From the NCBI GenBank assembly GCA_016196885.1, contig JACPWU010000046.1, forward strand, positions 30,001 through 62,000: a DNA stretch of 32,000 nt. Direction: 5' to 3'. Origin of the DNA: Chlamydiota bacterium (GTDB lineage: Bacteria > Auribacterota > JACPWU01). The notes below the pieces were generated by a model, which worked only from the letters and a program-made list of their open reading frames with translations, searched no databases and had not been told where the DNA came from. Numbering within the stretch: the stretch's first letter is position 1; each line of letters opens with the position of its first letter. Shown piece by piece: positions 1 through 32,000 of this stretch. A program made the position numbers and the translations under genes.

Positions 1-1
1 C

Positions 2-292
2 GCACTCGATCTCATCCTGGAATATGCTTCTTCAGGGAAAGAGTTTTTCATGCAAGATAAGAAAACTCAAGATGCAATCATTCGCAATCTTGAAATTCTT
101 GGAGAAGCAACGAAAAATATCCAGGAAGATTTTAGACAAGTGCATTCAGAAATTCCTTGGAAGGCTTTGGCCGGAATGAGAGATAAACTAGCCCATGATT
201 ATTTTGGCGTTAATCTTGAGATTGTATGGGAAGTTGTGGACAAAAGAATTCAAGAACTTAAGGAAAAGATTAATAACCTTTTAAACAACTGA
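2..292 (+). CDS. hepT: HepT-type (DUF86) HEPN ribonuclease toxin, 5'-truncated by the window edge
   Basis: The frame is open from nt 2 (ALDLILEYASSGKEFF precedes the listed Met at 50). RDKLAHDY is an R-x4-H-x-Y HEPN motif and LEILGEA is typical of DUF86. The MNT partner is expected upstream, outside the window. Confidence 0.8.
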   Translation, partial: ALDLILEYASSGKEFFMQDKKTQDAIIRNLEILGEATKNIQEDFRQVHSEIPWKALAGMRDKLAHDYFGVNLEIVWEVVDKRIQELKEKINNLLNN

Positions 293-472
293 CATCTTTC
301 ACTTTGCAAAAAAATTTAGCGATTAGAATAGCACTCTCGATACAGAATCTCTCTTTCTTCTTTTAGACCTACGAGCAACTCGTTAAGAGTTTTTCCTGAA
401 GCTGTGAGGAGCTCCCGAAGCTTTCTCCGAGATTTTTTCAATTCAAGCTTTTTAGAGCTACGGCATTTTCGA

Positions 473-1279
473 TCAAATCTTTCTCTCTCCATTTTGGTCC
501 TCTTTTTTCTCCTCCAAAATATCGTAAATGGCCTTAAGTCCTTTTATCGTCAGATTTGAATCAAAATGATGAACCTCTTCAATGTCGGAAAGAAAATAAG
601 AAACGTAGCCTCCAGTCGCGATGACTTTAACGTCCATCTCGTAACCTGGGAAAACTTCTGCTTTTAATCTTTTCAGCAAAAATTTGACCATGCCCACGAA
701 CCCCCAATAAATACCAGATTGAATCGCAGAAATGGTGTCTCTACCCAAAACTTCATTTGGTTTTATGATATTGACCCAAGGTAGGAGCGCTGTTCTCTCG
801 TGCAAAATATCTCGGCTCAGGCCCATCCCTGGCAGAATCACCCCTCCCAAATATTCCCCGCCAAAAGAAATGATATCGAAGGTCACCGCAGTTCCAAAAT
901 CAACGACAATGGCAGGTGTTCCATAAAGTTTTCGAGCTGCAATCGCATTGGCAATCCGGTCGGCTCCGACTTGTCTTGGATTTTTGTACCAAATCTTAAG
1001 GTCTATATTGAGATCACTGGAAACACAAACGGGCTTGACTGAAAACAATTTTTCACAGAGTGATTCGAAAACTTCTTTCAGCTCTGGAACGACCGTGGCA
1101 ATGACAACCCCTTTGATTTCCTTTTGCTCTTTCAAACCATCTGGTAAATTCTTGAGATAATAGACTTCATCTTTTTTGACCGTCGCAATTCTCCAAAAAT
1201 CCACCACGGCATCCCCTTTAAAAACACCCATCACTATATTTGTATTGCCAATATCCACAACTACAATTTTACCGGACAT
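473..1279 (-). CDS. coaX: Type III pantothenate kinase
   Basis: The N-terminus IVVVDIGNTNIVMGVF is the ASKHA phosphate-1 motif. Also VVDFGTA and ATGG motifs, ~268 aa, ATG start. Confidence 0.9.
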   Translation of the reverse strand: MSGKIVVVDIGNTNIVMGVFKGDAVVDFWRIATVKKDEVYYLKNLPDGLKEQKEIKGVVIATVVPELKEVFESLCEKLFSVKPVCVSSDLNIDLKIWYKNPRQVGADRIANAIAARKLYGTPAIVVDFGTAVTFDIISFGGEYLGGVILPGMGLSRDILHERTALLPWVNIIKPNEVLGRDTISAIQSGIYWGFVGMVKFLLKRLKAEVFPGYEMDVKVIATGGYVSYFLSDIEEVHHFDSNLTIKGLKAIYDILEEKKEDQNGERKI

Positions 1280-1295
1280 AATGGATCCTTTTTTA

Positions 1296-1326
1296 TAGCG
1301 TACAGCGATCAGCGTTCAGCGGTCAG
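1296..1326. repeat. Heptanucleotide tandem array (tagcgta cagcgat cagcgtt cagcggt cag) in the coaX-birA spacer
   Basis: Direct reading shows about 4 units of CAGCGNT. Confidence 0.7.
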
Positions 1327-1352
1327 TTTGAAAGGAACGATTTTATTTTTCG

Positions 1353-2237
1353 CTACACGCTCATTCGATCTAAAATTTTTACATCTCCACTTAAGAAAGC
1401 CTCAATAAAGCCTCCCTCTCTTCTTAAAAGCAAAGCCCCTTTCGCATCCGTTCCCAAAACAGTCCCCTCCCATTTTTTATCACTCACCTTCACCTCTACC
1501 CAATGTCCGACAAGTGATGAAAGCCTGGACCATTGAGACAGAAGAAAATCGTACTCCTGATTCTGGAGATGCTCATAAGTCTTTTCTAATTGTAGTAGTA
1601 ACTCTCTCACAAGAACTGTTCTGTCCCATAAATGTCCACTGAGCATCGCCAAAGAAGTGACTGTTTTTTGGATATCTTCAGGGCATTCAGAAGAATCCAT
1701 ATTCACATTAAGTCCGATACCCACAATCACATGCTTGACCTCATTTTTTTCGGATTTCATCTCTGTTAATATTCCTGCCACCTTTTTCCCTTCCACATAA
1801 ATATCATTCGGCCATTTAATGAAGGCGTGAAAACCCTCTTCCCGTAAAAGAGAAGCCACCGTAACAGAGCTCATGACAGTGATCAAGGAAACCTCTTCGA
1901 GCCGTAGCGAAGGCCTCAAAATTAAAGACAAAAGAATGTTCTTGCCCTTGGGTGAAGACCAAGACCGCATCATCCGTCCCCGTCCTTGCCTTTGATATTG
2001 CGCCAAAATGACAGTGCCTTCAGGAGCTCCTTTCTCAGCGTATTCTCGAGCTACATCGTTGGTAGAATCCACTTCATCTTCAGAAACAATCTTACAGCTG
2101 AAGGATCCTTCTTTTAACCCAGATTTTGCAATAGACGCGAGAACCGAGACGCAAGAGCTTGAGCCAGATTGGCCTGAAGAAAACGGAGGCATGCAAAAAT
2201 TTGCCTGTCGAGTATTTCTGAAGGTCAAGATGGCCAA
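1353..2237 (-). CDS. birA: Biotin--[acetyl-CoA-carboxylase] ligase (group I BirA); start codon uncertain
   Basis: VDSTNDVAREYAEKGAPEGTVILAQYQRQGRGRMMRSWSSPKG matches the BirA signature (STN...GRGR.GR.W.S). The listed start at 2237 is a TTG. Residues 1-41 are encoded by a MITE copy (2114-2253). Alternative starts are ATG 2192 (inside the MITE) and GTG 2072. Confidence 0.85.
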   Translation of the reverse strand: MAILTFRNTRQANFCMPPFSSGQSGSSSCVSVLASIAKSGLKEGSFSCKIVSEDEVDSTNDVAREYAEKGAPEGTVILAQYQRQGRGRMMRSWSSPKGKNILLSLILRPSLRLEEVSLITVMSSVTVASLLREEGFHAFIKWPNDIYVEGKKVAGILTEMKSEKNEVKHVIVGIGLNVNMDSSECPEDIQKTVTSLAMLSGHLWDRTVLVRELLLQLEKTYEHLQNQEYDFLLSQWSRLSSLVGHWVEVKVSDKKWEGTVLGTDAKGALLLRREGGFIEAFLSGDVKILDRMSV

Positions 2238-2253
2238 GATCTTGCGTCGAATT
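2114..2253. mobile_element. Truncated copy of a ~170-bp MITE (left TIR present, right TIR missing)
   Basis: About 138 bp match 16865-17002 with roughly 5 mismatches by hand alignment, in the same orientation. It lies between the nadC stop (2268) and the conserved part of birA. Confidence 0.8.
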
Positions 2254-2267
2254 GAGATCTCATTATA

Positions 2268-3131
2268 TTATCTAACTCCCAAAACCTCTAGGCTAATATC
2301 TACCGCCCTGACAGAATGAGTTAAGGCACCGACCGAAATCCGGTCTACGCCTGTTTGCGCATAAGCCTCCACATTGTCTAAACGAATCCCGCCTGAAGCC
2401 TCTAACAAAATTTTTCCTTTCCACTCTTTCACAGCCAAATGAACCTGAGAGGGATCCATGTTGTCGAGCAATACAAAATCGGCCCCGGCCTGAACCACTC
2501 TCTGGACTTCCTTCACATGCAACACCTCAAATCCTATTTGGATTTTGGGATAGTCCTTACGAATTTTCTGAACCACCGATTTCCAATCTGTAAAGCCTGC
2601 ATCCTCCATCACATATTGATGGTTTTCCTTCACCAAAATCATTTCATTTAAAGAAAGACGATGGTTGTGTCCGCCTCCCATTCTCACCGCATATTTTTCA
2701 ATCACTCTCAAAGAGGGTGTTGTCTTACGTGTATCATAAATTTTGACATTGTATTTTTGGGCCTTCTGAACAAAAGCAGTCGTTAACGTTGCAATCCCGC
2801 ACAAACGCTGAAGAAAATTAACGGCTGTCCTTTCTGCTTTTAAGATGGATCTGGCGGACCCTTGAACCAATCCAAATTTTCCAGACTCTATTTTTTCCCC
2901 ATCCTGCACCATCCAGAAAGAACGAATCGAAGCGTCCATTCTTTTCAAGACTCGGTCCACGATCGGAAGCCCGGCCACCGTACATGGCATCTTGGCCACC
3001 CACTCGGCCTCTAGTACAGCATCTTTAGGAATAAAATAATCCGTCGTCAAATCCCCCGCACGCACATCTTCTTCTAAAGCATGAGCAATGATAGGATCAA
3101 TTTCATGCCAAGGTAGTTCTGAAGTTTTCAT
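2268..3131 (-). CDS. nadC: Nicotinate-nucleotide pyrophosphorylase (carboxylating) / quinolinate phosphoribosyltransferase
   Basis: GDLTTDYFIP, ILKAERTAVNFLQRLCGIATLT, DTRKTTPSLR, LVKENH and the C-terminal ISVGALTHS motif are characteristic of NadC. 287 aa. Confidence 0.9.
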   Translation of the reverse strand: MKTSELPWHEIDPIIAHALEEDVRAGDLTTDYFIPKDAVLEAEWVAKMPCTVAGLPIVDRVLKRMDASIRSFWMVQDGEKIESGKFGLVQGSARSILKAERTAVNFLQRLCGIATLTTAFVQKAQKYNVKIYDTRKTTPSLRVIEKYAVRMGGGHNHRLSLNEMILVKENHQYVMEDAGFTDWKSVVQKIRKDYPKIQIGFEVLHVKEVQRVVQAGADFVLLDNMDPSQVHLAVKEWKGKILLEASGGIRLDNVEAYAQTGVDRISVGALTHSVRAVDISLEVLGVR

Positions 3132-3196
3132 CGTAACCTTTGTTCACCCCAGCAGATGAAAACAGTTTTGAATTCCGAAAGTATTGTTTTTTTACT

Positions 3197-3224
3197 CACG
3201 ACTCACCCCTCACGACGCACGACT
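3197..3224. repeat. Heptanucleotide tandem array (cacgact cacccct cacgacg cacgact) overlapping the uvrB stop
   Basis: Four 7-nt units read directly. The last residues TVVRREG and the stop codon of uvrB are encoded by the array. Confidence 0.7.
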
Positions 3225-5176
3225 GTTTTCTTTATTTGATAAATCTTGTCCCGAATCATCGCTGCCTGCTCAAACTCCATTTTTTCTGCGGCTTGACGCA
3301 TTTCACCTTCCAATTCATAGATTAATTCATCCTTAGCATAAGCTACGTCATCCTTATTGGCCACATGTTTTAAAAAGGTTTTAGCCTCTTGATAACTGGA
3401 AAGACTTTCGTCCAAGGCTCTCTGAATTCCCTTGGGGGTAATCTTGTGTTTCTCATTATAATCCTTTTGGATCTGACGACGGCGATGTGTTTCTTCAAGG
3501 GTTCTTTTAATCGAATCCGTCAGGACATCCGCATAAAAAATAACCTCTCCTGAAATATGACGCGCGGCACGGCCCGCGACTTGAATGAGAGAAGTCTGAG
3601 ACCTTAAAAATCCCTCTTTGTCCGCATCGAGGACCGCCACCAAAGACACCTCCGGCAAGTCCAGTCCCTCTCTCAAAAGATTAATCCCCACAAGCACATC
3701 GAAATCTGCCTTTCGAAGACTTCTCAAAATATTCACGCGTTCAAGCGCATCAATTTCAGAATGAAGATAACGCACACGAATGCCCAATTCTTTCAAATAG
3801 TCGGTCAAATCCTCTGACATCTTTTTGGTCAACGTCGTCACCAAAATACGTTCCTTCTTCTTCACACGTTTCTGAATCTCTTCAATCAAGTCATCCACTT
3901 GATGAGCGAGTGGCTTCACCGTAATCTCAGGATCTACAAGCCCTGTCGGTCGAATGACCTGCTCCACGGGATAGGGATATTTTGCCAATTCATAGGGGCC
4001 AGGTGTCGCTGAGACAAAAAGGGTTTGAGGAACAATTTGCTCAAACTCATCAAAACGTAAAGGACGATTGTCCAAAGCGGAAGGCAGACGAAAACCATAT
4101 TCAACCAAGGTGGTTTTGCGAGAACGGTCCCCCTGATACATACCCCGAATTTGAGGAAGCATCACGTGGGATTCATCGATAAAAATCAAATAATCTTTTG
4201 GAAAAAAATCCAAAAGACAGGTCGGCCGTTCTCCTGCTTTTCGACCACTCAAATGCCTCGAATAATTTTCAATGCCTTGGCAATATCCAATCTCTCGAAG
4301 CATTTCCATGTCAAAGTGGGTTCTAGATTCCAAACGCTGAGCTTCTAACAATTTCCCCTGCGATCTGAAATAGGCGAGTCTCTCTTGCAATTCTTCCTCA
4401 ATCGCCTTGAAGGCCGCTTCTAATTTCCGATAAGGGCTGACAAAATGTTTGGCAGGGTAAATCGTCAAGCCCTTCAACATGTTTTTTACATTGCCTGTCA
4501 AGGGGTCTATCTCATTCACAGACTCTATTTGATCCCCGAACAATTCTACTCGATAGGCATTCGTTCCATATGCGGGATACACCTCCACGGTATCTCCCCT
4601 CACTCGAAAGGTGCCTTTCTCAAATCGAAAATCATTGCGTTCATATTGAATATCCACGAGACCCCTTAAAAAATCAGAACGGGATTTTTGTTCGCCCTTT
4701 TCGATACGAACCATCATCTCTTCATAATCCTCTCGAGAGCCCAAGCCATAAATGCAAGAGACGCTCGCCACCACAATCACATCGGGCCGCGAAAGGAGCG
4801 AACTCGTCGCTGACAATCTCAGACGTTCTATTTCTGTATTGATAGAGGCATCCTTTTCAATATAGGTATCCGTCTGAGGAATATAGGCCTCTGGCTGATA
4901 ATAATCGTAATAGCTGATGAAATACTCGACTGCATTTTCAGGAAAGAAATGCTTCAATTCATTGTACAGTTGTGCAGCCAAGGTTTTGTTGTGTGAAATG
5001 ACAAGCGCGGGCTTCTGGAGTTTAGAAATCACATTGGCCATGGTGAAAGTTTTGCCAGAGCCGGTCACTCCCAAAAGCGTTAGAAAACGCTTTCCTGACG
5101 AAAACTCATTTACCAATTTTTCAATCGCCTGAGGCTGATCTCCTTGAGGTTCATATTCAGAATGAAGTTTAAACAT
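3203..5176 (-). CDS. uvrB: Excinuclease ABC subunit B
   Basis: PQGDQPQAI, Walker [14 protein letters not shown], helicase C motifs and the C-terminal UVR domain ([11 protein letters not shown]). 657 aa. Confidence 0.95.
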
Positions 5177-5191
5177 AAAACCCTTAAAATC

Positions 5192-5234
5192 TTGACTTTT
5201 GTCTTAAAATCTGATTAAATCATATTATATGATT
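5192..5234 (+). promoter_or_regulatory. Sigma70-like promoter (TTGACT-17 nt-TTAAAT) plus a 17-bp palindrome overlapping the antitoxin start
   Basis: TTGACT at 5192-5197, a 17-nt spacer, TTAAAT at 5215-5220. AATCATAT-T-ATATGATT at 5218-5234 has perfect 8-bp arms and spans the ATG at 5229. This fits an autoregulatory TA operator. Confidence 0.5.
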
Positions 5235-5489
5235 ACCATGACCGCAACACAATTTGCGAGAAATTTTCGAAAGGTTTTGGACCAACTCGAATTTATGGGA
5301 GAAGAAGTGATGATCGTACGCAATCATCATAACGTAGCCCGTATTATTCCTGGTTCTCCCCATCTCACTGCACTAGAAGCACTCGCAGATCTTTACCGCA
5401 CCCTCCCAGAAGATGCAGCTAAAAACTGGCTCAAGGAAAGTCGCATCCCTCATACCTTGAAAGAAATGAGAAACCCATGGGCGTCTTGA
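5229..5489 (+). CDS. Type II antitoxin (Phd/YefM-like) of a VapC toxin
   Basis: 86 aa. The N-terminus MTATQFARNFRKVLDQL...VMIVRNHHNVARIIP is typical of Phd/YefM-type antitoxins. It overlaps the downstream PIN gene by 13 nt. Confidence 0.75.
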   Translation: MITMTATQFARNFRKVLDQLEFMGEEVMIVRNHHNVARIIPGSPHLTALEALADLYRTLPEDAAKNWLKESRIPHTLKEMRNPWAS

Positions 5490-5896
5490 TCGACACCTGT
5501 ATTTGGATTGATGTTGAGCGCGGAAAATTGTCTCCTGCGGATGTTGCCTCCTACACGGGTAGGGAACCTATTTTTATTTCTCCCATTACCATCGCTGAGC
5601 TTACCTATGGGATCGAACAAGTGAAAGGCAATCGACGCCTCTACGAATTACGCTTGGCCGCATTAAGTCGCTTACGCAAGAAACCTTCTCTTTCTATCGA
5701 TACCACAACAGGCGAAATCTTTGGTCGACTTGCATCTTATTTAACAAATCACAAACGCAGTCATCATTTTCGAGTCCAAGATTTATGGCTTGCAAGTCAG
5801 GCGATTCAACAAGATATGAATCTTCTCACCTATAACGAAAAAGATTTTTCTGATATTCCGGGCCTTGATTTGACATTGATAAAGCCCAAGAATTAA
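5477..5896 (+). CDS. vapC: PIN-domain ribonuclease toxin VapC
   Basis: VLIDTCIWID (first acidic PIN residue), ISPITIAEL, and C-terminal LLTYNEKDF. 139 aa, translationally coupled to the antitoxin. Confidence 0.85.
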   Translation: MGVLIDTCIWIDVERGKLSPADVASYTGREPIFISPITIAELTYGIEQVKGNRRLYELRLAALSRLRKKPSLSIDTTTGEIFGRLASYLTNHKRSHHFRVQDLWLASQAIQQDMNLLTYNEKDFSDIPGLDLTLIKPKN

Positions 5897-5898
5897 TT

Positions 5899-8628
5899 TT
5901 ACGATCCCACCTGCGACTTCACAAACTCAAGGCTTTTTAAAAGTTTTTCTTTCTGCTCTCGCATCTGATTTCTTTTTTCTTTTTCTTTCTCAACCACCTC
6001 ACGAGGTGCCCTTTTCAAAAAATCTTGATTTTGGAGACGTCCCTCCAGTTTTTGAAGACCCCCCTCGATTTCTTGTAGTTGTTTTTCGAGTCGTGTCATT
6101 TCTCCCGTAAAATCAAAACCTCCCTCCAAATGCATAAAAACAGTTCCTGCCTGAGACAGACTGGAGGGAGTCGGTTGGGCGGGTGTAAAATGAGAATCAA
6201 TCTCCAGATGAGAGGCCTTGAGAAGTCGCTGAAGTTCTTGGCTTTGAGATAAGAGCAAAGTTTTATCTCCTGCACTGGCTGGTTTAATCACAAATTTTAC
6301 CTCTTGGGCAGGCTTGATCTGATATTCAGCCCTTAAATTTCGGCCCACGCGAATCAAATCATATTTCTTTTCTACCTGAAGCACCGCCTCAGCATCGATC
6401 CAGCTCTTTTTAGATTTGGGCCAGGACTCTATCATAATGGAAGAAGAGGCCTTCGGTAAAAATCCCATTTCTTTTAATCGCTGCCAAATCTCTTCTGTCA
6501 CAAACGGCATGATGGGATGAAGAAGACGCAGAGACATTTCTAAAACGGTTAGAAGCACTTTCTGCGTACGAATTTTCTGATCGGAAACTTCTGCATGCAA
6601 AATGGGCTTGACAGCCTCAATATAGCGATCACAAAAGTGATGCCAGAAAAAATCATAGAGCAAATGGGCAGCTTCATTGAAACGATATTTTTCCAAAGAG
6701 CGGGTCACCTTTCCCGCTACCTCATGTAATTTCGACAAGATATAAGAATCTTCCAAAGACAAATCTTCGGGTTTTCTTTCCAAAAGTCGAGCGTCGGATC
6801 CCTCTAGAGTCATCATCAGGAAGCGAGATGCGTTCCAGATTTTATTTGCAAAATTGCGTCCCATTTCAAATTTATCCTTTGATAAATAAACGTCTTGACC
6901 CTGAGCCGTAATCATAATCAAACTCATGCGAAGCGCATCCGTCCCATATTCATCAATGATTTCCAGGGGATCAATGATGTTGCCCAAGGATTTACTCATC
7001 TTGGTCCCCGTGTGATCCCGAACGGTCCCATGGATATAAATATGAGAAAAGGGCTTCTCCCCCATGAATTCAAAACCGGCCATGATCATGCGGGCCACCC
7101 AGAAAAAAATAATTTCCTGAGCCGTCACCAAAGTTGCAGTCGGATAATAAAATCTTTGATCTTCATCCTTTTCAGGCCAGCCCATGGTAGAAAAAGGCCA
7201 GAGCCAAGATGAGAACCAGGTGTCCAGAACATCGGAGTCTTGTTCTAATTCAGTAGAGCCACAGGTTGGGCATTTTTCGGGCCTTTCTTTCGCAACAATG
7301 ATCCCTGGATGATATGATTTATTTTTTCTGTCTTCTGACTTCTGACTTCTGTCTTCTGTCTTCCGACAATTTTGACAATACCAAACCGGAATCCGATGCC
7401 CCCACCAAATCTGTCGCGAGATGCACCAATCTCTGATATTCTCCATCCACCTCAGATATACTTTAGTCCATCGCTTGGGATAAAATTTAATTTCTCCTTT
7501 CTCCACCGCTTGCAGAGCCTTCTTGGCCAAAGGCTTCATGCGCACAAACCACTGGGGAGAAAGTCTGGGCTCCACCATCGTATGACAGCGATAACAATGT
7601 CCGACCGCATGTTGATGCGGCTCGACTTTCTTTAAAAGGTTTCTCTCTTCTAAATCTTCTAAAATTAATTTCCGGCACTGAAAGCGGTCTAGACCCTGAT
7701 AGCGAGGCCCCGCATTTTCATTCATGTGACCATCGTCTGTCATCACATTGATTGGCTTAAGTCCGTGACGCTCGCCCATTAAAAAATCATTGGGATCATG
7801 AGCGGGTGTCACCTTCACCACCCCTGTACCAAACTTGGGATCTACAAAATCATCTTGAACTACGGGAAGTTCACGATTCAAGAAAGGAAGTAAAATTTTT
7901 TTCGAGAGGATGTCTTTGTAACGCTTGTCCTTGGGATGAACCGCGACCGCCACATCTCCCAACAAAGTTTCAGGCCGCGTTGTCGCGACCAACACAAACT
8001 CGCCTGCCCCTTGAATGGGATAGGCAATGTGATAGAGATTTCCTTGTATCTCCTGATGCATGGCCTCTTCATCCGAGAGAGCCGTTTGACAACGGGGACA
8101 CCAATTAATGATGTATTCACCTTTATAAATCAATCCCTTATCATAAAGATGACAGAACACCTCTAATACCGCCTTGCTCAGCCCCTCATCCATGGTGAAA
8201 CGAAGCCGTCGCCAATCGCAAGAAGAACCCAGACGTTTGAGCTGATTGACAATGGTATTGCCATATTGATCTCGCCACTGCCAAACTTTTTTCAGAAAAC
8301 CTTCTCGCCCCAAATCCTTTCGGTGAGTTCCCTCTTTTGCCAACATCTTTTCAACCACATTTTGAGTCGCAATGCCCGCATGATCTGTCCCCGGGATCCA
8401 AAGCGCATTCCATCCCTGCATGCGTTTCAGACGAATGAGAATGTCTTGAAGCGTATTGTTCAAGGCATGCCCCATGTGGAGAATACCCGTGATGTTGGGA
8501 GGAGGAATGACAATGGTATAGGGCTTGCCGCCTTTTTCGCGATCGGCATTAAATAAACCCTGATCCAGCCAAAAGCTGTACCATTTATTTTCAGCGTCTT
8601 TGGGATTGTACTGACTGGGAATGTTCAT
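5899..8628 (-). CDS. valS: Valine--tRNA ligase
   Basis: PPPNITGILHMGHALN (HIGH), KMSKSLGN (KMSKS), DVLDTWFSS, and a C-terminal coiled coil. 909 aa. Confidence 0.95.
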   Translation of the reverse strand: MNIPSQYNPKDAENKWYSFWLDQGLFNADREKGGKPYTIVIPPPNITGILHMGHALNNTLQDILIRLKRMQGWNALWIPGTDHAGIATQNVVEKMLAKEGTHRKDLGREGFLKKVWQWRDQYGNTIVNQLKRLGSSCDWRRLRFTMDEGLSKAVLEVFCHLYDKGLIYKGEYIINWCPRCQTALSDEEAMHQEIQGNLYHIAYPIQGAGEFVLVATTRPETLLGDVAVAVHPKDKRYKDILSKKILLPFLNRELPVVQDDFVDPKFGTGVVKVTPAHDPNDFLMGERHGLKPINVMTDDGHMNENAGPRYQGLDRFQCRKLILEDLEERNLLKKVEPHQHAVGHCYRCHTMVEPRLSPQWFVRMKPLAKKALQAVEKGEIKFYPKRWTKVYLRWMENIRDWCISRQIWWGHRIPVWYCQNCRKTEDRSQKSEDRKNKSYHPGIIVAKERPEKCPTCGSTELEQDSDVLDTWFSSWLWPFSTMGWPEKDEDQRFYYPTATLVTAQEIIFFWVARMIMAGFEFMGEKPFSHIYIHGTVRDHTGTKMSKSLGNIIDPLEIIDEYGTDALRMSLIMITAQGQDVYLSKDKFEMGRNFANKIWNASRFLMMTLEGSDARLLERKPEDLSLEDSYILSKLHEVAGKVTRSLEKYRFNEAAHLLYDFFWHHFCDRYIEAVKPILHAEVSDQKIRTQKVLLTVLEMSLRLLHPIMPFVTEEIWQRLKEMGFLPKASSSIMIESWPKSKKSWIDAEAVLQVEKKYDLIRVGRNLRAEYQIKPAQEVKFVIKPASAGDKTLLLSQSQELQRLLKASHLEIDSHFTPAQPTPSSLSQAGTVFMHLEGGFDFTGEMTRLEKQLQEIEGGLQKLEGRLQNQDFLKRAPREVVEKEKEKRNQMREQKEKLLKSLEFVKSQVGS
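7326..7367. repeat. Six tandem heptanucleotides (ttctgtc ttctgac ttctgac ttctgtc ttctgtc ttccgac) in-frame inside valS
   Basis: 6 x 7 = 42 nt = 14 codons, encoding RKTEDRSQKSEDRK between the two Cys pairs (CQNC ... CPTC) of ValS. Confidence 0.8.
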
Positions 8629-8632
8629 CTTG

Positions 8633-9025
8633 TTATTTTATCTTGAGGTTTAAAATAAAATCCCTAATCTCAGAAAACATCTTGAAGGCGTTCGCCGCGT
8701 CCTTTTTATGAGGCAAACCATCAGGCAAAGAACCCGGAAGAGCATCAGGATAACGAGTCGGAATATAAAACTTATCTAGCTCACGAAAGAAATCTTTAAA
8801 CTCACTGAGGCGTGGCTCAAGTGAATGAGAAAAAGTAAAAAGCTCTAAGAGACTATGCGTCTTGTGAATAGGTCTATTGCGAATAAACAAAAAACCCTTC
8901 AGAAGTTTTTCCACACCTTGTTGAGCATGAAAACATGTCTGATTATAGATCTCGTCCTCAAGAGCACTCTGAGCCATATGATAGTCCTCGTCCGCAAAAT
9001 TGAACCACGGATTATTTACGCTCAT
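8633..9025 (-). CDS. HEPN domain protein (toxin half of an MNT-HEPN pair)
   Basis: 130 aa. CFHAQQGVEKLLKGFL and the YIPTRYPD motif are typical of classical HEPN. It overlaps the upstream MNT gene by 14 nt. Confidence 0.8.
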   Translation of the reverse strand: MSVNNPWFNFADEDYHMAQSALEDEIYNQTCFHAQQGVEKLLKGFLFIRNRPIHKTHSLLELFTFSHSLEPRLSEFKDFFRELDKFYIPTRYPDALPGSLPDGLPHKKDAANAFKMFSEIRDFILNLKIK

Positions 9026-9356
9026 AGAGGACTTTTCCCCTTTTTAGAATTTCTTCTTTAATAAAATACCTGTTTTCCTTAACCATCTGATTCCATTCAC
9101 GAGGTGTATAAACCAACGCATCCATGGAAAACTTAGGATTAGCAATAAATAGAACATCTCCAATACGATCCAAAAATCGTTTTTTGGTTTCTTTGACAAT
9201 TGCAAGGTCAATATCACTGGCTTCTTTTACCTGACCACTCGCCAAAGATCCAAAAAGATAAATTTTTTCAGGATGATATTTCTGAATAATTCTTGGTAAA
9301 ATTTTCTTCAGTTCGCTCTGAAGATTTTTTTTTCTCTTTAAACTCAGGACATTCAA
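9012..9356 (-). CDS. Minimal nucleotidyltransferase (MNT) antitoxin
   Basis: LFGSLASGQVKEASDIDLAIV is the GS-x-GD-x-D pol-beta-type NTase motif. 114 aa, TTG start with GAAAGG upstream. Confidence 0.8.
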   Translation of the reverse strand: MNVLSLKRKKNLQSELKKILPRIIQKYHPEKIYLFGSLASGQVKEASDIDLAIVKETKKRFLDRIGDVLFIANPKFSMDALVYTPREWNQMVKENRYFIKEEILKRGKVLYERK

Positions 9357-9371
9357 TGGGGTTTACCTTTC

Positions 9372-10961
9372 TCAAGATTTTTTTGCGGATTTCCCTTCTT
9401 CATCTTTGAGCAATTTATATTCAAGGCTATCCACCAACGCCTCCCAGGAGGCTTCAATGATGTTCTCACTGACACCCACCGTTCCCCATAAAGCCTGATC
9501 GTCTTTGGTTTCAATCAGAACACGCACTTTGGCTCCGGTTCCACCTTTGGCATCCAGAACTCTCACCTTAAAATCTTCCAAATGAACTTTTTCTAGGCTC
9601 GGGTAGAATCCCACCAAAGCTTTTCGCAAGGCGTTGTCTAAGGCATTCACAGGACCGTCGCCTTCTGCCGCCGTATGCTCTGAAACTCCATCCACTTTGA
9701 CCTTGATGGTGGCTTCGCAATGAGAATGACCCGCCCCTCTTTTTTCAATGATCACTCGAAAACCTTCTAATTCAAAAAAGGGCTTGTGCCTCTGAAGAAT
9801 TTTTTGCACCAAAAGTTTGAACGAAGCCTCAGCCGCTTCATATTCATAACCTTCATGCTCCATTTTCTTCAGTTCTTGGACAATCTGTTTTAAATCCACA
9901 TCGTTTTTGGTCAAATCAATTCCCAGTTCTACACCCTTAAACCAAATGTTGCTCCGCCCCGCTAATTCAGAAACCAGAATCCTTCTTTGATTTCCCACAG
10001 ACTCTGGCTTGACATGTTCAAAACTTTTCTCGACTTTCTGAACTGCATTCACATGCGTCCCACCTTTATGAGAAAAAGCGCTTGTGCCCACATAAGGGGC
10101 CCGCTCATCATGTCGCACATTGGCCAGTTCATCCACAAATCGAGAGAGTTCCACCAAGCGTTTCAATTTATCAGCAGGCAAACAGGGATAACCCAATTTC
10201 AATTGAAGATTGGGAATAATGGTACATAAATTGGCATTGCCACAACGCTCCCCGTAGCCATTGATGGTCCCCTGGACTTGAAGTGCGCCCAACTGAATCG
10301 CCAAAACGGAGTTGGCCACCGCCAACCCAGAATCGTTGTGCGAATGAATTCCCAAAGGAATTTTTATTTTCTTCGAAACTACTTCTATGATTTCTTTTAA
10401 ATCAAGCGACAACGTCCCGCCATTGGTGTCGCACAAAGCGATACAATCCGCCCCCGCTTCCTCAGCCGCTTGAATCGTTTTCAAGGCGTATTCGGGATTG
10501 TCTTTAAACCCATCAAAGAAATGCTCGGCGTCATAAACCACTTCGCGGTCATGGTCTTTTAAGAAACGTACCGTATCTCGAATGATGGCCAAATTTTCAT
10601 CGCCCGTGGTGCCCAAAATATGCTGAACATGCAGCATCCAACTTTTCCCAAAAATAGTCACCACCGAAGTTTCTGCGTCAAGAAGGGCCTTGACTTGGGG
10701 ATCATTTTTAACAGAGGTATTGGCCCTTCGAGTACTTCCAAACGCGACCAATTTGGCCTGTTTCAGAGACAAACGCCTGGCCTCTTTAAAAAAAGCCACT
10801 TCCTTGGGATTAGCCCCCGGCCATCCCCCTTCAATATAAGGAATTGCAAAGTCATCCAGCTTTTCAACAATGCGCAGTTTATCCGCACTGGAAAAAGAAA
10901 TTCCCGCCGCCTGAGCGCCGTCTCTGAGCGTGGTGTCGTAAATGATAATTTTTTTATGCAT
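9372..10961 (-). CDS. cimA: (R)-citramalate synthase (LeuA/CimA family)
   Basis: [23 protein letters not shown], the C-terminal LeuA-dimer-type regulatory domain, ~529 aa. The size and N-terminus match the CimA-type subfamily. Confidence 0.8.
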
Positions 10962-10978
10962 AATGCATATTCTTCGTT

Positions 10979-12202
10979 TTAGGCATGATTTATTCCAAGA
11001 CCAAACTTTTGATGAACCGTCTGAACAGCCTTATCTGCATACTCCCTTCTGATGACACAAGAAATCTTAATTTCGGAAGTGCTGATCATCAGAATGTTAA
11101 TCCCCTCTTTGGCCAAGGCTTCAAAAAGATTCGCCGCCACTCCGGAATGACTTTTCATCCCAATCCCCACAACAGACACCTTTGCAATTTTGTCATCGGA
11201 ATCAATTTTCTGAGCCCCCACTTCATTGGCCGCATTTTTAAGCACGTTGAGCGTCTTAGATAAATCCGTCTGGCTCACCGTAAAGGAAATATCCGTATGC
11301 CCCTGTTCACTGACGTTTTGAATAATCATGTCAATATTGATATGGGCATCCGCCAGAAGCTTAAAAATCTTGGCTGCAATCCCTGGTTTATCTGCCACTT
11401 TGCTGATAGTCACCTTTGCCTGATCTTTGTCCGCTGTCACACCGCGTATCACTACATCTTCCATTTCTCGAGCCTCCTCTACAATCATCGTGCCAGGTTC
11501 GTCATTGAAACTGGACCGAACGTGAATCTTGACCCCATATTTTTTCGCAAATTCAATCGACCTCGAATGCATCACCTTCGCCCCAAGACTGGCCAATTCT
11601 AGCATTTCATCATAAGAGATTTCAGGAATTCTCTTCGCCTCGGAAACCACGCGAGGATCTGTCGTAAAAATACCATTCACATCTGTATAAATTTCGCAAT
11701 CATCCGCCTTAAGCACCGCCGCCAAAGCCACCGCTGTCGTGTCTGATCCTCCACGTCCCAAAGTCGTGATATCCTGAGCTTCATTCACCCCTTGAAAACC
11801 CGCCACAATCACGATATTTCCCTCTTTCAAAGCACTTGTCACACGATCTGTACTGATGCTGCGAATTTTCGCCTTGGTGTGAACATTGTCTGTAAAAATT
11901 CCGACCTGTGCCCCTGTGAAAGAAATGGCTGAACACCCGAGCGCATGAACGGCCATGCTCAAAAGGGCCGCTGACATTTGCTCTCCCGTCGCCATCAACA
12001 TATCCATCTCTCTTTCGCTGGGATCATCCGTCATTTTTTTGGCCAAATCAATCAAATCATCTGTGGTATCTCCCAAGGCTGAAACCACCGCGACCACATC
12101 ATTGCCCGCTTTCTTAGCGGCCACAATTCTTCGAGCCACATTTTTAATGCGCTCTGGATTTGCAACAGAACTTCCACCGTATTTTTGAACAATCAAAGAC
12201 AT
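10979..12202 (-). CDS. lysC: Aspartate kinase
   Basis: [24 protein letters not shown], and two C-terminal ACT domains. ATG at 12202 is preceded by AAAGGGG with an 8-nt spacer. The longer TTG start at 12226 runs into repeat sequence. Confidence 0.9.
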
Positions 12203-12221
12203 AATAAAAACCCCTTTAATT

Positions 12222-12329
12222 CCCAATAACCAATAACAAATGACAAATTAATTCCCAATGAACCAATGTCTAATTAAACATTGGCTATTAGTCATTCATT
12301 TGTCATTTGAAATTGGTCATTTGTCATTT
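12222..12329. repeat. Inverted heptanucleotide arrays flanking a central hairpin (lysC-thrC spacer)
   Basis: The left arm has cccaata/accaata/acaaatg/acaaatt units. The right arm has tgtcatt/ggtcatt/tgtcatt units, the complement type. The central stem ccaatgt (12263-12269) pairs with acattgg (12278-12284). Confidence 0.65.
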
Positions 12330-12332
12330 CAC

Positions 12333-13388
12333 CTATACCCACTTCAACACCTCTTCCACTCTGGGTTTAATCACCTTCGGTTCTCCAGCCACCTTCATCG
12401 CCCGATCGGGATCTTTTAAACCATGCCCTGTCAGAGTAGCCACAATCATTTTTTCTCCAGAGTCCTTGAAAAACCCTTCCTTGTTGAGTTTTATCAAACC
12501 TGCAAAAGACGCAGCAGAAGCAGGCTCTGCAAAAATGCCATCCATTTTCGCAAGCATTTGATAAGCTTTCAGAATTTCCTCATCCGTTACTTTATCAATT
12601 TTTCCTTGAGAGGCTTGAACCGTATCCACAGCCTTTTGCCAATTGGCAGGATTGCCAATTTTAATGGCCGTCGCGAGGGTCTCGGGTTTCTCAATCACAT
12701 GGCCCTCCACAATGGGTGCCGCACCCGCTGCCTGAAAACCCATCATTTTGGGAAGACGATTAGACTTTTTCAATTTAAAATATTCTTGATATCCCATCCA
12801 GTAGGCCGAAATATTTCCAGCATTCCCCACGGGAATAAAATGATAATCCGGTGCCTTTCCAAGTGCATCGCAAATCTCAAAGGCTGCCGTTTTCTGACCT
12901 TCCAAACGATAAGGATTAATAGAATTTACAAGTGTAAGCGGATGTTTCTTCCCTACTTCTTTAACCACATTCAAGGCCTCGTCAAAACTTCCCTCCACCG
13001 CCAACACAACTGCGCCATGCATCAAGGCCTGAGCCAGTTTTCCCAAGGCAATGCCCCCTTGAGGCACCAGCACAATACACTTCATCTTCGCCCGAGCCGC
13101 ATAAGCTGCGGCTGCGGCTGAGGTATTTCCTGTTGAGGCGCAAATGACGGCTTGAGAACCCTCTTCTAAAGCCTTTGAAATCGCCATCGTCATCCCACGA
13201 TCCTTAAAAGATCCCGTGGGATTGGCCCCTTCAAATTTAAAATAAATTTTCAATCCATTCCCTAAAAACTCACTGATATTCTTTCCATAAATGAGCGGAG
13301 TATTCCCCTCATGAAGGGTGACAATCGGCGTGCGATCACTCACCGGAAGAAGGTTGCGATAATGATGAATCAATCCTTGCCAGTACAT
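12333..13388 (-). CDS. thrC: Threonine synthase
   Basis: [16 protein letters not shown] (PLP lysine motif) and [13 protein letters not shown]. 351 aa. Confidence 0.92.
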
Positions 13389-13443
13389 TTTATTTAGAAT
13401 TCTCCTCTGACACCTTAATGGTTATCTCTAGCCACCCTCTAGA

Positions 13444-13523
13444 GTCATCCCCGAGTGTCCTAATCGGGGATCCAGAAAAACTTCTCAAACCGTGGATTCC
13501 CGCTTGCAACCTGCGGGAATGAC
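13444..13523. repeat. REPIN-like doublet: two inverted REP hairpins
   Basis: Unit A (+) is GTCATCCCCGAgtgtcctaaTCGGGGATCCAG at 13444-13475. Unit B (reverse complement) is GTCATTCCCGCaggttgcaaGCGGGAATCCAC at 13492-13523. They have the same architecture and opposite orientation. Confidence 0.7.
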
Positions 13524-13565
13524 AACTTATATACATTTTAAATTTATGATAATGATAAATATAAG

Positions 13566-14864
13566 TTAATTCTCTTCTGACTCTTCTACTCTAATCCTTA
13601 ACGTTTTTTTACGAATAGCACTCAAACGATCAATGGTTTGAATCGCTTGTCTAAAATTTTTCTCCTTGGCCTGATGCGTCATAATCACCACAGGCACAGG
13701 CCCGCTTTGATGGCGCTCCGGCTGAATCACAGACGCAATGCTGATGCCATTCTCACCTAGAATCCCTGCAATTCTGGCCAAAACACCCGGCTTATCCAAG
13801 GCCGAAAAGCGCAAATAAGACCGGCACTCCAGTTCATCCATATTTTGAATCGCTTTTTGACTCTCTTTTCGGGTCGTGGAAAAACTCGAAAAACCATGAC
13901 CCATTTGCTTCGCAATATCCACCAAATCTCCCACCACCGCACTCGCTGTGGGACGTTCTCCAGCGCCTCTCCCGTAGAAAAGCCCACGACCCACATAGTC
14001 CCCTTCATAATAAATGGCGTTATAAACCCCATTCACAGAAGCCAGCAAATGCGTCTGAGGGATCAAGGTCGGATGAACCCTAGCCTCCAAAGAGGCTCCT
14101 TTATCCTTCGCAATCGCCAAAAGCTTAACGGCATAACCAAATTGACGCACATATTGAATATCTAAAGAAGTGATTTGAGTAATCCCTTCGACATAAACTT
14201 TCTTAAAATCAATCCAATGCCCATACGCCAAAGAAGCCAAAATCACCAACTTATGTGCAGAGTCAATCCCTTCTATGTCTAAAGTTGAATTGGCCTCTGC
14301 ATAGCCAAGAGATTTTGCTTGAGCCAAAGCTTCTTCAAAATCCATATTCTCCAAAGTCATCTTGCTCAAAATATAATTAGACGTTCCGTTCACAATCCCG
14401 CAAATTGTCTTAAAATGATTTCCGACCAGTCCCTCTCGAAAGCCCTTAATCACAGGGATTCCGCCGCCGACGCTCCCCTCAAAAAAAAGATTTTTCCCAG
14501 AGCGCTCAGCTGCGCGAAAAAGTTCACGCCCACATTCAGCCAAAAGGGCCTTGTTCGCCGTCACCACATGCTTTCCCTGTTTCAACGCCTTCAAAATAAA
14601 TTCTTTGGCGGGATGAAGCCCTCCAATCAGTTCAATCACGATTTCAATTTGAGGATCCTGAAGAATTTCATCGGCATTCAGAGTTAAAAGAGAAGAAGAT
14701 ACTTTGATCGCCCTCTTTCTCCCAGGATCCCGATCCGCAATTTTAACGAGTTCGATTTTTCGGCCCGCCCTTTGAAAGATCAATTCTTGATTCTCTCTCA
14801 AAAGACGCACCACCCCCGTCCCGACCGTGCCAAAACCGATTAAACCTACTTTGATTGTATTCAA
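13566..14864 (-). CDS. hom: Homoserine dehydrogenase
   Basis: IKVGLIGFGTVGTGV Rossmann motif and a C-terminal ACT domain. The start is reassigned to the TTG at 14864, preceded by GGAGG with a 6-nt spacer. The 55-codon upstream extension in the ORF track has no homology-like content. Confidence 0.9.
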   Translation of the reverse strand: MNTIKVGLIGFGTVGTGVVRLLRENQELIFQRAGRKIELVKIADRDPGRKRAIKVSSSLLTLNADEILQDPQIEIVIELIGGLHPAKEFILKALKQGKHVVTANKALLAECGRELFRAAERSGKNLFFEGSVGGGIPVIKGFREGLVGNHFKTICGIVNGTSNYILSKMTLENMDFEEALAQAKSLGYAEANSTLDIEGIDSAHKLVILASLAYGHWIDFKKVYVEGITQITSLDIQYVRQFGYAVKLLAIAKDKGASLEARVHPTLIPQTHLLASVNGVYNAIYYEGDYVGRGLFYGRGAGERPTASAVVGDLVDIAKQMGHGFSSFSTTRKESQKAIQNMDELECRSYLRFSALDKPGVLARIAGILGENGISIASVIQPERHQSGPVPVVIMTHQAKEKNFRQAIQTIDRLSAIRKKTLRIRVEESEEN

Positions 14865-14972
14865 CGATAACCTCCAGAATAGGCTAGGAATATAGCATTC
14901 ACATCGGGTTAGTTTCAAATGAAAAGGAAACACGAAACAACGTAGTTCATTCCGATAGGGAGGGGAGAAACC

Positions 14973-15048
14973 AGGGACGAGGGACGACGGAAGAAGGATG
15001 CAAAAGAATTTAAGTCGTCCCTCGTCCATCGTCCATCGTCCATCGTTT
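14973..15048. repeat. Inverted heptanucleotide arrays forming a 14-bp stem across the dedA stop codon
   Basis: gggacga x2 at 14974-14987 faces gtcgtcc ctcgtcc atcgtcc atcgtcc atcgttt at 15014-15048. Positions 14975-14988 pair perfectly with 15014-15027. This may be a terminator or stabiliser hairpin. Confidence 0.65.
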
Positions 15049-15678
15049 TTTCCTCTGCCTCACATACTCGACCGCGCCCGGCAGAATGGAGATGACAATG
15101 ATGGCCAGAATCACCAGCGTGAAATTATGCTTCACATAGGAAAGATTTCCGAAAAAATATCCGCCTAAAATGAAGGCAAAAATCCAGGCAAGGCCTCCAA
15201 GGAGGTTATAACTGAGGAAACGCGTGTAACTCATTTTTCCAATCCCAGCGACAAAAGGAGCAAAGGTTCGGACAATCGGGACAAATCGGGCCAAAATAAT
15301 GGTTTTAGCCCCATACTTTTCATAGAAAGAATGCGTGCGATCTAAATATTCTTTTTTCAGGAAACGGCTTTTTTCTTGATGGAATACCTTGGGCCCCACG
15401 ATGGCGCCTATCCAATAATTAAGCGTATCCCCTGCCACTGCAGCAAAAGACAAAATCAAAAGCAAAATTTCAACTTTTAAAGAACCTTGTGCTGCAAAAG
15501 CCCCCGCGGCAAAAAGTAAAGAATCTCCCGGAAGAATGGGTGTGACCACCAAACCGGTTTCACAAAACACAATCAAAAATAAAATTAAATATGTCCACAA
15601 ACCACAATTCTGAATCATCACACTCAAGTGCTGATCCAAATGGAGAAAAAAATCAATACCCTGATGAAGCCAACTCAT
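15010..15678 (-). CDS. dedA: DedA/SNARE-associated family inner-membrane protein
   Basis: FCETGLVVTPILPGDSLLFAAG and ARFVPIVRTFAPFVAG motifs. The start is set at ATG 15678 (MSWLHQGIDFF). The upstream part of the 296-aa ORF reads through REP sequence. Confidence 0.85.
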   Translation of the reverse strand: MSWLHQGIDFFLHLDQHLSVMIQNCGLWTYLILFLIVFCETGLVVTPILPGDSLLFAAGAFAAQGSLKVEILLLILSFAAVAGDTLNYWIGAIVGPKVFHQEKSRFLKKEYLDRTHSFYEKYGAKTIILARFVPIVRTFAPFVAGIGKMSYTRFLSYNLLGGLAWIFAFILGGYFFGNLSYVKHNFTLVILAIIVISILPGAVEYVRQRKKRWTMDDGRGTT

Positions 15679-15875
15679 GCCCCCCCCGAACAAAAAGGAA
15701 TCAAAAATGTTAAAATCTGGATTCAAAAAATCTTTATCCGATTGGCTAAATGTACTGAAAATCAAAAACCATTTCAATTCTTTTCCTTCCCGCATTCTTC
15801 CCAAACACGGACATTCAACAAAATAGGAAAAAAGTGGATGATGGATGTTGGATTCCTCCCCCTCGTTGAAGCTTG

Positions 15876-15938
15876 TGTAGTCGCCCGATTCATCGGGCAA
15901 TCCGTGTGCAAGGCTGCCCCATAAATGGGGCGACTACA
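15876..15938. repeat. REPIN-like doublet (GTAGTCGCCC-hairpin units in inverted orientation)
   Basis: gtagtcGCCCGAttcaTCGGGCa (+) faces the reverse complement of gtagtcGCCCCAtttaTGGGGCa. The outer 11-bp arms tgtagtcgccc and gggcgactaca can also pair. Confidence 0.7.
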
Positions 15939-16018
15939 ACATGAGCCTCACTTTCATAGCAAGGAGAGGTGAGGGGAGGCGAGAGAAAGGGATTAGAAGC
16001 TAAGTGAACAGTATGGGG

Positions 16019-17899
16019 CTAGGCGGAACACTCGCCCTTTTTAGCTTCAAGGCGGTAATCCTGATCCGAGCCCCAATCCTTGTATATTTCAGGGGCCTCG
16101 TCTGGAGGGGGAACAAGTGCGAAGGGATTTAATTCGTTTCGAACTTTTTCGAAACCTATTCTCTCAAAAAAACTCTGCAGACTTTCATCTGAATTTCTAT
16201 GTCCAAGATAGAACCTTAAAAGATGGGTCACCGCCTCAGGAACTTTTCTCGCCGGGACTGACAGAATATTTTTTGCAAATTGGGCCCTGCCTTTTTCTGT
16301 AAATCCCCCCGTCATGATCTGATAATGGGGAACCACCCGTCCATGGAGAGTCCGAGACGCTCCGTGAAATCCTAAATCTGCAATGGAGTGCTGACTGCAG
16401 CCATGGGGACATCCGGAAACCTTAAGTCGAAGTTTAAATATCTCAGAATCATGGCTCAAGCCATTGCTAAAAATTTTTCCGAGTTCTACCGCCAATCCCC
16501 TCGAGCGAGTAATGGCCGAAATGCAGCTATCAGCACCCGCACAACGGGTAATATCCATCACATGTTCTGCACAACAATCAGCAAGATCCGCTGATTTCAA
16601 CTCACGGTAAAGAAAGGGAAGATCATCCTGATGAACCCATCGCAAGAGAAGATTTTGTGTAATGGTTGTTCTCACCCGTCCTTCGCAAAACCGGCGGGAT
16701 ATCTCAGCGATTCTTCTCAATTGAGAGCCCGTAATATCTCCCAGAAAACAGCGTATAAAAACAGAACGAAATTCTGCCTGTTTTTGGGAAAGGGTGTTAT
16801 GGTGCTCCCATCTTTCGAATTCAGAATTTTTGAGAAAGGCGTCTTTTTTGAAAAACCCCGATTCAACCCAGATTTTGCAATAGACGCGTGAACCGAGACG
16901 CAAGAGCTTGAGCCAGATTGGCCTGAAGAAAACGGAGGCATGCAAAAATTTGCCTGTCGAGTATTTCTGAAGGTCAAGTGCCCCAAGATCTTGCGTCGAA
17001 TTCCGCGGCCTATTGCAAATTCTGGGTTCAACCCTCTTTGGCGCTTCTTCAATCTTTTCAAGGAGATCCGTCCCCCCTTTTTGGAAGAGAATTTCTTGCC
17101 GGACAGATTGAACCGCCTCCTTAAAACGTTCGATCCCCCAGTCCTTGATCAAAAACTTCAGCCTTGAGCGATCCTTGTTTTGGCGGCTTCCATGCTGGTT
17201 AAACACCGCAAGAATAGCCTGAAAGGTGATAAGCAAGAACTCCGCCGGTGTGAAATTTTCAAGGAGCTGGGCCTCCCGCGGTGCTCCCCCCAGCCCCCCT
17301 CCTACATATACTTCAAAACCACGGATCGCACCCCTCATAACCGCAAAAACGCCAATGTCATGAATCATGGCATGAATATGATCCGCAGGACATCCTTCAA
17401 AGGCAATTTTGATTTTTCTGGGAAGACCCTGCGTCAGGGGATTTCTTAAAAAATATTTGCTTACTGCTTGCGCATAAGGCGTAACATCAAAGAGCTCATC
17501 CCGAGCAATACCTGAAAATGGACAGGTCGTAACATTTCGGACGCCATTTCCGCCCGTTTCACGCGAGGTAAGATCCACATCCGCCAAAGAACGCAAAACC
17601 TTCATCAAATGATCTTCACTGATCCCATAAAGTTCCAGACCTTGGCGAGTGGTCAAATGAACCCCCTTAATGGCACTATACTCTTCAGACAAATCCGCGA
17701 CCCGCTCCATTTGAAGAGGTGAAAGCATCCCCTGAGGGATTTTGATCCTAATCATATATTTGTCAGAGGTCCCGCGGTAGGAATAAACACCCTGCCAAAC
17801 CCTGACCTTTCGAAATTCTTCAAAATCCAGGCGGCCCTCCATAAAATGGTTGAACGAAATCTCGAACCGATCCAGTTCCGCTTGTGAAGTATTCTTCAT
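16019..17899 (-). CDS. sir: Ferredoxin-type assimilatory sulfite/nitrite reductase (siroheme-[4Fe-4S]) with an in-frame MITE insertion
   Basis: Two NIR_SIR half-domains. The Cys cluster motifs are TRCAGADSC (C-x5-C) and SGCPHGC (C-x3-C) in the C-terminal half. About 58 extra residues (RICNRPRNSTQDLG...CKIWVESG) between the halves are encoded by the repeat element. Confidence 0.8.
   Translation of the reverse strand: MKNTSQAELDRFEISFNHFMEGRLDFEEFRKVRVWQGVYSYRGTSDKYMIRIKIPQGMLSPLQMERVADLSEEYSAIKGVHLTTRQGLELYGISEDHLMKVLRSLADVDLTSRETGGNGVRNVTTCPFSGIARDELFDVTPYAQAVSKYFLRNPLTQGLPRKIKIAFEGCPADHIHAMIHDIGVFAVMRGAIRGFEVYVGGGLGGAPREAQLLENFTPAEFLLITFQAILAVFNQHGSRQNKDRSRLKFLIKDWGIERFKEAVQSVRQEILFQKGGTDLLEKIEEAPKRVEPRICNRPRNSTQDLGALDLQKYSTGKFLHASVFFRPIWLKLLRLGSRVYCKIWVESGFFKKDAFLKNSEFERWEHHNTLSQKQAEFRSVFIRCFLGDITGSQLRRIAEISRRFCEGRVRTTITQNLLLRWVHQDDLPFLYRELKSADLADCCAEHVMDITRCAGADSCISAITRSRGLAVELGKIFSNGLSHDSEIFKLRLKVSGCPHGCSQHSIADLGFHGASRTLHGRVVPHYQIMTGGFTEKGRAQFAKNILSVPARKVPEAVTHLLRFYLGHRNSDESLQSFFERIGFEKVRNELNPFALVPPPDEAPEIYKDWGSDQDYRLEAKKGECSA
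16862..17031. mobile_element. Full-length ~170-bp MITE with ~23-bp terminal inverted repeats, inserted in-frame in the reductase gene
   Basis: The left TIR is ttcaacccagattttgcaatag and the right TIR is ctattgcaaattctgggttcaa. An internal second inverted repeat is gacgcaagagcttg / caagatcttgcgtc. A second copy is at 2114-2253. Confidence 0.8.
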
Positions 17900-18080
17900 T
17901 CTCCAGAATCCCTTTTTCTCACTGTTAAACCCTTACAGGTTTCGTTCAAACGGAGCAATCGTATCTGTTATCTTTCATTAATCTATGATGTAAGTCATGA
18001 AAATGGATAAAATTTAATGCGGGATCTTTCTCAACATCAATACTTCAACGCTGTTCGTCGCATCATTTCACGACGGCGTC

Positions 18081-18264
18081 TAGCCCGCATTTCTCATCAC
18101 ATTTCTGCTGCGAGCGCCGATTCCGCCTCGTCTCTCCGTGCAGACTCGGTCGGCCACGCTCAACATACTGTAAAGTATGCCTCGCATGGCCTCGGTCGTC
18201 TTCCTCGCATCCAAAGCGGACTCAGGCGTTCCTCGCGACGAAATCTGATGAGAAATGCGGGCTA
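18081..18264 (+). ncRNA. Candidate structured RNA with 6S-RNA-like architecture (strand uncertain); alternatively a hairpin-forming MITE
   Basis: A 19-bp perfect closing stem (18081-18099 with 18246-18264) is extended by four more helices to about 40 bp. There is a pyrimidine-rich internal bubble of about 25 and 24 nt. The apical stem is ggcca/tggcc plus catact-GUAA-agtatg. Total length is 184 nt. The GNRA loop exists only on the plus strand. Confidence 0.35.
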
Positions 18265-18352
18265 ATCGTCTCTTGAGTCACGGCTTCTTCGGGAAGGATT
18301 TGTCTTAATTGGGTAAGAGCGTCACGGTCCATACCGGTACCCGAATTTCTTT

Positions 18353-20515
18353 TTATTGAACTTGGATAGAAACTTTTGAACAAGCCCCGCTTTCATCATT
18401 GACACGGATATCGTGAAATCCCACTCTGGGTGTCCAGAATAGAGATTCTTCCGAATGGGCCTTTCCGATAAACGTTCCATCCACAAACCACCATCGCCAA
18501 GAGTGAGGTTCTCCCCCATTTGATTTGAGCGTTATTTTTTGATGCGCTAGAGATGCGTGATCATCTATGTAGAATTCCTGATTGTGCGCAATAGAAGCAA
18601 TGACCAGACTTCTCTCCCCTTTTTCTAATTCTAAAGATTTTGTTTTTTCATCCGGCACTGAGGGCCATTCTTGAATTTTAGGATGAAGGTTGTTTAGCAA
18701 TCGAAGCGCAAGAGGCGCAGCCAAAGTCTGACCAACCAATTCGTGAGATCCCTTTCCGGAGGTATTTCCCAGCCATACCACAAGGGTAAATTGAGGTGTG
18801 ACCACGGCACACCAAGCATCTTTATGATCACTGCTGGTTCCCGTTTTCCAGGCTGGATGAAAGAGAGCGGCTTCAGGACATATTCTTTCTGTTCTCTTTG
18901 AATCGCTTAAAACATTCAGAACTTGCCAGCAGGCTTTGGAAGAAAGAATAGATTTTTTTTCAAGGGCGAATAAGTCGCGCTTATAACCCCTCCTACTCCC
19001 CTCAAGATTTTCTAGTCCCTGTGGGATTAAAAAAAAGGGGAGAGTCTCCCCTCTTAGTGTAAGAGGGGTTGGGGGAGTTACATCATTTTTAGATTCCTTT
19101 GAAGTGTGTATAAACTTTACTGGAACATGAAAGCCCCCTCGCCCCAGAGTCGCATAAGCCTCTGCCATTTCAAGAATGGATGCCTCTGCCCCACCAATAG
19201 CCAAAGACAATCCATATTTTTCAGGAGCCTGAGACAATTTTTTAAAGCCTGCTCCCTCCAGGATACCCAGGACACGAGGGATTCCCACTTTAGACAACAA
19301 CATCATCGCAGGGATGTTCCGGCTCTCTCGCAAAGCCTCTCCTGCAGTGATAGGACCTCGAAACATTTCATCATAATTCTGAGGCGTATAACCTGTCCAA
19401 GCAATGGGCTGGTCTTTCAAAAGCGTGCTGGGCGTACACAAGCCCATTTCAAAACTCGCAGCATAGATAAAGGGTTTAAGCGTTGAACCTGTGGAGTAAG
19501 AGCGTCTAGACAAATCCAAAACATTTTTCTCTTTTGTGAGGCTGATCGAGGCAAGACATTCTGCCGTTTGAGTATTTAAAAGGACAATCGCCAACGTATT
19601 AATATCAGGCGAATGAACCTGGTTGAATACCTCTCTCGCTGTCAGAGTGAGTTGCTCTTGAAAATTTGAATCCAATGTTGTCGTGATTTTCCCTTGCCGA
19701 AACCATTCCTTTAAAGTCAGCAAAAAAGGAAGCGCTGAGTCATGAGCTGCATGGGGCAAGGAATGCCACACCGCTTGAACGGGTTCGGATAACGCCCTTT
19801 GATATTCTTTTTCTGAAATCATTTTTTGATTCCACATTTTGAGAAGCACATGATTGCGCCTCTTGAAGGCACGCTCTGGAAACAAATCCGGACGATAACG
19901 GTTCGGACTTTGGGGTAGACCCGCCAAAAGAGCTGCTTGGTTTAAGGAAAGATCGCGGCAGGAAAGATCAAAATACCTCCAACTCGCTGCGCCAACACCC
20001 ATAAGGTTTCCGCCCATGGGACAGCGATTTAAATACTCGAGAAGAATTTCTTTTTTACTCATCTTTTTTTCTAACTGATAAGCCCGAATGGCTTCGATCC
20101 ATTTAGACTTAAAGGTTCGAGATTTAGGATGACGAAGATGCTCGACTTGCATGGTGAGAGTACTGGCGCCTCGAACAATTTTTAAAGCTTTCACATCCTG
20201 CCAAAGGGCTGCTGCAACGCCCAGCCAGTCAACGCCTGAATGCCCATAAAAACGACGATCTTCAATCGCCACAATCGCTTGATAAAGATAGGGACTTATT
20301 TCTTTTTCTTTTAAGGGGAAATACCATTCGTCATTTTCTGAAACAAAGGCAGCCAGCGCTTTTCCATGAGCATCTTCAATCCACAAGCTAGGAGGAGGTG
20401 CAACATGAGGAGGAAGTGGCACATAAGCAACAGCCAGAAGAAAAGAAAAATAGCCTGATAATAAAAGGCTCGTTATGGATGTTAAAAAAATAATCAGTCG
20501 ATGATAATGTTTCAT
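18353..20515 (-). CDS. pbpC: Penicillin-binding protein 1C (glycosyltransferase/transpeptidase)
   Basis: GT51 motifs (EDRRFYGHSGVD, GASTLTMQ), transpeptidase STGSTLKP (SxxK) and WKTGTS (KTG), and a C-terminal PBP1C-type domain (WWFVDGTFIG...HDIRVNDESG). It lies directly downstream of the A2M gene. Confidence 0.9.
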   Translation of the reverse strand: MKHYHRLIIFLTSITSLLLSGYFSFLLAVAYVPLPPHVAPPPSLWIEDAHGKALAAFVSENDEWYFPLKEKEISPYLYQAIVAIEDRRFYGHSGVDWLGVAAALWQDVKALKIVRGASTLTMQVEHLRHPKSRTFKSKWIEAIRAYQLEKKMSKKEILLEYLNRCPMGGNLMGVGAASWRYFDLSCRDLSLNQAALLAGLPQSPNRYRPDLFPERAFKRRNHVLLKMWNQKMISEKEYQRALSEPVQAVWHSLPHAAHDSALPFLLTLKEWFRQGKITTTLDSNFQEQLTLTAREVFNQVHSPDINTLAIVLLNTQTAECLASISLTKEKNVLDLSRRSYSTGSTLKPFIYAASFEMGLCTPSTLLKDQPIAWTGYTPQNYDEMFRGPITAGEALRESRNIPAMMLLSKVGIPRVLGILEGAGFKKLSQAPEKYGLSLAIGGAEASILEMAEAYATLGRGGFHVPVKFIHTSKESKNDVTPPTPLTLRGETLPFFLIPQGLENLEGSRRGYKRDLFALEKKSILSSKACWQVLNVLSDSKRTERICPEAALFHPAWKTGTSSDHKDAWCAVVTPQFTLVVWLGNTSGKGSHELVGQTLAAPLALRLLNNLHPKIQEWPSVPDEKTKSLELEKGERSLVIASIAHNQEFYIDDHASLAHQKITLKSNGGEPHSWRWWFVDGTFIGKAHSEESLFWTPRVGFHDIRVNDESGACSKVSIQVQ
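18983..19080. repeat. G/C-arm palindromic element inserted in-frame in pbpC
   Basis: It has C-rich (aacccctcctactcccctc) and G-rich (gaggggttgggggagtt) ends and inner hairpins ccctctta-gtg-taagaggg and gggga-gagtc-tcccc. It encodes about 33 aa (TPPTPLTLRGETLPFFLIPQGLENLEGSRRGY) upstream of the KTG motif. Confidence 0.6.
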
Positions 20516-20534
20516 ATTTTAAAGAAGCAATAGC

Positions 20535-20616
20535 ATTCCCCTCCCTTGATGGGAGGGGTAGGGGAGGGTGAGTTCAAATTCCCCCTCCCTAACCCTCCCC
20601 ACAAGGGGGAGGGAAT
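20535..20616. repeat. ~82-bp triple-hairpin palindromic element (intergenic copy, A2M-pbpC spacer)
   Basis: Sequence attcccctccc-ttgat-gggagggg / taggggaggg...ccctcccta / ccctcccc-acaa-ggggaggg. A near-identical copy lies at 22341-22490. Confidence 0.75.
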
Positions 20617-20629
20617 TAATATAGATTTC

Positions 20630-23600
20630 TCAATTCTTCGAAGAAATCGTCAGCGTCTCTCCTGCCCCAAAAAGACTGTTGATCGAAATGTCATACATAC
20701 ACTGCGCTCGAACAGGGGGAATCGTGAAGGTTCCAGGGGTAATCGCCCTTACAAGATACGTGTAGGTTGCCCGGCCTTTGGACATTTTTCCATAAAGAAC
20801 CAGACGATCATCTCGAATATCTACTCGACTGTCGACAAAAGCAGAAACTGCGTCAGGATTTGACAGCTGAGCTGTTGTATTGAATCTGGGGTTTTCAATC
20901 TCGAACCCGGCTGGTAGAAGATCTTCAATCACAAGATTGTCATAAGTAATCGTCGTTTCCAAATCGAGCTCTACCTGAATCAAGTCTCCGCTCTTGATCT
21001 CGTTCATAGATAAAGGCTTTCCGTTTTGATCCAGGTATTTTCTGCGAATGGAAATCCCATGATCCTCATTTTTGGGAGCTTCTTTGGATACACCTGTTAC
21101 TGTCCATGAAATATATCCTTTTGCCTGTTCAGACCCTTGAATTTTCACAAGAAAATTTTTTCCGATCACGTCTTGATTTAAAGAAGTCCAGGAAAGAGCC
21201 TCTCCTCCTTTTGTCTCTAGGATTTTTTCAGAATCAGACCCTAGCTCGCAAGAGGCAAAAGGCTCACCCATATCCACTTTTTCTAAATATTGTCCCAGCG
21301 CCATCAGAGCAAAGGCATAGTCCTGGGTACTCCCCCATTTTTTATCATCCCCTGCTTGTGCAATTTCCTGAATCAGTTTTGGAATGGCCGCATTCTCTGG
21401 GTCTAATTCCATCAAGGCTTGAGCCAAAATAGACTGGTCACGAATTGGAGATCCAATGTTGCCTTCAAGCTCTCGACTCTGCCGAGGCCGAGCGAAATCC
21501 TGAGGAATGAGATCCATCGCAAGATCGCGGCGCCCCGCGTAAAACCAGGCCAAGGCCAGGTAAAAGCGCGTGGAAGGATAAATCTCATGTTCTGATACAA
21601 CAGGATTTTTGAGCAACTCTTCGAGACGAGTCATGATGGAACGTTCTGGTTTTCCAGCCTTGGCCAAGACAAAACAGGCATAAGCCTGAATTTCTAAAGT
21701 ATCGGGATTGTCACTTGTTTCCTTCATTAACTTTTGCAAATAAAGAAAAAGCCTGTCCCGAAAATCTAGTGGGATCTCATAACCTAAACTTTCAGCCTCC
21801 ACCAGAAAATGTGCTGCGTAAACACTGGCCCAAGGCCATATCTCACGGTACCCTGGCCACATTGCGATCCCGCCATCAAGCGTTTGCATGCCAATGAGTC
21901 GCGTAATCGTGGTATCTACTCTTTGAGTTACATATTTTTTCTCGAATAAATCCGGAAAAAATTTCTCCCCCACTTTTGTAAGCCCTATCAGAGGGAAAGC
22001 CGTACTGAGGGTCTGCTCTGCGCATCCATGCGGATATTCATTGAGATAATTCAGGGCGTTCACAATGTTAAACGTCGAAAAAGGGAAAACGCGTATATTA
22101 AGCTGCGCCGTTTGGGAAACCCATTTTTCAGGAATTTTGATTTCCATGGGATGACCCGGCGTCACAGTCGCATCACTTCCAACAGATGTGATGGGGTAAG
22201 GGGGACGCACAGGTAACTCTAATTCTTGCGTGTATTTTTCTCCATTTAACTCAGCTTCAATGTAAAGATGCGCCGTTCCCATTGCTTCACCTGCTTCTAA
22301 AGGAATGGACAAAGTGACTTGCCCTCCATTTTCCATCAATATTCCCCTCCCTAGATGGGAGGGGTTAGGGGAGGGTGGATTCAAATCTCCCCCCTCCCTA
22401 ACCCTCCCCATGGTTTCCGTCTCTCGACTCCAACCACTCTCTCGTCCACCCGCAAGCGGGTACCCGGACTCGGTCGCAAGGGGGAGGGAACTTTTCGAAT
22501 TCTTCTCTGAAGAGTTTGTGAAACGAAGCACTGCTTTTTCATCTTTCAACTCAATAGAAAGATTTGCACTTCCCTTTTGCCCCGTATGATTGAAAAGGGT
22601 GATGGGCATTTCAAAATGATCTTTCATGGCTACAAATCGGGGAAGAGTTGTCTGAAACATCAGAGGGGATCTCACAATCATAGGCTGGTCCATGGCTCCG
22701 AAAAGATTGCCTGCATGAGCAATCACCATCACCCGCAGGCTTCCTGAAAACTCTGGAAGGCTAAAATGGGCGACGACTTTTCCTTTTGAATTGGAATGAA
22801 GAATTTTAGAAACTAAAGCAACATTTTGGATTCGCTGGGGAGAAACCGGTGACAAATGTCTTGGATTATATCCGCTGCCGTCTCCACCGACCGCACTTTT
22901 TGGATTTAAAGCAGGAATTTCAGGAAAAAGCTCGCTGTAAAGGTCCGACCCTGAAACTCCCAGTCCTCTGGTTTGATGAAAAAACTCAAAAGGATCCGGC
23001 GTCGAAAAATCCGTTAATTGCAAAATTCCCTCATCCACCAAAGCCAATGTCACAGAGGCATTGCAAACGGGCTCACCTGTTGGATTTCTCACTTCGACCG
23101 CTATCCTCACCTTTGTTTTTGGGCGTGCTTCCTTCGGGCCATCTACCTTAAGCAAAAGTTTTTCATCCTCATTCTCCACACGCAATCGGGTCACGCCAAA
23201 GGCCCGATGCATTTTCCAAGGGGCATCAGACTTCACAGGCTGAATCACTGTGGCCGACACATAAGCATTCGGACGAAACTCTTCAGTCATATCGATAGGA
23301 ACCGTTACATACGACTCCGTCATCTCTTGCACTTGATGAAAAATCACATGATCCGTTTCGAGGGTCAAAAGCAATGTCCCCGGAAAAGGACTGCGAATTA
23401 CGACTTCTGTCTTCTCCCCAACACGCACAGGAGAAATTTTGATTTTAAGTTCATCCGGTCTTTCTCGGCTGATAGAGTCTTCCCATCCTTCTCCCTCACT
23501 GACGTAAAATGACTCTGATGTCAGGGTTCCCATTTTGGGATCTCTGATAGAGACAACATACGATCCCCCGCCCGAAGGTGTGACAGCAACCTTCCCCTTC

Positions 23601-26347
23601 CCTTCTTTTAAGAGAATGGAGACAGACTGAACCTCTTCTAAAACACGAACGGAATCATACGAATAACTTCTATCCCGATACGTCAAAACATTGTTCCAAG
23701 TTTCTCTAAAAACTTTCACCTCAATTGAATCCAAAACCTTTGATATTTCTCCCTGACCTGTGACCGCAGCCACGTCAAAATCAGAAGGAGATCCTGGTGC
23801 CATCCTCCTAGATACGGGAGAACGAAGCGCCAAATAATAGGAAGGACCATCAATGAACAATTGCTCTGTCGAGCTCACCGCCCGCCCCCCCATTTCTTGG
23901 ACACTGCCTGTAACCGTCAAAAGCCAAGGGCCCGCATAAGAAAATGTTTTGTCCTTCATTTTAGAAAGAGAAGCCAAATCAAGTTCCCATTTTCCCTTGC
24001 CCTGTTCATCCAGCTTAATGGGAGGCAATTCAATCGATTGACCTTCAGGAAGAGGCACCCCAAATGTCTTTAAAGTTTCTGCGCTGTCTCCAAAGGTCCA
24101 ACCTTTCCATTTTTTCGAACGAAAAGAAGTGGGATCCAAACGTCCCGTCAAAGTCGCATCGCCATTTTTGGCCGGCTGGCCAAAAAGATAATCCCCTTTG
24201 ATTTTAGCCTGAAGGGATTTATCTGAAAGTTTGTAACGCCCGCGTTCAGATGGCCTTAATTTAAGAGCCATTTTCATTCGATTGGGAACAAATTCCTCTA
24301 CCAAAAATGAAGCCAATCCAAATTCTTCTTTCTCTTCCTTTCCAGATTTAGGAAGTCCCACGCAAACAGACCACCTCCCCGTCGGAATATCCTTTGGCAA
24401 CTTCATAGAAAGATGAGACATGCCATTGGAATCCATTTTGACCATACGTCCCTTCCACTCTCGACCCTCAGGTCTGTAAAATTGCCATTTCACTGGAAAA
24501 CTTTCAGGAACGGTAAGCTCTGAGCCTCGAACAATCGCCCAAAGATGAATTTTTTCTCCAGGACGGTAAGCCCCTCTCTCTGAATAGACAAAAGCTTCAT
24601 ACCCCTTTCTTAAATAAGGCGTTCCGGAAACATCAAAATTAGAATAAGAAAGCTGGCTTGACCTTAAATCAAGCCAGGTGAGACCTGTTTTTGAGGAATC
24701 AGAGGATGACAACTCTGCAACCACAATAGCAGGCCTCTCATCCTCCTTTATTTCTATTTTTTCTATTCTTGCCACCCCCTTTGAATCCGTAAGCGCCTCT
24801 CCTAAAAGTTGATTTTTATCCGAAAAAAGTTTAATTCTAACTTTTTCCATCGGTTTTGCAGTCGCCAAAGAAATTGCCCACACAAAAATGCCGCCTGAGA
24901 ACTGCTTTGCAACAAGGCCCACATCAGACAAGGTTACAACCGTAGAAGCCGATAAATAATAGTAGGCATCGTAAGTTCTATTTTCCTGATCTGGTTTTAT
25001 TTTAATTTCATAAACCCCATCTCGAGCGATATCCTTGGTGAGCAATTCATCCAAAGACAGGCGTATGTCTTGAATTTTATTTTTCTCCACATTTAACTTC
25101 AAAGATTTTTCAGCAACAACCTGACTCAATTGACTCAAGCCATACCACCTGCTTTCATAGACCGTATTTCTCCACGCCACAATGTTGTTTTCATACATTC
25201 TGGTCACAATCACCTTCACATTTTCAATATTCACCGCATGGGCCAGCACCGCCCGGTTTCCTTGGGAACCTAAATAGCCTTGTTCCTGTTCAAACCACAG
25301 TTGAGGTTCTCGATCATCAATAAAAACGCTAAAAAGATCCGAACGTGGATAAATCTTTTGGGAATTTGAAACAGCAGGTTTGGATATTTTTAAAGCATAT
25401 CTTTGCCCTGGGATGAAATCTCCTTCTAAACTTGCCCCAAACCATTCCTTCATGCATGTGAAAGGCACCTGAGGCTCAACCGAAAGCACTTCTTTAAGAA
25501 GCTCCGTATCCATGTTGTTGTTCGAGTAAAGACGAATCTTGATTTTTCCCCGTGAAGAAGAATAGGGTTCAACTCTCGTGATCATGAGTTGATTGCTTAA
25601 GACAAGCGTTGCTTCATAAGGAGCAGCCAGGCCCAAAGGACCACTCACCCCGCAAAGCCCCGCATCCAAATGAACCATCACCTGAGGAAAGGTCTCATGG
25701 TCTAGCTGTAGAAGAGGCGTTGGCTCTGTTATGATTCTGATGACATTCCCCGTACTTTCCCCATACAAATGGAAAGAGATGGCTTGATGATCCAAAGATT
25801 CCATTTTTAAACATTTCAGGGCTTCGGTAGATAAAACATTGTTGTTAAACTCGATCTCCAGCATAAATTGATCTCTTTCGTCAAAAGCCGCTTGGCGTAT
25901 GGAGATCACTTCAAGAGGCGCCGTCTTCACAGTCACCGAAAAAGAACTGTTTGAACATCCCTCTTTTGAAAGAAGAGTTTTTTCTGGCAAAGTAAATGTA
26001 AAAGGAGTGGTCTTTGGAAGGTCTATTTCAGGTGTAAAAGCGAGCTTTCTGGGACCCAGCCAATCCCAATGCCCCTGGACGAGATAAGGAGACTGAGAGG
26101 GTGTTTGAATCGTAATGGGAAGATGAGCAATCTCTGGAAAGTTTCGGTATTTTTCATCAATATCCAGATTAAATTCCCAAACCAGTATCGGTCGAGCCCC
26201 CACAACTGCATCTACCCCCGGACTAAATTTTATGACCTGCAAAAGATTTTCATTTTTAAACTGATTGAAATGAATATAACCCAACCAAGCCCCGATATTT
26301 GCTACCGCAAAACAAGAAACGGTCATCCAAAATTTTTTGCTCAACAT
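20630..26347 (-). CDS. yfhM: Bacterial alpha-2-macroglobulin (YfhM/ECAM-type, thioester-containing)
   Basis: ~1,905 aa with an N-terminal hydrophobic anchor (KKFWMTVSCFAVANIGAWLGYI) and long MG-domain-like beta-rich sequence. The thioester motif YPHGCAEQ (CAEQ) is at 22013-22024. It shows the classical pairing with a downstream pbpC. The start is set to ATG 26347 (GGAGA, 5-nt spacer) rather than GTG 26359. Confidence 0.9.
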   Translation of the reverse strand: MLSKKFWMTVSCFAVANIGAWLGYIHFNQFKNENLLQVIKFSPGVDAVVGARPILVWEFNLDIDEKYRNFPEIAHLPITIQTPSQSPYLVQGHWDWLGPRKLAFTPEIDLPKTTPFTFTLPEKTLLSKEGCSNSSFSVTVKTAPLEVISIRQAAFDERDQFMLEIEFNNNVLSTEALKCLKMESLDHQAISFHLYGESTGNVIRIITEPTPLLQLDHETFPQVMVHLDAGLCGVSGPLGLAAPYEATLVLSNQLMITRVEPYSSSRGKIKIRLYSNNNMDTELLKEVLSVEPQVPFTCMKEWFGASLEGDFIPGQRYALKISKPAVSNSQKIYPRSDLFSVFIDDREPQLWFEQEQGYLGSQGNRAVLAHAVNIENVKVIVTRMYENNIVAWRNTVYESRWYGLSQLSQVVAEKSLKLNVEKNKIQDIRLSLDELLTKDIARDGVYEIKIKPDQENRTYDAYYYLSASTVVTLSDVGLVAKQFSGGIFVWAISLATAKPMEKVRIKLFSDKNQLLGEALTDSKGVARIEKIEIKEDERPAIVVAELSSSDSSKTGLTWLDLRSSQLSYSNFDVSGTPYLRKGYEAFVYSERGAYRPGEKIHLWAIVRGSELTVPESFPVKWQFYRPEGREWKGRMVKMDSNGMSHLSMKLPKDIPTGRWSVCVGLPKSGKEEKEEFGLASFLVEEFVPNRMKMALKLRPSERGRYKLSDKSLQAKIKGDYLFGQPAKNGDATLTGRLDPTSFRSKKWKGWTFGDSAETLKTFGVPLPEGQSIELPPIKLDEQGKGKWELDLASLSKMKDKTFSYAGPWLLTVTGSVQEMGGRAVSSTEQLFIDGPSYYLALRSPVSRRMAPGSPSDFDVAAVTGQGEISKVLDSIEVKVFRETWNNVLTYRDRSYSYDSVRVLEEVQSVSILLKEGKGKVAVTPSGGGSYVVSIRDPKMGTLTSESFYVSEGEGWEDSISRERPDELKIKISPVRVGEKTEVVIRSPFPGTLLLTLETDHVIFHQVQEMTESYVTVPIDMTEEFRPNAYVSATVIQPVKSDAPWKMHRAFGVTRLRVENEDEKLLLKVDGPKEARPKTKVRIAVEVRNPTGEPVCNASVTLALVDEGILQLTDFSTPDPFEFFHQTRGLGVSGSDLYSELFPEIPALNPKSAVGGDGSGYNPRHLSPVSPQRIQNVALVSKILHSNSKGKVVAHFSLPEFSGSLRVMVIAHAGNLFGAMDQPMIVRSPLMFQTTLPRFVAMKDHFEMPITLFNHTGQKGSANLSIELKDEKAVLRFTNSSEKNSKSSLPLATESGYPLAGGRESGWSRETETMGRVREGGDLNPPSPNPSHLGRGILMENGGQVTLSIPLEAGEAMGTAHLYIEAELNGEKYTQELELPVRPPYPITSVGSDATVTPGHPMEIKIPEKWVSQTAQLNIRVFPFSTFNIVNALNYLNEYPHGCAEQTLSTAFPLIGLTKVGEKFFPDLFEKKYVTQRVDTTITRLIGMQTLDGGIAMWPGYREIWPWASVYAAHFLVEAESLGYEIPLDFRDRLFLYLQKLMKETSDNPDTLEIQAYACFVLAKAGKPERSIMTRLEELLKNPVVSEHEIYPSTRFYLALAWFYAGRRDLAMDLIPQDFARPRQSRELEGNIGSPIRDQSILAQALMELDPENAAIPKLIQEIAQAGDDKKWGSTQDYAFALMALGQYLEKVDMGEPFASCELGSDSEKILETKGGEALSWTSLNQDVIGKNFLVKIQGSEQAKGYISWTVTGVSKEAPKNEDHGISIRRKYLDQNGKPLSMNEIKSGDLIQVELDLETTITYDNLVIEDLLPAGFEIENPRFNTTAQLSNPDAVSAFVDSRVDIRDDRLVLYGKMSKGRATYTYLVRAITPGTFTIPPVRAQCMYDISINSLFGAGETLTISSKN
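22341..22490. repeat. Composite palindromic element in-frame in the A2M gene: a copy of the 20535-20616 element carrying a nested 66-bp insertion
   Basis: 22341-22410 and 22477-22490 align with 20535-20616. The extra 66 bp (22411-22476, with hairpin acccgc-aa-gcgggt) split the acaa loop of the third hairpin. The total is 150 bp = 50 codons (SLPLATESGYPLAGGRESGWSRETETMGRVREGGDLNPPSPNPSHLGRGI). Confidence 0.75.
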
Positions 26348-26496
26348 AGATGTCTCCACTCGTCTGTAATAAAAATTTGTTTCGAAAATTTTTCATAAAA
26401 TTTATGGAAATAAATCTGAACGGTTTGAGAAAGAGGGTCAATGAAAAATGAAAAATAATTTCAGACATGAATTAACTTATTGCACAGGAGGAAGTA

Positions 26497-26604
26497 ATGA
26501 TTGAACAATATGAAAAAAAATTTATTCTTCAAAATGAGAGAGAAAAAATCTTAAATTCTGAGCTCACATTTTTTAGGGTTTTAGAAAATTTTATAAAAAT
26601 TTAA
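26497..26604 (+). CDS. Possible 35-aa small ORF (MIEQYEKKFILQNEREKILNSELTFFRVLENFIKI)
   Basis: AGGAGG at 26486-26491, a 5-nt spacer, and ATG at 26497. There are 36 stop-free codons in a very AT-rich spacer. No homology can be judged by eye. Confidence 0.2.
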   Translation: MIEQYEKKFILQNEREKILNSELTFFRVLENFIKI

Positions 26605-26617
26605 AATAGATATTTCT

Positions 26618-32000: not shown

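Follow-up and report, generated by a model that had tools for sequence, protein, structure and literature searches.

Intragenic MITEs whose open reading frames (ORFs) are fused in frame with those of their hosts are described as 'not unusual' in a 2024 review, in which the Rickettsia palindromic elements (RPEs) stand as the extreme case (PMC10969869). The RPE families are specific to Rickettsia, and no transposase has been identified for them (Ogata et al. 2000, 2002, as summarised in PMC10969869); close to half of 44 copies are found in ORFs, and the encoded peptide is conserved (PMC10969869). CC..GG termini and 4-bp target-site duplications (TSDs) are hallmarks common to IS1380-family insertion sequences and to piggyBac (PMC10045372), and 5-bp duplications are on record for ISEcp1, a member of the IS1380 family (PMC2887853).

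We analysed a window of 32,000 nucleotides (44% G+C) from a groundwater Chlamydiota metagenome-assembled genome (MAG), in which a reductase gene is interrupted by a short palindromic element and yet remains open from start to stop. With bacterial MITEs, which are derivatives of insertion sequences, the element shares its short length, the lack of a transposase and its presence in several copies. CC...GG termini, terminal inverted repeats (TIRs) and a 5-bp TSD it has in common both with bacterial MITEs and with IS1380-family insertion sequences such as ISEcp1 and ISPme1. ERIC, Correia/NEMIS, QMITE1 and the Anabaena MITEs are likewise known from in-frame fusions within genes, and long RNA hairpins are typical of them; the window element differs in its insertion sequence parentage and in the phylum of its host. 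PiggyBac, a distant relative of IS1380 found in eukaryotes, has CC..GG ends and a TTAA target, which resembles the TTNAA preferred by elements of the window type. In contrast to piggyBac, the window element makes a duplication of 5 bp rather than 4 bp, resides in a prokaryote and is non-autonomous. The likeness to RPEs lies in a palindrome of ~100-170 bp that resides in frame within a housekeeping gene, whose ORF remains open and gains a peptide. Unlike RPEs, the window element has a clear parent family of insertion sequences and a TSD, it is known in three copies, and its peptide was found in no other cluster representative searched. Given the Chlamydiota host and the IS1380-type ends, membership of an RPE family is not expected. 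The best explanation for the locus, and one in which we have considerable confidence, is that a non-autonomous, IS1380-derived MITE inserted in frame into the linker of the reductase. The features of the locus are listed in Table 1.

Table 1. Coordinates of the reductase gene, the element copies and associated features, counted from the first nucleotide of the window.
Feature	Position	Strand	Description
birA-like ORF	1353..2237	(-)	first ~42 codons from copy 2, in the second open minus-strand frame
TTTAA by left end of copy 2	2113..2117		presumed TSD half; partner lost with the right end
MITE copy 2	2118..2253		corresponds to nt 1-136 of the 160-nt copy 1 (131/136 identical); lacks the final 24 nt and with them the right TIR
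Nitrite/sulfite reductase ORF, ferredoxin-type	16019..17899	(-)	626 aa; residues 292-346 = element + one TSD copy
TSD TTCAA, left	16862..16866		TTNAA 5-bp duplications also flank related short elements
MITE copy 1	16867..17026		160 bp, 50% G+C, CCCAG...CTGGG termini, near-complete palindrome
Left TIR CCCAGATTTTGCAATAG	16867..16883	(+)	identical to the end of IS1380-family elements L018 and L008
Internal inverted repeat and apical hairpin region	16897..16997		arms 16897-16915 and 16979-16997
Right TIR, reverse complement CCCAGAATTTGCAATAG	17010..17026	(-)	16/17 to the left TIR
TSD TTCAA, right	17027..17031		perfect 5-bp repeat of the left copy

The gene that carries copy 1 encodes a protein that combines both reductase halves with a four-Cys cluster and has the NirA/SiR fold. 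Pfam detects the two NIR_SIR_ferr/NIR_SIR halves (E = 2e-56 and 8e-35), comparison with solved ferredoxin-dependent nitrite and sulfite reductases gives a best E of 4.5e-41, and a Foldseek search with the model of the reductase matches 1zj8 at E = 1e-30. A first reading, made from the sequence only, had called the gene a sulfite reductase with two half-domains. Pfam agrees with the two halves, while the 'sulfite' part of the name, that is, the choice between nitrite and sulfite as substrate, is not secure, because the closest homologues adjoin either nitrate-assimilation genes (P0002 and P0005) or a sulfate ABC transporter together with a DedA/VTT gene (P0004). The window gene has a VTT neighbour too, and the NCBI product name is 'nitrite/sulfite reductase'.

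Comparison with homologues indicates that the segment is an addition. We aligned 11 homologues (43-62% identical, 561-593 aa), including five at 56-62% identity (569-574 aa) and a protein from another Chlamydiae MAG; in all 11, one long gap opens opposite the segment. The alignment with tobacco NiR behaves in the same way: the query moves from residue 282 to residue 359 while the chain stays at residue 375. The residues are thus missing from all 11 homologues and from a solved NiR, and they are extra residues in the linker between the two halves, as the sequence-only reading had anticipated. It had also placed the element between the two NIR_SIR halves of an ORF that reads straight through it; the ORF is indeed open throughout, and the Pfam spans flank the insert, with the first NIR_SIR domain at aa 117-265 and the second NIR_SIR_ferr domain at aa 372-436. 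The gain, put at about 58 aa in that reading, is corrected to 55 aa: the 160-bp element and 5 bp of duplication make 165 nt, or 55 codons, and the protein reads ...KRVE/PRICN...KIWVE/SGFF, where the slashes mark the ends of the insert. Excision of the 160 bp and one TSD copy restores a stop-free ORF of 571 aa (...APKRVESGFF...), which compares with 569-574 aa in the closest homologues. At the DNA level the closest orthologues are too diverged for an empty-site comparison; they contain no TIR and no element.

The element had been described as ~170 bp long with ~23-bp TIRs. The inverted repeats are real and the dimensions are smaller. The outer arms (16862-16883 and 17010-17031) are 22 nt long and 91% complementary, and the outermost 5 nt of each arm are the TSD, which leaves an element proper of 160 bp with 17-nt TIRs. 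The second, internal inverted repeat is present as reported, with arms of 19 nt and a complementarity of 84%. Folded as a whole, the element forms one long hairpin of -77.6 kcal/mol (shuffle mean -43.1, z = -10.2), and 0 of 200 shuffles are as stable. Copy 1 has the features by which MITEs are recognised, namely TIRs, a TSD, a small size with no transposase gene, and at least three copies in the genome. No transposase domain, and hence no cognate transposase, was found in the window ORFs scanned. We also considered whether copy 1 or copy 2 acts as a promoter or a terminator. This role was rejected, as the consensus sites are absent: no sigma-70-like promoter and no intrinsic terminator motif was found in or near either copy.

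The second copy that had been noticed in the window exists, and the five positions at which it differs from copy 1 comprise one single base and one 4-nt cluster. A third copy, known from protein alone, came from a search of a protein database with the three open-frame peptides joined end to end, which returned one protein, P0121, a 134-aa 'hypothetical protein HYS08_00880' encoded on a 55-kb contig. P0121 reads FNPDFAIDARTETQELEPDWPEENGG in the plus-strand frame, passes through a variant apical region and then continues in another frame to ...AAYCKFWVE, which corresponds to the right TIR. The genome thus holds at least two copies beyond that in the reductase, or at least three in all (16867-17026, 2118-2253 and P0121). 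This count is a lower bound, since P0001 itself was not returned and the word index is therefore not exhaustive. The accessions of P0121 (MBI1882749 and MBI3265656) and of the reductase (MBI1883327 and MBI3266934) belong to the same two series, which suggests that one organism, assembled twice, is the source of both proteins.

The identical insert-bearing reductase is present in both assemblies, on contigs of 67,210 and 67,284 bp. This bears on the concern that the repeat was misplaced into the gene when the metagenome was assembled, a concern raised by its length, which is about that of a read, and by the related insertion sequence ends that lie at contig breaks in other MAGs. The occurrence of the same product in two separate assemblies and the perfect 5-bp duplication of flanking gene sequence argue against such an artefact, as do the preserved frame and the clean excision product. 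We consider it highly improbable.

We looked for the origin of the element by scanning 185,579 species-representative genomes, a set that does not include the source MAG, with the 21-mer AACCCAGAWTTTGCAATAGRC. The scan returned 19 loci in Chitinophagaceae, Sphingobacteriales, Omnitrophota, Campylobacteraceae and a deltaproteobacterium, most of them 50-200 nt from contig ends. Two loci, L018 and L008, are complete elements of 1398 bp bounded by the same 17-nt end. Each encodes a 442-aa protein that matches NF033539, the IS1380 transposase model (230 bits against a cut-off of 180, E = 2.9e-68), and also PF13701. An IS982 parentage had been guessed from the 'AC' end and is ruled out, as the full-length elements encode IS1380 transposases. 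Three further loci hold short elements (166-173 bp) in which both ends are present, and a paired-end metagenome scan gave seven more of 165-173 bp, with the same ends and unrelated cores. These ten short elements (165-173 bp), from Bacteroidota, Campylobacterota and metagenomes, include six with perfect TTNAA 5-bp duplications. When the window copy is counted, 7 of 11 have a perfect 5-bp duplication, and all seven duplications are TTNAA (TTCAA, TTTAA or TTAAA); L030 has an apparent 4-bp duplication, TTAA. No exact match was obtained when the metagenome collection was scanned with a 22-nt core of the element.

The window element is thus a MITE of IS1380-family descent. Every point that could be tested agrees: its ends are common to transposase-encoding elements, its termini are CC...GG and its TSD is 5 bp. 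It differs from the IS1380-family insertion sequences themselves in having no transposase of its own and in its interior. The 126 nt between the TIRs of copy 1 (50% G+C) bear no relation to the full-length elements or to the remaining short elements, which are AT-rich. The window element is therefore a separate family built on conserved ends, and probably a lineage-specific one. In the literature searched, a limited set that is not proof of novelty, we found no description of IS1380-derived MITEs.

We propose that an IS1380-family DDE transposase, supplied in trans, recognised the CCCAGAWTTTGCAATAG ends. The 160-bp element would have entered a TTCAA site, at Val-Glu codons in the linker of the two homologous siroheme/[4Fe-4S] reductase halves, and the target would have been duplicated upon insertion. 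Because 165 is a multiple of three and the orientation and phase are stop-free, the reading frame is preserved and the product is longer by 55 residues. The central claim of the sequence-only reading, a MITE lying in frame in the linker between the halves, an undamaged Cys cluster and a second copy nearby, is well supported by these data. Its suggestion that the segment might be removed at the RNA level finds no support. Removal after transcription or translation, whether by a self-splicing intron, an intein or programmed bypass, would yield a mature enzyme without the segment, and the strong secondary structure is all that speaks for it. The segment matches no Rfam family at E<=1, group I and group II introns included; 160 nt is far below the size of an intron and 55 aa far below that of an intein; and the junctions, VE/PRI...WVE/SG, do not contain the Cys/Ser/Thr ... 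His-Asn+Cys/Ser/Thr motif. With no Rfam match, too small a size for a self-splicing intron or intein and the intein junction residues missing, ALTERNATIVES was excluded. The TSD and TIRs point instead to transposition at the DNA level, and we regard removal of the segment as exceedingly improbable.

Does the reductase still function? In the 12-sequence alignment all invariant columns are kept, including Cys453, 459, 497 and 501, so that the Cys cluster downstream of the insert is intact, as had been noted before. The insert falls in the most length-variable and least conserved stretch of this alignment. An AlphaFold2 model computed from it has a mean pLDDT of 79.3, and residues 293-353 are the sole long segment below 50. 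Compared with M. tuberculosis NirA, tobacco NiR and maize SiR, the model has target-normalised TM-scores of 0.70-0.79. The intact columns and the model are compatible with a tolerated surface loop and do not prove it. On balance we favour the interpretation that the additional residues form a flexible loop tolerated on the surface and that the enzyme probably still works.

The same insertion may instead have inactivated the gene and produced a cryptic pseudogene, whose ORF is open by chance, a third of such insertions being stop-free, and which has had little time to decay. Openness in at least two frames is a chance-level property, as described below. The copies are 96% identical and the event may be recent; with only five differences between copies 1 and 2, the insertion may be too recent for the decay of a dead gene to have begun. 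The added peptide is partly hydrophobic, contains two cysteines (Cys295 and Cys341) and has no homologue, and the mRNA hairpin of -77.6 kcal/mol could impede translation or attract RNase III. Assimilatory pathways are, moreover, often lost in host-associated Chlamydiae. The gene, however, shows no other lesion in 1.7 kb and has kept every invariant residue, the insertion lies where the alignment tolerates the most variation in length, and the allele is identical in the two assemblies. We view inactivation as possible but unlikely, and retain the tolerated loop as the preferred reading.

Copy 2 lies at the 5' end of a birA-like gene. Similarity to BirA homologues (45-58% identical) starts at ...GSFSCKIVSEDEVDSTN, directly past the element boundary. 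Upstream of this point, some homologues carry an HTH_11 repressor domain (327-343 aa, one of them a Chlamydiae MAG protein), and the others start with a short leader initiated by Met (255-276 aa). In the window nothing native is left upstream, and 14 nt separate the truncated end of copy 2 from the stop codon of nadC. The candidate start codons TTG 2237, TTG 2228 and ATG 2192 are all within the element; GTG 2072 is within the conserved motif, and there is no ATG, GTG or TTG between the element boundary and this GTG. NCBI calls on the identical sequence differ between the two assemblies, one giving 239 aa (GTG start) and the other 279 aa (ATG 2192). We infer that the likeliest history is insertion of the element by or within the 5' end of birA, followed by a deletion that took the right end of the element together with the native start. 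The element may now supply the birA start codon and 27-42 N-terminal residues.

The open frames of the element had been taken as the signature of an RPE. The frames themselves were read correctly: a second minus-strand frame of copy 1 is open as a 114-aa ORF (16717..17061), and one plus-strand frame is closed by a single TGA (16889-16891), which is AGA in copy 2. Thus copy 1 has two open frames, and copies 2 and 3 have three each. We compared this openness with controls. Two or more frames were open in 26% of dinucleotide shuffles of the 165 nt, in 55% of the palindromic control sequences and in 32% of the 165-nt segments cut from the window. The openness is therefore real but at chance level, and its use as a signature was rejected on the strength of the shuffles. 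An exhaustive HMMER search for the Sir-frame peptide among 1.84 billion cluster representatives, where insert-free representatives may hide carriers, gave no real match; the sole match, P0124, is an artefact of tandem repeats in which no stretch is aligned. The analogy with RPEs accordingly stands for the outcome of the insertion and extends neither to a family nor to a demonstrated coding propensity, as the openness is at chance level and the Sir-frame peptide recurs in no other representative searched.

A simpler account suffices, in which frame-keeping insertions are the likeliest to persist. The net length is a multiple of three, and no stop occurs in two of the six combinations of orientation and phase, or in three of six for copies that lack the TGA, so that a third or more of insertions into coding sequence stay open. 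At this rate, such an allele could survive without any special adaptation on the part of the element. We weighed this against an RPE-like, coding-adapted palindromic family, whose length and open frames were selected for spread inside genes and which adds peptide modules to proteins. The net length of 165 nt and the two open frames (three in copies 2 and 3) would fit such a family, as would the placement of two of the three known copies in frame with real genes, sir and birA, and the finding that, of seven cousin short elements with the same ends, none has a stop-free frame among the six or a net length that is a multiple of 3. But the openness is not significant against shuffles, and AT-richness alone explains the stops of the cousins. 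Furthermore, the three known copies are each read in a different frame, the Sir-frame peptide occurs in no other of the 1.84 billion representatives, and the three-frame search led to P0121 only. We consider selection of this kind improbable. Much the same doubt attaches to a Chlamydiae-specific family of coding-competent palindromic MITEs that has repeatedly added peptides to housekeeping proteins and given birA, once its native 5' end was lost, a new start and N-terminus, which we think a little less improbable. If it were true, RPE-like protein evolution would have arisen independently, from an IS1380 parent.

The locus is a clean example of a mobile element that adds a peptide to a protein; it is not unprecedented and does not represent a new kind of system. 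It presents a fully delimited bacterial MITE that adds 55 residues to a conserved redox enzyme at the seam of its two duplicated halves, with the empty site, the TSD, the ends and the parent family all defined. For annotation, the element accounts for an over-long reductase and for the inconsistent birA calls in two public assemblies. Its importance would rise if genic insertions were biased towards those that preserve the frame, or if the birA start were derived from the element. The linker of this siroheme reductase offers a natural test case for the length that such an enzyme tolerates. For the family, the comparison shows that IS1380-type ends have given rise to several unrelated families of short elements in different phyla.

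The native 5′ end of birA, including the start codon, is absent from the window, and the remaining ORF is fused in frame to the truncated MITE copy. An HTH domain is present in the nearest birA homologues; it was possibly lost along with the native 5′ end. Ahead of the conserved EVDSTN motif, start codons occur only within the MITE copy. Annotation of the same DNA differs between two public assemblies: 239 aa from a GTG in one versus 279 aa from an ATG within the element in the other.

Features of the window, in window coordinates
Feature	Position	Strand	Remark
birA ORF	1353-2237	(-)	in-frame fusion with MITE copy 2
Truncated MITE copy 2 with flank	2113-2253		14 nt from nadC stop
PIN-domain ORF	5477-5896	(+)	solitary; uvrB and valS on either side
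HEPN-domain protein	8633-9025	(-)	
PBP1C-type penicillin-binding protein	18353-20515	(-)	
Bacterial alpha-2-macroglobulin	20630-26359	(-)	~1,900 aa; adjoins PBP1C-type gene
UvrD/AAA_11/AAA_12 helicase-domain protein	26618-31861	(-)	portion of 3,561 aa; after alpha-2-macroglobulin

A nucleotidyltransferase gene, called in the locus L020, adjoins the HEPN gene on its upstream side, and the two form a toxin-antitoxin-like pair. The PBP1C and alpha-2-macroglobulin neighbours correspond to the known pbpC-yfhM pairing. These two genes and the helicase gene are unusual for Chlamydiae.

The closest homologues of the 626-aa reductase (P0001) occur in differing contexts. P0002 and P0005 are surrounded by molybdopterin nitrate-reductase-like genes, P-II proteins and an MFS transporter, whereas P0004 neighbours a sulfate ABC transporter and a VTT/DedA gene. 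Thus, homology alone is insufficient to assign the enzyme as a ‘sulfite’ or a ‘nitrite’ reductase. The word-indexed protein search missed P0001 although the query held an exact 56-aa stretch of it; short-peptide negatives from this search are best read as lower bounds.

The 17-nt end of the MITE, CCCAGAWTTTGCAATAG, is common to 1398-bp IS1380-family elements (L008, L018) and to several families of short elements, which are 165-173 bp long and mutually unrelated (L001, L010, L015, L024-L030). Elements with these ends reside in Bacteroidota, Campylobacterota, Omnitrophota and metagenomes. They insert preferentially at TTNAA and duplicate 5 bp; in one element the duplication resembles a 4-bp TTAA. 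This target habit recalls piggyBac, the eukaryotic relative of IS1380.

Follow-up and report, generated by a model that had tools for sequence, protein, structure and literature searches.

An inverted doublet of the G/C-rich triplex/G4-hairpin repeat family, interrupted in one hairpin loop, lies in-frame in a bacterial alpha-2-macroglobulin gene

Short G/C-rich repeats with intrastrand-triplex or G-quadruplex (G4) potential have been described in bacteria under several names, as TM_ECO (Holder et al. 2015, PMC4666352; alias the 'PIT elements' of Hoyne/Maher) and as the HPG1/HPG2 G-quadruplex-hairpin-duplex switches (Kaplan et al. 2016, PMC5100583). The published motif, CCCTCTCCC-loop-GGGAGAGGG-TTA/CCG-GGGTGAGGG, is 34-37 nt long, and its units often come in pairs, on opposite strands and under 50 bp from each other (PMC5100583, PMC4666352). 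Besides E. coli and cyanobacteria, more than 260 other prokaryotes are recorded as carrying the family, with its location given as intergenic; as single strands the units adopt a hairpin, triplex or G4, and their loci are unusually prone to rearrangement. Holder et al. found the E. coli K-12 copies to be 'always', that is strictly, intergenic, TM loci to be rearranged more than control sites and the family to have no association with mobile elements (PMC4666352). Palindromic repeats inserted in-frame into unrelated genes are known separately as Rickettsia palindromic elements (RPEs; Ogata et al. 2000, 2002), as outlined in PMC10969869.

The window considered here, meaning the whole 32,000-nt stretch of DNA that was analysed, carries two copies of a triple-hairpin repeat, one between two genes and one inside the coding sequence of an alpha-2-macroglobulin (A2M). 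The features at gene level are as follows.

18353-20515, minus strand: pbpC (PBP1C-type transglycosylase/transpeptidase), the usual operon partner of yfhM
20535-20616, plus strand: intergenic reference doublet, 82 nt, flanked by the A2M stop (20630) and the pbpC start (20515), with unit A at 20535-20568, spacer at 20569-20580 and unit B at 20581-20616
20630-26359, minus strand: YfhM/ECAM-type bacterial A2M gene, recognized by its Pfam domains and a structure match
22013-22027, minus strand: thioester motif GCAEQ (Cys1446), its columns invariant in the homologue alignment
22341-22490, minus strand: composite in-frame insertion, 150 nt, encoding residues 1290-1340 (SSLPLATESGYPLAGGRESGWSRETETMGRVREGGDLNPPSPNPSHLGRGI)
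23015-23431, minus strand: bait-region domain, the canonical protease bait (Pfam A2M_BRD, residues 977-1115), separate from the insertion

The A2M open reading frame opens with a GTG and runs uninterrupted for 1909 codons (in the public annotation the gene begins at 26347 and its product has 1905 aa), and its product carries the Pfam domains bMG3, MG2, bMG5, bMG6, A2M_BRD, A2M and bMG10. An AlphaFold model of the C-terminal 725 aa (mean pLDDT 86.8, pTM 0.80) has the fold of native A2M structures, with the Salmonella and E. coli proteins 4u48, 5a42 and 4ziu matched at E = 1e-43 to 1e-46. Invariant motifs are retained and the gene is otherwise intact; the nearest homologue found is 55% identical, and the pairing of yfhM with pbpC is documented (PMC4498604). 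The insertion comprises 50 codons, free of stops in the frame used, and consists of an 84-nt outer doublet and a 66-nt inner piece, each divisible by three. Read on the plus strand, its parts are these.

22341-22375, plus strand: unit A of the gene copy, defined from the sequence, with C arm CCCCTCCC, loop TAGAT, G arm GGGAGGGG, linker TTA and mirror G arm GGGGAGGG
22376-22388, plus strand: spacer TGGATTCAAATCT separating the inverted units, which is the loop of hairpin 2
22389-22410, plus strand: left part of unit B, with mirror C arm, linker TAA, C arm and the first loop base, A
22411-22476, plus strand: 66-nt interruption in the loop of hairpin 3, 64% G+C, encoding 22 aa (TESGYPLAGGRESGWSRETET)
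22477-22490, plus strand: right part of unit B, with loop bases CAA, G arm GGGGGAGGG, then AA

Once 22411-22476 is removed, the gene copy (22341-22410 + 22477-22490) matches the intergenic copy at 91.7% identity over 84 columns (BLAST E = 1.6e-27, database ~1 Mb). An earlier note on this DNA had proposed that a copy of the ~82-bp repeat lies inside the A2M coding sequence as an in-frame composite of 150 bp, or 50 codons, some 105 residues before the thioester Cys, and all of this holds: the 1909-codon frame contains no stop, and Cys1446 is 106 residues downstream of the insertion. Equivalent sequence is absent from 46 of 46 aligned A2M homologues, in which the anchors corresponding to N1257 and G1361 are 48-78 residues apart (median 56) against 104 in the window protein; neither of the outcomes named in that note as counting against it, equivalent sequence in homologous A2Ms or failure of the two-piece alignment statistics, was found. 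The two doublets lie 1.8 kb apart and are the only ones in ~52 kb of the source contig, another 10 kb of which yielded no third copy. The pattern CCCTCCC-N3-14-GGGAGGG occurs three times in the window and not once in 100 shuffles. A classical MITE would have terminal inverted repeats together with a target-site duplication; the ends of the element are inverted repeats (ATTCCCCTCCC ... GGGAGGGAAT), and neither copy is flanked by a duplication. Rfam returned nothing near gathering score, only sub-threshold miRNA-hairpin look-alikes.

The same note had treated the 82-bp repeat as unknown, which does not stand, because its arm structure identifies the 82/84-nt repeat as an inverted doublet of the published triplex/G4-hairpin family (TM_ECO, PIT, HPG1/HPG2). 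Each unit of ~35 nt runs through a C-rich arm, a short loop, a complementary G-rich arm, a 3-nt linker and a mirror-image G-rich arm; in both copies, reversed arm 2 equals arm 3 in unit A, and unit B is the reverse complement. Unit A, CCCCTCCC / GGGAGGGG / GGGGAGGG, follows the three-arm definition (compare Table 1 of PMC4666352). The loops (TTGAT, TAGAT, ACAA), the linkers (TA, TTA, TAA) and the unit lengths of 34-36 nt agree with the family description, as does opposite-strand pairing, both window copies being doublets. All of these parts, with a 3-5-nt loop and a 3-nt linker (TTA in type A), are shared with TM_ECO/HPG, as are inverted pairs, wide bacterial spread and instability of the locus. 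The differences are that the arms are CCCCTCCC/GGGAGGGG here but CCCTCTCCC/GGGAGAGGG there, that the spacer is 12-13 nt here but 18 nt in the E. coli doublet, and that one copy here is coding, translated in-frame and loop-interrupted whereas E. coli copies are reported always to be intergenic: 20535-20616 fits that description and 22341-22490, inside the A2M coding sequence, does not. Being intergenic is something reported for the E. coli copies and forms no part of how the TM_ECO/HPG family is structurally defined.

Relatives of the element are widespread. A 19-mer from it matched more than 119 genomic stretches in many phyla, with the complementary G arm, which lies outside the 19-mer query, within 18 nt in 99 of 126 matches and an inverted partner unit no more than 150 nt away in 53 of 126; these relatives differ in the linker that joins their G arms (TTA, TTG, CCG, ATG and others). 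The hrpB-mrcB spacer of E. coli K-12 holds the same triple hairpin, superposable arm by arm on 20535-20616, and across E. coli this spacer exists in filled, empty and single-hairpin, collapsed states, being filled in 3530 of 5426 genomes (match over 80% or more of the query). The 'box C' repeat of E. coli may belong to the same family, though a literature search for support of this found nothing. In metagenomes, a subfamily 21-mer (TAGGGGAGGGTGRRTTCAAAT) matched the variable arm plus T arm of tRNA-Leu(CAA) and one chance site only; a tRNA origin of the spacer was set aside, the 21-mer match being probably chance.

Other repeat systems share some of these features. As PMC10969869 outlines them, RPEs also insert in-frame as palindromes into unrelated genes, add a peptide compatible with the protein fold and have copies in intergenic DNA, as here, and the source MAG (labelled Chlamydiota by NCBI) likewise comes from a largely host-associated lineage. 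However, the RPEs of that outline are single palindromes of ~100-150 bp encoding conserved peptides, whereas the family here consists of ~35-nt mirror/inverted G/C units in many phyla, and the likeness, drawn by setting descriptions side by side, is one of behaviour only. The recurrent putative G-quadruplex sequences (PQS) with an adjacent C-tract in archaeal Methanomicrobiaceae, for which an equilibrium of hairpin, triplex and G4 was shown experimentally, follow the same logic of G arm, G arm and C arm, but their C-tract lies 3' of the G-runs and they are reported in intergenic DNA only (PMC8044849). REP/BIME/REPIN sequences, which RAYT transposases mobilise, share palindromes of 20-40 nt and inverted doublets that form larger hairpins, and are mostly extragenic (PMC3116915, PMC3733652). 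The mirror-repeat third arm is a feature of the repeat here and not of REP, the REP/REPIN tag GTAG or CGTC is absent (the units end in ATTCCCC... and ...GGGAAT), and the genes called on ~52 kb of the contig include no RAYT gene, which codes for a Y1 transposase and usually has REPs on its flanks. Among the small dispersed repeats of cyanobacteria, Elhai et al. 2008 reportedly saw very small repeats that had inserted into other repeats and now and then into genes; their sequences differ from those here.

In the AlphaFold model, the insertion occupies a beta-sandwich loop between MG9 and the thioester domain (Pfam places A2M/MG9 at residues 1185-1264, N-terminal to the insertion), and by domain order this beta-sandwich is the CUB domain. 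Within the model, pLDDT drops below 50 at residues 1294-1336 alone (model residues 110-152), a stretch flanked by beta strands; with pLDDT at 31-42, the disordered Gly/Pro/Ser/Arg-rich peptide suggested earlier is borne out as a prediction. No protein sharing words with the inserted 51-aa peptide was found among 5.8 billion, and HMMER gave no match among 1.84 billion representative proteins.

Our preferred reading, at roughly three chances in four, is one of selfish or neutral repeat DNA: the 150 nt would sit in a surface loop of the A2M that tolerates extra sequence, would persist because the frame is kept, and would encode a passenger peptide. A doublet of the triplex/G4-hairpin repeat would have landed in the loop, and a further 66 nt would then have entered the loop of hairpin 3, or alternatively the doublet would have arrived already carrying them; the insertion would have been tolerated. 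Since 84 and 66 nt are both multiples of three and are read in one of the stop-free frames, full-length A2M is still encoded, with an extra disordered 50-residue loop. The copying route of the repeat, the order of the two events and the neutrality of the outcome are what we infer. No transposase is known for the family; no target-site duplication flanks the gene copy or the intergenic copy, and neither a mobilising enzyme nor an empty allele of this A2M was found. The practical effect on this A2M is small, an extra loop that is probably harmless.

The origin of the inner 66 nt may be read in two ways. The piece splits the ACAA loop between the first A and CAA, any other placement requiring an extra indel, so that the earlier claim of an interruption exactly in a|caa of the third hairpin is confirmed by alignment. 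The accompanying description of nested elements fares less well, since the piece turned up nowhere else in the window, in 20 kb more of the source contig or in 119 loci of other genomes, and on its own folds no better than shuffles (z = -0.8), and its standing as a second 'element' is for these reasons hypothetical. BLAST of the 66-mer against the collected loci gave matches of 10-12 nt only; there were 0 matches in JGI metagenomes (one 21-mer as query), 3 chance matches to one 22-mer in viral contigs, with disagreeing flanks, and no BLAST match in plasmids.

One possible origin, which corresponds to the nested elements of the earlier note and to which we give less than an even chance, is an independent mini mobile element, for instance IS200/IS605-derived, that targets single-stranded hairpin loops and carries a hairpin near each end without terminal inverted repeats. 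The exact placement in a hairpin loop is consistent with this, as are the two small hairpins (TGGTT..AACCA and ACCCGC..GCGGGT), one near each end, the 64% G+C against 44% for the genome, and a length divisible by three with no stop in any of six frames, a property of 1.9% of shuffles. Four relatives (L009, L033, L049 and L106) carry unrelated hairpin-rich sequences of 19-68 nt in the same loop. REP loops are landing sites of IS1397-type insertion sequences, IS1397 and ISKpn1 inserting specifically into the loops of REP palindromes, which parallels the interruption here. Against such an element stand the single copy and shuffle-like fold just described and the lack of terminal repeats and of a target duplication. 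The other origin, likewise possible without being favoured, is filler or templated DNA from repair or template switching at a fork stalled on the hairpin or triplex, which would make the 66 nt a by-product of instability and not of transposition. E. coli TM loci show many local insertions, deletions and 'palindrome effect' collapses (PMC4666352), as the states of the hrpB-mrcB spacer illustrate directly, long-loop variants elsewhere all differ in inner sequence, and the failure to find a second copy fits filler as well; however, no donor sequence is present within 52 kb of the contig, and the high G+C and two hairpins resemble a repeat more than random filler.

That the A2M has come to use the inserted loop, be it as an additional bait-like segment open to proteases, as the earlier note speculated, or as a functional part of some other kind, is quite improbable. 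Predictions place the loop, disordered and exposed, in the arm bearing the thioester domain, and the gene has kept its invariant motifs, all of which would suit a functional segment. However, the protein has its canonical bait-region domain at residues 977-1115, ~175 residues upstream of the insertion at 1290-1340, which lies in the next-but-one domain after it, in a loop whose length varies among homologues. A bait region is a disordered, protease-sensitive part of the bait-region domain, lying within MG8 in bacterial A2Ms, and cutting it sets the thioester domain free. Activation of ECAM is attributed to the bait region losing its tether once cut and then attaching to the C-terminal MG domain (PMC4498604), and a cut at the insertion would not untether it. 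A bait-like role thus finds no support, and the lack of any homologue with equivalent sequence, the unmatched peptide and the presence of the same repeat family in unrelated proteins without a common function argue in the same direction for co-option of any kind.

We regard as similarly unlikely an action of the structure at the RNA or DNA level, in which an mRNA fold of -78 kcal/mol (or G4/triplex DNA) within the operon would alter transcription, translation or mRNA decay between the body of the A2M and its C-terminal arm, and the intergenic copy would do likewise between A2M and pbpC. Both copies have strong predicted folds (as DNA, -27 kcal/mol and z = -3.3 for the element, and -35.4 to -40 kcal/mol and z = -3.4 to -4.5 for the composite), hairpin and G4 are nearly equal in predicted energy for a single unit (-19.1 and -19.4 kcal/mol, respectively; ViennaRNA with the G-quadruplex option), and earlier papers propose that the family acts in regulation (PMC5100583, PMC8044849). 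However, in the doublet hairpins are predicted to outcompete G4, neither copy has a terminator-like or promoter-like signature, the site is not conserved among homologues and the published roles are proposals only. The least probable alternative is that a metagenome assembler threaded the repeat into the gene: although the source is a short-read MAG and its two deposited contig versions differ by 94 nt directly adjoining another repeat, this is very unlikely because both NCBI contigs (67,210 and 67,284 nt) encode the identical 1905-aa product, the window agrees with the public record at 100% over 22,163 nt, an independent Logan unitig from SRR12113387 reads equals window 20588-22370 exactly, crossing one gene/element junction and running 30 nt into the gene-specific copy with the gene-copy variants, and the insertion keeps the frame exactly, brings in no stop and falls in a surface loop.

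In-frame copies of the repeat recur in other coding sequences. Six further examples have Pfam domains on both sides, in UvrB, ComEC, Mfd, an Eco57I-type methylase, a FAD oxidase/Fe-S protein and a NACHT NTPase, each in a different genome and in phyla other than that of the source; compared with the UvrB encoded in the window itself, the UvrB case has exactly 14 aa inserted. One additional copy without Pfam support is probably in-frame as well. This coding, in-frame context of the triplex/G4-hairpin family appears to be unreported, and it joins two separate literatures, that on non-B-DNA repeats (triplex/G4 switches) and that on in-frame selfish DNA in genes. Tentatively, and with more doubt than confidence, the family could be viewed as a cross-phylum copy-and-insert element that recurrently gives core proteins (A2M, UvrB, Mfd, ComEC, methylases, NTPases) in-frame, disordered loops rich in Pro, Gly and Ser, with its hairpin loops as landing pads for further insertions; if this were true, it would be a general RPE-like route of protein-loop evolution, from CPR bacteria to Proteobacteria and Chlamydiota. 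If the family does insert into coding sequence across many phyla, proteins gain new disordered loops from its repeats, the view of triplex/G4 motifs as 'purely intergenic regulators' would need revision, and such repeats would also trouble MAG annotation and assembly. The genome that carries the A2M insertion also contains a different element of ~170 nt, with terminal inverted repeats, in-frame in a nirA/sir-like gene.

A copy of the 82-nt element that lies between the A2M (YfhM/ECAM-type bacterial alpha-2-macroglobulin) gene and the PBP1C-type gene that comes after it is also present in frame within the A2M gene itself. The A2M ORF carries the full bacterial alpha-2-macroglobulin set of Pfam domains (bMG3, MG2, bMG5, bMG6, A2M_BRD, A2M and bMG10), and yfhM-pbpC is the usual gene pairing (PMC4498604).

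20630-26359, minus strand: A2M gene, a single continuous ORF of 1909 codons
20535-20616: intergenic copy, 82 nt, in the 114-nt A2M/PBP1C spacer
22341-22410 and 22477-22490: gene copy, inside the A2M gene, split by 66 nt (22411-22476)

The two-piece alignment proposed in the earlier note holds: with the 66 nt removed, the gene copy matches the intergenic copy at 91.7% identity over 84 columns (E = 1.6e-27), and the break falls between A and CAA of the third-hairpin ACAA loop. As that note had described, the 150-nt composite adds 50 codons in frame (codons 1290-1340, without a stop in the frame used), and the thioester Cys1446 lies 106 residues downstream, against the ~105 given there. The window contains the hairpin pattern three times, against 0 in 100 shuffles, and the predicted folds of the repeat copies are 3-4.5 SD better than those of shuffles. 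The gene copy differs from the intergenic copy by one 1-nt and one 2-nt indel, which in combination keep the frame at both ends. The two copies are direct repeats 1806 nt apart that flank the stretch coding for the thioester domain and the C-terminal part of A2M, an arm that would be lost if they recombined.

The 150 nt are a genuine insertion in the A2M gene. Sequence equivalent to it, which the earlier note had named as possible counter-evidence, was absent from 19, then 46 aligned A2M homologues, and the interval between anchors N1257 and G1361 spans 104 residues in the window protein versus 48-78 (median 56) in the 46. The nearest homologue in the databases is only 55% identical, so these hold no strain-level empty allele. 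The same 1905-aa product is recorded on two NCBI contigs (67,210 and 67,284 nt), and the public record, whose source assembly is the groundwater MAG GCA_016178005.1, shows 100% identity with the window across 22,163 nt, A2M gene included. An independent Logan unitig (reads of SRR12113387) matches window positions 20588-22370 exactly, starting within the intergenic copy, crossing the 3' portion of the A2M gene and ending 30 nt into the gene copy, whose private variants it carries; both repeat copies are break points of this unitig, as expected of repeated DNA.

The outer element is, judged by its sequence, a member of the published triplex/G4-hairpin repeat family. Its unit A consists of CCCCTCCC, a 5-nt loop, GGGAGGGG, T(T)A and GGGGAGGG, in which arm 3 is the mirror image of arm 2; unit B is the reverse complement of unit A, and the 82-84-nt element is thus an inverted doublet with a 12-13-nt spacer, a layout that explains the 'three hairpins'. 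Escherichia coli K-12 has 16 HPG1 motifs (GGGAGAGGGTTAGGGTGAGGG) and 7 HPG2 motifs (CCG linker), with a C-rich tract just upstream, often in opposite-strand pairs and all between ORFs, which switch between hairpin and G4 by CD (Kaplan et al. 2016, PMC5100583). The same 23 loci were described as TM_ECO, with triplex formation by CD and NMR, in a motif class present in >260 prokaryotes that is linked to local rearrangements, the 'palindrome effect' included; the E. coli motifs are 'always located intergenically', without mobile-element association (Holder et al. 2015, PMC4666352). An archaeal counterpart of the family has been reported (PMC8044849). The K-12 hrpB-mrcB spacer (locus L128; K-12 positions 164530-164650) reads TTCTCCCTCTCCC-TGT-GGGAGAGGG-CCG-GGGTGAGGG-(18 nt)-CCCTCACCC-TAA-CCCTCTCCC-TCAA-GGGAGAGGGGAC, the same three-hairpin doublet anatomy as window 20535-20616. 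In a set of 5426 complete E. coli genomes, the spacer occurs in filled-doublet, empty or single-hairpin states, and in the collapsed state everything between the outer arms is lost. Coincidentally, the hrpB-mrcB doublet too is followed closely by a class A PBP gene.

A 19-mer of unit B (CCCCTCCCTAACCCTCCCC), scanned over one genome per species, matched >119 stretches, among the matches listed, in Alpha-, Beta- and Gammaproteobacteria, Desulfuromonadota, Planctomycetota, Chloroflexota, Bacteroidota, Cyanobacteria/Melainabacteria, CPR, Armatimonadota, Omnitrophota, Nitrospinota and others. The complementary G arm, which lies outside the query, follows within 18 nt downstream in 99 of the 126 matches listed, and an inverted partner unit lies within 150 nt in 53 of them (28 in the head-to-head arrangement of the window, 25 tail-to-tail). 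No Rfam model covers the family. The doublet spacer region (TAGGGGAGGGTGGATTCAAATC; window 22368-22389 and 20559-20580) is identical at 21/22 positions to the variable arm and T arm of tRNA-Leu(CAA) on two metagenome contigs (L125, 1328-1348; L126, 690-710), with a T-loop-like TTCAAAT, a likeness that, with so many bases scanned, is probably due to chance.

Coding copies in frame are found repeatedly, in ~5% of the 126 relatives. When these were screened for long ORFs through the unit and seven were checked with Pfam, six proved to be clear genes with domains flanking or spanning it (L013, L048, L101, L108, L112 and L113), in phylogenetically distant genomes.

Genes with an in-frame family unit, identified with Pfam
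UvrB, Magasanikbacteria
ComEC, Gallionellaceae
Eco57I-type methylase, Thiothrix
FAD-oxidase/Fe-S protein, Pseudolabrys
Mfd, an alphaproteobacterium
NACHT NTPase, Obscuribacterales

The seventh, a membrane protein of an Anaerolineales MAG (L012) with no Pfam hit, is a probable further case. Compared with the UvrB encoded in the window, the Magasanikbacteria protein carries the unit as an insertion of exactly 14 aa, immediately ahead of the DExH motif. Of the unit's six frames, four are open, giving peptides such as PLPNPP and PSLTLP; no others were seen in coding copies. We found no report of in-frame coding copies of this family in the searchable literature; what appears to be new is the coding, in-frame context, the published copies being intergenic. 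The behaviour parallels that of Rickettsia palindromic elements (RPEs) and other intragenic MITEs (PMC10969869), and the A2M copy adds to a known repeat family a new member that is RPE-like in behaviour and stands in a coding context.

Passenger insertion filtered by selection is the best-supported explanation: the survivors would be copies that entered a permissive loop with an open frame and a length divisible by three. The genes called on ~52 kb of the contig include no transposase, and no target duplication flanks either doublet copy. A second, unrelated repeat is in frame in another gene of the window.

16019-17899, minus strand: nirA/sir-like gene
16862-17031: unrelated ~170-nt repeat, in frame in this gene, with 22-nt terminal inverted repeats TTCAACCCAGATTTTGCAATAG ... 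CTATTGCAAATTCTGGGTTCAA

Aligned to the nitrite reductase 3b0l, the nirA/sir-like protein has 76 residues (283-358) skipped where the solved chain is contiguous. This genome thus tolerates in-frame repeats in two or more genes of a 32-kb stretch, which strengthens the selfish-DNA interpretation.

For the 66 nt within the gene copy, the earlier note's exact placement in the third-hairpin loop stands, as do hairpins (two small ones); their status as an element is a hypothesis, since no second copy was found in the window, a further 20 kb of contig, 119 loci from other genomes, or the JGI metagenomes, viral contigs and plasmids searched. The piece has 64% G+C versus ~44% for the window, no terminal inverted repeats and a whole fold no better than shuffles (z = -0.8), and is stop-free in all six frames, as are 1.9% of composition-matched shuffles. 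Unrelated hairpin-rich sequences of 19-68 nt occupy the equivalent loop in four other family members (L009, L033, L049 and L106), so that loop interruption recurs with different cargo each time. A second small element targeting single-stranded loops and filler or templated DNA left by repair where the structure is unstable are about equally likely sources. The lengths of both pieces, 84 and 66 nt, are divisible by three and would be compatible with two frame-preserving events in succession.

A role of the repeat copies at the RNA or DNA level is possible but improbable. The mRNA segment of the gene copy is predicted at -77.6 kcal/mol, and for a single unit G4 and hairpin are nearly equal in predicted energy; by score, however, neither copy resembles a terminator or promoter. 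For the unit at 20535-20568 (ViennaRNA, G-quadruplex option), the values are -19.4 kcal/mol for G4 versus -19.1 for the hairpin, in keeping with the family's published 'switch' behaviour; in the full doublet, hairpins win.

At the protein level, an AlphaFold model of A2M residues 1185-1909 (47-sequence alignment as input; mean pLDDT 86.8, pTM 0.80) matches native Salmonella and E. coli A2M (4u48, 5a42 and 4ziu; E = 1e-43 to 1e-46). Its sole stretch with pLDDT < 50 is model residues 110-152 (protein residues 1294-1336), modelled without secondary structure between beta strands, which agrees with the suggestion that the inserted peptide is probably disordered. By sequence, the insertion point lies between residues 1052 and 1071 of Salmonella A2M and, from the domain order MG9, CUB, TED, CUB, C-terminal MG (PMC4498604), would be in the first half of the CUB domain, boundaries being approximate. 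The observation is confirmed and its interpretation partly supported. The proposal of an extra bait-like segment near the thioester domain is not supported, because the Pfam bait-region domain occupies residues 977-1115, neither containing nor adjoining the insertion, activation of ECAM is attributed to binding of the C-terminal MG domain by the cleaved bait region (PMC4498604), 1.84 billion proteins include no relative of the peptide, and the same repeat enters proteins of unrelated function.

Other repeats occur in the window. Intergenic inverted repeats at 18081-18264 (nirA-like gene/pbpC; 25-nt arms, 96% complementarity, 134 nt apart), 15876-15938 (24-nt arms, 88%) and 12218-12328 (42-nt arms, 76%) may represent other small repeat families. 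Just after nadC there is a partial copy of the ~170-nt repeat (2113-2253), 96% identical but without its right repeat. The 94 nt at 2255-2348 are missing from JACOUD010000031.1 (67,210 nt), with the junction exactly where this partial copy ends, which reflects either variation in the population or a difference in assembly at the repeat; in the gene call there, nadC runs into the repeat and has 314 aa, versus 287 aa in the window and on the 67,284-nt contig.
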